Source: a virus. From it: a DNA stretch of 64,000 nucleotides. Each line of letters opens with the position of its first letter. Within the stretch, counting starts at the first letter, position 1. Shown piece by piece: positions 1 to 64,000 of the stretch. The position numbers were made by a program, and so were the translations under genes. The DNA lies in IMG/VR virus record IMGVR_UViG_3300035188_001379, positions 32,001-96,000 of that record; one strand, written 5' to 3'. The notes beneath the pieces were generated by a model. That model saw nothing but the letters and a program-made list of their open reading frames with translations. It was not told the origin of the DNA and ran no database searches.

Positions 1-2401
1 GTTTGAAGAGAGCACTGACACTAGCAAGGCAGGCAAAGAGGATAACAAAAAAGCTAAAGAAAAGTTTGAGCAGACTAGTAAAAATACTTTTAAGCAGCTG
101 CAATCTGAGACGATGAGTGCTTTGGGTATTACTGAGAAGGAATACGTTCGTCGATACTTAGACAAGGACCAGAACGTAATGATGGATAAGCTAAAAGCCG
201 ACGTGGAAAAGTCTACTCAGCTTAATAGCGGAGAATCTGCGAGAGTAGCCGCAGACGCTACAGGTGCTTCTGGCTTTAGGCGCAAGGGGGTTAACTTTGA
301 AAATACCAGAGGTTTCAAGGTAGAAGATTTTACGTCAGCCTTCAGCAAGGCTGCTGAACTTAGGATGCTAGGTGACGCTCGAGGCAAGAGCCCGGAAGAG
401 ATGATGGACGCATTCTCAAAAAATGCTGGAGGCGTCATGTCTGCTGCACGCTCCCTTTTCGGCAATAAGTCTGGAGGAGAGCTAATGCAAAACTCTAGAG
501 ATTTGATGGGGCTAACCTCGATGGATCTGTCTTCTGAAGACGGAGCTAAGGATGTAGAAGATATGCTACGCAAAGTTAAGTCTACTGCTCGAGTAGCAGG
601 GCTTAGTGTAAAGCACATGCTAGGCATCATAGAAGCTACTCGTGATCTCGCCAGAAGCAACCCACAGCTGCAAAACATGAATCAAGGGTCGATCACTAAC
701 CTAGCTGTAGCCTCTACGATGCACGCAGCTTCTGCTGGCGCAAGAATGAGCTCAGCAGATTTCACGAGTGCTGGAGGAGGACAAGGCATAATGGCAGCCG
801 AGTCAAAGTCCTCCTTGGCCTTTGCGCAATCCGGTACAGGCAGGTTGATGGCTGTCGCTTTAGGGCAGGCTAAAGCAAAAGGCAGAGAAAAAGAAATGAT
901 GAAGCTTATCGAAGAAGGTAAATTCGACGCTTCGGCGTTAGCTAGAGGAAGTTACTCTGAGATAGCCTCTGTAGCCGGTTTGAGTACAGGCTCACTTTCG
1001 TATATGGCGAACGATCCCTTGGTAGCTCAACGCTATATGAAAGATAAAACTATAGCCGACACAGTTACCGGAGCAGCAGGAGATAAGCAAATCGCTAGGA
1101 CTATGTCCAGGGTCATAGCTAGAGGCGTTTTTGGGAAGAGCGGGCAAGAAGAAAAACTAGCAGATCTTTATAAGAAGTCTAAAGAAGCAGGGATGTCTGA
1201 CAGTGATTTCGAAACAAAGTACATAGACCCAAACCTTAATTCAGCTCAGCGCGCCGCCTTTCAAACACATAAAGTTAAGTTTTTCAGAGAAATGAGGGAC
1301 AGAAATCTGCCAGAGCCTGTAAAAAACGCGCTAACTAAAATCAGAGATGCTGATATGGAAGCAGCTAAGAAAACTTCCAAAGAAATGGAAGGAAAGACAG
1401 GCTCACTAGCTTCGCAAGCAATTTCTGCTTTTTTGAATAACGAGGGAATGGACAATATTGGAGATGCTCTCGTCGGGATGTTTGCCACGAACGGAGATGC
1501 CCGTAGCAAAGACTTGAATCAAAAAGCTCAAGACGCAGCTAAAGGGCTGTATGACAGCATTAGAGATAAAGGTAAAGGGACAGACAAAGAAAGGTTAGAT
1601 CGTATAGATGTTAAGGACAATAAGGGTGTCTCTGACCTAGACAGACTAAATCAAGTTATAGATGCGCAGAAAGACCAGGCAATGCAGACTGGAGATACCA
1701 CGCGAGCCTCTAAATTACAGCGTTTAACTAAAAAAGATATAGTTGCGTTGCAAAGGTCTAGCGGCGAGACGACAGCCGAAGGAGCCAAAAAAAGGCTGGA
1801 GGAATTGAGAGCCAGAAAGAACGCTGGCGAAGCTCTTAAACCTGAGCTGCAGCAGCAGATGGAAACTCTGGAGGCACAGGAAAAGCTCACAGGAGGCTTC
1901 ACAAATCAACAAGCCTATGAAGCCGTGTCGTCAAAGAAGATATCAGGGCTGGTAGGAGGGTTGTTGGTAGGAGGCAAAGCTTCTGCAGAAAAAGCCTCGT
2001 TGGAGGAGCGCAAAAAGGCAGCCTTTGCCACGATGGACAGTCAGCTCACAGAGCTGGCTAAAGACGATAAATCTATTGCCGCAGCTCAAGAGTTTTACAA
2101 AGACAAAGGAGGAGCACAGCAGCTTGCTGAAGATTTACAAAAAGGTAAGGGAATGTTTGCGGATAAGGCTACGCGTGATAAATATCGTCAGGGTAGTCTT
2201 GGAGCTATTGTGGAAGGCACAACTTCTGCGATAGCAAAAGAAGAAGAGCGGCTGAAAGGTTCAGGAGAATTACCTGCAGCTGAAGACGCAGCTACTGCAG
2301 GCTTTAAATCCGCCTTAGCTCCTATATTAGAAGCAATCAAAGGAGGAGACTCTCTTAAAGTCGCGATAGAGAAATTAGCGACAGCGATAGGAAGCTTTTA
2401 A
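1..2401 (+). CDS. Tail tape-measure-like protein, 5' truncated by window edge
   Basis: Frame of the 113..2401 ORF is open back to position 2; long Ala/Gly/Lys-rich helical low-complexity protein directly upstream of baseplate genes. Confidence 0.6.
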   Translation, partial: FEESTDTSKAGKEDNKKAKEKFEQTSKNTFKQLQSETMSALGITEKEYVRRYLDKDQNVMMDKLKADVEKSTQLNSGESARVAADATGASGFRRKGVNFENTRGFKVEDFTSAFSKAAELRMLGDARGKSPEEMMDAFSKNAGGVMSAARSLFGNKSGGELMQNSRDLMGLTSMDLSSEDGAKDVEDMLRKVKSTARVAGLSVKHMLGIIEATRDLARSNPQLQNMNQGSITNLAVASTMHAASAGARMSSADFTSAGGGQGIMAAESKSSLAFAQSGTGRLMAVALGQAKAKGREKEMMKLIEEGKFDASALARGSYSEIASVAGLSTGSLSYMANDPLVAQRYMKDKTIADTVTGAAGDKQIARTMSRVIARGVFGKSGQEEKLADLYKKSKEAGMSDSDFETKYIDPNLNSAQRAAFQTHKVKFFREMRDRNLPEPVKNALTKIRDADMEAAKKTSKEMEGKTGSLASQAISAFLNNEGMDNIGDALVGMFATNGDARSKDLNQKAQDAAKGLYDSIRDKGKGTDKERLDRIDVKDNKGVSDLDRLNQVIDAQKDQAMQTGDTTRASKLQRLTKKDIVALQRSSGETTAEGAKKRLEELRARKNAGEALKPELQQQMETLEAQEKLTGGFTNQQAYEAVSSKKISGLVGGLLVGGKASAEKASLEERKKAAFATMDSQLTELAKDDKSIAAAQEFYKDKGGAQQLAEDLQKGKGMFADKATRDKYRQGSLGAIVEGTTSAIAKEEERLKGSGELPAAEDAATAGFKSALAPILEAIKGGDSLKVAIEKLATAIGSF

Positions 2402-2418
2402 CCATAAAACTATAAAAT

Positions 2419-2862
2419 ATGCCAGCATCATTCGTAGATTCCGGGGGAGGAATATTTGGAAAAGGAGGAGGCGCACAAGGGCTTGTTACTGTGCCCTCAG
2501 TAGATGACATCGTTTCAAGTCAGGGCAATCTAGCGATCTACGACTCTGTGAGTGTACAGGTCAACGACACCATTCAATTCTTTTTAACCTTTGATGACAT
2601 TGTAAAGTATGTCTTTTTTGGTAAAGGTATTGGTTCGGTGGTGGCAGAAGGAACAATGTACTCAGCATGCGAAGGGGGCATACCTGGCTTAAGAGCCTGT
2701 GCAAGCGCAGTAGGGCAATTAAGAGGCCAAAAGGTTGATGTTTCTTTGGGCGGGTTCGCTGTATCAGCAATACTCACAAGCGCTCAAGTGACTGTGATTA
2801 GCGAGCCTGACATTATGGGTAGATTTGTTTTTAACTTCGCAGCTATCGACCACCACATGTAA
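2419..2862 (+). CDS. Putative tail/baseplate-associated protein
   Basis: 147 aa beta-rich ORF immediately after tape measure; function from position only. Confidence 0.5.
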   Translation: MPASFVDSGGGIFGKGGGAQGLVTVPSVDDIVSSQGNLAIYDSVSVQVNDTIQFFLTFDDIVKYVFFGKGIGSVVAEGTMYSACEGGIPGLRACASAVGQLRGQKVDVSLGGFAVSAILTSAQVTVISEPDIMGRFVFNFAAIDHHM

Positions 2863-2863
2863 T

Positions 2864-3808
2864 ATGGTAAATCACTTCGCATCTTTACTAAGCAACCTTA
2901 ACCTTTATGCCATGGCGCAGACTGCGGTAAGCTATCTGCTGGTCGCTAGCGACAACCATAATGTTGTCTCAAGCGACTCATATCTTATCGAACTTGCAGG
3001 AGAATATGAGAGATCTGCTGAAATGGTGCAACTGGTTAGTCCTATCGTAAATAGGAATTTTAATCAAATAGACCTTCCGCAGGAGCTAAAACCATTTTAC
3101 AATATTCTTTTTCCAGAGTCGGCTTCCAACTACTATAAACAGTTTTTGTTGTATTGCTACTTACGCATTGTAGATTCTACAGATCGCCGTGAAGAAATTA
3201 AGAAATATGACAACAGAGTGTCATATAATCTAGACCTAATTCGTGATTATTTTAAGTTTAACAGAGTCTACCTAGATGACACTAACCCGAAAGACTATAA
3301 GTTGCTGGTTTTTGGCAAGCTGCTCTCGAGCACGTCTGCAAATTTTTATTCCAACAGCTTTCTAATATCTCAAGTACCTAATACGCCAGGCGTACAGGTG
3401 TACTCTTCCACGCAAAATCAATTCTATAAACCTTTCAGTTTACCTACCCCATCATCAAATAATTCAACTATTACACTATCCTCAACCAGGGCAGGTATCA
3501 CCGATCCTGTTCCTGTGGGAGATACTGGGTTGTTTTTCAGTATTGTAGGCAGCTTTGATAACTTCCTGTCACCCTATTCGAGATCCTGGAAATTTACAGC
3601 TGAAGCGCCTTTTCATTTTGACTTTTCTGCCAAGATGGTAGAGTTTGAAAATTATCAGCATGTTGTGGATAAAATGCTGAACTATAGGAAAAGTGAATGC
3701 AATGCCTCGCACGAAAATCTATGGAATATGCATCACAGCGATGTTTATAGATTTGCTGGCTTATTGCTCGCTTACGTAGAACGAGTGAACTTAAATTATG
3801 CCAGCTAA
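2864..3808 (+). CDS. Hypothetical virion-module protein
   Basis: ATG at 2864, 1 nt after previous stop; tightly packed in tail operon. Confidence 0.6.
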   Translation: MVNHFASLLSNLNLYAMAQTAVSYLLVASDNHNVVSSDSYLIELAGEYERSAEMVQLVSPIVNRNFNQIDLPQELKPFYNILFPESASNYYKQFLLYCYLRIVDSTDRREEIKKYDNRVSYNLDLIRDYFKFNRVYLDDTNPKDYKLLVFGKLLSSTSANFYSNSFLISQVPNTPGVQVYSSTQNQFYKPFSLPTPSSNNSTITLSSTRAGITDPVPVGDTGLFFSIVGSFDNFLSPYSRSWKFTAEAPFHFDFSAKMVEFENYQHVVDKMLNYRKSECNASHENLWNMHHSDVYRFAGLLLAYVERVNLNYAS

Positions 3809-5420
3809 AGCAGAAGTCACAGTAACATCAGGCCTTCCCGGATCGGTCACAGGGGTGAGTATTACCTATCAGGTGGGTAGCATTCCTTATGCGACTATAG
3901 ATCTTATTACAGAAGGAGGCGCAGCTCTATTTAGTAGTTTAGAGCAGGACAAGCGAAAGCCCTACGATATTGATATCTCTTGTAAAGTACATTCGGGGCA
4001 AGATGAAGAAACCAGGACTTTGAAATTTGAAGGGGTACTGGACGGGTTGTCTGTTTCTAGTACTGTAGGTAGGTCGCATTTCCAGGCTGTGCTGAAGAGT
4101 AAAATGCAAAAGCTCCTTGAGCTCACGACATTGACTCCTGGCTTGTACCCGTCCTCGATCAACATATATAAAATGCCTGATTTTAGCGTGATTGCTGACG
4201 GGGACATGGTGACGTCTTGGGGTGTTTTTGACGAGGACGGTAAGCTCCCCTACGATAAGGAACCTATCGTTTTTTATACAGAATTACTTAAAACTATCCT
4301 CGAGCTACAAAGCGGAGATTTTCAGAAGTTTCTAGGTGTTGAGCCTTTGATGGATGAGTCGAAACCTTATCAAAAGCTATACAACGATAAGCGATATAAG
4401 AAGGCAGCAAAAGACGCTTTTGAGCTTTTTGACAAGAATGTAGATATATCTGCGGTTTCTGGAGGAGGGTCTGCAGCTGCAGGTGTTCCAGTTGTTTTTG
4501 ATAGCATTCAAAACATGTTCCTTAACGGGCCGAATGTTTTACTGGAAAACTACATGAATTTTTTGGCGCAGATGGGTTGCAGTTTAATTTTTGGTAACAC
4601 TAAAGTATGGGCTGTTCCCATGAACACTGTAATTAAACCTGCGGGAGGTTCTCCAGAAGGAGGAGGGAAGCTGCAAAGCGAACCAAATGCCGCAGGTCCT
4701 GCGGATTGTGTAGCCTATAGTTACAACGACGTAGGTTACAGAGACATTGCGTGCGTCATTGTTAATGGAGAAAATTTGGCAGGAGGCGTAGATATAGGTA
4801 CGCCAGCTTTCACAAGAGATCACTTAGCACACTTCATAGAAGAAGACGGGCTTTCTCAAGCTTCAGGGGTATTAGTAGTTAAAAATCATCCATGGATGGC
4901 AGCCTTTCCCACCAAAGCGGTTCCAGCTGACGCTGAAGAGACAAAAGAAAAGCTAGACCAGCAGGATAGCATGTATGAGTCTAAAAAAAGTTTTGACGAC
5001 GGCTCTGAAGAAGCAAAAGAAGTAGCTGAAGCTATTGAAAAGAAAAAAGAGGATATAGTTGATGCTGCTCAAGAGGTCCTTGAAAACTATGCACTTACTA
5101 AATTTCTACAAGCGCGCTACGGAGATCGCCAAGGGTCGATAACTCTAGACTTCAATCCTAAGTGGGTTCCAGGTACAGGGGGAACATTGTATGTGCGAGA
5201 AATCTCTACCACGCTATCTTTCTATGTTACAAGCGTTGTCCATCATATAGACCTATCTCCTCCCAATTCAGGTACAGCCATTACCACAGTTAGCTTCACT
5301 TGCGGCAGATCTGGCGATGGTCCTCAAGGAGCAAAAGAAGATAAGTTTTTGAACTACAACGCCGACAAAGAGAGCGACGTGCAAAAAGCTTTTTTAAAAG
5401 ATATAGGAGCAAGCGAATGA
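3798..5420 (+). CDS. Putative baseplate hub protein
   Basis: 540 aa; C-terminal G-S-I-T-L-D-F-N-P...PG...YVTSVVHHI pattern typical of hub/late-control proteins; position before gp25-like and baseplate J. Confidence 0.45.
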   Translation: MPAKAEVTVTSGLPGSVTGVSITYQVGSIPYATIDLITEGGAALFSSLEQDKRKPYDIDISCKVHSGQDEETRTLKFEGVLDGLSVSSTVGRSHFQAVLKSKMQKLLELTTLTPGLYPSSINIYKMPDFSVIADGDMVTSWGVFDEDGKLPYDKEPIVFYTELLKTILELQSGDFQKFLGVEPLMDESKPYQKLYNDKRYKKAAKDAFELFDKNVDISAVSGGGSAAAGVPVVFDSIQNMFLNGPNVLLENYMNFLAQMGCSLIFGNTKVWAVPMNTVIKPAGGSPEGGGKLQSEPNAAGPADCVAYSYNDVGYRDIACVIVNGENLAGGVDIGTPAFTRDHLAHFIEEDGLSQASGVLVVKNHPWMAAFPTKAVPADAEETKEKLDQQDSMYESKKSFDDGSEEAKEVAEAIEKKKEDIVDAAQEVLENYALTKFLQARYGDRQGSITLDFNPKWVPGTGGTLYVREISTTLSFYVTSVVHHIDLSPPNSGTAITTVSFTCGRSGDGPQGAKEDKFLNYNADKESDVQKAFLKDIGASE

Positions 5421-6049
5421 ACGACGTAGAAAAACTCATTAAAGAAAACAAAAAGCTTATAGACCTAGAGGCTGCAAGGTACGCCACAAACATACCTTTA
5501 ATCACAGTACAGATAGAGGCTTATAAACTGGCGCGTGAGGCGGCCAAAAGCTACAATCCTAACACAGGAGTTAAGTTCAGCACACATCTTGTTAATAGTC
5601 TTAAAAAACTGTCGAGACTATCCACTAAATATGGCGCTGTACTCCGCGTACCTGAGAATACTCAATTCGGTATCAACAAACTTCAAAAGCTCGAAAAAGA
5701 CCTCGAGCACTCCCTAGGAAGAACTCCCACGACTGAAGAGCTCGCTCATCACTCAGGGTTCAATGTGAAGGCTGTTACACACACACTACAGAGCCGTAAA
5801 ACAAGCGCAGGACTGTCATCACTGTTCGATGCGCCTTCCTTGTTCGACAGCGCTAATGATGAATGGGTGCAATTTGTTTATCATGACCTAGCAGACAAAG
5901 ATAAATTGATTTTTGAACACAAAACAGGGTTTGGAGGGAAAACTATTCTAGATAACGCTGCCTTAGCCAAGAAATTAAATTTGTCTACCAGTACGCTAAA
6001 TAATAGGTTAAAATTAATTAACTCTACACTAGCCAAAGGATGGAAATAA
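5417..6049 (+). CDS. Phage sigma-70-family RNA polymerase sigma factor
   Basis: Region 2 (AAKSYNPNTGVKFSTHL), region 3 (LRVP...LGRTPTTEELA), C-terminal HTH (NAALAKKLNLSTSTL). Confidence 0.85.
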   Translation: MNDVEKLIKENKKLIDLEAARYATNIPLITVQIEAYKLAREAAKSYNPNTGVKFSTHLVNSLKKLSRLSTKYGAVLRVPENTQFGINKLQKLEKDLEHSLGRTPTTEELAHHSGFNVKAVTHTLQSRKTSAGLSSLFDAPSLFDSANDEWVQFVYHDLADKDKLIFEHKTGFGGKTILDNAALAKKLNLSTSTLNNRLKLINSTLAKGWK

Positions 6050-6050
6050 C

Positions 6051-6464
6051 ATGTTCGACACTCTCATCAAGCTGCTTAATAAGCTTAAATCTTTTTTTGA
6101 AGATAAACTACCGTCTGGAAGGCTCAGCAATGATAGCTCAGGGCGCAAATGGTTTTTAGAGCATATTTCATATGAGGGAGAGCTTACGTTAGAAAAATTG
6201 CGAGAAATCACCGATCGTGGCGATTTGAACAGTCTTTTTGTTGAACGCTATGACGAAAAATCAGTAAAAGCCAAAAAAGGTATCAGCGCAGTAAAAGTAG
6301 AGATATCTGCCTTATACAGTTTTCAAAAATGTTTTGTGCAACGCTACAAAGGCAGACTGCATTTTTACAGAGACGATCTTTCTCAAAAAGGAGCCAGGAC
6401 CATGCACACCACCGGTAGGGCCTATGGACTTTTTAACGAGCTTAAAAAAAATCTAGACTCTTAG
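6051..6464 (+). CDS. Hypothetical protein
   Basis: 137 aa ORF filling gap in operon. Confidence 0.65.
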   Translation: MFDTLIKLLNKLKSFFEDKLPSGRLSNDSSGRKWFLEHISYEGELTLEKLREITDRGDLNSLFVERYDEKSVKAKKGISAVKVEISALYSFQKCFVQRYKGRLHFYRDDLSQKGARTMHTTGRAYGLFNELKKNLDS

Positions 6465-6467
6465 TTT

Positions 6468-6947
6468 ATGGCGATCGCAAGCATATCTACAAACTACACA
6501 AATCGCACTAAGGATATCAGCATACTGCAATACCCAGACGCATCTACTGTTGATGCTCAGATTGTATTACCTCAGTTTGGAGGCAACGCTAGGTTTTGTA
6601 CAGGCGTACAGAAGCTTATTCAGAAGTATGCGATTATTCTGCTTACAAACATAAAATCTCAACCGGCTTTTCCTACGTTTGGTACAAACTTTTTGTATAC
6701 CTTGCAGGCAGGTATATCTCCAGTAGACCGTGTGCGAGCTTCACAGATATTTGTTTTAGCCAGCTTCCAGGCAGTCACAGCCCTTAGAAGATATCAAGTG
6801 GCCAACCCATCTATTCCAGACGATGAAAAGATTGTACGGGCAGAGCTGGTAGGTCTAGATTTGTATGGAGGCTACGTAGGGTTCTCAGTAAATATAATTA
6901 CAGTAGCTGGAGACAACATTTCGTTCGTGGTACCTTTACCTAAGTAA
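6468..6947 (+). CDS. Baseplate wedge protein, gp25-like
   Basis: GVQKLIQKYAIILLT-x-KSQPAFPTFGTNF resembles gp25/GpW motif; precedes baseplate J. Confidence 0.6.
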   Translation: MAIASISTNYTNRTKDISILQYPDASTVDAQIVLPQFGGNARFCTGVQKLIQKYAIILLTNIKSQPAFPTFGTNFLYTLQAGISPVDRVRASQIFVLASFQAVTALRRYQVANPSIPDDEKIVRAELVGLDLYGGYVGFSVNIITVAGDNISFVVPLPK

Positions 6948-6950
6948 CAT

Positions 6951-8588
6951 ATGGCAGAGACAATTCAAAACACACTAGACCGCTTAACTGCATTCATTTC
7001 TCAAAATTATACAGACATTGAAGTAGGTCCTGGTTCTGTTATAAGCGAGCTACTCCTCAAAGTTGCGGCTAGTATTCATAACGAGCAGTATAATCTCATC
7101 GAAGGACTGCGGCAATCCTCGCATATTAGCAGCGTACTTGCAGCCACTGAAGACACCTATTCCCCTATAATGGATGCAGTGGCCTCTAACTATAACGTTA
7201 GCCGCGACACTGGTGCGTACGTTACAGGTAAAATAAAAGTAACTGTTAGTGCCTCTAACGAGTACAACCTGAGACAGGGGTTCGAGTTTGTCCAGCCCGG
7301 CTTGAACTTAAACTATACTCTTGTGAAAAACACTAGAGTGGTTGGAACAAAATCACTAACAACTTTAAATGAGGTGCAGCTGTTCAGCTCAAACGGAATG
7401 TTCTATTTCATTCTCGACGTAATCGCTGAAAATGTAGGACCGCAATATCAAGTACCTTCAGGAACAGTATTCTCACTGGCTCCTGATGGATATCTAAACA
7501 AGTTTGTAAAAGCTGAGGCATACGGCAACTTTTCTTCAGGTAAAAATGTAGATACCGATAAAGAGTTGGTAGCTAAAATAAAAACAAGTCTAGGCAATTC
7601 ACGACTTACTTCTGCTGCAGGTATCGCCAAAAACTTCTCAGAAAAATTTCCCAGCTTCCAGTACCTATCCATTTGTGGAGCAAACGACCCAGAGATGCTT
7701 AGGTCAAAGCAGAATGTTCTAGGTATTTCTACGTTTGGAAAAGCTGACGTTTATGTTCGTTCAAGCGTAGGGTTAGAATTAACTCACATCACGAAGTCAG
7801 CTACGAAAATTGCTGAAAATACATGGAGGCTGCAACTTTTCAACATAGACGTACCAGGATTTTATAGGATTCAATCCATTATACCTACCTCCAAACAGAT
7901 TAACCTAGGAGGTACATTGTTGCCCACAGCTGTAGATTACGGTTTCTCTATATACCCTAACTATAGGAATAATGAGATTGCCGCAGACACAATCGCAAAG
8001 AGTGTTAGTAACGCCAGATTCACCAAGTATCAAACTGCGACAGTCACATTTAATTATTCAGATCCTGAAAAGATAGCTATAGGGCAAACCGCTTCTTTTG
8101 AACTTCATATCAGTAATCAGCCTCATATCGCTGAGATGCAGGACTTGTTACTTTCTGACGAAAACCGACTAGCTTGCGCAGACTACCTAGTGAAGGCTGT
8201 TGTTCCTTGTATGGTGTCGCTGAACATCAATCTGATCAAGAAAAGAATTACCGACACATACGAATCTTTAAATATTCAGCAGCTAAAAAAAGACATATTC
8301 ACGTATGTTAACACTATTCCTTTTGGAGAAGAGCTGCATGCCTCTGCGTTAATCGACATTTGTCATAACTATGATATACGTAGAGTAGACTTGCCTATAA
8401 GCATGGAAGGTGTAATTATATGCCCAGACAATTCAACCATAACACTTGAAGACTCTGATGTGCTGGCTATCCCTACCGATATCGCTAGAGGAGTATCTCC
8501 GAAAACAACCGCGTACTTTATCGACTATTATCGAGTAGAGGCAGGTGTGACGCAACCCATCGACAATATAGGCTTAAATATTTCATAG
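6951..8588 (+). CDS. Baseplate J / gp6-like wedge protein
   Basis: GPGSVISELL N-terminus, A-E-N-V-G and FSSGKNVDTDKELVAKI motifs typical of Baseplate_J. Confidence 0.7.
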   Translation: MAETIQNTLDRLTAFISQNYTDIEVGPGSVISELLLKVAASIHNEQYNLIEGLRQSSHISSVLAATEDTYSPIMDAVASNYNVSRDTGAYVTGKIKVTVSASNEYNLRQGFEFVQPGLNLNYTLVKNTRVVGTKSLTTLNEVQLFSSNGMFYFILDVIAENVGPQYQVPSGTVFSLAPDGYLNKFVKAEAYGNFSSGKNVDTDKELVAKIKTSLGNSRLTSAAGIAKNFSEKFPSFQYLSICGANDPEMLRSKQNVLGISTFGKADVYVRSSVGLELTHITKSATKIAENTWRLQLFNIDVPGFYRIQSIIPTSKQINLGGTLLPTAVDYGFSIYPNYRNNEIAADTIAKSVSNARFTKYQTATVTFNYSDPEKIAIGQTASFELHISNQPHIAEMQDLLLSDENRLACADYLVKAVVPCMVSLNINLIKKRITDTYESLNIQQLKKDIFTYVNTIPFGEELHASALIDICHNYDIRRVDLPISMEGVIICPDNSTITLEDSDVLAIPTDIARGVSPKTTAYFIDYYRVEAGVTQPIDNIGLNIS

Positions 8589-8589
8589 C

Positions 8590-10428
8590 ATGCTCATTGA
8601 CTTCATACCTTCAAAATTCCCTGCAGGAGATGTTACAGACGGACAATATCTGTATCGTTCGCTGGGCTCTTTTTGGACACAGATATTCAGAGATAAGAAC
8701 GTTTTAAAAGGCTATACTATCGGAACAGCTGACGAACTTATTCAGTCTTACTTTAACCTAACGGAAGCGATCAAGCAGTACTCTGTTAAAGATATAGATA
8801 TTCTACATAAGGAAAAATGGCTGCCTCTCGTAATTAAGAAGTCCGAGTTTAACAACGCACCCTTTAAATTTACTTCCAACTCTGCTGTGTTTGGAAAGCA
8901 ACCCAACACAGATAGCTTTTATGCGGGACAAATATTCAGGTTCGGTTTCTCAAAAGAGACAGGAGGACAAGTCTACAGTTTTACACCTACTGTAGCATTA
9001 TCTAAATTTGGAGCTATAGCCAATAGAATCATAGCTCCTTCGCTTGTGCTGATCCCTGGTATAGATGTCGTAATGCAGGAAGGTACTCTGTATTTTACGG
9101 TAAATCTTTTTAACAATTCGAGAATACCTACAGCAAAAGTCATCGATGACTTCGGTTCTCCTGTAACTTTTAAAGACTCTAGAGGCGAAGTATTCGAAGA
9201 AGAATTTATTGTATTGTGGATGCATATGGCGGAAATAGATCAAGCCGCACTATACAATACATTCGGAGTGCTCCTGGACCTGAACCTACCTTCAGCAGAA
9301 AGCTATAAAGAAATACTTAAAGCGGTTTTTAACCTCTATGTGGAAGGTCCTACAGTTAGAGCACTAACGTCTGCGTTTGCCGCCTTGGCCAAGGCTCCTG
9401 TCATAATCGAGCCTGAAGAAATTGTTGATGACATATACGTAGACGATTATAACCAGTATGTGATTACAGATAAAAACGTCTACAAACTAGCATTGAACCA
9501 GAATATTTCCAGTGATGTGGCTAGAGGCGTTATTTTTTTTAGCGGAGAAATTTTAAGTGCAGATGTGTCGGTGTCTGACAGTGTTATTGATCCTATATGG
9601 TGGCAAAGCAAGGTACAGACAACCAAGCTTTCGTTTGCTTCACATATTTTTATTGCTGGTGTTAAAAATCAATTGTTTTTTGAAAACTCGCTTAAGCTTT
9701 TGACGTATACAGGAGCAGCTCCAAACCCACAGGACAAGAAGCTAATATTTCCTGTTCTTGGGAGAGACACTGACGTACAGCTATTCCAAGACTATATAAA
9801 TTTGCCTGAAAATAAAAACGAGCTAATCTCTTTGCTTAAATTTAAGCCGAATATAACTTCGTCGATAACAATCAATCCCATCGATTTTCTATTTAAAAAT
9901 CTTTTTAAGAACAACACCCTTTTTGTTAAGTTAGACTTCTACGAGCAGACCCAGCTCGAGCTTTTCGTGTCTTTGCTTCCTCTGCTGCAGTTCCACCTTC
10001 CGTCACATGTGTATTTGCTGCTGTATATCTCAATAACTCTACCGCAGGACACTCTCTCTAGATTGAATAGCGGATTAAAGATACATGCTTTCCCTGGAAG
10101 ACTTTTTAGCTTTGACGGCTCCGAGTACCTGACAGGTTCACGGCCGATACTTGGCAACGACGATCCCGACTACTACAAAGATTACCTAAATCGCCTTTTT
10201 TGTATCTCGCTAGGTCCTTACAGGAATGGGCAGCCGCTGCATGCGGACGGCACAGCAAAATTCAACAACGTCAATAACCTCGATGATCTGCAACTAAATC
10301 ATCCTATAGGTGTCACTGCTGGGACTATGCGTACAGACATACCTGCAAGCGTTCAACCTCCTGGAGAACCTTTTCCAAGACTTCCTTCAACCAGAGAGAT
10401 ACAATCAATCTTATTAATCGACTTTTAA
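8590..10428 (+). CDS. Putative baseplate wedge protein
   Basis: 612 aa after baseplate J; LGSFWT and YVEGPT motifs; function mostly positional. Confidence 0.45.
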   Translation: MLIDFIPSKFPAGDVTDGQYLYRSLGSFWTQIFRDKNVLKGYTIGTADELIQSYFNLTEAIKQYSVKDIDILHKEKWLPLVIKKSEFNNAPFKFTSNSAVFGKQPNTDSFYAGQIFRFGFSKETGGQVYSFTPTVALSKFGAIANRIIAPSLVLIPGIDVVMQEGTLYFTVNLFNNSRIPTAKVIDDFGSPVTFKDSRGEVFEEEFIVLWMHMAEIDQAALYNTFGVLLDLNLPSAESYKEILKAVFNLYVEGPTVRALTSAFAALAKAPVIIEPEEIVDDIYVDDYNQYVITDKNVYKLALNQNISSDVARGVIFFSGEILSADVSVSDSVIDPIWWQSKVQTTKLSFASHIFIAGVKNQLFFENSLKLLTYTGAAPNPQDKKLIFPVLGRDTDVQLFQDYINLPENKNELISLLKFKPNITSSITINPIDFLFKNLFKNNTLFVKLDFYEQTQLELFVSLLPLLQFHLPSHVYLLLYISITLPQDTLSRLNSGLKIHAFPGRLFSFDGSEYLTGSRPILGNDDPDYYKDYLNRLFCISLGPYRNGQPLHADGTAKFNNVNNLDDLQLNHPIGVTAGTMRTDIPASVQPPGEPFPRLPSTREIQSILLIDF

Positions 10429-10445
10429 CCTAGAGGCAATATAAT
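10418..10445 (+). promoter_or_regulatory. Putative sigma70 promoter TCGACT-16-TATAAT
   Basis: TATAAT at 10440-10445, 8 nt before ATG 10454. Confidence 0.35.
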
Positions 10446-10453
10446 ATAGTTTT

Positions 10454-11014
10454 ATGGTAAACACTGAAAATTTAAGCACGACCAAAGCGCTTACAGGTTT
10501 TATAAAAATCTGGCAAGTCGACCCTTGCTCTGGCGAATCCTTGTTGTTGGTAGACAAGCCGAATATGATTCTGAAAGGCGGAGCAACGCTATTGTCGCGC
10601 TCTTTAGGTGGGGATGCTGCTGCAAAAATTTGGGGAATGTATATCGGTTACAACAACAACGTAACTTTCGTTAAGCCAGATATTGATGTAGACTACGCAA
10701 ACCGCTTTATCAATTATGCTGCACCTTTTGGATATTTGCGCGAGCCTTTAACTTTTAGCCCCAACTTCTTATCTTCTCCAGGCTATGTCGACAACACTGT
10801 GCTGTTTTCGACAATGATAACTTCCGCCAATAAAGCAGGCGGGGCAGAGTTCACTGAAGATAGTAAGATTTATGAGGTTGCTCTTGTAGCTGCACAAGAT
10901 GTAAATGACCCTACCAAGGATATCGTGTTTTCTAGAACTAACTTTAATCCTGTGCAGTATAACTCTACTTATAACTTCACCATAACTTGGGGCGTTAGAA
11001 TTCTACTTACATAA
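10454..11014 (+). CDS. Tail fibre attachment/adaptor-like protein
   Basis: N-M-I-L-x-G-G...IYEVALV...FSRTNF...ITW pattern common to baseplate fibre adaptors. Confidence 0.5.
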   Translation: MVNTENLSTTKALTGFIKIWQVDPCSGESLLLVDKPNMILKGGATLLSRSLGGDAAAKIWGMYIGYNNNVTFVKPDIDVDYANRFINYAAPFGYLREPLTFSPNFLSSPGYVDNTVLFSTMITSANKAGGAEFTEDSKIYEVALVAAQDVNDPTKDIVFSRTNFNPVQYNSTYNFTITWGVRILLT

Positions 11015-11018
11015 TCAT

Positions 11019-13076
11019 ATGAGTTTAACTCCTTGGCTTCCGGTAGTCCGAAAAATAAAAGATGGTGAGTTCGTAGACCAGACGACTGTAAACGTACCTA
11101 TCGACCAGCTCACTCAAAGAGACCAGCATCTCTATGAGAAGTTTCAAGAGCTATCAGGTAAATCTGTCTTGATTAGCTTTGGTCAGCCGATACATCCAGA
11201 AGAAACAAGCTATGTTGTACCAGGAGAGTTAAATCTTGTCTACTTCCGCAGTGATGCCTCAGGGGCAGGTATCTCTAGAAGTATGACAGGCTTTTCTTCG
11301 ACATCTTCCTCGTCGATGTTCGCGCCTAAAAATTCAAACTATGTCTTCGGCTTAACCAAGATGGTTTATGCCGATACGCAAACCGCAGACCTGTTTACAG
11401 AAGGCTTGTGTGAGCTGACCTCAGACATTGATGACTCTGCAACTGGGCTCTTACAGAGCGGAGAAGAGTTTTCTCCAGGTCCGTATTTTTTATCTTCGAA
11501 GTATTTAGGTAAAATTACAAGAGATCCGTCAGGAATACCTGTGTATGTTGGTTATGCTATAAGTAAGCGTAAGTTTTTACTACATACAAACGTAGACGAA
11601 TTTTCTCAGTTTTTTATTAACTACAGGTACCACGTATTAGATCGTGTAGCAGGTACACCCTCTTTATCTGGTACAACTTGGACAATAACCTCGTCTAATG
11701 CCAATAAACTCGGTTGGATAGCCGTGGGCAGCATCACAAACATTCCTGTACCTGTAGGAGCTAAATTTTACTACAATATTCCAAGAACTACAGCTCAGCT
11801 AGACGCTGACACTGAGCTTGAAGGCTATGAACGTGAGGAGGCCATAGACTTACGCAGAGATCTTCCTCCGGTTCCTGCGAATTTTATTCAATTGTATACG
11901 AACGGTGTTCTGGAGAGATATAATAATGAGTTTGATCCTGCAGGGAATTTTTCAGTGAACGAGTACGGCTTATGGTGGCATAACGATCAGAACAGCTATC
12001 AGCCTTGGTCAGCTTCATACAACAGCTCTAACACCTGGGCAGTGAATAAAACAAATCTTTCTGCGAGCAGAAAAAGAATGTTTGTAAGCTTTTCAAAATT
12101 TAACCCAGCACTAAGAACACAGCTAGTCAGGTCTCTAGCTCCATATGATCGTGTAGAGAACGGAGAGTATGTTAACCGGCCATCCAGCTTTTTGAAGCTC
12201 TACAGCAAAGATAAGCCTGATGCGCAGGCCGCAACAGGAGATCTGCTCTTTGACATTGACGCTCCTGTGAACCTTTACGGCTATCGCCCAAGCGGAGCTA
12301 CGAGCGATCTAGAAGAATTCGAATACCCCGAAGCACCAAGGAGTGACCAGTATACTGCAAATCGTGCAATAGCTGCTTTACAGTACTCTAAACCGGAAGG
12401 TGCATTCAAGGCAGTAGTTACCCCTGTGGTTGCAAGAATACTCGGAGCCAATGGAGTGACTGTAAATGAAGACGCTAACCGACCAGGTGTGTGGACAATC
12501 CAGTATTCTGCCACAGGCATATCAGGACAAGTGGACTCTATAGAGCCTATCAATTCACGACTCGAGTTTTTAGGCTTAAACTCCTATATCAAACTGCCTC
12601 CTCCCTCATCTACACCCTATGGGCTGATTGGTAAGATAGTTCTACCTAAGTCTGGAGTGAATAACAAACCTCTCCAGCTTGTGTTTCACCTATTTGGAGA
12701 CAAGGATGTTTCGTTGAGCTCAACATTCAGAAACGTAGCGTTCCAGTTGGAGTACTCAGCTGTGTCTGCTTACAATGGTAGCTCTCCTACGAACTACACT
12801 ACAGTAAATACAAATAAATATAGTCCTAACGTTAATCCTGTAGAATTCGCAATTAAGCCTATCGCAGGCGCAGCTAATAACTACGCAGCCTACACATCTT
12901 GTCGTATAGCTGAGCCTGGCTTTGTGATTCCTGCTCAGTTTGTGCGAGAAGACACAATCATTAACTTTAAGATAACTCGCGTGGCTGTAGGGTCACTTGC
13001 AAACAACTATGCAGGGAATGTTATCGAAGGAGGCAATATTGGACTGCTAGGTATTTATTGGGAAAGCTTAACATAG
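11019..13076 (+). CDS. Putative tail fibre/baseplate structural protein
   Basis: N-terminal IKDGEFV...NVPIDQLTQRDQHL resembles fibre N-terminal attachment motif. Confidence 0.5.
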   Translation: MSLTPWLPVVRKIKDGEFVDQTTVNVPIDQLTQRDQHLYEKFQELSGKSVLISFGQPIHPEETSYVVPGELNLVYFRSDASGAGISRSMTGFSSTSSSSMFAPKNSNYVFGLTKMVYADTQTADLFTEGLCELTSDIDDSATGLLQSGEEFSPGPYFLSSKYLGKITRDPSGIPVYVGYAISKRKFLLHTNVDEFSQFFINYRYHVLDRVAGTPSLSGTTWTITSSNANKLGWIAVGSITNIPVPVGAKFYYNIPRTTAQLDADTELEGYEREEAIDLRRDLPPVPANFIQLYTNGVLERYNNEFDPAGNFSVNEYGLWWHNDQNSYQPWSASYNSSNTWAVNKTNLSASRKRMFVSFSKFNPALRTQLVRSLAPYDRVENGEYVNRPSSFLKLYSKDKPDAQAATGDLLFDIDAPVNLYGYRPSGATSDLEEFEYPEAPRSDQYTANRAIAALQYSKPEGAFKAVVTPVVARILGANGVTVNEDANRPGVWTIQYSATGISGQVDSIEPINSRLEFLGLNSYIKLPPPSSTPYGLIGKIVLPKSGVNNKPLQLVFHLFGDKDVSLSSTFRNVAFQLEYSAVSAYNGSSPTNYTTVNTNKYSPNVNPVEFAIKPIAGAANNYAAYTSCRIAEPGFVIPAQFVREDTIINFKITRVAVGSLANNYAGNVIEGGNIGLLGIYWESLT

Positions 13077-13083
13077 TAAGAGT

Positions 13084-13977
13084 ATGCCGTGGATTGATAG
13101 CTTAGACTGGTTGTCTCTAAACTCTCTCAGAAGATATCCTCTGAGAGAGGGCACCAGCGTGCTTAGTACTGACGAGTATTTTAGTATACCTGATACGCTA
13201 ATATCTGATTTTACGTTATGTGCCTCTAGCGATGTTACACGCAGATTCTATATCTCTAAAATTTTTAATAAAGTCACTTCTCTGATTATCGAAGTCAGTG
13301 ATTCCTCAGGCATTCAGGTTGGCTCGTTTAATATACAAGGAAGCCAACACACCCAAGACAAAGACTATTACCTAACTCCTACGTCTTTGTATGCAGGGGC
13401 CAACGGCAAAATAACTATAAATACTCTTGAGGACCTTAAAACACAGCCGGCAGGAGTTTTTTCTTTTACGCTCGCTGCCACAGAATTCGAGCCTCGAGTG
13501 ATTGTTCCTGGGTTGCAGGGAATAGACAGAATCAAGTTCACTGATACTCAAAACGGCACATATAGTTTTACAGGAGATATACATATCACTTCACGGAGTA
13601 ACGTATACTTTGACTATGCTCTCGCTAATAATGAAGTGCTGGTAGATGCTGGCGATGACCTTGGCTTGAGTAAGTTGTGTACGTTTAAAGATTGTGTTAA
13701 GAGTATCAATGGCGTCGGGCCGGATCCTGCCACAGGCAACATCAATCTTCTCGGCGTTAACTGTGTTAAAATATCAAACTCTGCGCAGTACACTCTCGAT
13801 GTTTCTGACACTTGCTGCACTCCGTGCTCAGGTTGCAATGATCTAGAAGAGCTAACTACGAGACTCACATCGCTAGAGAACAGCTTTTTACAGTTGAAAG
13901 ATAATTATAATAGTGTAAATACTCAGCTAAGTACGTATCTTTCTACAATTAATTCTAACTGTGCATGCCCCGAGTAA
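13084..13977 (+). CDS. Cys-rich structural protein, paralog 1
   Basis: LDWLSLNSLRRYPL and INGVGPD...GNINL motifs; CCTPCSGC followed by coiled coil. Confidence 0.7.
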   Translation: MPWIDSLDWLSLNSLRRYPLREGTSVLSTDEYFSIPDTLISDFTLCASSDVTRRFYISKIFNKVTSLIIEVSDSSGIQVGSFNIQGSQHTQDKDYYLTPTSLYAGANGKITINTLEDLKTQPAGVFSFTLAATEFEPRVIVPGLQGIDRIKFTDTQNGTYSFTGDIHITSRSNVYFDYALANNEVLVDAGDDLGLSKLCTFKDCVKSINGVGPDPATGNINLLGVNCVKISNSAQYTLDVSDTCCTPCSGCNDLEELTTRLTSLENSFLQLKDNYNSVNTQLSTYLSTINSNCACPE

Positions 13978-13992
13978 TGCAATTAAGCTTCT

Positions 13993-16353
13993 ATGGCTGC
14001 TCTAGAATATCTCACAGGCAACGCGCTGACGGCCCATCCGTTTAGACCTCCGAAAAACACATCTTTTGTACCTACCCACCCCGTGGAGGGCAACGGAGAC
14101 ACCTCTGTAGTTTGGTTCTACGACATTCTTTTCGTTGCCTTTTTACCTAATTTAAAAAAAGTGTTCGTATCGAACATTTCAAAGATTTCTGACACGCAAG
14201 TATCTTTGACTTTTAGCGACTATGACACAGGAGAAGTCATTGTACCTAGCGAGCAGCCAGCCGTATTGACTTTAGCTAACCACTTTAAAAATACTGAAGC
14301 CAGCTTTGCTTCGTGGCAAACAAGCGGGTTTGCCGTCAAAGTAGTGTTCGGGCCAGGATTATTAGCTAAACCCAACTTTAGTCAAAATTATCCTAAGGAG
14401 CTTACAGAGCTGAGCTCCACTGCAGTAGTGTTAAAACAACCTAGAGTATCGAGTCTGACATTTAACGCTTACGACACACCCAAGGCTCGAGAGCTTGCTC
14501 TGCCTCTTGACCATAAGTTTCAGGTGGCGGTATACACAAAAGACACTACTGAGCCAAGGGTTAGGCTAAAGCACAACATTCTGTATCGCATAGAATCCCC
14601 TTCAGCTCTAGGTTTGGTTGTAGCCAGAGGTACAGGGGAAGGATTGTACGATCCTTGTCCTGCTCTTGGCGCTATTGAGGATGTTTATAGTGTGACCCAG
14701 GTTACTCCAGACGAAAACGGTGGTATTTTCCTAAACCCGTCTAGCTGCTATTCTGCAAACACGTTAACTTCAAATGATGTAATCCTTCTAGGAGAACCAG
14801 TACTCGCTCCGTATAGAGCATTTCCTCTTTACTTCCCTAGAAATGACTCCTTGGTGTTTAACGCAGTTTCCGTAGGCTCTTCAATTTTTATTGAAAATTT
14901 CTGTAAACCTAAGTGCGCACCAGAACAAATTCAAGCTTTTGCACACTATTTAAACAGAGTTACTGACGGCGCAAAGGAGTTAGACCTTATAGCTGCTAGG
15001 GACACAGAGACGCACGGGATCTGCGACATCCAAAATCTTACGCTAACCGTACTATCTTTTTGTGATGACGGGGTGTTCGGTCGTTGCGACATTCCTTGTA
15101 CCCCAAATTTCATAAAATATTTCCACGAAGGCCGCGAAATTCAGATAGCATATACTGGAACAAACGTACAGACCTTTAAAATCATGGAAGTAGTGTCTGA
15201 TAATGTGGTCAAAATTGACCAGCTTGCTGATTACGGTAAATCTTTACCTTTTAGACTTTTAGATAACGGTGTGGTAAGTAACATGAATTGCGCTGTTACT
15301 GAGTACAACACCAAGGCCCTAGCATTTTTACGCCCTTATTTTACTGTAAAGTACACAACAAGCGAGTCGTATAGTTCTCAAGGCATATATACAACCTTTT
15401 TATCTGTGATTGTGGCGGTGTTTAACCCGTCAGGTGATCCTGTGGCGTTACGTACAGATTTCAACTATACAGCTTTTGCACGACAAGGCAGCTTTAAAAT
15501 ACGTAAGGCTGATGGTGTTGAAGTGAGTGACACCACTGAAACTTACGTGGGTTGTCGTGAGTATGTTTTTGTAGAAGCTGTGTTCGGTATCGGGTGCGGC
15601 ATGACAGGAGGAGCAATCCAAATAGCTGTTTTTGACACCACAACTGGTGTAGACTCTCTGATAGGTGCTCCGTATTTTCTGCCGGGTATTAATGGTGTTC
15701 CCTGCCCAGGCAGCGGAGGATCCACCACACCTACCATACCAGTGTTTAAGCTGCTTAGAGATAATTGGGAAGGCTACTCGAAGGCTATACCTACCAGCAG
15801 CTTTTTCACTAGCGTCACCTTCAGCGCAAACAAACCTTCATGGCTTAACTTATCTTTTGATAATGCAGTCAAACAAATAAGACTGACTGTGCCTGCCTAC
15901 CCGTCTGCAGCTCTCAGTGCACTGTACAACATAAGTTACACCTCAAATTACGGTGCAAATGGGTCTTTTAAACTGCTGTATATAGTTAAGCCTACAATCA
16001 CTAGCCCTCTCGAAAGCACATACACCCTAGCTAACCCGCTGCCTGTTAATAAGAACACCGTATACACCTCGCAGGCACCGCTAATTTCAGTTGTAGCTAC
16101 AAACATGACGCTTCTTTCTGCTGATTTCCCTGCTGACGAATTTTTCTATCAGTATACTCTGCATGTGTACGGGAACAGCTCTCTGCTTCCTGCTGGCTTG
16201 TACTTCGACAAAATCACAGGAAAGCTGACAGGTCAACTAAGCAACGCCGTACCTGTAGGCTCAAGAATAACCTTATATGTGAGCGCTAGGAATCCTGCAG
16301 GACTTGCCACGAACGCTCAAATTATTCCTTTAATCGTGACTGGTGCCACATAG
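13993..16353 (+). CDS. Cys-rich structural protein, paralog 2, with Ig-like C-terminus
   Basis: LEYLTGNALTAHPF, VTPDENGGIFL; C-terminal LPAGLYFDKITGKLTG is putative-Ig-domain-like. Confidence 0.7.
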   Translation: MAALEYLTGNALTAHPFRPPKNTSFVPTHPVEGNGDTSVVWFYDILFVAFLPNLKKVFVSNISKISDTQVSLTFSDYDTGEVIVPSEQPAVLTLANHFKNTEASFASWQTSGFAVKVVFGPGLLAKPNFSQNYPKELTELSSTAVVLKQPRVSSLTFNAYDTPKARELALPLDHKFQVAVYTKDTTEPRVRLKHNILYRIESPSALGLVVARGTGEGLYDPCPALGAIEDVYSVTQVTPDENGGIFLNPSSCYSANTLTSNDVILLGEPVLAPYRAFPLYFPRNDSLVFNAVSVGSSIFIENFCKPKCAPEQIQAFAHYLNRVTDGAKELDLIAARDTETHGICDIQNLTLTVLSFCDDGVFGRCDIPCTPNFIKYFHEGREIQIAYTGTNVQTFKIMEVVSDNVVKIDQLADYGKSLPFRLLDNGVVSNMNCAVTEYNTKALAFLRPYFTVKYTTSESYSSQGIYTTFLSVIVAVFNPSGDPVALRTDFNYTAFARQGSFKIRKADGVEVSDTTETYVGCREYVFVEAVFGIGCGMTGGAIQIAVFDTTTGVDSLIGAPYFLPGINGVPCPGSGGSTTPTIPVFKLLRDNWEGYSKAIPTSSFFTSVTFSANKPSWLNLSFDNAVKQIRLTVPAYPSAALSALYNISYTSNYGANGSFKLLYIVKPTITSPLESTYTLANPLPVNKNTVYTSQAPLISVVATNMTLLSADFPADEFFYQYTLHVYGNSSLLPAGLYFDKITGKLTGQLSNAVPVGSRITLYVSARNPAGLATNAQIIPLIVTGAT

Positions 16354-16390
16354 GTTTCATATATTGGGCTAGCGACACTTTTTAATTAAT

Positions 16391-17428
16391 ATGATCCTTA
16401 CACTAGATTTTAATAATAAGAATCAGTATAGGCGCTATCCTTTTAAACAGCATAGTGTATTGACCTCAACTACAGGGGATACACTTGCAGACGACATGAT
16501 AGTCAACTGTTCGGTGACTACTGTGTACGGACAGCACAGAGTGTATGTTAGCCAAATTTTTAAAAGTAAAAACACTGTGCGAATTTCTATAGCCTCTGTT
16601 TTTGATGACTCGCTACTCGGTGTTTTTGCTGGTACACTTAGTGGAGATTACACAACGCTAGATTTGACAGCCAGTGACAATTATTTGTCAGGCTCTCTGA
16701 CCCTAGGTCCAGTTAAAGCCTGGGAGCAAGCGCCACGAATATCTTTTTTTAACCCTGCGGCCACTGAGTTGGAAGAGTCCACACTATTTTGCTACGAAGC
16801 CCCAAAAGTAACATCTATTCTAGATAAAAAGCAACAGTCCCTTAGAGGTGTGGTACCCTACGGAGTACTTACAAATATTGAAAAGTACACAAATACAGGA
16901 CTTAAGCAGACCAATTTTGAGTCTACTGCACCGGCCTCTGTAACTACAATCGCAGACAAGTCATCTTTCTTAAACAACTGCGCTACACCAGTAATTAAAA
17001 ACATCAACGGAGTATTCCCGTTCCCTAAAGACGTCATACCTGACGAAAATGATGGTAACATATACCTCGTAGGCGTGCTGCCGATCACTTTCTACGGCAT
17101 TTCTATAACGGAAGGTGTGGTGAATACAGTCACAGAAGATATCACTATCGACAGTTTGTGTAGTTTGAAGAGTAAACTACTTCCCCCTATAAATATTTCT
17201 GGATTTACTTTAGATACTGAAGAGTTCAGAGACAAGTACTATAGTAAGCCGGCGTTTACTACTGCGCGCCCAAATGGCGTACCTCCACACTACAATGAGT
17301 ATATTCCAAAAAGGCTCGCAGCTAACTTTAACGTAACCACCCTACCAGAGTATTATTACTGGCCGCAGTTTGTGCAGCCTGATTACTACAGTCTCTGGTT
17401 CAACTACTCAGCGAATGTCATCATATAA
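16391..17428 (+). CDS. Structural protein, paralog 3
   Basis: LDFNNKNQYRRYPF, IKNINGV...DGNIYL. Confidence 0.7.
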   Translation: MILTLDFNNKNQYRRYPFKQHSVLTSTTGDTLADDMIVNCSVTTVYGQHRVYVSQIFKSKNTVRISIASVFDDSLLGVFAGTLSGDYTTLDLTASDNYLSGSLTLGPVKAWEQAPRISFFNPAATELEESTLFCYEAPKVTSILDKKQQSLRGVVPYGVLTNIEKYTNTGLKQTNFESTAPASVTTIADKSSFLNNCATPVIKNINGVFPFPKDVIPDENDGNIYLVGVLPITFYGISITEGVVNTVTEDITIDSLCSLKSKLLPPINISGFTLDTEEFRDKYYSKPAFTTARPNGVPPHYNEYIPKRLAANFNVTTLPEYYYWPQFVQPDYYSLWFNYSANVII

Positions 17429-18128
17429 CGTACTAGAATGGCAGGATGAAAATAGCCTCACAAGCTACCCTCTCACAGAAGAGCTTGAAGTGCAAGGTGT
17501 GTTCGTGTCTGCAAACTTCATACAGTTCGATAATTTCGCTCCAGTTCTTAACGAGATATTTGTAGACAGTGACGCTATCAAGCTGAAAATAACTTTCGAT
17601 TTTGGTCAACATACAGAACTCAGCTTTTCTAAGCAACGCTATGCTATGGGTGAAGCGTATAGGTATCTGAGAATTTACACACCAGATAAATCAAGGTATT
17701 TAGGAGTAATTTCTTTTGGACGAGGAGCACAGACATTATGGACTGAGCATGTAGGCAGAAAGTTTGAATACAACCTTTCGTTTACTCCTTGCGCTGTACG
17801 TAGCGTATCTTCCAAAAGTGGGGTTTACCTTCTTGACGGGAGTTATGGCGATATCAAGATGGGTAGAACACAGAGAGACGTCACTATATTCTATAACATG
17901 TCCTCTGCAGCTAAAACAGTAACCTTTAACGCCGTCACAGGGCACAGCGTCGAACCGACAGATACTATAGGTTTGCGTAAAATTAACCTAGTTTCTCCTG
18001 TGAGGAATAACATCAATCTAGCCGCTAACGATGTAATTAAATTTACCCCTCAGAATGCGTCGGCTTTGTCTGTTGACCTAGTGGCTGGAGTGTCTCCTTC
18101 AGGCTTCAGTATTCCCACCCTGTTCTAA
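17415..18128 (+). CDS. Structural protein, paralog 4
   Basis: ATG 17415; LEWQDENSLTSYPL, INLVSPVRNNINL. Confidence 0.7.
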   Translation: MSSYNVLEWQDENSLTSYPLTEELEVQGVFVSANFIQFDNFAPVLNEIFVDSDAIKLKITFDFGQHTELSFSKQRYAMGEAYRYLRIYTPDKSRYLGVISFGRGAQTLWTEHVGRKFEYNLSFTPCAVRSVSSKSGVYLLDGSYGDIKMGRTQRDVTIFYNMSSAAKTVTFNAVTGHSVEPTDTIGLRKINLVSPVRNNINLAANDVIKFTPQNASALSVDLVAGVSPSGFSIPTLF

Positions 18129-18132
18129 TGTT

Positions 18133-18984
18133 ATGTACCAAGTAATTGATTGGCTGAACGAAAATGAGCTCAGAGCGTTTCCATTACTTTATAATGGTAC
18201 GCTTCCCTCTGACTTTTTACTAGACCTGCAGCTAATCTTTAAATCTCACGACATTGAGTTGTCTCCTATTTTTTTAAAAAGTTATAGGAAGGTCTCTAAC
18301 GATCTCGAGTTGGTTTTCGGCTCTTTAAATGAGAATATTTTTACTTTTACTCTTCCTTCTCCAGACACGCAAACTTACCCATATTATTTACGCGCAGCTA
18401 ATGGGTGTTTGGTTGTGTTTGGCGAAGGAGCAAAAACTATTTTTTCTTCGGCAACTAGCACAGCTGCAGTTGTAGAGCTGCCTACAGACCCGTCTGTTTG
18501 CTATCAGTTCAACAATGCGTGGTTAGGTGTATCCAGTATAGCCTGTACCCCAAATAAGCAAACCAGAACTAACTCTCACGCTCCTATATTACCACTAATC
18601 CCTGCCACATCTGCTCCTCTAGTCGGGGACATCACTTTCCTGGCAGGCTATAACTTTCGTGTAAACATTAACGACAATGCGATTGATTTAGAGATAGGGG
18701 GAGGCTATGGTTTAAAAATGGATTGCTCAACTTTCTTTTTAGAAGAAACTTTCCGGGATTGTAGTGATATTGTATCGTACATTAATGGTGTACCTCCTGA
18801 TGAACAGGGAAATTTTAGGTTGCTACAAGGAGCAGATATCAATATAGTTCCAGGAACAACCCTCACAGCTGACTTTGACGACCGCTTTCAACAGAAAGCT
18901 AACGAGCACTCTTTGTTTGTAGGTCTGTCATTCCAGCAAAATGACGTTTGTGCTCCTGTAAACCTAACACCTTCCTTATTATGA
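18133..18984 (+). CDS. Structural protein, paralog 5
   Basis: IDWLNENELRAFPL, INGVPPDEQGNFRL. Confidence 0.7.
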   Translation: MYQVIDWLNENELRAFPLLYNGTLPSDFLLDLQLIFKSHDIELSPIFLKSYRKVSNDLELVFGSLNENIFTFTLPSPDTQTYPYYLRAANGCLVVFGEGAKTIFSSATSTAAVVELPTDPSVCYQFNNAWLGVSSIACTPNKQTRTNSHAPILPLIPATSAPLVGDITFLAGYNFRVNINDNAIDLEIGGGYGLKMDCSTFFLEETFRDCSDIVSYINGVPPDEQGNFRLLQGADINIVPGTTLTADFDDRFQQKANEHSLFVGLSFQQNDVCAPVNLTPSLL

Positions 18985-19307
18985 CCCCAACAAACCCTAG
19001 ACTCGTATTGACAAGTGTAAATCAGCTTATCAAATTGGTGCAGAATAACCCTGAGTTAAGCGCTAAACTTCCTAGGTTTTCTCAGATAGCCTCAATGACT
19101 GCCAGCACAGCACCTAAGAAGTCTTGCAATTGCGGAGGAAAAGTAAACGTAACTACCCCAGATAAGAATAAACAAGTCGCAGAGAACTTGCTCACATCCT
19201 TGACTCCTCAAGACTTTGTAACGATTAAAAATACTTTAAATTTGACAGAGTTGTGCTATTATAAGAGGTCAGCTGAAGCAGGGACCTTAACTCTTATTTG
19301 TGCTTAA
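18981..19307 (+). CDS. Small hypothetical protein (CNCGG motif)
   Basis: ATGA overlap with previous stop. Confidence 0.65.
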   Translation: MTPTNPRLVLTSVNQLIKLVQNNPELSAKLPRFSQIASMTASTAPKKSCNCGGKVNVTTPDKNKQVAENLLTSLTPQDFVTIKNTLNLTELCYYKRSAEAGTLTLICA

Positions 19308-19310
19308 TGT

Positions 19311-20024
19311 ATGGCAGATGAACCTGTATCCTACTTTTTCTCTCCAAATGTAAACGGAGAAGCTACCAGCGTGCCTAGAGTTGTCTCAGATAATACTGTG
19401 GCGCTGCAGTCATCTGTTATAAAAGCTAGGAACAGTCAGGCGCCTCTGCCGAATTCTTCTTTAACTATAGATAGTATCCCTGGAATACCCTTTGAGCGAG
19501 GGACACCTAACCCAGATCTCTTCTACCAAGGAGAGGATATCGTATACGACCTTTTCCTCTTTAATGGCGAGATCGTCACGTCTGATGATTATGACATCCT
19601 GGCGATACTTAAAACAAGCCCTAGGGCTTACACAGTGGCTTGGCAAGGCTCACTAGACTTAGGTATATACCCAGTAACTAACCAGTCAGGCTATTATGAG
19701 TTATGGATACCCTCCAATATAACTTCAAATCTTCTGGCTGGGACGTACTACTTAGATGTGTTGGTTCGCGAGAAAATGGGGGCAGGTAAAGGTAGGTTTG
19801 ATCGTAAGTATGTATTGGTGCAAACTAGCCTTAATATTGAGTATAGTAATTTCTCGCCAAGCCCAGAAACTTTGGCGAGCAACCCTTTAGCCTCAAAAAG
19901 AGGTGGTATAGAGCAGGTCTGGCCCAACCATCCCGACACGATAGGTAGGCGCTCGGGGCCGGATATTCCAGGATTCTCTGACCCTGCATGGAGCGCGGTA
20001 GACCCCACGCAAATTCAGCAATAA
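19311..20024 (+). CDS. Putative BppU-like Ig-fold structural protein
   Basis: YQGED...YYELWIPSNITSNLLAGTYYLDV pattern. Confidence 0.45.
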   Translation: MADEPVSYFFSPNVNGEATSVPRVVSDNTVALQSSVIKARNSQAPLPNSSLTIDSIPGIPFERGTPNPDLFYQGEDIVYDLFLFNGEIVTSDDYDILAILKTSPRAYTVAWQGSLDLGIYPVTNQSGYYELWIPSNITSNLLAGTYYLDVLVREKMGAGKGRFDRKYVLVQTSLNIEYSNFSPSPETLASNPLASKRGGIEQVWPNHPDTIGRRSGPDIPGFSDPAWSAVDPTQIQQ

Positions 20025-20108
20025 TTTTGGTATAATAATTTGAGAGTAATTTGCTCTTTGATATATTTTTTAGCTGTTTACCCATACTTACAGTTTTAGC
20101 TGTTTTTA

Positions 20109-20117
20109 TGGTATAAT
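20109..20117 (+). promoter_or_regulatory. Extended -10 element (TGGTATAAT) upstream of tmRNA
   Basis: TGGTATAAT at 20109-20117 and again at 20028-20036; TTTTAGCTGTTT direct repeat at 20067 and 20094. Confidence 0.5.
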
Positions 20118-20178
20118 ATCTTGCATAGCTTTAAATCGCTATCAGCGCACCATAGAGTCATTCAAAATATTGCACTTT

Positions 20179-20609
20179 GGGCCCGTACTGGTTTCGATCA
20201 AGAAGATGAGTCAAGTAATGCACGTCGAGGAAGTCTGGTTGGCCTCGTTAAAACATCTGGACAAAAACTAAACGCAAACGATCAATCGTTCGCTATGACG
20301 GTAGCTGAAGCTGACGCGCTCTTGAACTCTTTCGAGTTCGAAGCTGCTGAAGCCCTCGCTGCTTAGTCTGCCTGGTGTGGACACTACTAAAGCACTAGGA
20401 AACCGCAGTAGGTTGGGCTAGACTGTAAAGCCTTGTAGAAAAGTACAGCAAGAGCGACTACTTAGAAGTCGATCGGTTCTTACCATCCTAATAAGATGTG
20501 ATTGGTCGCTACATCCAAGACAGCCGTAATTGTCGCTATGTAGATAAACGTGTAGAGTTATTTGATAAAGCTGCTTGAGACAGGGGTTCGACTCCCCTCG
20601 GGTCCACCA
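20179..20609 (+). ncRNA. ssrA: tmRNA; tag ANDQSFAMTVAEADALLNSFEFEAAEALAA* (20274-20366)
   Basis: 5' GGGCCCG-TA-CTGGTTTCGA; 3' T-arm AGGGG-TTCGACT-CCCCT and CGGGTCC-A-CCA with G3:U70; TAAAC-GCA resume context; tag ends LAA. Confidence 0.95.
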
Positions 20610-20620
20610 ATTTGGGAATA

Positions 20621-20810
20621 CTCAGAGATAACATCCCTCTGCAGTACCCCCGGTACTGAGCTACAGGATATCGACAGTTGTTTTACTTTGTGAAGCTCAC
20701 GAGAGCCCTTTGTAAAACAATTCCTGTGCAATTTGGGTGGGTATGGGTACCCTTCCAGCGCTGGGCTGAGGTCCTCGCTGGAAGGGTTATACCTACACCT
20801 CTTTTTCTTT
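20621..20810 (+). ncRNA. Structured 3' trailer or candidate ncRNA ending in a terminator-like hairpin
   Basis: Hairpins CAGTACC/GGTACTG, TTGTTTTAC/GTAAAACAA, CCCTTCCAGCG/CGCTGGAAGGG followed by TTTTTCTTT. Confidence 0.45.
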
Positions 20811-22088
20811 AGCTTCTTGTGGAACGATAGCCACATCGTGACATGTAAGCTGTACCATAGTCATGAGCTGTTTTACGTATTTTTCGTTGATGAACGGAAT
20901 ACCTAGACCTAGCGTTAAAAACAGCTTCCTGACACCTCGAGCAAACAGAAAACAACTGGTAAAGTATTTATCTTCCAGCTCAAACGGCACGGCATGTTCC
21001 TTGAAATAGACCATACCACACCATATAAAATCGTCTTCATTTTTTTTACGTATCTGCTTTATATCCAGTACAAAGTTTGTCAGTTGTTCTTCTCCGCTTT
21101 TTTTAACCAGATAATAGGCCTTATCTCTCTTAACGTACGTTCTTCCTTGTACGCTAAATTGTTCTTCTCGGCTACGCATCCAGAAGCTCATCAAATCTTG
21201 TCCTGTTCTTTTTTCTAGCTGTTGTACCTGCGAATGGTCTAGTGCGGTAATATGCTTACGCAAATCTTCGTCACCCTGCTTACCTAGCATCAGCTCTGCA
21301 ATATCTTCCGAAAATTTAGAATGCTCACTCTCACTCCATATCTTAATTAGTTGCTCTGTGCCTAGCAGCTCAGACAGTTTAACAGTGGAACTATTCCAAT
21401 AGTCGTTTTTACTATTCCATGTATTCCCTGGCTTTATTTTTAGCTCATTGATGTCTTTAACAATTTCTACGCCTGCTTTACCATACCAACCATATTCACC
21501 ATTCAGGAACAAAGTCTCTCTTTCATGTAAGCTTCCTAGCCTTGCAACCTCTAGCGAGCATATGTGCTTTGGTGAGCAAAACGTCGGAATAAGTAATGTT
21601 TTCTTGTACCTGTATTTGACGTCTAACTCTAGTAGTGGAAATGTTTTCACCACTCTCTCAGTCAAATACCCAAAACCGTTATGAATTAGCGCAGGCATAC
21701 CTAGCTCCTCAAGCATGGCTTTAAAATAGACCACTTTGTCGTTAAATCGTGCTCGAGTATTTTCTGCTTCCTGAAGGCTCATCAGCCACGCTGACTGATA
21801 CTGCATGATTTTTGTTTGATCTTTAAATAGCGATCGCTCTGCAAATTCAGAGTAAGCCAGTTTAAAGTCAAAACAGTCTGAAAAATCTCTACACAGTATC
21901 CTGTACAACTTTCTCCAGTCAGAAATAGGGAAAAAGTCAAAAATGTTTCCCACAAAATCGCTAGTCTTAGACTTAGCATACCAACCAAACAAAGGTACTC
22001 GCACAAAGTCATACTCTGAAGTGTTCGCTCCTAGCTTAGCGACCACCCCAGGCAGGTTGATTTTGCTGTTGATACTATTCAATAACAT
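20793..22088 (-). CDS. Hypothetical protein, possibly a degenerate primase-related/DUF927-like protein
   Basis: 431 aa; N-terminus loosely resembles DnaG N-domain without Zn ligands; YYLVKK...LTNFVLDI resembles DUF927 start. Confidence 0.6.
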   Translation of the reverse strand: MLLNSINSKINLPGVVAKLGANTSEYDFVRVPLFGWYAKSKTSDFVGNIFDFFPISDWRKLYRILCRDFSDCFDFKLAYSEFAERSLFKDQTKIMQYQSAWLMSLQEAENTRARFNDKVVYFKAMLEELGMPALIHNGFGYLTERVVKTFPLLELDVKYRYKKTLLIPTFCSPKHICSLEVARLGSLHERETLFLNGEYGWYGKAGVEIVKDINELKIKPGNTWNSKNDYWNSSTVKLSELLGTEQLIKIWSESEHSKFSEDIAELMLGKQGDEDLRKHITALDHSQVQQLEKRTGQDLMSFWMRSREEQFSVQGRTYVKRDKAYYLVKKSGEEQLTNFVLDIKQIRKKNEDDFIWCGMVYFKEHAVPFELEDKYFTSCFLFARGVRKLFLTLGLGIPFINEKYVKQLMTMVQLTCHDVAIVPQEAKEKEV

Positions 22089-22096
22089 AATATAAT
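22069..22096 (+). promoter_or_regulatory. sigma70 promoter TTGATA-16-TATAAT, probably leaderless mRNA
   Basis: TATAAT 22091-22096, 6 nt before ATG 22103. Confidence 0.55.
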
Positions 22097-22102
22097 TACC
22101 AT

Positions 22103-23161
22103 ATGTCTATTTATAACTTTGATGCAAGCACAGATTACTCTGGCAAAGAATTATACTCTCTGTTGTCGGGAGCAGACCTCCCAGAATACGTAAAGACCGC
22201 AGAGTTATCTGATGTGAGCGATTTGTCTTCTCTCAATAAAGAAGCTTTCGCAGACCCATACAGAAGAATCTACCCAATCAACACTCCTGCTCGAGTGTAT
22301 GTGAGTAACGCCTACTTCATGAGCAAGCAGGCAGCGATCACCAAAACCTATGGGAAGGGCTATAGCGATAGCCTGCTCGCTAAGATCGCCCAAGCTGCAG
22401 AAATCCTGGATATCTCTGAAGACTTGGAAAACTACAACAACCGCTTTAATGAGAAGCAGGCAGCAGACTATGAAGAGCGTCACATGGTCGACTTCACGGT
22501 TGACGGCATGGAAACACCGGTGCAGCTGTACCCTGTGAAGACTGCAGAAGATCTAACCAAAGCTGCAGAAGATTTCACAAAGAATATTAAAAACTTTCCT
22601 TTCGCTATTCGTGTTAAGTCTGCTGAGAATTTTGTAAAGGCTGCCGAAGAGCTTGAGGTAACTGACCTGCCTGACTTGCTCTGCAAATACGCAGGCATGT
22701 ACTACCCTGATTTGGTCAACCTTGATTTTGAATTGTGGAGAAGAGGCACCAAACTCACAAAAGAAGCGCATAGTGAAATCTACAACCAAATCAGAGCTGA
22801 TCTAGGTAATATGCAGAGTATTGCTGAAGTCATGAAGGTTGCAGAGACCTGCTTCAACATTGAAAACATGGAAGGCCTTTATGATAATGTGAAAGTTGCC
22901 CAGATTCTGGGTGACCCTGTTGACATGATTTTCACTGAGCCTGTCACAAAAGTGGCAAGTGAGCTGAGTTTTGTTGAGGTACATGGCGACAAGTATAGGC
23001 TCGATGACCTGGTCAAGATCAGTAAAGATAAGTACGAAGAAGCGTTTGGTGATTGCGGGATAGACCCTGCTGATCCAGAAAAGATCGCAGACATCCTTCC
23101 TACGATGCCTAGAAGTGACGTTAAGCTTCTAGAGGAGCTGACAGGGCTGCGCCCGATCTAG
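22103..23161 (+). CDS. Protein with DUF6582-like motifs
   Basis: FADPYRRIYPINTPARVYVSNAYF plus second YPVKTAEDLTKA copy. Confidence 0.65.
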   Translation: MSIYNFDASTDYSGKELYSLLSGADLPEYVKTAELSDVSDLSSLNKEAFADPYRRIYPINTPARVYVSNAYFMSKQAAITKTYGKGYSDSLLAKIAQAAEILDISEDLENYNNRFNEKQAADYEERHMVDFTVDGMETPVQLYPVKTAEDLTKAAEDFTKNIKNFPFAIRVKSAENFVKAAEELEVTDLPDLLCKYAGMYYPDLVNLDFELWRRGTKLTKEAHSEIYNQIRADLGNMQSIAEVMKVAETCFNIENMEGLYDNVKVAQILGDPVDMIFTEPVTKVASELSFVEVHGDKYRLDDLVKISKDKYEEAFGDCGIDPADPEKIADILPTMPRSDVKLLEELTGLRPI

Positions 23162-23171
23162 TGAGTGCCTC

Positions 23172-23215
23172 GTAACTTCCGGGGTAACTTCCTGGGTAAC
23201 TTCCGGGGTTTTTTT
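23172..23215 (+). repeat. 3 x 12-bp tandem repeat GTAACTTCCKGG followed by T7, terminator-like
   Basis: Units at 23172, 23184, 23196; T run 23209-23215, just after a stop codon. Confidence 0.8.
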
Positions 23216-23251
23216 GTTTGCACTCTACAGTTTAGCAGCTAGCCTCATCCT

Positions 23252-23353
23252 ATGTGCTACGAACCACCAAACAATTCGAAACCAGATCTAGACGGAGCAG
23301 TAGTATGGTTAATCTTTCTCGCGATTGTATTAGCCATATGTAAGGTCCTATGA
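23252..23353 (+). CDS. 33-aa single-pass membrane peptide
   Basis: MCYEPPNNSKPDLDGAVVWLIFLAIVLAICKVL; ATGA overlap with next gene; below ORF-track cutoff. Confidence 0.45.
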   Translation: MCYEPPNNSKPDLDGAVVWLIFLAIVLAICKVL

Positions 23354-23898
23354 AAACGATCAAGCAAATTCTTCAAGATGAAAAAGCTCCGATCACTGCT
23401 CTGCTTTACGCGATAACTAAAGAGTATGGCAGTGAATGCTATTCTTGGGAGCCTCTAGTGCTTAAAGCAGAGCTGCAGAAAGACTATAGCTGTGAGCTCT
23501 CAGATTTACAGTCAGACAAAATTCAGGCAGGAATCACGCTGCTCACTACTGAGCAGTATGAAACCAACATTGCTGTATTTGAGACAATAAATTATTTACT
23601 CAATCATCAGCCTGATAACATCGAAGAGTTCAATCCTCTCGAGCCCGAAGAATTGATCTGCGGGCTTACCGAAGCGTACATTATCAAAGCTGAAGAAATC
23701 AGCTTCAGTCCTGAGGTACGCGTGTACGCAGGACTCATATTCAGAGATTACGGAATGCATCGTCCTCCCAAGCTATTTCCCAAAGCTATCATGGAAGAAC
23801 GCGATGGAAATGATGATGAGAAGAACGAAGCCCTTCAAGAAATATTCGACGAAAAACTCAAACTAGTTGAGCAGTATCTTAAAAAATGCATCCACTAA
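23350..23898 (+). CDS. Hypothetical protein
   Basis: 182 aa acidic helical ORF. Confidence 0.7.
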   Translation: MKTIKQILQDEKAPITALLYAITKEYGSECYSWEPLVLKAELQKDYSCELSDLQSDKIQAGITLLTTEQYETNIAVFETINYLLNHQPDNIEEFNPLEPEELICGLTEAYIIKAEEISFSPEVRVYAGLIFRDYGMHRPPKLFPKAIMEERDGNDDEKNEALQEIFDEKLKLVEQYLKKCIH

Positions 23899-25028
23899 AC
23901 AACCCCGCATTGATAGGTAACAATTTCTATTCAAGTCCGGCGTCTGTATCGAACACACATATAGAGTACATTTACAACAAGCTTTTTCATTGCGTACCTA
24001 CTAGATTAGACTTTGCTGACGAGTTTGCTACAAGCTGTCTGGACGTTATTCCGCAGTATTTTGATACGTTCACTTCTTTAATTAACAAGGTAGATACACA
24101 TTTCCTCGAAGAGACTGTATGGATAGGTAAGCCTGGTACAGAGTATGAGCAAGCGATCATCGGTGTAGCCTTCAAGTCTCATGAGAGCAGTATGCCTTTT
24201 AATGTTATAGGCTATCCTCCAAGGACTATAGATAAAGAATTCTTATCTAAGATGTATGTGGGGCTCAAGGCTGTTGTGCGAGATCGCGAGCAAGCCGCAC
24301 TCATATCAAAATTACTAGACGCGCATGTGCTAGAGAAGTGCAGTAAAATGTACGTGTTGTCTAATACTTATGGAGAGCTCAGCCTTTCTGCGCTGCCTAT
24401 AGATAAAATCACTCCAAATATCGCATTAAATTATGGCGACGATTTTGTCAGCGTAAATAACAATATTCTTGAAAGCTTGAGCAATGAGAAGTCAGGGCTG
24501 TACCTGTTCCATGGCGAACCCGGTACAGGTAAGAGCACCTATATTAAATACCTTTGCTCAGGCATATTGTCTCGTAAAATCGCATACATTCCTGTGGGGT
24601 TAATCTCGGCGCTCACATCCCCAGACATGCTTCCTCTTTTGATGGAGCATAAGGATTTGATTATTGTGATAGAAGACGCTGAGCAAGCCTTGATAGCTAG
24701 AGACACAGCCTCAGCAAATTCCCATGTTGTGAGCACTATTCTAAACCTCACAGATGGTTTCCTCGGTGACGCTATGAACACCACCATAGTAGCCACATTC
24801 AATACAGGAAAAGAAAATATTGATGAGGCTCTTTTACGCAAAGGCCGCCTGCGCGTATGCCATGAGTTCAAGAAGCTTTCTATAGATCAAGCCAAGAAGC
24901 TCGCCTCATCTATAGGTCAGGACGAGAATAACGTTACTGAAGGCATGTCTTTGGCTGATATCTACTATATGTCCGCCAATTCCCCTGAATACGCTAAAGA
25001 GGAAGAGCGGCGGGTAGGGTTTCACTAG
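23886..25028 (-). CDS. AAA+ ATPase, BCS1-like phage family
   Basis: Walker A GEPGTGKS, Walker B IVIEDAE, ILNLTDG, ATFN, LLRKGRL. Confidence 0.9.
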
Positions 25029-26740
25029 ACCTCAGGAGCTGCTGAGGAGCTAGGACCCAGCAGCCCAGAATCCCCTACAGCCATATAGGCGGCGCAAACA
25101 CAGAATACCAAACTGTGCATTGCGTCGTCTGGCTGTTTAGGGTGATGGTCGTATATAAGCTCTTGCCCATACAAACCGTCTCTTACCTCTACGAATATAT
25201 TCAACAGGTCTTGCATATACTCGGAGACATCACCCCACTGCGGAAAGAGTATTTTTCCTGCTTTGAGCTGTCTGATGACTAGCGAGATAACGTCAGAGCG
25301 ATGCAAGACCCAGCGATTCTGCCTCCAGTCATAAACCCCAGCCTCAAAATGCTGAATCATTTTGGTTCTTCTGTAGGCAGCAAGTTGAGACCTGCTAGGG
25401 CTTGTTAATTCGCATAGTTTGATACCGCGAATAGGATCAGGCCCGCTATCAGATACGCAGAAAGCGTTAACCGCGTTAGCTTTTTCTGCGATGTCTCTGA
25501 TATGCGCCTCATGGTCAAACCCTCGGTACACTTTAGCCATGATGATTTCAAATACCCCGTCAGCTCGCATACCTCCCAAGGTAGCCACTGTACGAGACTG
25601 CGCCATACTTACTCCCCAATCGACTCCCATGGTATACAGTCTGTATTCGCTTTTTCTTTTGTTTAATATCGTTAAATTATTGCTATTACCGCCCTCAAAT
25701 TGCGGACCAAGTGTGCATAGCTTCACCAGCTCTTCTTGTGATATAGGTTTTGACCCTATGTCATAGGTTAATCCGAACGTTTCATTCATCACCACACGGA
25801 TCTCATTCTTACCGCTATGCACTTTCTCATATATTTCCTTCCACTCTTTAGGGTCCTCGTTGAAGTGAGGCAAAAGAGGCTGAGCTAGATGATAGCCTGT
25901 GATTAAATAGTCGCTAGGATTGCAGCTCACCCATTCTCCTTTTCTGGAGTCTAGGCGGGCTAGGCACTTAGAGCAGCTTAGTCCGTGGGGCTGCACCATT
26001 CTTAGCGGCTCGTTACCTTCTGTTAAACTATTCCAGTGTGTACACTTTTCACACTTCATCAGCCACTCGAGCTGATTCGAGCTGCGCCACATTCTATGAA
26101 TAGTATTTGTAGAATCTAGTGGCGTACCTGCAAATATTTCCCGCTTGTAAGGACTCATGGCCATAGTTTCCTGGATAATCGGTATTTGATCGTACTGAAT
26201 ATCCTGGATTTCGTCATAAACGACGCAATCTATAGCCGGTCCGCGAGTACGGGTAGCATCATCACTAACATATCTAAATAACACACTACTATGCGTATCA
26301 TCCAATATTTTTTCAAAGACATCATTTTTAAACCATCCTTTCAACAGCAAATTTTTAATTTTTGGGCTCTCAAACCTAGGGGGTATATAGTTACTTGAAA
26401 AATACTTCGTAGTTAGCTCCTGAGGCCCGACATACATCATTTTGAAATAATTCCACCGAATAAGATTTAAACATACAAAGTTGCTGAGCAGCGTAGACTT
26501 GAGTGTTTTACGGCTGCATTTAAGCAACAATTTCTGAGGCATGTTGTCATAGATATGCTTCAGCATCGGGAAAGCTTCCAGACTTTGCAGTCTACCCTCG
26601 TTATCGTAGAGAAAGTTCTCGACGAAATGCGACGGAGGCAGCACCGAAAACATCAGTTGTCGAGCGAGGAACGTGCTTTTGGGACTATTCTTCTTAAGCA
26701 GTTTCTCTATAGTAGACTTAATTTCATCATGGGCCGTCAT
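25025..26740 (-). CDS. terL: Terminase large subunit (GpA-like, Zn-finger-containing)
   Basis: CSRKTLKST Walker A variant, VVYDEIQD Walker B, AGTP coupling motif, CEKC/CSKC, MGVDWG and PDDAMHS nuclease acidic motifs. Confidence 0.85.
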   Translation of the reverse strand: MTAHDEIKSTIEKLLKKNSPKSTFLARQLMFSVLPPSHFVENFLYDNEGRLQSLEAFPMLKHIYDNMPQKLLLKCSRKTLKSTLLSNFVCLNLIRWNYFKMMYVGPQELTTKYFSSNYIPPRFESPKIKNLLLKGWFKNDVFEKILDDTHSSVLFRYVSDDATRTRGPAIDCVVYDEIQDIQYDQIPIIQETMAMSPYKREIFAGTPLDSTNTIHRMWRSSNQLEWLMKCEKCTHWNSLTEGNEPLRMVQPHGLSCSKCLARLDSRKGEWVSCNPSDYLITGYHLAQPLLPHFNEDPKEWKEIYEKVHSGKNEIRVVMNETFGLTYDIGSKPISQEELVKLCTLGPQFEGGNSNNLTILNKRKSEYRLYTMGVDWGVSMAQSRTVATLGGMRADGVFEIIMAKVYRGFDHEAHIRDIAEKANAVNAFCVSDSGPDPIRGIKLCELTSPSRSQLAAYRRTKMIQHFEAGVYDWRQNRWVLHRSDVISLVIRQLKAGKILFPQWGDVSEYMQDLLNIFVEVRDGLYGQELIYDHHPKQPDDAMHSLVFCVCAAYMAVGDSGLLGPSSSAAPEV

Positions 26741-26882
26741 AGCAAAAAAACTAACAGAAAACCAAGCAAGGGCAGATCAAATGGAACAGTAGAATTATTT
26801 CAATTTTTTGATAATTCTTTTCAGTTGCTCACCAGTATCTTAGATATAGCTAGCACTGACAAGAGAAAAAAATATTACAGGG

Positions 26883-26911
26883 TCTACAAACGATAGCAGC
26901 TATGTTATACT
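26883..26911 (+). promoter_or_regulatory. sigma70 promoter TCTACA-17-TATACT with extended TG
   Basis: Direct sequence match; lies at head of the 26.9-31.7 kb operon. Confidence 0.55.
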
Positions 26912-26921
26912 CATAGTTGTT

Positions 26922-27101
26922 ATGAGTAAAACGATCCGTAAATACCAGGTTAGAGACAGAAGCAATCAGTATAAGCGCATCGAGAACATGAAGCTTATCG
27001 ATAAGTATTATACTGACGTAGCAAAATCGCATGAGCGAAACATCCAAAAATCCGGATTGCCTCCTGACCAAGGAGGAGAACAGCAACGTTACCCTAGTTA
27101 A
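26922..27101 (+). CDS. 59-aa hypothetical protein missing from ORF track
   Basis: MSKTIRKYQVRDRSNQYKRIENMKLIDKYY...; ATG 10 nt after the -10 box. Confidence 0.4.
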   Translation: MSKTIRKYQVRDRSNQYKRIENMKLIDKYYTDVAKSHERNIQKSGLPPDQGGEQQRYPS

Positions 27102-27642
27102 AAAAAGAGGCAGACCAAAAGGCTCAAAGAATAAAATTAAATCTTTTGAGTCTATCAATACCAGCTCTGAGAGTGTTGTAGTGATAAAGCGCGGCAGAGG
27201 CCGACCTCCAGGAGCTAAAAATAAACCCAAGAGCAGCTGCGTTCTCGCAGTTGTCTGCTCTGATACAGATTCTTTGCCCAAGCGCAGAGGAAGACCCAAA
27301 GGATCTAAGAATAAAAATACTCCTTTACGTGAGGAGACAGAGGCTGCCGCTAAGCCGTTAAAAAAACGAGGCAGGCCTAGAAAAGAGCCTGCACCTACTG
27401 ATCAAACTGTTCAGCAGTCTCCTTCTCAGTCCATAGAGTCTGAGATTCATCCATTGCTACAGGCAGCTAAATGGATTGAGAGAAAAATGGAACACCCTGC
27501 ACAAGTAAACTACTATCGGCGCAGGATGGCTAGCATGGGTGCATCCATGCAGGCAGTAATAGCTATAGATATACTAGGCTTATTTAACATAAGCGACAGT
27601 GAGTTACGCAAACAAATCAAATCAACCACAACAGAACAGTAA
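27031..27642 (+). CDS. Multi-AT-hook DNA-binding protein (HMGA-like)
   Basis: Four RGRP cores: KKRGRPKGSKNK, RGRGRPPGAKNK, RRGRPKGSKNK, KKRGRPRK. Confidence 0.85.
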   Translation: MSETSKNPDCLLTKEENSNVTLVKKRGRPKGSKNKIKSFESINTSSESVVVIKRGRGRPPGAKNKPKSSCVLAVVCSDTDSLPKRRGRPKGSKNKNTPLREETEAAAKPLKKRGRPRKEPAPTDQTVQQSPSQSIESEIHPLLQAAKWIERKMEHPAQVNYYRRRMASMGASMQAVIAIDILGLFNISDSELRKQIKSTTTEQ

Positions 27643-27644
27643 AT

Positions 27645-29234
27645 ATGGACTTCCTACAAAAAATCGACCTTTATCGTAAAGCCTGCTACGCTGGGCTTGC
27701 AGTATTAACTCATGAAGAGGCCAGGCTTGTTCCGCATCTGAAGATGCTGAAAAATAGTGAGCCTACACTCTCTTTATATGAATGGGACAACCAATCAGGA
27801 CTCACAGGAGGAGTTGTCGATCAAGAAAGATACGCCGTACCGTCCACAGCGTTTCCTAAAGAGGTGTTGCAATATATCCAAAAGCACACGGTAAACAATA
27901 CGATCTTTGTGCTCAAGGATTTTCATCTCGAGTTCGACAGAAGTAACATTCTCCGACTCTTGCGTAATTCTTGGGATTTATTAAAATCTCGGCGCAACAT
28001 GATTATATTTGTGAGTCACAAGTATGCTCTACCTCCTGAGATCGAGAAGGAGGTACAGATTGTTGATTATGATCTGCCAGACGCTGAGGCAATCGAGCAC
28101 CAGTTAAGCTACATTCATGAGTGCACAAATAAAGCCAGAGAAGCAAAGTCACGCCCAGCGTTAAGTATACCTGACGAGATTAAAGACGCAGCTATCGACG
28201 CAGCTAAGGGTATGACCTTTGCAGAGATCGAGAGCGCCTTTTCCTTGGCGATAATTAAAGCCTCTAAATTTGACCAGGTTTTTGTAGAGGCTGTGTTTCA
28301 CGAGAAAATTGCTCACTTGAAAAAGAACGGCTTGCTCACTTATATGGAGCCTAACGTAAGCTTCGATAATGTGGGCGGTCTAGTAGGGCTCAAGACATGG
28401 ATCTCTGCTCGTAAAAAAGCCTATAGTAAAGAGGCCAGAGAATATAATCTACCTATGCCTAAGGGTATGCTGCTAGCCAGCGTCCCAGGCACAGGCAAAA
28501 GTCTTATATGTAAGGCTATTGCAAAAGAGTTCGACTGCCCATTGTTTGCATTAGACATCGGCAGCATTTTTGACTCGCTTGTAGGTAACAGCGAGAAAAA
28601 CATGCGTGAGCTAATCAAAACAGTGAACGGGGTAGGTAGATGCGTGATCTTGATCGACGAGATTGAGAAGAGTCTCAGCAACACCGCAGTTAGCGGCAGC
28701 GGAGACAGTGGTGTAAGCAGCCGTATATTTGGCACGTTTCTTACATGGCTAAACGATAGAACAAATCCTGCGTTTATTGTAGCTACAACAAACGACCATA
28801 CAAAGCTACCTGCAGCTTTGATTCGCAAGGGTCGTTTTGACCAGCTGTTCTGGCTGGACCTGCCTACTCTCGAGGAGCGTAAAGAAATCTTCTCAGTAGT
28901 GATCAAGAAGTATGGCAGGAATGTTAAAGACTTCAGTGTTTCCTCTCATGCGGCCAGCGCAGTTAATTTCACTGGCGCAGAGATTGAAGAGGTGTTTAAG
29001 GACGCTATGTACAAAGCGTTTAATGATAATAAAGATGTGAGCGATAATTATCTTATCGAGGCTCTTGCAGAGTTCATTCCTTTTGCTGTAAGTCACGAGG
29101 AAGATCTGAAGACCATGCGTAGACAAGCTCAAGGAAAACTTGTGATGATTACTGCGAAAGGAGATCCTATCGCAGACGTTCAGAAAAATATGCGCAAACT
29201 TAGTATTGCGATCGGCAGTGACGACGAAGAGTAA
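27645..29234 (+). CDS. Ycf46-like AAA+ ATPase
   Basis: Degenerate N-terminal AAA (FVLKDFH), then FDNVGGL, SVPGTGKS, LIDEIEK, ATTND, RKGRFD. Confidence 0.85.
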   Translation: MDFLQKIDLYRKACYAGLAVLTHEEARLVPHLKMLKNSEPTLSLYEWDNQSGLTGGVVDQERYAVPSTAFPKEVLQYIQKHTVNNTIFVLKDFHLEFDRSNILRLLRNSWDLLKSRRNMIIFVSHKYALPPEIEKEVQIVDYDLPDAEAIEHQLSYIHECTNKAREAKSRPALSIPDEIKDAAIDAAKGMTFAEIESAFSLAIIKASKFDQVFVEAVFHEKIAHLKKNGLLTYMEPNVSFDNVGGLVGLKTWISARKKAYSKEAREYNLPMPKGMLLASVPGTGKSLICKAIAKEFDCPLFALDIGSIFDSLVGNSEKNMRELIKTVNGVGRCVILIDEIEKSLSNTAVSGSGDSGVSSRIFGTFLTWLNDRTNPAFIVATTNDHTKLPAALIRKGRFDQLFWLDLPTLEERKEIFSVVIKKYGRNVKDFSVSSHAASAVNFTGAEIEEVFKDAMYKAFNDNKDVSDNYLIEALAEFIPFAVSHEEDLKTMRRQAQGKLVMITAKGDPIADVQKNMRKLSIAIGSDDEE

Positions 29235-29261
29235 ACCAACAACCAACCAAAATAAATTAAT

Positions 29262-30266
29262 ATGTCTGACAATAACTACAAAATCACTGACACCCTTCAA
29301 AAGTACTATGACAAGGTTTTTGAAGACGGGAAACTCATGAGTGTTCACATCGGTATGTGGGGTATGGCTGCTAACCTCGTCGAGGAGGATATCAAGCTTA
29401 CCTCTAAACTTCCAGATACTCACAAGCTTGGTAAGAAAATGCTCATCAAGCCTGAGGTGTACAACAGGTTCAAAACAATGGATCAGAAAATCAGGAAGAC
29501 TCTGGAAAAGTCTTCATTCGACTTCCCATTGGCCAAGGCCAACTTCGTACCCAAGTCTAAATATCTTGAGGTGTACACCAAGCTCAACGGTCTGCGTGAT
29601 GAGTATATGCAGATGGTTGAAGAATTCGTAGAAAAATACGAAGACTACAAGAAGGAGGCCATGGACTATTACGAGGAGCACAAAGACACAATCAAGGTAG
29701 AGGATTTAGAAGCCTATTACCCTGCCGCAAACAAAATTCGTAGTAAGTTTTATTGCGACATTGTGTCTTTTGAGGTAAAGATGCCGAAAGAATTCAGTGA
29801 GATCAACCTGCAGGATGAAATTACGCGTGAGCAGATCAACACAGCTGCTCGCGAGAGTGCAGCAGTCAGATACAAAGAAGAGTTCTCGAAGCAGGTTGAT
29901 ATCCATACAGAAAAGCTCAGAAGCTTCATGGAGGAAGCCACCTCTGAACTTCGTACTCGTGTGGCAGAGCACTTCACGGTAGCCCTCGCAAAGATCAACA
30001 AGAGCGAGGTAGTTACTGACAACAGTATTCGTAGAATGTACGAGCAGATTAACGAGTTTCGTGCAGCTAATTTTGCTAACGATACCGCAGTAGAAACTCA
30101 GTTGAACGAGCTTGAGAAGCTGCTAGGAGGAACTAAAGATTTCTCTAAAGATAAAGAGGCTATGAGTGTACTAAAACAGCATCTTGCTAACGTTGTGGAA
30201 GAAGCTAGGAACACTTCAGATGTGTCAGGCGTCAGCGGCCGGTATTTCCGTAATCTTGACGTATAA
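29262..30266 (+). CDS. DUF3150-like coiled-coil protein
   Basis: SVHIGMWG...LGKKMLIKPE...FVP...FYCDIVSF pattern; adjacent to Ycf46-like ATPase. Confidence 0.6.
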   Translation: MSDNNYKITDTLQKYYDKVFEDGKLMSVHIGMWGMAANLVEEDIKLTSKLPDTHKLGKKMLIKPEVYNRFKTMDQKIRKTLEKSSFDFPLAKANFVPKSKYLEVYTKLNGLRDEYMQMVEEFVEKYEDYKKEAMDYYEEHKDTIKVEDLEAYYPAANKIRSKFYCDIVSFEVKMPKEFSEINLQDEITREQINTAARESAAVRYKEEFSKQVDIHTEKLRSFMEEATSELRTRVAEHFTVALAKINKSEVVTDNSIRRMYEQINEFRAANFANDTAVETQLNELEKLLGGTKDFSKDKEAMSVLKQHLANVVEEARNTSDVSGVSGRYFRNLDV

Positions 30267-30562
30267 TGTCTGAAGACTCTAGAGATCTACTGGACCCGCC
30301 AAGGCACGACATGCTAATCGTAAGATTTCATGGCGATGACTTTGATGTGGTATTACCCTACTGCGAGGTTGCTAACGGAGACTTCAACTCTGTAACCGAA
30401 GACAGTATTCACATCACTGTAAATAAAGATAGTAAGACAGAAGCTGTAGCCATGACTTACGCCTCATTTGCAGATGTGGTGGAAAAGACGTTCGATATAA
30501 AAGAAGTCGTAGCTCTAGCAATTCAGCCTAAGGCAAGTTATAACACATTCAAAATACTATGA
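30266..30562 (+). CDS. Hypothetical protein
   Basis: 98 aa, overlapping start/stop with neighbours. Confidence 0.6.
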   Translation: MSEDSRDLLDPPRHDMLIVRFHGDDFDVVLPYCEVANGDFNSVTEDSIHITVNKDSKTEAVAMTYASFADVVEKTFDIKEVVALAIQPKASYNTFKIL

Positions 30563-30951
30563 GTCACAGCGTAAACATCAAAACACAGTTCAAAAACATC
30601 CAAAACCTGCTAGGGCAGTTCACTCAAGCAGGCTGGGCTATCGAGCAAAACACAAAATGCCGCACATATCCTTCCGATCCTAGGCGTGACGAAGTGCATA
30701 CGTATGTGGCTAAGAACCCTAAAAATACTGGGTATGACATAGGGATCGATATTGACTCAGAAGGTAACGCATACTTTGTGTGCGATTTCTTCGACAGCAG
30801 TATTGAAAAACAGCTCGGCCAAAACTTGCAAAATATCAAGCAAGGGTATACATTGACCGAGATTCAGAGGCAGCTAGATGCAGAGAACTTTGCGTACTCT
30901 GTAGAAGAGCTTGCAACTGGAGAGAAAGTCCTAACCGCATACAGAAACTAA
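30559..30951 (+). CDS. DUF1257 (Ycf35-like) protein
   Basis: MSH-x-V-x-IKTQ start, YDIGI...FVCDFF, IKQGY. Confidence 0.7.
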   Translation: MSHSVNIKTQFKNIQNLLGQFTQAGWAIEQNTKCRTYPSDPRRDEVHTYVAKNPKNTGYDIGIDIDSEGNAYFVCDFFDSSIEKQLGQNLQNIKQGYTLTEIQRQLDAENFAYSVEELATGEKVLTAYRN

Positions 30952-30955
30952 CATC

Positions 30956-31243
30956 ATGGAAATTGAAGACAACGGGTTCGAAATCATTAAGTCCAAAGTA
31001 GTCAAAAGCTTAAAAGACTTTTTGATCAAAGATACACTAGCTAAGACAGGTGAAACTCCTGTCGTTTGTGAGATGCACGTGCCTTATCACCAGGTCTCAG
31101 CTGATAAAGATGAGACTGGTACTGCACAGGCGGTAATTACCTATGTGGTAAACTACATCAAAGAAAGAAAGCACACAGTGCGTGTAAAGTTCCAGTATGA
31201 CGCCAAAGGCAAAGTAGATAGAAGCTCGCTTGTATATGTCTAA
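30956..31243 (+). CDS. Hypothetical protein
   Basis: 95 aa in operon. Confidence 0.6.
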   Translation: MEIEDNGFEIIKSKVVKSLKDFLIKDTLAKTGETPVVCEMHVPYHQVSADKDETGTAQAVITYVVNYIKERKHTVRVKFQYDAKGKVDRSSLVYV

Positions 31244-31436
31244 AAAAATAGTATTTAAGGTAGGTAAAGACGGTAACGCACAGATTGAATCTGTGGAAGG
31301 CTTCGGCTTTACTTGTTTAGACGCTACTAAATTCCTCGAGCATGCCCTAGGAGCAGCCGATGAGAGCAGCAGACGGTTGACAGACGAATACAATCAGCCT
31401 CTGGACGTTTCTGAGGAGCAGCACCTGCGGCACTAG
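31236..31436 (+). CDS. DUF2997-like protein
   Basis: IVFKVGKDG...VEGFGFTCLDATKFLEHALG...LTDEY. Confidence 0.75.
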   Translation: MSKKIVFKVGKDGNAQIESVEGFGFTCLDATKFLEHALGAADESSRRLTDEYNQPLDVSEEQHLRH

Positions 31437-31438
31437 CC

Positions 31439-31690
31439 ATGCTCACGACGATATACATCGACAAGCATGGTGATATAGTAGGTCTTGCTGACGACGTTAT
31501 TGATAAACTTAGGCTAGGTACCAAAGATGTTAAGCGTGTTTCTAACGTGGAGTTTGATCACGCTCAACAGTTATGGGTAGCCACAGACCTTGAAGGCAGG
31601 GTCATAGCGTCAGATCCTATTCGTAGCCGTGTAATAGACCTAGAAAGAGAATATTTCAACAGCTCTATCGAGCTCTCTTTCTCTAAGTAA
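31439..31690 (+). CDS. Small protein typical of Ycf46/DUF1257/DUF2997 clusters
   Basis: IYIDKHG...LG...RVSNVEFD...WVA...RS...E pattern. Confidence 0.6.
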   Translation: MLTTIYIDKHGDIVGLADDVIDKLRLGTKDVKRVSNVEFDHAQQLWVATDLEGRVIASDPIRSRVIDLEREYFNSSIELSFSK

Positions 31691-31703
31691 TTCCCCCACA
31701 AAC

Positions 31704-31742
31704 AGCCTGGCTGGGTCCAATTCCCGGTCAGGCTTTTTATTT
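31704..31742 (+). terminator. Intrinsic terminator
   Basis: AGCCTGGCTGGG-loop-CCCGGTCAGGCT followed by T run. Confidence 0.85.
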
Positions 31743-31743
31743 T

Positions 31744-32094
31744 ATGGAAAAAATACGTTTAGAGATACTTTTATTTGACCTTTTAAACCTAGGGCGTGTG
31801 AACATTGTTGAGCTGGTAAAAGACGGCGACATGTACTCGCTGTATGAAAATTATGGAGACAGAGAGTCTTCAGATTTGATTAATCACTGGGTAGAGTCTC
31901 ACAACAACCTAGAGGTTGCGCTAGCCAGATTCGAGGGGCTGGTAGCAGCACTACAAATGATAGGCTATAGGTTACCCAGCAATGGAGAAGAGTTGCAACT
32001 GCCAGGATACCGCACAAGCTATGCAGAAAAACAGCAGCTGCTTGAGAACTTGGCTATACACACTAACCCAGGGCATAGACTACTAGATGTATGA
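31744..32094 (+). CDS. Hypothetical protein
   Basis: 116 aa ORF. Confidence 0.6.
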   Translation: MEKIRLEILLFDLLNLGRVNIVELVKDGDMYSLYENYGDRESSDLINHWVESHNNLEVALARFEGLVAALQMIGYRLPSNGEELQLPGYRTSYAEKQQLLENLAIHTNPGHRLLDV

Positions 32095-32642
32095 TTGAAT
32101 CAGTTACAATTACTAATCTTGCTGAAGCAAAACACAGGCCGTTTCAAAAAGACTTGCAGCAGGATATATGGGTTACGGTGATAGACCCTGAGGATGAGCC
32201 CAAGATTAAAAAAATGCACACGCGGTTTGCCAAGATCAGCGTAAAACATCATTTCCAGTTTTTCAGAGACTGGAGTGACGAAGATTCTGAATCGTACATT
32301 CAGGAGAGACTTGAGACTGAGGGACCGCAAGAAAGGCATATCAATAGCATTATTAGCTTTTTAGATTTTTACACCACTGACAATGCAGCTCATCACCTGG
32401 GAGTTAATTGCTATGCAGGCATTAGCCGCAGTTCAGCGATAGGAGTTATCGCGTGGGTTATGCAAGGCAAGACCGCTGAAGAAGCGCTAGCTGAAGTTTT
32501 AAGAGTTAATCCTATATCTTGGCCTAATCTACGTATACTTAGGCTGGCGAGTGCTAGACTAGGTAAAAACATCATGACTCCAGTTCTTGACTGGAAAAAA
32601 CGACAAAGCGAAAGAGGAATTATAAATCCATTTGAACTATGA
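32091..32642 (+). CDS. Cys-dependent protein-tyrosine/dual-specificity phosphatase-like protein
   Basis: P-loop VNCYAGISRS (CX5R), WPN motif. Confidence 0.8.
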   Translation: MIESVTITNLAEAKHRPFQKDLQQDIWVTVIDPEDEPKIKKMHTRFAKISVKHHFQFFRDWSDEDSESYIQERLETEGPQERHINSIISFLDFYTTDNAAHHLGVNCYAGISRSSAIGVIAWVMQGKTAEEALAEVLRVNPISWPNLRILRLASARLGKNIMTPVLDWKKRQSERGIINPFEL

Positions 32643-32959
32643 ACGCAAAAGAAGAGCTGCTCATGACGTTGCAGCAGACAGACAATCTCAATAACGTCAA
32701 ATGTGTCTATATCTATAAAGAGACGGACTTTTACAACATAAGCAATATTGCTGTGTTGAAGTTGGGCTACTCAGAGGAAGATTGGCAAAAATTCCTTGAA
32801 GCCCTTGATTTTACCTACGACCACGGCTATGGCTCTCAAGAGCTGTTCGGTAACGTGTGGTTCAAGGACGGCTCATGGCTGTCTCGAGCAGAATATGACG
32901 GCTCTGAGTGGTGGAATCACTCCACATGCCCAGAGATTCCTGAAGAATGCCTCCAGTAA
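32639..32959 (+). CDS. Conserved phage hypothetical protein
   Basis: LDFTYDHGYGSQELFGNVWF...EYDGSEWW. Confidence 0.7.
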   Translation: MNAKEELLMTLQQTDNLNNVKCVYIYKETDFYNISNIAVLKLGYSEEDWQKFLEALDFTYDHGYGSQELFGNVWFKDGSWLSRAEYDGSEWWNHSTCPEIPEECLQ

Positions 32960-32977
32960 TCGTTAAGTATTTGAGCT

Positions 32978-33637
32978 ATGGAAAACTACTCAAAAGCAGA
33001 AAAGCTAAGGGTGGCGACAACCGCTCGCTGGAATGATCCCACGCAAAGAGCGCGCATGGTGGACGGAATTAATAAACCTGAGGTAGCTGAAAAGCGTAGT
33101 AAAAGCATGAAAGCTTGCTGGGCCGACCCACAGAAACGAGAAGCTTGGCTTGCAAAGAATGTTTTTCATACACATGCGCCTGAAACACTAGCTAAAATCA
33201 AGGCATCGTTCTCAACAGAGGAAGTAAAGCAGAAGTTTCGAGAAAACGGCAGAAGGATGGCGAATAAGCCAGAATTTAAAGCTTACGCGTTGAAAGGGGC
33301 CAAGAGCCCAAAGAAGGGAGAAAAAACAAAGCGCAATAGTGAAAAGCATCCGAGGGCTGCACATGTTGTGCTGAGGGACCCTAGCGGTAGAGTTTGGCAT
33401 GTTAGAAATATACTTAAGTTTGTCAGAGAAAATGAGCATTTGTTTGCTCCTGAAGACGTAGCATGGACAGGTCCATACTTATCTCAATGCAGGATAGCTA
33501 AACAACTTAGTAATTTGTGGAGTAAAAAACCGCAAACAACAGTCAAAGGTTGGACCTTGGTAAGCAAAATTGAAAAGGTTTACAACAACGGAGAAGACTT
33601 AATTGAAAGACAACAATATGACATTTATAGCATTTAG
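32978..33637 (+). CDS. Homing-endonuclease-type DNA-binding repeat protein (NUMOD-like), no nuclease motif seen
   Basis: Repeated W-x-D-P-x-x-R helices; C-terminal LRDPSG...KGWT. Confidence 0.5.
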   Translation: MENYSKAEKLRVATTARWNDPTQRARMVDGINKPEVAEKRSKSMKACWADPQKREAWLAKNVFHTHAPETLAKIKASFSTEEVKQKFRENGRRMANKPEFKAYALKGAKSPKKGEKTKRNSEKHPRAAHVVLRDPSGRVWHVRNILKFVRENEHLFAPEDVAWTGPYLSQCRIAKQLSNLWSKKPQTTVKGWTLVSKIEKVYNNGEDLIERQQYDIYSI

Positions 33638-34721
33638 CGACCAGCATCTCGAAAAGAAATTGTTCAATATTCCTGAGCTTGAGCAGGACCTCAGGGACCT
33701 GTTCGAGATGGTTATTGATAAAGCCCTAGAGCTTAAAGTTGATTACCTTGTTAGCGTGGGTGACCTGTTTGACCACAATAAACCCAGCAGCGATACAATT
33801 AACTTTGTAACTAAACAACTCAAACGCCTAGAAGGTGTTACAATTCCTGTCGCATTGGCTGGAGACCATAGCAAGCCCATCAATGGGTCTACATGGGAGA
33901 CAGTATGCGGTTTTAAACCGATCAATGACGTGCCTGAGTTTGTGGGTGTCGATTATAGCGACAATCCTAGCGATATAATCACGCTAATTAACCACGAATT
34001 GAACAAGAAACCAAAAGACTCTGTTTTGTGTTTATTTATGCACCAGCAGATTCCTGAGCTCTGGCCGTTCTGTGAAGAGAAAAAAACCGTAAGCCTTAAA
34101 GATTTAGATTTCTCTAATCAGTGCGCTAGCCTTCGTGGAATATTTCTAGGAGACATCCATATCAGAAGGCAAGCACGCTTTCATAGCCCTGATTGTGAGA
34201 AAGAATTATTTATCGGCTATTGCGGTAGCCTTGGCGTAACTGCGACCAACGAAACAGAGAAGGAAGGCTTGTACTATTTCGATGGCGAAAAGCTAAGAAA
34301 TATTTCATACGACCTGCCGAGGCAGTACATTGTTGTTGATGTATTTCCTGATAATCTTGAAGAAATAACTCAGTCTGCGAGATACGCTGCATATAAGCTA
34401 GGACCAAACCGTCCTGTGTTTGTTGTAAAGTTACATGACGGTGTAGATGTCGGAAATAAGCTTAATTTCTTATATGATATAGGCTTTGTACGCACAAGCA
34501 GAGTTAAGAAAACCGAAGAAGGAGCGGAAGAAATGATAAATATCCGCTCAGAGCTAAAAACAGCAGATCGTATTAGCGGCGTTTTAAAAGATCTCACGCA
34601 TAACATTGAGTATGGTGATGTTGTGTATGACCTAGCCTACCGACTGCTGACTTCCGCTGAAACTAAAACAATCCTAGATCATTTCAAAGCAAATATCTAT
34701 GAGCCTAGACAAAGCAATTAA
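33618..34721 (+). CDS. sbcD: SbcD/Mre11 (gp47-like) nuclease
   Basis: SDQH, GDLFD, GDH, GDIH, YCGS metallophosphoesterase motifs. Confidence 0.85.
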   Translation: MTFIAFSDQHLEKKLFNIPELEQDLRDLFEMVIDKALELKVDYLVSVGDLFDHNKPSSDTINFVTKQLKRLEGVTIPVALAGDHSKPINGSTWETVCGFKPINDVPEFVGVDYSDNPSDIITLINHELNKKPKDSVLCLFMHQQIPELWPFCEEKKTVSLKDLDFSNQCASLRGIFLGDIHIRRQARFHSPDCEKELFIGYCGSLGVTATNETEKEGLYYFDGEKLRNISYDLPRQYIVVDVFPDNLEEITQSARYAAYKLGPNRPVFVVKLHDGVDVGNKLNFLYDIGFVRTSRVKKTEEGAEEMINIRSELKTADRISGVLKDLTHNIEYGDVVYDLAYRLLTSAETKTILDHFKANIYEPRQSN

Positions 34722-34914
34722 CCATGGAAAAGAATATCGTAAGCCTTACTATGGCAGCAGTAGGCATGACCCTACTTGTCGTCCGCATGGAGGGTGCCCA
34801 CACTGCACCAACAACAGAGCCCATAAAAATAGAGCTAGAGCGGCTGGAGCCAGAGAGGAATCCTTATATTGGGAAACCGAAGAGTCTAAACAACGTAGCC
34901 AAGAAACCGATTAA
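34699..34914 (+). CDS. Small conserved Cys/His phage protein
   Basis: KAINHGKEYRKPY...CRPHGGCPHCTNNR. Confidence 0.7.
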   Translation: MSLDKAINHGKEYRKPYYGSSRHDPTCRPHGGCPHCTNNRAHKNRARAAGAREESLYWETEESKQRSQETD

Positions 34915-34964
34915 ATCTAACAGCTTGCACCTCATCGTGCAGTGCTAGAAATCCAAAAATAAAA

Positions 34965-35234
34965 ATGAAAACACTAGCAGTATTTTCGATCGCTGCGCTA
35001 GGGCTTATGCCTATAGCAGCTAAATTTGTAAATAAACCTAAAAAAGAGTATGTCGCTCATTTTGAAATTGAGTTCGAGGTACCTGCAGAGCAGCCTCTAG
35101 CTGCACTTCAGGAAGAAACCACAGCGCTGTTTGGTCGTCATTGCGTCGACTGTAGCGCAGGTATGTACTCTATGCGAGAGGATGGATTAAAACGCTGTTC
35201 TGCTTGTGGCAACGCTGATCCAGAACAACGATAG
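34965..35234 (+). CDS. Hypothetical protein with signal-like N-terminus and Zn finger
   Basis: CVDC...CSAC. Confidence 0.55.
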   Translation: MKTLAVFSIAALGLMPIAAKFVNKPKKEYVAHFEIEFEVPAEQPLAALQEETTALFGRHCVDCSAGMYSMREDGLKRCSACGNADPEQR

Positions 35235-35237
35235 CGT

Positions 35238-35438
35238 ATGGCTATATTGAGCAAAAAAGGAGTCACTCCGAACATGGAGTTCAAATGTAGTGATTGTGGA
35301 GACACCACTACTGGAAAAGATGTACTGGAAGGCGCTTACCTACATATCGTTGAAATAAATCCAGTAAACCGTATGGAGTCCTTGTTCAGATGCGAGTGCT
35401 GTCACGAAGACAGATACGAAGACTGTAACTGTGAATGA
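35238..35438 (+). CDS. Small Zn-finger protein
   Basis: CSDC...CECC. Confidence 0.6.
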   Translation: MAILSKKGVTPNMEFKCSDCGDTTTGKDVLEGAYLHIVEINPVNRMESLFRCECCHEDRYEDCNCE

Positions 35439-35707
35439 CTATGTGTGTTCATGTATATAATAAAGACACCAAGTCTTACGCAGGCACTCCCTACGAGTTT
35501 GCAGACATGCTGAATATACCTATTAGTGCATTGCCTGTAGACAACGCGTATAACCAACTGATTCCTGAAAATTGCTTGTGTCAGGTAGATATTGAAAAAG
35601 CATGTAAGTTGGCTGGTTACAACTACACAGAAAACTCAGACTTTGAGCCTGTGATTTCCAAGAAAACCCAAGAAGAAATCCTAAAATCAATCAGAACGTC
35701 GAAATGA
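35435..35707 (+). CDS. Hypothetical protein
   Basis: ATGA overlaps both sides. Confidence 0.6.
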   Translation: MTMCVHVYNKDTKSYAGTPYEFADMLNIPISALPVDNAYNQLIPENCLCQVDIEKACKLAGYNYTENSDFEPVISKKTQEEILKSIRTSK

Positions 35708-36081
35708 ATACGAAAGAAGAATGTCTTGCTTTCCTAGATAAAATAGAGGAAGAGATCAACAACCATACATGGGAGCCTCAAGCCGACGAGTGCGATGAGT
35801 TAATACCCCACCAGGACTTTTTAACAGTCTTAGCCGATTTCAATATCCCTGCTCCTAGTTATGTAGATCGTGATGGAGTCTATCTTCCCGAAGGTTGGCT
35901 ATCTTCACATGATCCAGAAACTTCAGAAGACTACAAACAGGTAGCTGAAAAGTATTTTGAAATTTACACAACTCTACGTGAAGAAGTTTCTAAAGAGCTT
36001 GAAGCTTTTCGTATAGAGGCAGAACGAGATGAACGTGACGCTCATGCTGAGTTTTATAGGCTTGTAGGCTGGAGGAAATAA
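35704..36081 (+). CDS. Hypothetical acidic protein
   Basis: 125 aa, coupled. Confidence 0.6.
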   Translation: MNTKEECLAFLDKIEEEINNHTWEPQADECDELIPHQDFLTVLADFNIPAPSYVDRDGVYLPEGWLSSHDPETSEDYKQVAEKYFEIYTTLREEVSKELEAFRIEAERDERDAHAEFYRLVGWRK

Positions 36082-36082
36082 T

Positions 36083-36280
36083 ATGTACGTAATTGAATCT
36101 CAATCAGGAGTGAACGCATTTAAAACATGCACACTAGGTACAGGCAAGACTGAGGCAGAAGCATGGCTGGATGCATTAGGTCCAAAGCCTTGGTCGGATT
36201 ACACGAAAAAAGTGAAAAAGAACTATAGCTGTAGAAAGCTTGAAGAAGGCGAAGAGCCATCTCATAGCTACGAAGACTAA
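36083..36280 (+). CDS. Hypothetical protein
   Basis: 65 aa, coupled. Confidence 0.55.
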   Translation: MYVIESQSGVNAFKTCTLGTGKTEAEAWLDALGPKPWSDYTKKVKKNYSCRKLEEGEEPSHSYED

Positions 36281-36281
36281 T

Positions 36282-36554
36282 ATGCTTACCGAACCTGTTA
36301 CGAAAAAATCTTTAATCGTACAGTGCAAAAAGCCGAAAGCTGTTAAGTGGCGAGACTATATGGTGTGTCGCGACAGCATGGACGCGGTACAGATCATGGA
36401 TCAGATATACCAAAGCGGATATCCCGAGCTCCACACCTATAACATACGACTGATCAGTAGGTATGTTGTCGAGCAGCCATTGAACATACATACAGACGAT
36501 GTGTGCGCACATGCAGACATGCTGGGTATACCTGAAAATTGCAACGGCCGCTGA
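36282..36554 (+). CDS. Small protein, family A
   Basis: KWRDYM motif shared with next ORF. Confidence 0.6.
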   Translation: MLTEPVTKKSLIVQCKKPKAVKWRDYMVCRDSMDAVQIMDQIYQSGYPELHTYNIRLISRYVVEQPLNIHTDDVCAHADMLGIPENCNGR

Positions 36555-36556
36555 AA

Positions 36557-36799
36557 ATGCTACGAAATAAAGGTATGAATATTCAAGCGGAAACCATATA
36601 CGCACTACAAAGAAAGCATAGGCGTAAAAACAGCGAGTGGAGGGACTATATGTACTTTAACGATCACGATCGTGCAATGTCTCAGTATCATGACATGCTA
36701 GCCCGCCCTATACATCACGACTTGCAAAGCTACCCAAAGCTAAGAGTCATATTTAAAGAAGTTAGAGAGTTGCAATTAATTTCAAATGATCAGGAATAA
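36557..36799 (+). CDS. Small protein, family A
   Basis: EWRDYM motif. Confidence 0.6.
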   Translation: MLRNKGMNIQAETIYALQRKHRRKNSEWRDYMYFNDHDRAMSQYHDMLARPIHHDLQSYPKLRVIFKEVRELQLISNDQE

Positions 36800-37712
36800 A
36801 GGTGTGTGTTGTATCGTACTTGCATTGGAGGAAAATGACCCTCCACTCAAGTTCAGAACAATGACCTATAAACGCTTCAGCTCTTTGCACAGGGATGAAG
36901 CGTTGACTAAGCTTGGAGATGTCATCTTAAACAATCTCCTAGTTACAGAGAAAGCCATCGAATACTGCGGTATTCACAGGCACAACTACAGGTTGAGTAG
37001 TGATATATTTCCGCTGATGACCTATGATAAGGCACACATCTCATTTAGTGAGCTGCCTCAGGTAGATGAGATATTTCAAAGTATGGACAGCATCAAGATG
37101 ACTAGGCTGTACCATAATGTTAGATTGAGCAGTCATCCCGATCAGTTCAATGTTTTGGCTAGTCCTAACTCTGATGCGGTGGACCGCACTATACGTGAAC
37201 TAGAGTTTCAAGGTAAGTTCATGACATGGATAGGATGCTCTCTAGATTACAACTCGCCGATAAACATTCATGTCAACCGAAGCGCTCAGTCTGATGATGC
37301 TCGCAAGAGTGTGAGAGATTTGTTCTACAAGAACTTTGAAAGACTGTCAGACAATGTCAAAAAGCGTTTAGTGCTAGAGAACGACGACAAAGCTGCAGGA
37401 TGGACAGTTGCAGAATTGTTTGATTATTTCGATAGGCCTGAAATACCAATAACATTCGATTATTTACATCATAAATGTCACCCAGGGGCAGGGTATTTCG
37501 CACAGGAAGCGCAGGCTTTTCTATTAGCTCACGATACCTGGAGAGCTAGAGCACACATTACTCCATTGTTTCATTATAGCGAAAGCATTCCTGGAAATAA
37601 AAATCCTAGGAAGCATAGCGATTATGCAACAACACTACCTGACACCTACGGACAAACAATTGACTTGGACTTCGAATTCAAAATGAAGGAGAAATCTTTT
37701 CAAAACTTATGA
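36786..37712 (+). CDS. uvsE: UV damage endonuclease
   Basis: YRLSSDIFP, RLSSHPDQFNVLAS, LVLENDDK, FDYLHH, HYSES, HSDY. Confidence 0.95.
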   Translation: MIRNKGVCCIVLALEENDPPLKFRTMTYKRFSSLHRDEALTKLGDVILNNLLVTEKAIEYCGIHRHNYRLSSDIFPLMTYDKAHISFSELPQVDEIFQSMDSIKMTRLYHNVRLSSHPDQFNVLASPNSDAVDRTIRELEFQGKFMTWIGCSLDYNSPINIHVNRSAQSDDARKSVRDLFYKNFERLSDNVKKRLVLENDDKAAGWTVAELFDYFDRPEIPITFDYLHHKCHPGAGYFAQEAQAFLLAHDTWRARAHITPLFHYSESIPGNKNPRKHSDYATTLPDTYGQTIDLDFEFKMKEKSFQNL

Positions 37713-37981
37713 CAGAAGAAACAAGAGCAAACCTAACGGTACGTGCTAGAGTGCATGTTGACTATACGGATGGGTCTACTGGCTGGACTAACTGGTTCTG
37801 CTTAAGCCCTAGGGTAGTTTACAGCTACGGACCAAATAAAAGATATAAAACTGAGCAGCTGGCTATAGATGCAGTTCATCGAAAGATAGCTAAGTTGCAA
37901 CAAATGGATTCTTTGGCAAATATTGTAAGAGAATTCAAAGCTGTGAGAATTGTATCGCAGTCAACCTACGAAGACTTATGA
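37709..37981 (+). CDS. Small protein, family A
   Basis: YGPNKRY...REFKAV...TYEDL. Confidence 0.7.
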   Translation: MTEETRANLTVRARVHVDYTDGSTGWTNWFCLSPRVVYSYGPNKRYKTEQLAIDAVHRKIAKLQQMDSLANIVREFKAVRIVSQSTYEDL

Positions 37982-38253
37982 TCTTTAAACAAACAGAAAA
38001 AACGCACCTCGCTGTATTCATAAGAGTCTATATAGATCTTGCGACGGATCCTGGATGGGGTGCTTGGCATATCGCTCATCCTGTGCAGAGGTACTATTAC
38101 GGCCCCATGGAAAGGTATGCGGATATAGATGCAGCTATGGATGTTGCGCAGCGAAGGTTGATTAAACAACAAGCAGCATACTCAAATAACCCATATCGAA
38201 GAGAGTTCAAGATAGCTAAAGTCACAACCCTAACAACCTACGAAGACGTATGA
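37978..38253 (+). CDS. Small protein, family A
   Basis: YGPMERY...REFKIA...TYEDV. Confidence 0.7.
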   Translation: MIFKQTEKTHLAVFIRVYIDLATDPGWGAWHIAHPVQRYYYGPMERYADIDAAMDVAQRRLIKQQAAYSNNPYRREFKIAKVTTLTTYEDV

Positions 38254-38600
38254 GTACTACTAAATTATACAAAGCCACATATCATACTGTGCTGTATACC
38301 GCGGACGACCATCCGCAAGCTATAGCTAGAGAGTTAGCAAGCGAGTCATCTCCATACACATATCAAGAAGAGTCTATAGAGGAAATTCTTTCCGAAGAAG
38401 ACCTTCCTGAAGGATGGGAGACGATGCACTACCCAATTATTAATGAAAATGGAAGTTTTGCTGACTGGAATATTCGCACAATTCTACAAAAGGGAGCAGA
38501 AACCTTTAAGCTAAAAAAGCGTCTTAGAGAATTGGAGAAAGAACTTGAAGAAACAAAAAGGCAACTAGAGCTGAGACAAAATGACCAAAGAAAACCATAA
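38250..38600 (+). CDS. Small protein, family B
   Basis: KLYKAT...EEILSEEDLPEGW; C-terminal coiled coil. Confidence 0.7.
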   Translation: MSTTKLYKATYHTVLYTADDHPQAIARELASESSPYTYQEESIEEILSEEDLPEGWETMHYPIINENGSFADWNIRTILQKGAETFKLKKRLRELEKELEETKRQLELRQNDQRKP

Positions 38601-38946
38601 GAAGCTGTTCAAAATCACTGCGACCACAGTGATCCTAGCCGACAGTGTGGAACATGTGTCAAACGCCCTTGCAGACAACAATGCAGATATTTGGGCATTT
38701 GAAGACAGCGCTATAGAAGAGGTACGCTCTTTAAGTGACCTGCCTGATGGGTGGGCACAGTATAGTTGTCCTGCAGTAGCTGATAAAGTGTACACCGCAG
38801 ACCCTTGGGCCAACGCAGCCATTGTCTCATTATTAGAAGCTGCGGCAATTGTACCCAAGCCCACAGAAGAAAGAATCACCGAGCTTGAGAAAGAAGTCGA
38901 AAGCTTGAAACAGCTATTGAAAAGACATGCATTGACAAGCCTTTAG
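38581..38946 (+). CDS. Small protein, family B
   Basis: KLFKIT...EEVRSLSDLPDGW; C-terminal coiled coil. Confidence 0.7.
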   Translation: MTKENHKKLFKITATTVILADSVEHVSNALADNNADIWAFEDSAIEEVRSLSDLPDGWAQYSCPAVADKVYTADPWANAAIVSLLEAAAIVPKPTEERITELEKEVESLKQLLKRHALTSL

Positions 38947-38952
38947 AAAATT

Positions 38953-39288
38953 ATGGCTACAGGTCATACATCCACGGTTATTAAAGTACTACAGAGACGC
39001 TCACCTCATCCTGACCTCCCGCCATCATCATATACGTGGTGGTGGGAGGTACATCGAGCAAAATACAAATGCGGCGAGAATGGAAGCTATACAGAGGAGC
39101 GGGCAAGAGCTTTGTGTGAAGCACGTATAGCCCGCTTCAAAGAAAGAGACGCCATCAACACTCTGACGCAACAAGGCAGCAGCCTAGCAGGCCCAGCCCA
39201 CTATCGTTACGACTATAAAATAGTCAAAGAAACCAACATAAACATAACACAAGAACTAGAGGTATTTGAAACCTCCCTAGAACAATGA
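38953..39288 (+). CDS. Small protein, family A-like
   Basis: WW...YTEERA...YKIVKET. Confidence 0.6.
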   Translation: MATGHTSTVIKVLQRRSPHPDLPPSSYTWWWEVHRAKYKCGENGSYTEERARALCEARIARFKERDAINTLTQQGSSLAGPAHYRYDYKIVKETNINITQELEVFETSLEQ

Positions 39289-39566
39289 AACTATACAAAT
39301 TAACTGTAGAATACTCTATCGTCGTGGCAGCCCCAGACAATAGCTCGACCCATTCGGTAGAAAGCAACGCCACTCACTATATGATGCAAGGGGCAAGCGA
39401 CATCATTTCACACTTCCCTGATAATGTGCTGGCTGAAGAAATAAAAGCTATCGCCGATCTGCCTGAGCGATGGACCGGGGAAGAGTTGCCTTTCCTGCCT
39501 CCTGGACATTATTCTGACGAAGAGCGCACAATCAGCATGATGCTAGGACTAACCCACAAGAAATAA
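39285..39566 (+). CDS. Small protein, family B
   Basis: KLYKLT...EEIKAIADLPERW. Confidence 0.7.
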   Translation: MKLYKLTVEYSIVVAAPDNSSTHSVESNATHYMMQGASDIISHFPDNVLAEEIKAIADLPERWTGEELPFLPPGHYSDEERTISMMLGLTHKK

Positions 39567-39569
39567 ATT

Positions 39570-40172
39570 ATGGGAATGTATGACTATGTTACCTGTAGAG
39601 CTCCTTTACCTCTTACCGAAGAGCTTGCAGGTCTGGGAAAAAATTGGGCAGACCTAGGGTTTCAGACCAAATGCCTAGATAATGACCTAGCGCATTACAT
39701 CATAGAAAGCGATGGGTATCTCTACATTGAGAATATCGAGCGCGAGTATATCGAGTATACTGAAGAAGAGTTAAAAACTATCAAGCCTAAGCCTTGGAGT
39801 GTGTTCAAGGAGGTTGTAATAAAGAGTAAAACTATTGAAAAAGTAGAATATCATGGCAGTGTCATATTCTACGACGTTGTAGATTACTCTGAAGCAGAAG
39901 ATCTCTGGGTAGAGTTTTCTGCTTCTTTCATATACGGCAAGCTCGATAAGATTGAATTGATTAAGAGCTACAAAATGAAAGCTAACCACGTGATTATGCT
40001 GGAGTTTGAAGCGGAGCAGCGAAAGCGCCAAGCTCGCCCTTGGTATAAGTTTAAAGCTGCTGTAGGCCCATACGGCTGGAGGCGCTTCTGGCTGATCATG
40101 ACCAGATTGTGCGGCAAGACCTCAGAGCTCGCCGGGAAGATCCAGAACCTAATATTTAGACACATGCTCTAG
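39570..40172 (+). CDS. Conserved phage hypothetical protein
   Basis: MGMYDYV-x-C...FQTK-x-L...Y-x-I...DG. Confidence 0.7.
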   Translation: MGMYDYVTCRAPLPLTEELAGLGKNWADLGFQTKCLDNDLAHYIIESDGYLYIENIEREYIEYTEEELKTIKPKPWSVFKEVVIKSKTIEKVEYHGSVIFYDVVDYSEAEDLWVEFSASFIYGKLDKIELIKSYKMKANHVIMLEFEAEQRKRQARPWYKFKAAVGPYGWRRFWLIMTRLCGKTSELAGKIQNLIFRHML

Positions 40173-40173
40173 T

Positions 40174-42219
40174 ATGCAATTAACAAACATCGTACTTAGA
40201 AACTTCAGAAACCACAGAAGTTCAGCGTTTGACTTCACAGAAGGAGTCACCGCCATTATTGGCGGCAACGGAAGCGGCAAGTCTAGTATTGTCGAAGCTA
40301 TTCTTTTCCTGTTCACAGGTGAAGGTTATAGCAACAAAGCCGATATGCTCACTGTCGGACAGACTGGCGGTTGGGTAATCGGTAAAATGCTGATTGACGG
40401 TAAAGAGGCTGTGCTCGAAAGGCATATCGACACAGCTAAAGTAAACTTCATGTATGATGGTAAAACATACAAGAAGAGTGGTGAAGTGAATGAAATTTGG
40501 GACAAGCTTTTCCAGATCGATAAAAATATTGTGCACAATGTGATCGTCTCCAACCAGGGTGAGATCGCGTTATTGTTTAACGGAGACAACAGCACGAAAG
40601 AGAAGCTGTTTCAAAAGATCTTCATGGTGCCCAACACTACCAAGATTAGAGACACAATCTGGAACAACTACATAAAGGATGCTCCTCCTGAGTATCCTAT
40701 AAAAGATACAATACAGATTAGCAGCGATATTCAGTGTCTTGAGCAGCTTGTCTCTATGAGTGAGTCTTCCCTGACTCATCTCGTTGTTGACGAGGAGGCG
40801 TACACTTCTCTTGTGGCTAGGCAGGCTTTCTTGCGTAGCGTAGAGCAAGCTCAAGATGATTTTAATCGTTTTACTTCTGAGCAAAACTCTAGTCAGACAA
40901 AGCTAGACGCACTGACTGCTGAAGTAGATGCTTTGCACAACAAAATGCAAATCATCAATATTCAAGAGTATCGCGAATGCCTAGCCAACCAAAAGGCATC
41001 AAAAAGCATTCATGAGAACAGGCTTCAGCTGGAAACCAGAAAAGCTGCGCTAGTTGAACCTAGCGCCCCTGTAATCAGTAAAGAAGAACTAGATAAACTT
41101 CAACAGAAAGTTGCTGATCTTGACGCTGGGTTAAAGGTTAAAAGAACCTCACTGCAGGAAATACAACAAAAAATCCAAGAGTACGAAAAGTCTGGACTAG
41201 GCTCTGGTGTATGCCCTACCTGCGGCAGTGAAGTTGATAATGTTGTAAAACTGATAGAGCACCTCGAGAACGAGAGAACTCCTATTATTGAGGCAGGTAA
41301 GCGCGAGAAAGCTCTCTTTCTTGAGGCTACCGAAGAACTTAAATCTGCATCTAGCAGCTATATTGCTTGGGAAGATTACAACAAAGAGTATGCTGCTCTT
41401 GAGTCTGCTCTAGGCGCTTATCGAGACGTAGTTCCTTTTGACGCTGAGGCGTATGAGCTATGCTCGAGCGTGGTGGTCAAATACACTAACTGGGAAGATA
41501 AGTTAAAAACGCTCGAGAGACAGAAAACGCAAGCAAGCACAGAGCTGAACGCTATTAACGTTAAGCTTGCAGGTCTTGCGAAGTATGATAAATCTCTAAA
41601 CGAGCTCGCTGCCGAGAAAGCTAGTGTTCAGGATAAGATTACACAAATCTTGAACACGCGTGAAGAAGCTAAAAAGCTAGAGATTGAGATTGCTGCAAAC
41701 AAGAGAGAGATTAAATCGCTACAGGCCGAACTAAAAGACAACAATAAATATGTTGAAGAAAATGCCAAGCGTAAAGAGTATGTTGCTGTGCTCAGAGGCG
41801 TGTATGATCTATTTCATACAGGCAAGTTCCCTCGTGCGTTAATTCAGACATATAGTAGCACAGTGTCTGAGTATATGAACGATGTGCTCTCTAGCTTTGA
41901 CTTCCCATATACAGCAAAAGTAAACGAGCAGTTCGGTATTGATATATTTAATGAAGATGGTCTTCAGTTGCCTGATATATCTGGCGGACAGCAGGTGATG
42001 GTCGGTTTTAGCTTACGCTTGGCACTACATAACATGTTTGTAGGCGCTTTCCCGTTCATGATTGTTGACGAGGGCAGCTATGGCTTGAATAGCGAGAATG
42101 CCAAGAAGTACTTCGAGATTATCAAATCACTAGGCAAGAGCAGCAAGTTCAAGCAGGTTATTGTTATCGACCATCACAGCGAGCTGAGCGAATATGTAGA
42201 TAACACTATTCAGTTATGA
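40174..42219 (+). CDS. sbcC: SbcC/Rad50 (gp46-like) ATPase
   Basis: GGNGSGKS, Zn hook CPTC, signature SGGQQ, Walker B IVDEG, IDHH. Confidence 0.92.
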   Translation: MQLTNIVLRNFRNHRSSAFDFTEGVTAIIGGNGSGKSSIVEAILFLFTGEGYSNKADMLTVGQTGGWVIGKMLIDGKEAVLERHIDTAKVNFMYDGKTYKKSGEVNEIWDKLFQIDKNIVHNVIVSNQGEIALLFNGDNSTKEKLFQKIFMVPNTTKIRDTIWNNYIKDAPPEYPIKDTIQISSDIQCLEQLVSMSESSLTHLVVDEEAYTSLVARQAFLRSVEQAQDDFNRFTSEQNSSQTKLDALTAEVDALHNKMQIINIQEYRECLANQKASKSIHENRLQLETRKAALVEPSAPVISKEELDKLQQKVADLDAGLKVKRTSLQEIQQKIQEYEKSGLGSGVCPTCGSEVDNVVKLIEHLENERTPIIEAGKREKALFLEATEELKSASSSYIAWEDYNKEYAALESALGAYRDVVPFDAEAYELCSSVVVKYTNWEDKLKTLERQKTQASTELNAINVKLAGLAKYDKSLNELAAEKASVQDKITQILNTREEAKKLEIEIAANKREIKSLQAELKDNNKYVEENAKRKEYVAVLRGVYDLFHTGKFPRALIQTYSSTVSEYMNDVLSSFDFPYTAKVNEQFGIDIFNEDGLQLPDISGGQQVMVGFSLRLALHNMFVGAFPFMIVDEGSYGLNSENAKKYFEIIKSLGKSSKFKQVIVIDHHSELSEYVDNTIQL

Positions 42220-42410
42220 CAGACGCTCAAAAGCTCAAACGCCTGTATATCATACTCAGATGGTACGATACTCATGCGGTGCATGTTTTAAACAAAATGG
42301 AAGAAATTCCAGAAGAAGATTTAAAACTTATGCATGAGCTAGAGAGAGAAATGCTCGACATACAACGAAGAGCAAACGCAGTTAAAAAACCTAAGAAGAA
42401 GAAAAAATGA
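42216..42410 (+). CDS. Hypothetical protein
   Basis: 64 aa, coupled. Confidence 0.55.
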   Translation: MTDAQKLKRLYIILRWYDTHAVHVLNKMEEIPEEDLKLMHELEREMLDIQRRANAVKKPKKKKK

Positions 42411-42652
42411 ATAGCAAAATAGACAAAGAAGGATTGATCGTATCTTCACTTCTTGCTGGTGCAGCCATCTACTTTGGGTTATCCAAGAAAGGAGGACAAC
42501 TCGAGGATTTGGCTCGTACAGCCGTGGGGCGCGTGATTGATGACCAAGTGAGCGGTGCGAAAGAAGCCATTGGGCTTCCGCAGCCTCCCAGGCTCCTTGA
42601 GAAGCACACTGTCCGTAATAAGCAAAGAGCTAAGCGCAGGTTTAAAAAATGA
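42407..42652 (+). CDS. Small membrane-anchored basic protein
   Basis: Hydrophobic LIVSSLLAGAAIYFGL. Confidence 0.55.
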   Translation: MNSKIDKEGLIVSSLLAGAAIYFGLSKKGGQLEDLARTAVGRVIDDQVSGAKEAIGLPQPPRLLEKHTVRNKQRAKRRFKK

Positions 42653-44103
42653 AAATTACTGTCACCCGATTTGATGGAGGGCTAAAGATTCAGCCAGCTC
42701 CAATGTACTTGAGTAAGTTCTTGAAATATAGCCATAGAACCATGCAGACTATTGGCTATAAAAGAGAATGCGTTTTTGTCGAGCGAGTATTATACTCTAT
42801 GGACGAAGACGGCTCAATGTTTACTTTGCCTGGCTTCTACCACAGCATTGTCGGGTTGATAGGAAAGAACATGGACGTTGTGGAGGTCGTTGACCTCCGC
42901 ACTCCTATGCCTAGCCCTGACTGGACTGCGATAAAAAAGATTAAGCTTAGAGATTATCAGCTGCAGCCAACTCTTGACCTTGTATTCAAGGGCATGGAAG
43001 ACAGCGGAGTAATTAACGCTACTGGAGGGTTTGGCAAAACACACATCCAAGCTATCACATACGCTGCATGGAACAATTTGAATACTATTCTAGCTATTCC
43101 ACTGAAGCAGGTGGTGGTACAGACCTACGAAAAGTTCAAAAAGTTTTTTCCAGATAAGCACATAGGCATTATGGGAGACGGTAAAAGTGAGCTTAGTGAA
43201 CACATCACGATCACTACATTTAAATCTTTACAAAGCTGTGCGCTAGAAAAATGTAAACTGCTTCTTGTTGACGAAATGCAATCAGCAGGACAGGAGACAT
43301 TCCAAAAGGCGCTCACTCAGATGCGTCCGCTGCGTATGTTTGGCTATAGTGCAACCACAGAAGGCATCTTCAATAATACAGACAAGCTACTAAAGGGTAT
43401 GTTTGGCGAAGACCTCATATACTTCCCATACGAGGATGCTGAGGCTGCTGGGGCTGTAGTAAAAGGTATGGTTTATATGGTCAGATTGCCTGACCAGCTA
43501 ATTACCGAAAGCTATACAAGTTTTGATAGTAAGTTTAAGTATGGTATTAAAAAGTGCGAAAAGCGTAACGAGCTTATAGGCAAAGTATGCTCTTTGATTC
43601 CTGATGAATGGCAGACAATTGTCTTTATAGATCATGTAAAAGATCACCTCATACCTATGTTCAAGTATATGCCTAGCGACACGAAGTTTCTTCATCGCGA
43701 AAGCAGCAAAAAGAATGTAGGGTCATTCGCACTCAGCGCTAAACAGCAGAACAAGATCATTGAAGAGTTCAGCAACAATGAGTTCAAAATACTTATAGCC
43801 TCAGACGCTTTTCGTGCAGGAGTAGATATTCCTAACTGCAGAGTAGTTGTACAGGCTAGTGGCGGCAGTAGTAAAGTAGAAGTACTACAAGAAGCCTATC
43901 GCGCAAGTCGTATCATTACTGAAGAGAATCTGCAAAAGTTCAACCTGCCTCCAAAGACTCATTTTGTGCTTGTGGACTTTATGGATAATCACGATCCTAC
44001 GCTAGAAGGTATGGCCAAGAAGCGTATGAAATACTATGAAGAGCAGGGTTGGACGGTAAAGATAGTCAACAGACCTGAGGAAATAACTTGGAACACTTAT
44101 TAG
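42649..44103 (+). CDS. SF2 helicase (UvsW-like)
   Basis: LRDYQ, ATGGFGKT, VDEMQ, SAT, GVDIP. Confidence 0.9.
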   Translation: MKITVTRFDGGLKIQPAPMYLSKFLKYSHRTMQTIGYKRECVFVERVLYSMDEDGSMFTLPGFYHSIVGLIGKNMDVVEVVDLRTPMPSPDWTAIKKIKLRDYQLQPTLDLVFKGMEDSGVINATGGFGKTHIQAITYAAWNNLNTILAIPLKQVVVQTYEKFKKFFPDKHIGIMGDGKSELSEHITITTFKSLQSCALEKCKLLLVDEMQSAGQETFQKALTQMRPLRMFGYSATTEGIFNNTDKLLKGMFGEDLIYFPYEDAEAAGAVVKGMVYMVRLPDQLITESYTSFDSKFKYGIKKCEKRNELIGKVCSLIPDEWQTIVFIDHVKDHLIPMFKYMPSDTKFLHRESSKKNVGSFALSAKQQNKIIEEFSNNEFKILIASDAFRAGVDIPNCRVVVQASGGSSKVEVLQEAYRASRIITEENLQKFNLPPKTHFVLVDFMDNHDPTLEGMAKKRMKYYEEQGWTVKIVNRPEEITWNTY

Positions 44104-44112
44104 TAACCTGTT

Positions 44113-44382
44113 ATGAGCATAAAGCAAGAAATTGAAAAAATAAAACTCAAGCAAGAGGCGATAGATCAAACTGTGGAAGAGCTGCGAAAATACTGGCGAG
44201 CTCGTCCCTACTTAAGATTGGCTCAGATAGTGAGTAACGCGTGGCAGATGCATCCGGATTATAAAAGGGATCCTGAACCTGATATCAGAGATATCTATTA
44301 TTTTACAGACGCAAAGTTCCTGGAAGGTTTACAGCTCCTAATTGATAATGAATCAGCGAGTACAAACGCTTCTAAAGAGTAA
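44113..44382 (+). CDS. DUF1040/YihD-like small protein
   Basis: YWRARPYLRLAQIV...YYFTDAKF. Confidence 0.5.
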   Translation: MSIKQEIEKIKLKQEAIDQTVEELRKYWRARPYLRLAQIVSNAWQMHPDYKRDPEPDIRDIYYFTDAKFLEGLQLLIDNESASTNASKE

Positions 44383-45259
44383 GTTTGGGAAAGTTAAAGC
44401 AGTGTCGGGCGGGAGTTATAGAATTCCTTGCCCGACATGCGATCCCAAAGACAGCAAAAAAATGAAGCGCTATATCAGCCCTGGCTGGAAGGATAGTCGC
44501 TGCTTTATTTGCTCTACCACTGTAACCATACAAGAGCTCCTTGGAGAAAATGTTATTTTTGAGCGCGAGGCTGGAGAGGTGCATGAAGTCTCTTACCCTT
44601 ACGCTACCATAGTTCCGTATCAGCACTCTGAAACTCTGGCTAGCTTGGATAGCGCGCACCCAGCTATCGCCTTCTTAAAGAAAGACCATCTTGAAAATCT
44701 TCATTACTACGATTCTCTAGGTATAAGATACATTCCTGAAGGAGGAGGTATAAACATCTCCTTTGACAGCGGCTTCACAGTAAATACTAGCGGAGCGCTA
44801 TTTTTTCCTGTTTTTGCTAAGGATGCTGAGTATGCTGGTTGGCAGGTTCGGTTTATTCCAGGCACATGGAACGGAGATAGATTCCAATTCATGAGGTATA
44901 TGCACCTATTTCCTAAAGGAGATCATCTCTATAACTATCATGTTGCAAAACAATACAACAGCGTGATTGTTGTGGAGGGAGTTAAAAAAGCTTTGAAGCT
45001 GGCTAACTCTGTAGCTACTCTAGGCAAAGGTGTCGCAGATAAGCAGAAGCAACTCATCCAAGAATGGAAGCACATCATACTAATTCTCGATGGCGAGGAC
45101 AGTGCACAAGAGCTTGCTAGAGAGATGCAGCGAGAGTTCATTAGTAACGGGCGCAGATGTGTGAACATAGATCTTCGGAAGTATGGGTTCGAGTCTCCTG
45201 ACGACACAACCGCAGAAGAACTTAAAAGCATAATTCAAAAAGAATGCACGAAAACATAG
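44348..45259 (+). CDS. dnaG: DNA primase (Zn finger + TOPRIM)
   Basis: CPTC...CFIC, GWQVR, IVVEG, ILILDGED; upstream of helicase. Confidence 0.8.
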   Translation: MNQRVQTLLKSKFGKVKAVSGGSYRIPCPTCDPKDSKKMKRYISPGWKDSRCFICSTTVTIQELLGENVIFEREAGEVHEVSYPYATIVPYQHSETLASLDSAHPAIAFLKKDHLENLHYYDSLGIRYIPEGGGINISFDSGFTVNTSGALFFPVFAKDAEYAGWQVRFIPGTWNGDRFQFMRYMHLFPKGDHLYNYHVAKQYNSVIVVEGVKKALKLANSVATLGKGVADKQKQLIQEWKHIILILDGEDSAQELAREMQREFISNGRRCVNIDLRKYGFESPDDTTAEELKSIIQKECTKT

Positions 45260-45822
45260 GTGCGAGCGACAACTCAGCTCTCATAGAAGAGTTAATCTAC
45301 TATTACATAGAGAAAAAGCGGCTTACTACAAAAAACTATAACTACGTCTCTAGCATAAAATGGGACAAATATTTTGCAGAAGCTGCTGAGCTATGTGTTA
45401 AGCACGCTCAGCCCGCACAAGTATACGTGCAAAAGCTATACGACAGGATGGAGAACAAGCGGGCGTTCTTCAGTCCTGAGCATCTAAGAGGAGGCAACGT
45501 AGATAAATTCTTCGATATCCTGAAGACCTCTCCAGAGGACACCTATACTGTAGAGATTACGAACGATAATCTTGACTATGCAGAGGTATGGAGACATCAG
45601 CACGAATTGGCAATGAGGTATATTCGCAGAGGAGAAAGTACCGAGAGCGTGCTAATTGACAGCTCTCTGAAATTCTTTGCATGGTACCGTATATTGAGTA
45701 CTCCTAAGGCACATCCTGAGATAATTGCTAAGTACAAGCATATAGCCAGGAAAGAAATAAACCCCAGATTGCGGGAGTTTATTGCACAGGAAGGTCTTCC
45801 TCTTGAGCGAATATTGTCATGA
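45244..45822 (+). CDS. Hypothetical protein between primase and helicase
   Basis: 192 aa, coupled; possible loader by position only. Confidence 0.6.
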   Translation: MHENIGASDNSALIEELIYYYIEKKRLTTKNYNYVSSIKWDKYFAEAAELCVKHAQPAQVYVQKLYDRMENKRAFFSPEHLRGGNVDKFFDILKTSPEDTYTVEITNDNLDYAEVWRHQHELAMRYIRRGESTESVLIDSSLKFFAWYRILSTPKAHPEIIAKYKHIARKEINPRLREFIAQEGLPLERILS

Positions 45823-47231
45823 ACGAAATATACAACAACTCAGATTATATTGAGCTAACTATAAAATGCTTGTTTAGAGAAAAACAAGTATTGCAGAAGG
45901 CGATAGATTTAAAGGTGCGTCCTACCGACTTCGGAACGATCAACATCTACAACGCTTTTGTTGAAGCCGCTATCACTATAGCAGAAGCTCCAGTAGCTAG
46001 CCGACTGTGTTTAACATATGTTACGCCGCTGCTTAAAAAGCACAACATTCTAGAGGCTGACAAAGAGTCTGTGCTCGCCTTCTGGGATTTTATTTATAAC
46101 GACGAGCCTACCAATGCAGAGCATATATTGCAGCATCTGGCAGACTTTATCAAATTCAGAAGGTATCAGGCGCTAAAGGTAGAAAAAACCAATTCTCCTG
46201 AGGAGCTGGTTAGTGAGGCCACAAAGCTCATAGACGATATCTCGCTTAAAAATACCTCAGGAGGTATTCGTACGTTTGATCCCTTCGAGCAGCTTGTGCT
46301 TGTAGAGCATAAAGAAAGCCTGCTTACAGGCTTTCCTGCAATAGACACGGTTGCTCGAGGCTTAAACTATCAAGAAATGGGCATGATTCTTGGGCACTCG
46401 GGTAGCGGGAAAACAGCAATGGCTGTATACTCAGCTATTCAAAACGCTAAACAATTCCGTAAAGTTTTGTATTTGAGCCTTGAGGAGCCTGCTGAGAACA
46501 TATGCAGTCGTGTATACAGCAACATCTTTAGAATTCCGTACACTGACCTACACAAAGGCAGCGTACTGATCCAACAAGATCTGCAAGAATCGTTCAAGCA
46601 CATGAACTGTAGAGACAGGGAAGCGCTGAAAAATCTAAAAATACACGATCTGCGCGATGCTACTCCGCTCACTGCTAAATTTATAGCAAACTATCTCGAT
46701 AAGCTTTACCTTGACACAGGCTACCATCCTGATTTGGTGTACATAGATCAGATGGACTATTTGACCACTCACGATAAATATGATGCAGAGTGGCAAAAAT
46801 ACGGCAAAGTGAGCTTTGAGGTTGACGATCTGTGTAATCACTTGATTGGCGGCGAGCACATGTTTAGTGTGTGGCTCCTACATCAAGCCACAGGCAAGAT
46901 GACCAGAAAGTTTACAAACGGCGAAATCAGCGGTTTCAAGGGTATCATCAAGCCCACAGACATGTGCCTTGCTATAGGTAGAGACAGTAGTCAGGACAGT
47001 ATAGTGAGCATCTTCAGTCTAAAGTCTCGACACGCTAAAAATTTTCAATTTGACTATCTTGCTGAGCTAGAATTCATGAATTTCGAGCAGCAAGATCGCG
47101 GAGCCGAGGACAGGATTAAAGAGGAAAATCGGGATAAGCAAGAGAGACAACCAGCAAGCAACTTCAAGAATATCCCAAGACGAGCCAATCTACTGCCCGA
47201 AGCAGACTCAGGCTTTCATAGTCGTGTTTAA
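45819..47231 (+). CDS. dnaB: DnaB/gp41-like replicative helicase
   Basis: GHSGSGKT, YLSLEE, VYIDQMD, LHQ, KSR. Confidence 0.88.
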   Translation: MNEIYNNSDYIELTIKCLFREKQVLQKAIDLKVRPTDFGTINIYNAFVEAAITIAEAPVASRLCLTYVTPLLKKHNILEADKESVLAFWDFIYNDEPTNAEHILQHLADFIKFRRYQALKVEKTNSPEELVSEATKLIDDISLKNTSGGIRTFDPFEQLVLVEHKESLLTGFPAIDTVARGLNYQEMGMILGHSGSGKTAMAVYSAIQNAKQFRKVLYLSLEEPAENICSRVYSNIFRIPYTDLHKGSVLIQQDLQESFKHMNCRDREALKNLKIHDLRDATPLTAKFIANYLDKLYLDTGYHPDLVYIDQMDYLTTHDKYDAEWQKYGKVSFEVDDLCNHLIGGEHMFSVWLLHQATGKMTRKFTNGEISGFKGIIKPTDMCLAIGRDSSQDSIVSIFSLKSRHAKNFQFDYLAELEFMNFEQQDRGAEDRIKEENRDKQERQPASNFKNIPRRANLLPEADSGFHSRV

Positions 47232-47236
47232 AAATT

Positions 47237-49942
47237 ATGTCAGACAAAGTAAAAGTAGAACCCAAGTCAGGCGAAAATCCTGAGCTATTTATTGTATTCA
47301 GTCATCCTAACAAGGATGATCTAGAGGCCAGAAAATTTGGTGAAAAGGGCTATGCTGCTGAGGAAATTCTCGGAGCATTACAAGCAGCCAAGATAGACCT
47401 TGATCGTGTATATTTCACAGGCATGATCAAGCACGGCATAGGCAGTAAGAGTAAACCTAGCGCAGAAGATATTGAAGAGGGGCGCGAGGAGCTTGACCAG
47501 GAGATAGAAAGAATAAAGCCTAAGCTGATTATTCCTCTAGGTGCGGAAGTGTTCAAACGCATCATGAAAGGTAACATCAAGATGGGTGACTATATAGGAG
47601 AAGTCACAGACACTCCCTACGGCAAAGTCATGGCAAACTATGCCCCAGGCATGATTGTTATGATGGACCCTACCAAGCGTCCTGAGTTCAGAGATGTCTT
47701 CTGCTTGGCCCGTAAAGTCATTGACGACAATCTTAAGTATGATGATTACAAATATATTGTTATAGATGATCCTGAGATAAACAAAGCCATACTTCAGCAG
47801 TATATTGATGAAGAAGCGTTTGATATCGGCTATGACGCTGAGTGGTTCGGCGATAAGTTTACTGACAACGAAGTGATGTACGAGTTTCAGTACTCTTGTA
47901 AGAAAGATAAGGCAGTAATTCTAAACATTAGCAAAGACGGCATCACTGAAAATCGTGAGCTGCTAGACTCTATGAAGCTCATGCTAGAGCATCCGAAAGT
48001 CCGACGCATGGGTTGGAATATTCGTGCTGACGATCTCAGGCTACGGCATAGAGGTTTTAATCTTGCTGACGAAACACTAGCCTTTGACGGCATGAAGGCT
48101 GTGGCTTTCTTTGACTCGAGGCTGAGTAAAGGTCTTGAGACAGGTATCAAATTGTTTACCAGCTACGAAAGATACTATACAGAGCTGTATAGAAAGATGA
48201 AGCAGCACAAGATAGCCAAGGCTGAGATGGCTAAGATGAAGTTTCTAGAGCCTGACGTATACTACAAGTATTGCGCCGGTGACGCTGTAAGTCATCGAGA
48301 GGCCTGCTTGTCTATGATGAAAGACTTTCCAGAGCACCTCAAAAGCTGCTATTACGATATCTATCTGCCCCTGACGCATTATTTCACCGACATGGAGCTG
48401 ACAGGTATCGGTATAGATAAACAGGTACTTGAAGAAATTACTGAAAAGTATTCATCAAAATACGATGAGCTTCGTGAAGAGCTGTGCACCTTTCTCAAAG
48501 AGCGCTTCGGTGTAGAGGATTTTAATCCGAACAGTGCTCCACAGAAAAAAGATCTACTCTTCAATATTCTTAAGGTAGAGCCAGCCTACTATACAAAATC
48601 AGGCAAAAGCCCGAAGAGCAAAGCTTGGTACGACAACCAAAAGCCTCAAACACAAAAGATGTATGAGCCTAGTACCAACGGCAAAAGCTTATCCACGATA
48701 AAATTTCAGCTGGAGGAGCTGTTAGATAAACATAAAGACATGCCTGAGAGCGCGCATATGCTCGAGAATATCCAGGATGTGCACAAGGCTATTACTCTAT
48801 TGCTGAGTGTGAGCCGTGTGGGTGTGTTTGCTACAAAATTCCTCAGTAAAAAAGGGGTTATGATTGACCCTGAGCAGGAATTTGATGACGAGGATGAGCC
48901 TTTGAAGCAGAGCTATTGGGCGGCGATTTGTAATGATGGTCGTGTACATGCAAGCTTCTTCGAGTGCCTCAAAAACTTCAGAGCTAGTAGTAGCCCTAAT
49001 GTTCAAAATCCTGCGTCTAAAGTTTTGGCTTATATTCCAGATATATTCGTTCCAGGCTATAGCAAGTTTACAAACGATGAGCAAAAGAAGCATGAGCATC
49101 TTCTACCAAAAAACATCAGAAATATTTTCTGTACAGGTAAAGAAGATTATCACTGGGTAGAGCTTGACGTGGCTGGTGCGGACTTGGCCATCATGGCCTT
49201 TCTTAGCCGAGATGAAGACTTCATACACGACATCCGTGCAGGAAGCTTTCATGTTACTAAGATGCGTGAGTATTTTAACGACCATACACTTACTAAAAAA
49301 GATGTGAGTAAGTATGTGATCGCAAAAAGTATCACCTTCCGTGTGTCCTATACTGCAGGTTTGAAATTTGCTGCCATCCCTATTCAGGCAGACATCTATG
49401 CAGAAAACGGCTTGCATGTAGGTCTAGGTACTCTCGAATATGCTCTAGAGACCTGGACTAGATATAAAAAATACATGCAGTTCAGAGACAGGTGTACAGA
49501 AGAAGTCAAAGAGCGAAAGAGAATCACAAACGCTCGAGGACTAGTTCTTGATTATGAGGAAACTGATAACTTTGGCATTCTCGCTGGCTGGATGAACGAG
49601 AGCCTGGCCTTCCCTGTAGCAAGTGAGCTCGCTTGGTTTATGTGGGAAGCTAGCGTGAACCTCAAAAACATACTGAAGAAAGAAAATCTCTGGATGAACT
49701 ATGTGTATCCAGTAAATACCGTACATGATGCAGGCTACTGGGCTGTGCACAAAGATCTAACTAAAGATAATTATATTCAAGAAATCTTGAAACATGTTTT
49801 CTGTCATCAAACGAAACTGGCGACTGGCGACAATGTAGGTTGTGAGCTCGCTGTAATGGATCGTTGGAAGGGTAAACAGAAAATTTTTGAAAACGAGACT
49901 GTATGGAATTTCGATAAAAATGTATGGGAGTGGAAAGCTTAA
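47237..49942 (+). CDS. polA: Family A DNA polymerase with N-terminal UDG-like domain and 3'-5' exonuclease
   Basis: UDG-like EIERIKPKLIIPLG; Exo I DAE, II NIRAD, III YCAGD; motifs A DVAGADL, B AKSITFRVSY, C VHD. Confidence 0.9.
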   Translation: MSDKVKVEPKSGENPELFIVFSHPNKDDLEARKFGEKGYAAEEILGALQAAKIDLDRVYFTGMIKHGIGSKSKPSAEDIEEGREELDQEIERIKPKLIIPLGAEVFKRIMKGNIKMGDYIGEVTDTPYGKVMANYAPGMIVMMDPTKRPEFRDVFCLARKVIDDNLKYDDYKYIVIDDPEINKAILQQYIDEEAFDIGYDAEWFGDKFTDNEVMYEFQYSCKKDKAVILNISKDGITENRELLDSMKLMLEHPKVRRMGWNIRADDLRLRHRGFNLADETLAFDGMKAVAFFDSRLSKGLETGIKLFTSYERYYTELYRKMKQHKIAKAEMAKMKFLEPDVYYKYCAGDAVSHREACLSMMKDFPEHLKSCYYDIYLPLTHYFTDMELTGIGIDKQVLEEITEKYSSKYDELREELCTFLKERFGVEDFNPNSAPQKKDLLFNILKVEPAYYTKSGKSPKSKAWYDNQKPQTQKMYEPSTNGKSLSTIKFQLEELLDKHKDMPESAHMLENIQDVHKAITLLLSVSRVGVFATKFLSKKGVMIDPEQEFDDEDEPLKQSYWAAICNDGRVHASFFECLKNFRASSSPNVQNPASKVLAYIPDIFVPGYSKFTNDEQKKHEHLLPKNIRNIFCTGKEDYHWVELDVAGADLAIMAFLSRDEDFIHDIRAGSFHVTKMREYFNDHTLTKKDVSKYVIAKSITFRVSYTAGLKFAAIPIQADIYAENGLHVGLGTLEYALETWTRYKKYMQFRDRCTEEVKERKRITNARGLVLDYEETDNFGILAGWMNESLAFPVASELAWFMWEASVNLKNILKKENLWMNYVYPVNTVHDAGYWAVHKDLTKDNYIQEILKHVFCHQTKLATGDNVGCELAVMDRWKGKQKIFENETVWNFDKNVWEWKA

Positions 49943-49943
49943 T

Positions 49944-50657
49944 ATGTTAAGTTTCAAACTTACAGATAACAGCAAAGTAAGATTTTGCAAAGAGCACAAG
50001 AATACCTTTAGCTTATCTCAAGGATTGCCAGAAAATGGTGGTACTTGCGTTCATGCTACAGAGTCTTGCTTAAAAGTGTGCTATGACGCCAACCTGCGAA
50101 AGCTATATAAAAATTACGCAGCCGTTGAAGACTATAATACGTCTCTGGTAATAAATGCTACCTACGAAGAGCAGGTCGAAGTTATTAAAAATACTATAAC
50201 CAAATGGCGCTTGAACGGAGGCAGCAAGCCTTTGTACTTCAGGATACATACCGGCGGAGAGTTCTTTAATGCTCGCTACGCTTGCGCCTGGGCTGAAGCG
50301 ATTGAGGCTAACCCTGATGTAAATTTCTGGGCGTATACTCGCTCGTTATTTGCTGTGCCTATTCTGGCCGACCTCTCGAATTTAACATTGTATTTAAGCT
50401 GCGATAAAGATAATCACGAAAAAGTGCTCGCTATCTACGAGGAGTATAAGAATTATCCGAACATCGCGGTAGCCTGGATGGGTGATAATCCTCCAGAAAA
50501 CTTTCCCAACGACAGAGCAGTTCTAGATTGCCCTGAAGTGACAGGAAAAACAAAAAAAATAGGCTCTGTGGGAGCGTGCTCTAGATGTAGAGCATGCGTT
50601 GATCGCAGGCTAAAAAGTGGAAAAACAAGACATGTGCGCTTCCCAATCCACAGGTAA
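49944..50657 (+). CDS. Gp88-like Cys-rich (radical-SAM-like) protein
   Basis: C-x6-C-x3-CY, FRIHTGGEF, FWAYTRS, CP, C-x2-C-x2-C. Confidence 0.7.
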   Translation: MLSFKLTDNSKVRFCKEHKNTFSLSQGLPENGGTCVHATESCLKVCYDANLRKLYKNYAAVEDYNTSLVINATYEEQVEVIKNTITKWRLNGGSKPLYFRIHTGGEFFNARYACAWAEAIEANPDVNFWAYTRSLFAVPILADLSNLTLYLSCDKDNHEKVLAIYEEYKNYPNIAVAWMGDNPPENFPNDRAVLDCPEVTGKTKKIGSVGACSRCRACVDRRLKSGKTRHVRFPIHR

Positions 50658-50691
50658 TACAGCACAACTCAAACATAAACCAACAAACAAA

Positions 50692-51510
50692 ATGACTGCT
50701 GAAACTAAACGTAATCCTGCACCTATCACAAGAATCCTTGGCAAAGACTGCCGCTACACAAAAATTGATAATAGGAAATTCTTGTACTATTCTGACTTGA
50801 TTAAAATTGCTAATAAGGATTTTGAAAAAGAGCTGCGTACTCCTCCTATTGTGCAGCGTGTTTCTGACGGAGCCAACAGCCAAGACAGAAAGCTTGTAAA
50901 CGTTACCGACTTCAGAAATGCATACAGGCAAGCTAAGGAAAAGAACAGCCTTAAGAAACCTGCAAAGAGCAAGTCTAAGCCTCACGAGGCTGAACAATTC
51001 TGCTTTCCTTTTGAACCCCTGAAAGAAGGCAAGAGTGTGAGCTCCTCAAAGCTCATGGACACCTCTAGCTCAACCGCCCCACTTGATTTGTCCTCTATCA
51101 AGGTGGATACCTCCTCGATTAAGACAATCTATGAGCAAGGTGAGGCTAAAGACAGTTTGATCAAATCTCAAATTAATGGGATTGTGCATAAGTATGTTAA
51201 TAACCAGATTATTGAAAATGGTTTTACTGATGACTCTGCCGAAGCTTGCGCTTTAAGGCAAAACGCTTATGTGAGTCTTTATACTCAGTTTGACCTGGTA
51301 TACTCTACCGCTCTCGCTCAGTACAACATTGCTATGGATTCTGTCGGGCTTGGAGCAGATGTACGCTTCAAGGGCAATTACATGAACATCCTGGCAGATA
51401 AAAAGCTTCTTCCTACGCTGCTTGAAGTGGCCAAACAGTTCTTCTCTGTCGACCTGAAAAAGAAAAAGAAGAACGTTCGAGCCGACGACGATAACATCAA
51501 CTTAGACTAA
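50692..51510 (+). CDS. Putative antirepressor-like DNA-binding protein
   Basis: Bro-N-like IDNRKFLYYSDL; C-terminal Y-x-x-LY-x-QF...LLEVAKQFF; AC-rich leader before ATG 50692. Confidence 0.4.
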   Translation: MTAETKRNPAPITRILGKDCRYTKIDNRKFLYYSDLIKIANKDFEKELRTPPIVQRVSDGANSQDRKLVNVTDFRNAYRQAKEKNSLKKPAKSKSKPHEAEQFCFPFEPLKEGKSVSSSKLMDTSSSTAPLDLSSIKVDTSSIKTIYEQGEAKDSLIKSQINGIVHKYVNNQIIENGFTDDSAEACALRQNAYVSLYTQFDLVYSTALAQYNIAMDSVGLGADVRFKGNYMNILADKKLLPTLLEVAKQFFSVDLKKKKKNVRADDDNINLD

Positions 51511-51578
51511 ACACTTTGTTCCCCCCGGAACATTTGGTAAACTAGAGCAAAAAAAACAAACAAACCAAAACAGTAATC

Positions 51579-51869
51579 ATGAGCACCGAAAACAACAACT
51601 CCTCCGCCAAGACCTTCACTGTCAACATCACTGATCGCACTGGTCATAGCTCTGTAGCGAATCTGTCGATCGAGAAAACTGTCGACACGATCGTAGAAAA
51701 CGTCGAGAACAAGTCTCGCTGGCTCTTCATCAACGGTGAAGCGGTAAACTTCAAGGGTGCAAGCTCTCAGTTGTCTACCGAAAACGTGCAAATGCTCCGC
51801 ACGATGCTGGAGAATCTGAACGACCCGACGATCCTGCTCACAGGCACTCTCGTTGGCGGCAACGAATAG
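51579..51869 (+). CDS. Ubiquitin-like (beta-grasp) protein precursor ending LVGG-NE
   Basis: 96 aa; FTVNI, WLFING and ILLTGTLVGG strands; DNA ggc ggc aac gaa tag; upstream of JAB and E1. Confidence 0.8.
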   Translation: MSTENNNSSAKTFTVNITDRTGHSSVANLSIEKTVDTIVENVENKSRWLFINGEAVNFKGASSQLSTENVQMLRTMLENLNDPTILLTGTLVGGNE

Positions 51870-51897
51870 TCTAGAGGCTTAACCCTCACACACCTCG

Positions 51898-51933
51898 CCC
51901 CTGACATCTTACATGGTGTCAGGGGTTTCTTTT
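51898..51933 (+). terminator. Intrinsic terminator after Ubl
   Basis: CCCCTGACA/TGTCAGGGG followed by TTTCTTTT. Confidence 0.85.
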
Positions 51934-51954
51934 ATCCTCAACTAGCTTATTTTT

Positions 51955-54021
51955 ATGGAAATAACCTGCCACGAATTCAAAAGAACTACTAAAACTTTTA
52001 TTGACGCCCTGAAGCATACAGAGGCGGCCAGCATTAATCTACCTTTCTACTTATACGGCTCATCTCTTAAAGAATTATTTACACTTAGTCGCCTAGTTTT
52101 TAGGAACGTTGCAAAAATGTATGAGTTCTTGAAGTACTTGCCTGTACAGCCCTCGCAAGTTTCTATGAAGAACTTTCAGCAGCACGCAGGATTTTTGTCC
52201 TCTCTGCTTGATAGCAGCGAAGAGCAAAAAACACTAGGCACCATAGCTGCAACGCAAGAGTATTGTAAGACATTCCAAAGCGTGCGTCTTTTGCCTGATG
52301 CTATCCCAGAGGTTTATAGACCTTTTCTGATTAGAAATGCTCCTATAGAAACCACTGAAGGCGACCGTACATACAGGGCGATCACATGGACCACTGCGGC
52401 AAAGAGCTTACATGAGCTTGTTTACATGGCCTGCGACAGGGATACGATCTACGACTATCTCGACAAAGGGTATTTTATCATGTTTTCTGAGCAGCAGGCA
52501 GCTAAAAATAAGCTTGAAAAATGCGTAGTCGTGGCTGATCGCTACGACGTGAATACCGCACACATTTTCGCGCTGTGCAGGCTGCAGCCTTCTCTCTCAG
52601 AGCTGCTAAAGAACAAATGTTTTGCAGGATATCAAGATGCTGAAATGCTTAAACTGAGGATGCTCAAAAAGCTGAATACTGCACACAAGGCAGCATATCA
52701 GGCCGCCGCTGAGAAAATCGAGATAGACTACCACAAAAACTCTACGCTAATACTGCTTTCAAAGCTGCTAGATGGTTCGGTTGCAAAAACAACGCTCAAT
52801 GAGATTGAGTTTACAAAGACCTCTGCTACCTATGAGCGTATATCTGTTGAACACGATAGCTTACTAGTTATCTTGCAGAACTCGCTTAATTTCAACGGTG
52901 AGTTTGATATCTATGGTATTTGCGATATTCTTGGAAAAGAAGTACAGAAGATATCGGATGAAGCTGAGAGACCTGCAGAAGGCGAGCCCAAGCTCACGCT
53001 AGCAAATCTAAAAATTAACAGCATACCTATTCATTTAGAGCTGTCCTATACAGGCTGCCGCTATATCAATAGTGTGCGTGTAAATAAAGACGAGCTTGGC
53101 GCTGCGGTAGCTAGAGCAAGCTGCTACCAGGATGAGGCTGCGTATAAAGTGTTTCTTGAGACGATACGTGCGCTAAGCATCAAGCATCACGACATCATCG
53201 CAAATGGGTTGGCTGTAAAAATACATAGCACGATTACCCCTGAGGAGTATCGTTCCGCGCAACCTGGACCTAATGCTCCTGCGATTAAGTTTAAGATTGA
53301 TAAAGAGTCTCGCAGAGTTCATCTGGAGATTTCTGAAAATCGTAGCGTGCCTGTACATTTCCAGAGAATTATTAATAGGGTAAATACTCTTAATGAGCGT
53401 ACAAACAATGCGTCATCTTACAAAAAAGATGGTCCATGGGGGCACACAAGAGTTACAAAAAATTACAGGTGGGCCGCAAAAGAAATGGTAGAAATCTTGA
53501 TCAGTGCTTGTACAGCTGAAGAAGAGCATGTCAATGAGGCAGGAAACAAGATTAAAACCAAAAAAGTACTGATCACTGAAAATGATGTAGTCTTGCTGCT
53601 TGATGCAGCTAACGATAAAAAGAATGAGGCTATCGCAAGGTCTAAAGAGTTCATGGCTATGGCTGTGAAAAGTACAGGAGCCACAATGGTGGAATTCCTT
53701 GGAAAACCTGCATACAAAGTCTCAGGCAATCTGCGTACCTATGCGGTAATCATTGAGTCGGCCAAGGTCTACGACTTCGATACGAAGAAGTATCGCTGCA
53801 TCGTAAATCATAACCACTATCAGGGCGCAGGCTATGATGACGTAGCCACCAGGCTGCTTGCTCTTAAGAACGACAGCGTGATGCAGCAGGCGATTGGTAC
53901 ACTACAGGGAGAAGCTCAGCCTCAATATGAGCCTAACGGAAATACTAACGATCATGAGCGCGAAGGATTCTCAGAGTTTGATGTGCGTGCTGCGATAGGT
54001 AATGCATTTAGTGCTGCATAG
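51955..54021 (+). CDS. 688-aa hypothetical protein, candidate E2/E3-like component
   Basis: Between Ubl and JAB; C-terminal GNLRTYAV...YRC615IV...DDVATRLLALKND. Confidence 0.6.
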   Translation: MEITCHEFKRTTKTFIDALKHTEAASINLPFYLYGSSLKELFTLSRLVFRNVAKMYEFLKYLPVQPSQVSMKNFQQHAGFLSSLLDSSEEQKTLGTIAATQEYCKTFQSVRLLPDAIPEVYRPFLIRNAPIETTEGDRTYRAITWTTAAKSLHELVYMACDRDTIYDYLDKGYFIMFSEQQAAKNKLEKCVVVADRYDVNTAHIFALCRLQPSLSELLKNKCFAGYQDAEMLKLRMLKKLNTAHKAAYQAAAEKIEIDYHKNSTLILLSKLLDGSVAKTTLNEIEFTKTSATYERISVEHDSLLVILQNSLNFNGEFDIYGICDILGKEVQKISDEAERPAEGEPKLTLANLKINSIPIHLELSYTGCRYINSVRVNKDELGAAVARASCYQDEAAYKVFLETIRALSIKHHDIIANGLAVKIHSTITPEEYRSAQPGPNAPAIKFKIDKESRRVHLEISENRSVPVHFQRIINRVNTLNERTNNASSYKKDGPWGHTRVTKNYRWAAKEMVEILISACTAEEEHVNEAGNKIKTKKVLITENDVVLLLDAANDKKNEAIARSKEFMAMAVKSTGATMVEFLGKPAYKVSGNLRTYAVIIESAKVYDFDTKKYRCIVNHNHYQGAGYDDVATRLLALKNDSVMQQAIGTLQGEAQPQYEPNGNTNDHEREGFSEFDVRAAIGNAFSAA

Positions 54022-54024
54022 ACG

Positions 54025-54438
54025 ATGAACAAACATTTGTGGACCCAATTGTTGACTGCTTCTGAAGTGTGCGATCATGCCACAGAAGAGCAGGGAGGGT
54101 TAATCCTCAGTAGAGATGAGAGTTTTCTGTTCGTACCGATCAGAAACATACACATAGGAACCATTACAGCAGTAGGGCTGTATGAGACTGATAAGCTAGA
54201 GCTGAAAACAAAGGTGTTTACGAGGATGAGTGAGGGCTGGAGAATGTTCGCCAGCTTTCATACGCATCCTATGTTTTCGGCTACTCCTAGTGTAACTGAT
54301 ATGACGTATCTGTTCCAAGGGTTTGAGAGTAATTATATTTACGCACCCAAACCACAAGTCTTCTCAGCTACGATCTGGGAAGGAGAAAAAAGCAAAACAA
54401 CATTCATACCTAAAGAAAAAATCAAAGAACTACTATAA
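54025..54438 (+). CDS. JAB/MPN+ metalloprotease
   Basis: EEQGGLIL and FHTHP...PSVTD (E...HxH...S-x2-D). Confidence 0.92.
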   Translation: MNKHLWTQLLTASEVCDHATEEQGGLILSRDESFLFVPIRNIHIGTITAVGLYETDKLELKTKVFTRMSEGWRMFASFHTHPMFSATPSVTDMTYLFQGFESNYIYAPKPQVFSATIWEGEKSKTTFIPKEKIKELL

Positions 54439-54441
54439 CAC

Positions 54442-55035
54442 ATGAGCATCAATAAAATCGCTATTGCGGGAGCAGGTGGAATTGGCAGCAATCTTCTTGC
54501 TATTCTCTTCGACTACGGGTTTAATCGCAAACAGTTCGATTATGCCTCTATGGAGGTTGACATCTGGGACGACGACGTTGTAGATGTAAAGAACCTGCTC
54601 CACCAAAACTTTAAGCTTGATGACATTGGTAAGCATAAAGTAGATGTTCTTGCTGATAAATATGTTGTGAATGGTGTCAAAAACAGGATGGCTGAAAAAG
54701 ACTTCAAAAAGTACGATCTAGTCTTCTGCTGTGTTGACAACATGCCGTTCCGAAAGTCACTATACGAGTATGGCTGGAAAGCTCAAAGCAAGCTATTTTG
54801 GATTGACGGTAGGTGCACCAGTAGACAGGGTGCCGTGTTTAATTCAGCCTTGCCCAAGGAAGTTCTACTTGGGTACATCAGTGACAGTGTTGAAGAAGGT
54901 GGCTGTTTGCTAGCTTATGAGAAAGAGCAAAACATCAGTCACACATTACCTACCATTGTGGCAGGTATGATGGTTCAGAATTTTCTGAACAAACTCAGAG
55001 GCGAGCAATCGTTCAAGTCTGTGTTCATGGTCTAG
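54442..55035 (+). CDS. E1/ThiF-family ubiquitin-like activating enzyme
   Basis: GAGGIG, DDDVVDVKNL-x-HQ, DIGKHKV, CVDN...R, WIDG, candidate catalytic Cys155 (GGCL); no Zn CxxC pairs. Confidence 0.93.
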   Translation: MSINKIAIAGAGGIGSNLLAILFDYGFNRKQFDYASMEVDIWDDDVVDVKNLLHQNFKLDDIGKHKVDVLADKYVVNGVKNRMAEKDFKKYDLVFCCVDNMPFRKSLYEYGWKAQSKLFWIDGRCTSRQGAVFNSALPKEVLLGYISDSVEEGGCLLAYEKEQNISHTLPTIVAGMMVQNFLNKLRGEQSFKSVFMV

Positions 55036-55090
55036 TATAACGTAGTATCAATTAACCTTAAAACTTAACTTAAATTAACTAAACGCAAAT

Positions 55091-56116
55091 ATGGCAATCA
55101 TCAAACCATCTCTTAAATTCGCCGGGTCTGAGCTCAACCTCAACAATACTGCAGTTCCTTATATCAAGGAAGGCGTGCAGCGTGCGCTGTTCAACAAGTC
55201 AAACAACCCTGAGGGTGCATACCTCTACTTTCTTCCTGCCTACAAGACAGACGAAGACGGCAATGGTGTTTGGTACAAGAAAGTCAGTGTGCGCGACAAC
55301 TTCGGCACATCCTACAAAGAAAAGTATTTTGTGCCTAGCCGTGCAGCAGACCCTGCCGAGTATTTCTACAACAATCTGCGTATCATCTATCCTGAAGATG
55401 CTCAGATTCGTGATGTGGAAAACAATGGCAAGAAGTTCAAGCAATATCCTTTCTGTGGGAGGATCACAGATCGTGTGATTTACAATGTTGCTTTTGCCCA
55501 GCATCTAGAGCAGGGAGCTTATGTGCTCGACTTGCCTCTTCGTAATGGTGCGGATATTCTGATGAACTGGCTGGAAGGTCGTGATTTGTCAGGCCGTCAG
55601 CGTCTTCCTATCAACGATCCTGATAGGTGTTTGCCTGTGTTTGTGAAGCTTAAAGAAAACAGTGCAAATCCCTGGATGCTTCAGGTGGACACAAGCGAAC
55701 CCGTGGCCTTGCCTGAGCAGCTTGCTGACAGCGATTATCTGTACAACCTTGACGAGGTCCTTGTGACAAAGACCAAGGAAGAAATCATTGCCAAGCTGCG
55801 TGAAATGTACTCTTCAGACGTGTTTGAAGATTGCATGAATGGCTATCCTGGCCTTACAAAGAGTAGCTCACCAGCTCCTGTGGCTGCAGCAGTTCAAAAG
55901 AGTGAGCCTGTGATTGCTCGTCCAGTGATGAACATTCCGAAACCCTCGATGAATGTTGCTAAGCCTGCGGTAGCTGCAGTTCAGAAAGCTGAGATTCCAA
56001 GAGTAAGTATTCCTACCGCAATTCCTGAAAAAGATGCGTACGATATCGGAGCACTGCCTCCTAACCCGATGAAAATGAGCAGAGAAGAAGCCCTTAAATT
56101 TATCAATGAAGCCTAG
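55091..56116 (+). CDS. Putative ssDNA-binding protein (gp32-like)
   Basis: YFLP...WYKK...DP aromatic OB-type pattern, Pro/Ala-rich tail, upstream of RecA. Confidence 0.55.
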   Translation: MAIIKPSLKFAGSELNLNNTAVPYIKEGVQRALFNKSNNPEGAYLYFLPAYKTDEDGNGVWYKKVSVRDNFGTSYKEKYFVPSRAADPAEYFYNNLRIIYPEDAQIRDVENNGKKFKQYPFCGRITDRVIYNVAFAQHLEQGAYVLDLPLRNGADILMNWLEGRDLSGRQRLPINDPDRCLPVFVKLKENSANPWMLQVDTSEPVALPEQLADSDYLYNLDEVLVTKTKEEIIAKLREMYSSDVFEDCMNGYPGLTKSSSPAPVAAAVQKSEPVIARPVMNIPKPSMNVAKPAVAAVQKAEIPRVSIPTAIPEKDAYDIGALPPNPMKMSREEALKFINEA

Positions 56117-56121
56117 AAAAT

Positions 56122-57339
56122 ATGGATTTTGAAGGATACATAAACTCAATCAAAAAAAGTTTTGGAAAGACTTTTAAGACAGAAGCTGTAAACCTGGAAT
56201 TAAACACTGTCGACAAGGAGCTTCCTCCTACCGGCATTGTTCTGAACAACCCTTTGATGGAGTATGCATTTGACCGTCGCTTTATGGCGTACGGTCGATG
56301 CTACCTCGTCTACGGGAAGAAAGGTTGCTCTAAAACAACTCTTCTGTTCGACCTAGCCAAGGTGTTTCAAAAAGCTGGTGGAAAGTTCTTCTGGATCGAG
56401 ACCGAGAACGCGCCCGACTTCAGGTATATGGAGTTGCAGGGTGTGGACCCTAAGGGCGTGATATATCACAATCCAAAGAGCATTGAAGAGGCTCTCACAT
56501 TGTGTAAGCTCACGATCGAGAATTACGCTAAATACAGCGACGGTAAAACACCTATTCTTGTTGCATTAGACTCGATTGCTGGCGGTGCTACAGATTACGA
56601 AAGAGACCAGGATGTAATCGGTCAAGCTAAGCCTGGTGAGCATGCCAAACTGATGGCTGCATTCTACAGACACATTATTCCATACCTCGAATGTGAGAAT
56701 ATGGTGTTTGTAGCCACCAATCAGTTGCGTGAGCAGATCGGAGGTATGACAGGATTTGGTGCAGAAAAACCTGAAGCTTTGCTTGGTGGTGAGGCACAAA
56801 GGTTTAACAGCACCTACCAGTTCAAGGTTGCTAGAATCAAAGACAACCTTTCCGAAGATCATATGGGGGTAAAACGCAAAAGTGGCTCTACCCATAGCCT
56901 TGTTGTAAAAAGGAATAAGCTAGGTCGTGAGGGTAACAGTCAAAAGATTGAGTTCGATATCCATATTAAAGGAGGAATAGACTGGTACAGTCCTCTTGTT
57001 AGAAAATTGGGTGAAGAGTACCCCTCTATCATAACCAAGACTGGTGGATGGTATACCTGGGACGTTCCAGGTAGTGAGTTCATAATAAGAGCTGACGGAC
57101 AGGAGACCGTCGGAGTAATAGACTCTAGCAAAAAGTTCAGAGAGTCTGAACTTGGATACATGTTGATGCACAGTCCTGCGGCTCAAGAGACAATCCGTGA
57201 AGCGTTCGCTATCCCTGATATGCCTCCTCCAGAAATAGAGGAAGAAATCCAAAAAACAAATAAAACAAAGCGCAAGCGTAAGAGTGAGCTTGAGCTTGAT
57301 GATCCCCAAGAACAATACACTACAGAAGACAATGAGTAA
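56122..57339 (+). CDS. recA: RecA/UvsX-like recombinase
   Basis: GKKGCSKTT, ETEN, LDSIAG, NQLRE, GGEAQRF, KRNK, GGWY. Confidence 0.9.
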   Translation: MDFEGYINSIKKSFGKTFKTEAVNLELNTVDKELPPTGIVLNNPLMEYAFDRRFMAYGRCYLVYGKKGCSKTTLLFDLAKVFQKAGGKFFWIETENAPDFRYMELQGVDPKGVIYHNPKSIEEALTLCKLTIENYAKYSDGKTPILVALDSIAGGATDYERDQDVIGQAKPGEHAKLMAAFYRHIIPYLECENMVFVATNQLREQIGGMTGFGAEKPEALLGGEAQRFNSTYQFKVARIKDNLSEDHMGVKRKSGSTHSLVVKRNKLGREGNSQKIEFDIHIKGGIDWYSPLVRKLGEEYPSIITKTGGWYTWDVPGSEFIIRADGQETVGVIDSSKKFRESELGYMLMHSPAAQETIREAFAIPDMPPPEIEEEIQKTNKTKRKRKSELELDDPQEQYTTEDNE

Positions 57340-57823
57340 CACAGACAATCAACCGCTATACATGTGGGTCATGGATGAGGCCACAGGGGCCGTCACCAAG
57401 ACAGAACTAGCCTCTGACAGAACCTGGACCTGGGTACCCAAACCCAGACCCAGTAAGGCAAAGTGCTCTCCAAAAAACGGAGTCTCGATCCAAGCTATTG
57501 CAGATGCCGGACATAAAGTACGTGTAAGGCATCTTCGGTGGGCCTATTATCTGGGCATTGGAGAAAGAACCCGTAATATGCGTAATACTGGAAAAGATTA
57601 CGCAAACAGGGCTATTGTCGTACCCTCCTCGTTCAGAAGAGATCCTCTCTATCTACTGCTGCCCAAGGGTGGGTATACACACATCACGATTAAAACTAAA
57701 GACAACAACTATGTTTGTCTCAGTAGTGAGTGCGCTATCAATGATCCGTTCTGCTATACTACAGGTGTAGAAAAAGCGCTTGAACGCCTCACCGATGATG
57801 AGCTAAGATATTTAGGAATTTGA
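57332..57823 (+). CDS. Hypothetical protein
   Basis: ATG 57332 overlaps RecA end. Confidence 0.6.
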   Translation: MSNTDNQPLYMWVMDEATGAVTKTELASDRTWTWVPKPRPSKAKCSPKNGVSIQAIADAGHKVRVRHLRWAYYLGIGERTRNMRNTGKDYANRAIVVPSSFRRDPLYLLLPKGGYTHITIKTKDNNYVCLSSECAINDPFCYTTGVEKALERLTDDELRYLGI

Positions 57824-58011
57824 TGAGTACAAATTACCAAGCCACGCTATCAGAGATAGAAAAGTTAATCTCTAAAATGGATCTTCCCACATACAGGAAG
57901 TCTGTGAAACATAATGACGATGCCAGATGGTTGAAAAACAATCTGAAAATTAAGAATGCTTCACACAAAAACTATACAAAAGTTATCGAACTTTTGAGTA
58001 GCGTGGTCTAG
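57823..58011 (+). CDS. Small hypothetical protein
   Basis: 62 aa, coupled. Confidence 0.6.
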   Translation: MSTNYQATLSEIEKLISKMDLPTYRKSVKHNDDARWLKNNLKIKNASHKNYTKVIELLSSVV

Positions 58012-58022
58012 TAGAGGATTAG

Positions 58023-58059
58023 GCTTGCCACTGAGCGTTTTTCAGTGGCAAGCTTTCTT
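58023..58059 (+). terminator. Intrinsic terminator
   Basis: GCTTGCCACTGA/TCAGTGGCAAGC followed by TTTCTT. Confidence 0.85.
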
Positions 58060-58060
58060 C

Positions 58061-58597
58061 ATGATATTCATAGGTTTTGACAATGGAGTTACTAGCAATG
58101 GTATAGGAGTTATACACTCCTCAGGAGAGCATAGGCTGTTCAAGCTACCTATCAAAAAAGAAGCAAGCTACACCAAGGAAGAGAAGTTTATCCACAGGAT
58201 AGATTTCGACGCCTTGGTTGTTTTGTTTAAAGACATACAAAAAAACTTTTATGCTGGAGAAGATGTACTCGTAGGTCTCGAGCGACCTATGGTGAACAGC
58301 AGAAGATTCAATGCTTCTTTAAGTGCAATACGCGCACTAGAAGCTACGTTAATTGCGATAGAGACACTGGGATTCAGTAAGCTCTATATTGATTCAAAAG
58401 AATGGCAGAGTAGCCTTCTGCCAGGTGTAAAGGGCTCTGACGAGCTAAAAAAGGCTAGTTTCGAGCTAGGTAAAAAATTATTTCCTACATTGAACATCAA
58501 AAAAGACGCTGACGGGCTTCTTATCGCCGAGTATCTAAGGCGCAAAGAAGCGGAACAAAAGGAATCACATGCAATTAGACTTTCTGACATGCTATGA
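58061..58597 (+). CDS. ruvC: RuvC-like Holliday junction resolvase
   Basis: IGFDNG, LERP, WQ, DADGLLIA. Confidence 0.85.
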   Translation: MIFIGFDNGVTSNGIGVIHSSGEHRLFKLPIKKEASYTKEEKFIHRIDFDALVVLFKDIQKNFYAGEDVLVGLERPMVNSRRFNASLSAIRALEATLIAIETLGFSKLYIDSKEWQSSLLPGVKGSDELKKASFELGKKLFPTLNIKKDADGLLIAEYLRRKEAEQKESHAIRLSDML

Positions 58598-59324
58598 AAA
58601 AGACACACTAGATCCTAAAGAGCCTAGTCAACTTGAATTTTTGGGAGAAGATTTAAAGCCGATAAAGCCTCACAGGCTTCCCAAAAATCATCAGGTAGAA
58701 AAGTTCTTTCTAGATCTCAACTACGGTAGCGTTCCAGAGTATAAAGAGTATTGGCGCAGTATTACTCCTGAAAACGATACAGAAGTATTCCAACGATGGC
58801 TATTTGCCTTCATGAGCGTACACACTTCTTGGCAAAGTAATGTGCGTGGCTATGAGGCGATTAAAGATTGGTGGACATGGATTAACAGGTGGGGCGATCT
58901 CCATGCGGCTATAGATAATAGTCGTGTAGGTATGCAAAATAACCGCGTTAGATACATTACAGCGTTTACAGAAAAGTTCTGGAAAAACCCATCGCTATAC
59001 AGAAAAGGTCAAAACGAGTCATGGGTAGAGTTTAGAGATCGTTTAAAGGACATTACACTAGGGTTAGGTCCGGCAAAAACGAGTTTTGCTATAGAATTGT
59101 GCTATCCTAACACAGCTAAAGTAGTCTGCCTAGACACACACATGTTTCAGGCGTATGGCTTGAATCAAACAAAAGATGCTCGCCAGTATGCTGAGCTAGA
59201 ACAGAGATGGATAGATATGTGTAATATGTGGGCTGTCCCGCCATATATTGCTAGATGCCTCTATTGGGACGTGAAGCAAGGCTACTCTTCAAGTAGCTAT
59301 TGGAGTAAAGTATTTGAAAAATAA
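58569..59324 (+). CDS. HhH-GPD-like DNA glycosylase/lyase
   Basis: GLGPAKTSF...VCLDTH. Confidence 0.65.
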   Translation: MQLDFLTCYEKDTLDPKEPSQLEFLGEDLKPIKPHRLPKNHQVEKFFLDLNYGSVPEYKEYWRSITPENDTEVFQRWLFAFMSVHTSWQSNVRGYEAIKDWWTWINRWGDLHAAIDNSRVGMQNNRVRYITAFTEKFWKNPSLYRKGQNESWVEFRDRLKDITLGLGPAKTSFAIELCYPNTAKVVCLDTHMFQAYGLNQTKDARQYAELEQRWIDMCNMWAVPPYIARCLYWDVKQGYSSSSYWSKVFEK

Positions 59325-59337
59325 CAACAACACTATT

Positions 59338-59649
59338 ATGAGCGAAACACAAGAGAATCAAATCAAGAGAGTGCTTGCAGAAATGGTTGCAAGTGGAGAA
59401 GTGAAGACCACGCAAGTAAATGGCGAAACCCACTATTATCTTGCTGAGGATAGCTTGGCCTCGACTCCCACAAATGAACTACAAGAATTGATCGACGACC
59501 AGGAAGTGATCAAAATCTTTAGAGAAGGAGACATAGGCTTTCCTGCTAAATACAGTCCTCCCGCAGACCTGAAAAGCTATAAAGCCTCACTCAGTAAATT
59601 CGACACTAGGAGAAGCGAGTTAATCCGTAGATTTAAGGCTTTACTGTGA
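59338..59649 (+). CDS. Hypothetical protein
   Basis: ATG 59338. Confidence 0.6.
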   Translation: MSETQENQIKRVLAEMVASGEVKTTQVNGETHYYLAEDSLASTPTNELQELIDDQEVIKIFREGDIGFPAKYSPPADLKSYKASLSKFDTRRSELIRRFKALL

Positions 59650-59674
59650 TGAAAATTTGTAAAATAATTTTGTC

Positions 59675-59902
59675 ATGGATCAGCCTGACTGGAACGAAGA
59701 ACACGACGCAGAGCATCAGCATCTAGAAATTCAGAAGCTTTTCAAACTCATGGAGGCTAAAGCAAAAAACGCCATGAATTACCTAATACTTGAAGGCTTT
59801 GTAGCTCCTACTAAAACACAAGGAGTCTATGAATATACACCAGAAGGCTTGGTGCTGTTACAGCAACACTACAAAAAACTAAAAGACGAAGGATCAATAT
59901 GA
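59675..59902 (+). CDS. Small winged-helix-like hypothetical protein
   Basis: LILEGFV...VYEYTPEG. Confidence 0.5.
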   Translation: MDQPDWNEEHDAEHQHLEIQKLFKLMEAKAKNAMNYLILEGFVAPTKTQGVYEYTPEGLVLLQQHYKKLKDEGSI

Positions 59903-60108
59903 GTACATCAGCTAAAGAACTGCGAAATGCAGCATTGCATCTAGCAACAACCCAGTTACAGGCGCGATTCGAGCACCTCGCACAGGCGGTCACTAGCAGT
60001 GGTGATCCTAACGCTTACATTGAATTCGTGCTTGAGTACTATCCTACGACAGAGAATATCATCGCTGAGGCTGAAAAATACACTAAGTTTGTGGATGCTG
60101 TAGAATAG
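59899..60108 (+). CDS. Small conserved hypothetical protein
   Basis: YPTTENIIAEAEKYTKFV. Confidence 0.6.
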   Translation: MSTSAKELRNAALHLATTQLQARFEHLAQAVTSSGDPNAYIEFVLEYYPTTENIIAEAEKYTKFVDAVE

Positions 60109-60120
60109 TTGTTGCTGTGT

Positions 60121-60152
60121 GCCCTGCATGTAGGCTAATCTATATGCAGGGC
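60121..60152 (+). other. 13-bp hairpin before tRNA cluster
   Basis: GCCCTGCATGTAG/CTATATGCAGGGC, no U tract. Confidence 0.7.
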
Positions 60153-60157
60153 GATAA

Positions 60158-60232
60158 GCCAGCATAGCTCAGCGGTAGAGCACCGGTTTTGTAAACCGTA
60201 GGTCCTCGGTTCGAATCCGAGTGTTGGCTCCA
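60158..60232 (+). tRNA. tRNA-Thr(UGU)
   Basis: Cloverleaf, loop TT-TGT-AA, TTCGAAT, CCA. Confidence 0.93.
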
Positions 60233-60236
60233 TTTA

Positions 60237-60311
60237 CGTGACGTAGCCTAGAGGCCAGGCACTTGCCTTGGGAGCAAGATCACGTGAGTTCGATTCTCAC
60301 CGTCACGACCA
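60237..60311 (+). tRNA. tRNA-Pro(UGG)
   Basis: CGTGACG/CGTCACG, CTTGC-CTTGGGA-GCAAG, CCA. Confidence 0.93.
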
Positions 60312-60325
60312 ATTTGCAACAAATA

Positions 60326-60424
60326 AACTCTGTAGTTCAGTGGTAGACCATCGCTCCCTCAAGGTTAAGGGCCAAAAAGCTGGGAATAAAGCGAGTGCCG
60401 TTGGTTCGATTCCAACCAGAGTTT
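60326..60424 (+). tRNA. tRNA-like gene with 34-nt anticodon loop, no encoded CCA
   Basis: AACTCTG/CAGAGTT acceptor, D loop AGTGGTA, TCGCT/AGCGA stem, GTTGG-TTCGATT-CCAAC. Confidence 0.7.
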
Positions 60425-60537
60425 TTTGTTGCAACTACAATAAAAAGAAGAGATACTTCATAAAGCTGATCTGCCATGTGTAGACACAGTAAAAGCCTCG
60501 TTATGCGGGGCCTGCTTTGTTCTTTAACATCTTAAAT

Positions 60538-60611
60538 CGCGGGATAGTGAAGTGGTAAAACGACAGTCTCATAAGCTGTAGTCCTAGGTTCGATTCCTAG
60601 TCCCGCAACCA
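60538..60611 (+). tRNA. tRNA with CAU anticodon (Met; C1xA72)
   Basis: Loop CT-CAT-AA, TTCGATT, CCA. Confidence 0.88.
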
Positions 60612-60643
60612 ATTTTTCAGCAACCGCGAACCCTCCGGTAGTA

Positions 60644-60878
60644 GGTTAACAGGTAATATGGAAAGCTTACTTGATGTAAATCCTGCTGAAAAGCGACACC
60701 TGCCGTACAGTGCGATCACAGTGCGCTTGGCCCGGACGCGGGCGACTGAGTGGTGTGACAGCTGGAGAGACAGCAAAGCTTGCTATGCGATTAATAGTAA
60801 GTTAACCCCTGAGCGACACCTGCGAACTTGCGATGCTGCATTTCAAGGCTAAAGTGGTGTGACACTGGGAGAGACTAG
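60644..60878 (+). ncRNA. Candidate structured ncRNA with two copies of a motif
   Basis: GCGACACCTGC...AGTGGTGTGACA-stem-GAGAGA-stem at 60693-60774 and 60813-60878. Confidence 0.55.
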
Positions 60879-60887
60879 GTAATTTTG

Positions 60888-60961
60888 GCGGGTGTAGCAT
60901 AGTGGTAATGCTCTAGTCTTCCAAACTAGCTATGAGGGTTCGATTCCCTCCATCCGCTCCA
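60888..60961 (+). tRNA. tRNA-Gly(UCC)
   Basis: CTAGT-CTTCCAA-ACTAG, CCA. Confidence 0.95.
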
Positions 60962-60966
60962 ATCAT

Positions 60967-61053
60967 GTAGGAACGCCGGAGTTGGAGAGCCGGAGTGGAC
61001 TGTAAATCCATTGCCTTCGGGCTGACAGGGTTCGAATCCCTGGTCCTACACCA
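60967..61053 (+). tRNA. tRNA-Tyr(GUA)
   Basis: GTGGA-CTGTAAA-TCCAT, long variable arm, CCA. Confidence 0.92.
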
Positions 61054-61061
61054 CTTCAAGC

Positions 61062-61301
61062 ATGAAACAAAAAAAGAAAAAAAGCGAAGTAACCCTAGCG
61101 CACACAGGAGACAAGTCCGTTGTCTACGATGTAGATATTGACGCTGGTAAATTTTTAGTGATATACTATACAGCTTTAGACGAATGCGAAGTATACTGGA
61201 AAAACGGTACTGTAAGTCTAGCAGCTCACACAGAAGAGTATCGTAAAGCTGTGCAAGCTGTAGACAAGCTATACTCAAAAAATTCTTATGGACATTATTA
61301 A
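61062..61301 (+). CDS. Hypothetical protein within tRNA cluster
   Basis: 79 aa. Confidence 0.55.
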   Translation: MKQKKKKSEVTLAHTGDKSVVYDVDIDAGKFLVIYYTALDECEVYWKNGTVSLAAHTEEYRKAVQAVDKLYSKNSYGHY

Positions 61302-61587
61302 ACCTGCAAAGCCCATCATTGAAATTAATGAGCCTTCCAGAGTGACTGGAAACATTAGAGTTATTCCAAAACCTGGTAAGTTTTATTATATTGATTATAA
61401 GGATGCTGAAGAACCAGAAGGAAGCTATTTTGGACTAGCTCGCTGTGTGGGTGTCTATGAAAGAAATGTAGAGGGAGAACAAATCTACCCTCCGCTATAT
61501 GAGTTCATGCATACAACAAAAGAAGGAGATCAAACACTGAGTTTGTTTTACGCTTCAGAAGTAGTCATGGAAGCAAAGACCCATTAG
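61288..61587 (+). CDS. Hypothetical protein within tRNA cluster
   Basis: 99 aa. Confidence 0.6.
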   Translation: MDIIKPAKPIIEINEPSRVTGNIRVIPKPGKFYYIDYKDAEEPEGSYFGLARCVGVYERNVEGEQIYPPLYEFMHTTKEGDQTLSLFYASEVVMEAKTH

Positions 61588-61592
61588 ACCAT

Positions 61593-61666
61593 TGGCTCAT
61601 GGTGTAATGGTAACACAGCAGATTTTGAATCTGTTATTCTAGGTTCGAGTCCTGGTGAGCCAACCA
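61593..61666 (+). tRNA. tRNA-Gln(UUG)
   Basis: TGGCTCA/TGAGCCA, loop TT-TTG-AA, CCA. Confidence 0.93.
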
Positions 61667-61672
61667 TTAACA

Positions 61673-61747
61673 GGGCAGTTAGCTCAGCGGTAGAGCGGCT
61701 CGTTTACACCGAGTTGGTCGGGGGTTCGATTCCCTCACTGCCCACCA
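61673..61747 (+). tRNA. tRNA-Val(UAC)
   Basis: GGGCAGT/ACTGCCC, loop TT-TAC-AC, CCA. Confidence 0.95.
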
Positions 61748-61756
61748 CATTAACCC

Positions 61757-61783
61757 AGCAACCATAACTTGGTTGCTTTTTTT
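61757..61783 (+). terminator. Intrinsic terminator after tRNA cluster
   Basis: AGCAACCA/TGGTTGCT followed by T run. Confidence 0.85.
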
Positions 61784-61791
61784 ATTGCGTT

Positions 61792-62010
61792 ATGGACAAC
61801 ATCGTACAAATTGAACCTGCTGTAGAAGAGTTGATTCAGAATAATATCCAGCTCAGATACACAGTAGAAAAACTCGAGAAAAAACTTGAAGTATTCAAGG
61901 CAATGACTAAAGAATTGCTTGAGTGTTCAGTGGCTAGCTCAGACCCTCTAAAAGAAACCAGGTACATCTGCGCTAGCTGTTTTCTTGAACCAGAACTAAA
62001 AGACATATGA
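61792..62010 (+). CDS. Small coiled-coil protein
   Basis: 72 aa, C-terminal CASC. Confidence 0.55.
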   Translation: MDNIVQIEPAVEELIQNNIQLRYTVEKLEKKLEVFKAMTKELLECSVASSDPLKETRYICASCFLEPELKDI

Positions 62011-62246
62011 CTGACGAAGAAAAGAAAAAATATATGGAGCAAATTCAAGACGTTCTTCTTGACTTGCAGCTAGAGGGTAAAATTCATATCGAAGAAATCA
62101 CTGAAGAAGCTGGTGATAACGGAGAGCAAATTACTACAATCAGGATTCAGCCAGTGCTGAAAACCCAAGAAGAAGTTGAAGAGTTCTTGCAGAGGGTAAA
62201 GGCTCTTGGTTACATGAGCGATGAAGAGCATAATTCTGAAGAGTAA
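62007..62246 (+). CDS. Small acidic protein
   Basis: 79 aa. Confidence 0.55.
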   Translation: MTDEEKKKYMEQIQDVLLDLQLEGKIHIEEITEEAGDNGEQITTIRIQPVLKTQEEVEEFLQRVKALGYMSDEEHNSEE

Positions 62247-62248
62247 TC

Positions 62249-62740
62249 ATGGCTGAGGAGCTGTACATGGTAGAGTTCAAGCTACCGCAGTTTGACTGGA
62301 CGCACTGGGCAGTGTGTGCGTCTATTGCAGATGCAGAGCAGGCTCTTATCAGACGCAGAAGAGAGCTGACGGACCCTAGCGACAAATATGTGCAGTTTAG
62401 GATAGTTAGGCACGAAGTTATAGAGAGTGATGTTGCAGGTCCTATAGATATAGAGCGCTGCGCTCAAGGGCACAGCTTTACAAAGCTTCCTAGCCATCCT
62501 AAAAATCAAGGGGTAGCCGAATGCCCCTATTGCCTTAGCGTGGCTAGTATCGCTCTAAAAGACGCGCTCGAGGCACAGACACATCAGGTACAGCTCCTTT
62601 CTAGCCTACTCAACAGTACACAAGAAAAGCTATCAAGGCTTGCTAGCATAGTTTTAAAGTTTTTACACACAGCAGACAAAACTATGTCTAGTGAGGCTTT
62701 TGCCGAATATGAAAAATACAGAGAAGACACAAAACAATAG
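62249..62740 (+). CDS. Hypothetical protein; N-terminus family A-like, CPYC
   Basis: WTHWAVCASIADAEQA...FRIVRHE. Confidence 0.6.
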   Translation: MAEELYMVEFKLPQFDWTHWAVCASIADAEQALIRRRRELTDPSDKYVQFRIVRHEVIESDVAGPIDIERCAQGHSFTKLPSHPKNQGVAECPYCLSVASIALKDALEAQTHQVQLLSSLLNSTQEKLSRLASIVLKFLHTADKTMSSEAFAEYEKYREDTKQ

Positions 62741-62957
62741 TGAAGAGGTAGACCATCCCAATCACTACAACCAGATCACAGGGGTCGAATGTATCGACGT
62801 TATTGAGCAGTTAAAATTAGGCTTTAACCTAGGCAATACTCTCAAGTATATCTGGCGCTGCGATGACAAAGGTAAACGCGTGCAAGATCTTAAAAAAGCC
62901 GCTTGGTACCTGCAGCGAGAAATTAACAACGCAGAGAAAACAACTGAATCACAATAG
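62709..62957 (+). CDS. DUF3310 (SaV-like) protein
   Basis: VDHPNHY...ECID...GNTLKYIWR...QDLKKAAWYL. Confidence 0.9.
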   Translation: MKNTEKTQNNSEEVDHPNHYNQITGVECIDVIEQLKLGFNLGNTLKYIWRCDDKGKRVQDLKKAAWYLQREINNAEKTTESQ

Positions 62958-62960
62958 CCT

Positions 62961-63404
62961 ATGAAAACCATTCCAGCCTTGCTCTTGCTGCTCGGAGCAC
63001 AAACACTAGACGCAGGAATTAAAGCAGAAGAGAAAACTATTCCTGGATTAAAACTACGTATTGAAGGCGAAGTGCCTCTCACAGATAACAATGGAGTGGT
63101 AATTCCTTCGCAAGTTATCAAAGCGCAGGTAGGCAAACTTGTGTCGATATACAGAACAGATTTGTTCTGCTACAAAGGACAAATCACAGAGATTGAAGAG
63201 AGCGACGAAGCTTTAAAGATATACGGAAAAATACTCAATGTTCCTGAAAGTAGATTTGGCTTTATCCTCGCTAAAGGAGGGCAATTCGCAGGAGCCGTTG
63301 TAGAAGGTAACGAAAATAACAGAGCCTATGTACTGGAGTTTAGCCCTTCACATAAAGGGTTCATCTTCATTAGAAATTCTAAATACGAAAAGCCTGAGTT
63401 ATAA
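62961..63404 (+). CDS. Putative exported protein
   Basis: Signal-peptide-like MKTIPALLLLLGAQTLDA. Confidence 0.6.
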   Translation: MKTIPALLLLLGAQTLDAGIKAEEKTIPGLKLRIEGEVPLTDNNGVVIPSQVIKAQVGKLVSIYRTDLFCYKGQITEIEESDEALKIYGKILNVPESRFGFILAKGGQFAGAVVEGNENNRAYVLEFSPSHKGFIFIRNSKYEKPEL

Positions 63405-63808
63405 TGCCTGCAAAATACGAAAACATAAATGTCACAGAAGAATTCCTAAATAAAGACCCTAACGCCTTTTTTGTATTTGGAAACAACTTACAAAACAAAG
63501 GAACAGGAGGAGCAGCTAAATTAAGACATCATCCAAGGGCAATAGGATTTCTTACTAAAAAAGCTCCAGATCATGCACCCAAGTCTTGCTACACTGTAGA
63601 GGAGTACAGCAAGATTTTCTTTAAGTTACTTGCGCAGCTAAAAGAGCACGTAATCAAAAACCCTAGCCGTAAGTTTTACGTCTCAAAACTCGGTGCAGGG
63701 CTAGCTAACAGATATATGATCTGGGAGCTATTAATCAAACACAACCTAGAAGCTGAACTAGGAGAATACGATAATGTCATATTCTGCTGGGACGAAAACG
63801 AGTCATAA
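63404..63808 (+). CDS. Macrodomain-like phage protein (DUF7831-like)
   Basis: FVFGNN...GTGGAA-x-LR...AIGF-x-TK...LGAGLA. Confidence 0.6.
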   Translation: MPAKYENINVTEEFLNKDPNAFFVFGNNLQNKGTGGAAKLRHHPRAIGFLTKKAPDHAPKSCYTVEEYSKIFFKLLAQLKEHVIKNPSRKFYVSKLGAGLANRYMIWELLIKHNLEAELGEYDNVIFCWDENES

Positions 63809-63812
63809 ACAT

Positions 63813-63938
63813 ATGCTTAAACCTATTCTAACTTTAATCGCACTAACATTATTTTTAGCCTGCTCTGCAATATATGTGCATGTGAAATTGATCAAGTACA
63901 TCGCAGGCCCAAGCTGCAGCTGCAATCAAAATAAATAG
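63813..63938 (+). CDS. 41-aa membrane peptide
   Basis: MLKPILTLIALTLFLACSAIYVHV...; below track cutoff. Confidence 0.4.
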   Translation: MLKPILTLIALTLFLACSAIYVHVKLIKYIAGPSCSCNQNK

Positions 63939-64000
63939 CCCTAACCACTAGAACTAAATTTATGGAAAAATTAGCAGTAATCGCAAAAGTATTAGAACTC

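What the first reader, a model, noticed from the sequence alone, without database searches (positions are those of the whole stretch)
51955..54021. 688-aa protein occupying the E2/E3 slot, with a candidate catalytic Cys615
Seen: no canonical HPN E2 motif. The C-terminal ~100 aa form a beta-meander, then YRC615IV, then helices (GYDDVATRLLALKND). From memory this resembles the GxLRTYxI...LCIV...LLAxD domain attached to DUF4132 proteins, which is unverified. Inference: a non-canonical E2-like trans-thiolation domain with a large substrate-recruiting N-terminus (fused E2-E3), or the dedicated substrate.
Basis: inference. Interest (0 to 1): 0.75.

Follow-up and report, generated by a model that had tools for sequence, protein, structure and literature searches.

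The report
Phage cysteine domain docking ubiquitin-like tag
A large protein of an uncultured 184-kb phage ends in a small domain with a never-changing cysteine that is predicted to hold the Gly-Gly tail of the neighbouring ubiquitin-like protein, so it probably acts as the missing carrier (E2-like) step of a phage-encoded tagging system, although it is not a recognisable classical E2.

Summary
The ORF (51955-54021, +, 688 aa) is real, and Cys615 is invariant in all 115 aligned relatives. It sits in a conserved phage module made of a small Ubl ending GG plus a tail, this protein, a JAB peptidase and a mini ThiF-type E1. I saw that module in nine phage loci from several backbones.

- **C-terminal domain.** Residues about 554-657 are homologous to Pfam DUF7737, the end-domain of bacterial DUF4132 proteins (hhalign 94.9%, E 4.7e-8).
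- **N-terminal region.** The first ~540 aa are not DUF4132-like and match nothing known.
- **Bacterial context.** In 13 of 16 bacterial loci sampled, DUF7737 genes lie next to a GG-ended small ORF.
- **Predicted binding.** A complex prediction places the Ubl tail (88-94) on the Cys615-His619 segment (ipSAE 0.75, best control 0.02).

Verdict: this is a Ubl-handling Cys domain that probably works like an E2. Membership of the E2 family is not shown. This scan reached the same reading before on other phage genomes. I found no paper describing it.

The parts
51579..51869 (+). Ubiquitin-like protein (96 aa) made as a pro-form: ...LTGTLVGG followed by the two-residue cap NE
   Evidence: Translation. 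GG is invariant in 11 phage homologues, whose tails range from 0 to about 200 aa.
51955..54021 (+). 688-aa protein, the finding itself
   Evidence: 55 homologue clusters at 90% identity and 522 representatives at E<=1e-3. No Pfam, PHROG, NCBIfam or PADLOC family reaches its cut-off.
51955..53571 (+). N-terminal ~540 aa with several alpha/beta domains and no known family. The most conserved motifs are YDYLDKG (166-172) and the stretch 372-417, which includes the RASC390 motif.
   Evidence: No DUF4132 signal by HMMER or hhalign. No PDB Foldseek match.
53122..53124 (+). Codon of Cys390, the second conserved cysteine (at least 90% across 115 relatives)
53614..53925 (+). C-terminal DUF7737-like domain (residues 554-657): helix, beta-meander, Cys615, helix ATRLLALKND
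   Evidence: Weak DUF7737 hits in 38 of 39 members. 17.4 bits against a cut-off of 27. hhalign 94.9%, E 4.7e-8 against 20 bacterial DUF7737 domains. Domain model pLDDT 90.
53797..53799 (+). Codon of Cys615, the candidate nucleophile
   Evidence: Invariant in 115 of 115 relatives. Aligned with the Cys of bacterial YLCIV. Lies in the predicted Ubl interface.
54025..54438 (+). JAB/JAMM metallopeptidase (137 aa) with E...HTHP-x6-S-x2-D intact. Presumed to remove the cap after GG.
   Evidence: Pfam Prok-JAB 4.9e-7. Motif read.
54442..55035 (+). Minimal ThiF-type E1 (197 aa) with invariant Cys155 (EEGGC)
   Evidence: Pfam ThiF 7.2e-20. Alignment of six phage E1s. Best NCBIfam hit is PRTRC-system ThiF at 7e-13, below its cut-off.

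Best explanation
The 688-aa protein is the Ubl-accepting component of a phage-encoded ubiquitin-like conjugation module. Proposed order of events: the JAB peptidase removes the NE cap and exposes the Gly-Gly end of the 96-aa Ubl. The mini E1 then adenylates that end, possibly passing it through its own invariant Cys155. The C-terminal DUF7737-like domain of the 688-aa protein docks the Ubl through its conserved helix (ATRLLALKND) and takes the Ubl's carboxyl end onto Cys615 as a thioester, which is an E2-like step. The phage-specific N-terminal ~540 aa then chooses the acceptor, either a replication or repair protein or the protein itself. Shown here: the gene module, the homology to DUF7737, the invariance of the Cys, and a controlled prediction of Ubl binding at the Cys segment. 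Inferred: the thioester, the order of steps and the target.
Confidence: 0.45

Rival explanations
1. The DUF7737-like domain is a non-catalytic Ubl-docking domain, comparable to a UEV or other Ub-binding domain. The 688-aa protein would then be the effector regulated by the Ubl, or its dedicated conjugation substrate. The E1 alone would transfer the Ubl, as in E2-less SAMP/UbaA or Urm1/Uba4 systems.
For: Binding is what the complex prediction supports; chemistry is not tested by it. The best fold hits include the non-catalytic UEV and RWD domains VPS37A, Vps23, Tsg101 and RNF25. A DUF7737-like domain is fused to a JAB peptidase in L005, where docking the Ubl would be enough. The E1 has its own invariant Cys155. 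No HPN or oxyanion residue is conserved.
Against: A Cys that is strictly invariant across 115 diverse sequences, and replaced only by Ser in bacterial variants, is unusual for a purely structural residue. The Cys segment itself lies in the predicted interface next to the Ubl tail.
Confidence: 0.3
2. The module is a sulfur-carrier system of the ThiS/MoaD/CysO/TtuB type. The Ubl would be converted to a thiocarboxylate, and the 688-aa protein would be the sulfur-using enzyme, with Cys615 and/or Cys390 handling persulfide. The product might be a thiolated nucleic acid or cofactor.
For: A GG-ended small protein, a ThiF-type E1 and a JAB that uncaps the GG is also the layout of CysO/Mec+ and related sulfur-carrier clusters (Iyer et al. 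2006, PMC1779556). The E1's NCBIfam hits are ThiF/MoeB types. The Ubl tail inserting into a partner's pocket resembles MoaD-MoaE; that comparison is from established knowledge and was not tested here.
Against: No rhodanese was found in the phage genome. The E1 has no rhodanese domain or CxxC pairs. The 688-aa protein has no PP-loop, Fe-S or other sulfur-insertion signature and no Pfam match. In some phages the Ubl is fused to 95-200-aa extensions, which looks like a ubiquitin-fusion precursor.
Confidence: 0.1
3. The protein is mainly a replication or repair factor. Its place beside Ubl, JAB and E1 reflects co-regulation within the replication module, not a shared pathway.
For: It always lies among replication and nucleotide-metabolism genes: DnaB, PolA-UDG, GP88 and RecA in one lineage, and RNR, RecU and PolA in the others.
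Against: The four genes stay together while the surrounding genes change between phage backbones. The predicted binding and the parallel Ubl pairing in bacteria argue for a direct link.
Confidence: 0.08

Closest known systems
Pfam DUF7737 (PF24879), the C-terminal domain of bacterial DUF4132 proteins such as D. radiodurans DRA0166
   Same: The domains are homologous (hhalign 94.9%, E 4.7e-8). They share the motifs G-x-L-R-T-Y, Y-x-C-I-V and LLA-x-(N)D, sit at the very C-terminus of a 600-1700-aa protein, and are paired with a small GG-ended protein.
   Different: The phage domain scores below Pfam's cut-off (17.4 against 27 bits). The upstream ~540 aa are not DUF4132. The phage module adds a dedicated E1 and a JAB, and its Ubl is capped. 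DUF7737 itself has no known function or solved structure.
UBC/E2 and UEV/RWD fold (eukaryotic E2s, Vps23/Tsg101 UEV, bacterial BilB and BubB)
   Different: No HPN motif, no match to UQ_con or Prok-E2 HMMs, no significant Foldseek or VIA score, and fusion to a 540-aa unknown region.
Bacterial Ubl-conjugation operons: Bil (BilABCD), Bub, CBASS Cap2/Cap3, and the PRTRC cassette
   Same: All combine an E1, a JAB-type peptidase and a GG-ended Ubl. The E1 here is nearest to PRTRC-type ThiF and weakly matches Cap2 E1-E2 models. The Bub pathways show that the catalytic residues can vary between Cys and Ser.
   Different: This module is encoded by phages, inside their replication modules, and not by hosts as a defence. 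It has no recognisable E2, and its E1 is only 197 aa.
Lambda/T1 tail-assembly Ubl (TAPI) with JAB-NlpC/P60 (TAPK)
   Same: Phage-encoded Ubl plus JAB (Iyer et al. 2006).
   Different: That system is in the tail module and has no E1 and no DUF7737-like protein.

Membership tests
UBC/E2 superfamily (Pfam UQ_con, Prok-E2_A-E) | Sequence match to an E2 family model | tested here: not met
   No E2 family was found among Pfam hits of the protein or of 39 relatives at E<=1. UQ_con and Prok-E2_A/B/D gave no match in the whole phage genome.
UBC/E2 superfamily (Pfam UQ_con, Prok-E2_A-E) | UBC alpha/beta sandwich fold | tested here: inconclusive
UBC/E2 superfamily (Pfam UQ_con, Prok-E2_A-E) | HPN motif upstream of the catalytic Cys | tested here: not met
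   No HPN in the protein. No Asn is conserved across the family near the Cys.
UBC/E2 superfamily (Pfam UQ_con, Prok-E2_A-E) | Conserved Cys in the segment between the beta-meander and the following helix | tested here: met
   Cys615 follows strands 577-614 and precedes helix 628-638 in both models. It is invariant in 115 of 115 relatives.
UBC/E2 superfamily (Pfam UQ_con, Prok-E2_A-E) | E1-dependent Ubl~Cys thioester | not testable with these tools
   This needs biochemistry. Only predicted docking of the Ubl tail at the Cys segment is available.
DUF7737 (PF24879) | Score over Pfam's gathering cut-off | tested here: not met
   17.4 bits against a cut-off of 27. 38 of 39 relatives match only weakly, best E 8e-4.
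DUF7737 (PF24879) | Profile-level homology with the conserved Cys aligned | tested here: met
   The phage C-terminal HMM picked out all six full-length bacterial DUF7737 proteins. hhalign gave 94.9%, E 4.7e-8, with YxCIV aligned to YLCIV. With full-length profiles, 86 columns aligned.
DUF7737 (PF24879) | Usual architecture: DUF4132 upstream of DUF7737 | tested here: not met
   PF13569 gave no match in the phage genome at E<=10. HMMER and hhalign align only the C-terminal domain. The atlas shape match to DUF4132 proteins is only TM 0.27-0.28.
DUF7737 (PF24879) | Neighbouring small protein ending in Gly-Gly | tested here: met
   Phage. Bacteria: 13 of 16 loci.
Prokaryotic Ubl-conjugation operon (Bil/Bub/Cap2-Cap3 type) | E1 adenylating enzyme, JAB peptidase and GG-ended Ubl in one operon | tested here: met
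   Conserved in eight further phage loci.
Prokaryotic Ubl-conjugation operon (Bil/Bub/Cap2-Cap3 type) | Recognisable E2 subunit or domain | tested here: not met
   The DUF7737-like domain is the only candidate.

The most novel reading that the evidence does not exclude
DUF7737 would be a previously unrecognised class of Ubl-carrier domain, analogous to E2 and at most very distantly related to UBC. It would be shared by a widespread bacterial Ubl/DUF4132 system, whose Deinococcus member is induced when the DNA-damage repressor DdrO is depleted, and by many phages that have attached it to their own N-terminal module. In the phage protein the two conserved cysteines (Cys615, then Cys390) could form a thioester relay, making it a self-contained E2-E3 that tags replication or repair proteins during infection.
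Probability: 0.3. Interest if true: 0.85.

Novelty: new variant of a known kind. Interest (0 to 1): 0.7.

Why it matters
Bacterial ubiquitin-like conjugation (Cap2/Cap3, Bil, Bub) has so far been described as host defence. This module is a complete-looking Ubl/E1/JAB set encoded by phages themselves, inside their replication modules. Its only candidate for the carrier step is a domain with no known function or structure. The same domain ends the widespread bacterial DUF4132 (MolR-like) proteins, which also sit beside GG-ended small proteins. One of those, D. radiodurans drA0165-drA0166, is switched on when the DNA-damage repressor DdrO is depleted. Showing what the Cys domain does would give a function to two orphan Pfam families. 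It could add a new kind of E2-like enzyme and would open the question of what phages tag during replication.

Tried and rejected
- **Structure searches, whole model.** Foldseek against the PDB found nothing at E<=1e-3.
- **PDB by sequence.** Profiles A1 and A3 gave only chance-level hits.
- **Cultured phages and plasmids.** tblastn against 50,697 GenBank phages gave no match. Against plasmids it gave only chance hits to trehalase genes.
- **Bacterial relatives by word-indexed search.** Searching with the C-terminal alignment for longer proteins returned phage relatives only and no bacterial DUF7737.
- **Genome scan with the motif [AV][STA]R[LI][LY]ALKND.** No relative in 185,579 species genomes. 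The phage form was therefore not found in those bacterial genomes by this narrow pattern.
- **How the bacterial DUF7737 loci were reached.** I scanned for a universal 16S rRNA primer-site motif only to obtain genome handles, then ran family searches.
- **DUF4132 in the N-terminal region.** Rejected at the sequence level.
- **ESM Atlas on residues 1-540.** No usable feature hits, and the Atlas's own model is poor (pLDDT 0.36), so its shape rows were disregarded.
- **Homology between phage and bacterial Ubls.** Not detectable (hhalign 0.7%).
- **Ubl extensions.** Looked in the window for a homologue of the long post-GG extensions seen in L005, L007 and L159. None was found.
- **PADLOC and NCBIfam.** Nothing for the 688-aa protein.

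Full report
**Where it is.** The window is bases 32001-96000 of a 184,465-bp IMG/VR virus record estimated 94% complete. The finding is an ATG-started ORF at 51955-54021 (+) encoding 688 aa. Its neighbours form a phage replication and recombination block:
- SMC-like ATPase, SF2 helicase, Toprim protein and DnaB-like helicase
- a PolA with an N-terminal UDG domain, then a GP88-family protein
- a 297-aa protein and a 96-aa protein
- the 688-aa protein
- a 137-aa Prok-JAB peptidase (E 4.9e-7) and a 197-aa ThiF-type E1 (E 7.2e-20)
- a 341-aa protein and a RecA/UvsX-like recombinase

**Check of the observation.**
- There is no HPN tripeptide, and Cys615 (TGC, 53797-53799) lies in KKYRCIVNHNHY.
- AlphaFold2 models of the whole protein (pLDDT 83) and of residues 540-688 (pLDDT 90, pTM 0.82) agree. 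Both show a helix at 554-574, strands at 577-581, 584-590, 595-599, 605-607 and 613-614, then Cys615, a loop, and helices 628-638 and 640-643.
- The protein has 55 homologue clusters in metagenomes, on contigs of up to 215 kb.
- An exhaustive profile search found 522 representatives at E<=1e-3 and 350 at E<=1e-10.
- Cys615 is invariant in 39 close relatives and in 115 relatives down to about 25% identity. Across those 115 only Y596, C615 and D640 are invariant.
- A second Cys, Cys390 in an RASC motif, is conserved in at least 90% of them.

**The module.** The 96-aa protein upstream ends ...LTGTLVGG-NE. Its phage homologues all keep the GG. What follows the GG ranges from nothing (L009), through 1-17 residues, to whole extra domains of 95-200 aa (L005, L007, L159).

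I examined eight further phage loci that carry relatives of the 688-aa protein.
- L002, L003, L005 and L161 share this phage's DnaB/PolA-UDG/GP88 backbone.
- L007, L159, L160 and L009 have a different RNR/RecU/PolA backbone.
- Every locus with enough flank contains the Ubl, the large protein and a roughly 195-aa ThiF, although gene order varies. In L005 the ThiF gene was called only as a 129-aa C-terminal part with no Pfam hit.
- JAB is present wherever the Ubl is capped. None was seen in L009, where the Ubl ends in a free GG, but that contig stops soon after.

The JAB has an intact E...HxH...S..D site. The E1 has one invariant Cys, Cys155, in six phage sequences. The phage genome gave no match to UQ_con, Prok-E2_A, Prok-E2_B, Prok-E2_D or rhodanese. 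The 'E2 slot' description is therefore fair: no recognised E2 is present.

**What the C-terminal domain is.** No Pfam family reaches its threshold, but 38 of 39 relatives give a weak DUF7737 (PF24879) hit on residues 574-621 (17.4 bits against a cut-off of 27). The two nearest shapes in the ESM Atlas are DUF4132+DUF7737 proteins, at low TM (0.27-0.28).

To test this properly I collected 20 bacterial DUF7737 domains from Actinomycetota and Bacteroidota genomes.
- An HMM of the phage domain ranked all six full-length bacterial DUF7737 proteins first among the ORFs of their loci, with 'vkGklrtY...yiCiV' aligned to 'VKGKIRTY...YLCIV'.
- hhalign of the two alignments gave 94.9% probability and E 4.7e-8, with the cysteines aligned.
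- With full-length profiles, 86 columns aligned, covering the whole domain including the LLA-x-D helix.

By contrast, the N-terminal ~540 aa show no DUF4132 signal, no PDB Foldseek match and no family in any library. They are specific to the phage family. Three unnamed viral proteins in BFVD are the only structural relatives.

**Is it an E2?**
- By sequence it is not.
- These values lie in the range the tool itself calls a common arrangement. Foldseek found nothing. The wide search with the isolated domain was dominated by helix hairpins.

The topology, and the position of the Cys after the meander, are UBC-like. Family membership is not shown.

**Evidence that the domain handles the Ubl.**
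1. *Predicted complex.* The domain (residues 540-664) and the mature Ubl (11-94) were folded together. The result supports binding: ipSAE 0.75 (runs 0.75, 0.49, 0.81) against 0.02 for the best of three controls. At least 83% of contacts are shared between runs and the partner's pLDDT is at least 77. In the tool's calibration this mark was reached by 58 of 80 solved complexes and 2 of 110 mismatched pairs. The confident interface comprises domain residues 558-574, 615-619, 621-626 and 628-650, and Ubl residues 16-23, 45-57 and 84-94. That set includes the whole LTGTLVGG tail. The lowest-error pairs link Leu91 to Ile616, Val617 and the conserved helix. No DUF7737 structure exists, so this is not recall of a solved complex. 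It is still a prediction, not a measurement.
2. *Domain fusion.* In L005 the JAB protein carries its own N-terminal DUF7737-like domain, with the Cys retained (E 5.6e-11).
3. *Bacterial pairing.* A small ORF ending ...KLxPLVGG lies beside the DUF7737 gene in 13 of 16 sampled bacterial loci with the Cys form. DUF7737 is the only part shared between phage and bacterial proteins, so the Ubl link most simply maps to this domain.
4. *Ser variants.* Two of the 20 bacterial domains have Ser in place of the Cys. In one of those loci (L143) the adjacent Ubl-like ORF ends AGSYW and not GG. This is a single case, but it fits a functional coupling between the nucleophile and the GG end. Ser/oxyester chemistry has been shown for Bub E1/E2 enzymes.

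**Mechanism proposed (confidence 0.45).** JAB uncaps the Ubl and E1 adenylates it. The DUF7737-like domain then docks it and receives it on Cys615. The N-terminal region selects the acceptor. The rivals are:
- a non-catalytic docking domain on an effector or substrate, with an E2-less transfer (0.30)
- sulfur-carrier chemistry (0.10)
- mere co-location within the replication module (0.08)

**What is known.** The literature searched holds no paper that mentions DUF7737. Only incidental mentions of DUF4132 exist. One of them reports that the D. radiodurans drA0165-drA0166 operon, where DRA0166 is a DUF4132 protein, is strongly induced on DdrO depletion. The known phage Ubl/JAB pair is the lambda/T1 tail-assembly TAPI/TAPK system, which has no E1 and lies in a different module. 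I found no description of a phage-encoded Ubl/E1/JAB module with a DUF7737-like protein.

**Earlier notes of this scan.** Unchecked AI notes had reached the same reading on two other phage genomes and had noted the bacterial Ubl-DUF4132 pairing. I re-tested here the DUF7737 homology, the invariance of the Cys, the bacterial pairing and the E1 Cys.

**Verdict.** It is best classed as a new variant of the prokaryotic Ubl-conjugation theme. Interest 0.7.

Noticed in passing
L005:9070-9903 (+): In a related phage the JAB peptidase (277 aa) carries an N-terminal second DUF7737-like domain with the Cys retained (KGRLRNYAVEID...RFCLSD...LLLMLKAD), E 5.6e-11 against the phage-domain HMM. The ThiF gene beside it was called only as a 129-aa C-terminal part.
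   Followed up: partly
L005:6375-6923, L007:9351-10169, L159:8048-8758: In three phages the Ubl is the N-terminal part of a longer protein. The GG is followed by 95-200 further residues, like ubiquitin-fusion precursors. The L007 and L159 extensions are related to each other, and none has a homologue in this window.
   Followed up: partly
L143:6045-6488 (-) and L143:830-5983 (-): A Bacteroidota 1,716-aa DUF7737 protein has Ser in place of the conserved Cys (YLSIL). The Ubl-like ORF just upstream ends ...LAGSYW and not GG. A 112-aa open frame carrying a stand-alone Ser-type DUF7737 occurs in another Bacteroidota genome (L144:5305-5643).
   Followed up: partly
window 51898-51933: A hairpin (CCCCTGACA ... 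TGTCAGGGG) followed by TTTCTTTT lies between the Ubl stop codon and the start of the 688-aa gene. It looks like an intrinsic terminator or attenuator that could set the Ubl-to-enzyme ratio.
   Followed up: no
window 54442-55035: The mini E1's best NCBIfam match is the PRTRC-system ThiF (TIGR03736, E 7e-13, below its cut-off), the E1 of a mobile-element Ubl cassette. It also weakly matches PADLOC Cap2-type E1-E2 models over its first ~70 residues.
   Followed up: no
window 55091-56116 and 50617-51510: A 341-aa protein between the E1 and RecA, and a 230-300-aa protein upstream of the Ubl, have no family match. Both keep their positions in the related phages L002 and L003, and the 341-aa one also in L005. 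They are possible partners or targets of the module.
   Followed up: no
L007:6617-6982, L009:6640-7020, L159:5645-6004, L160:5576-5980: In the RNR/RecU-type phages a conserved 119-134-aa protein of unknown family (…GLWL…) always lies directly upstream of the large DUF7737-like gene. It is absent from this window's lineage.
   Followed up: no
window 47237-49942: The DNA polymerase is a PolA fused to an N-terminal UDG-superfamily domain. The fusion is conserved in L002, L003 and L005.
   Followed up: no
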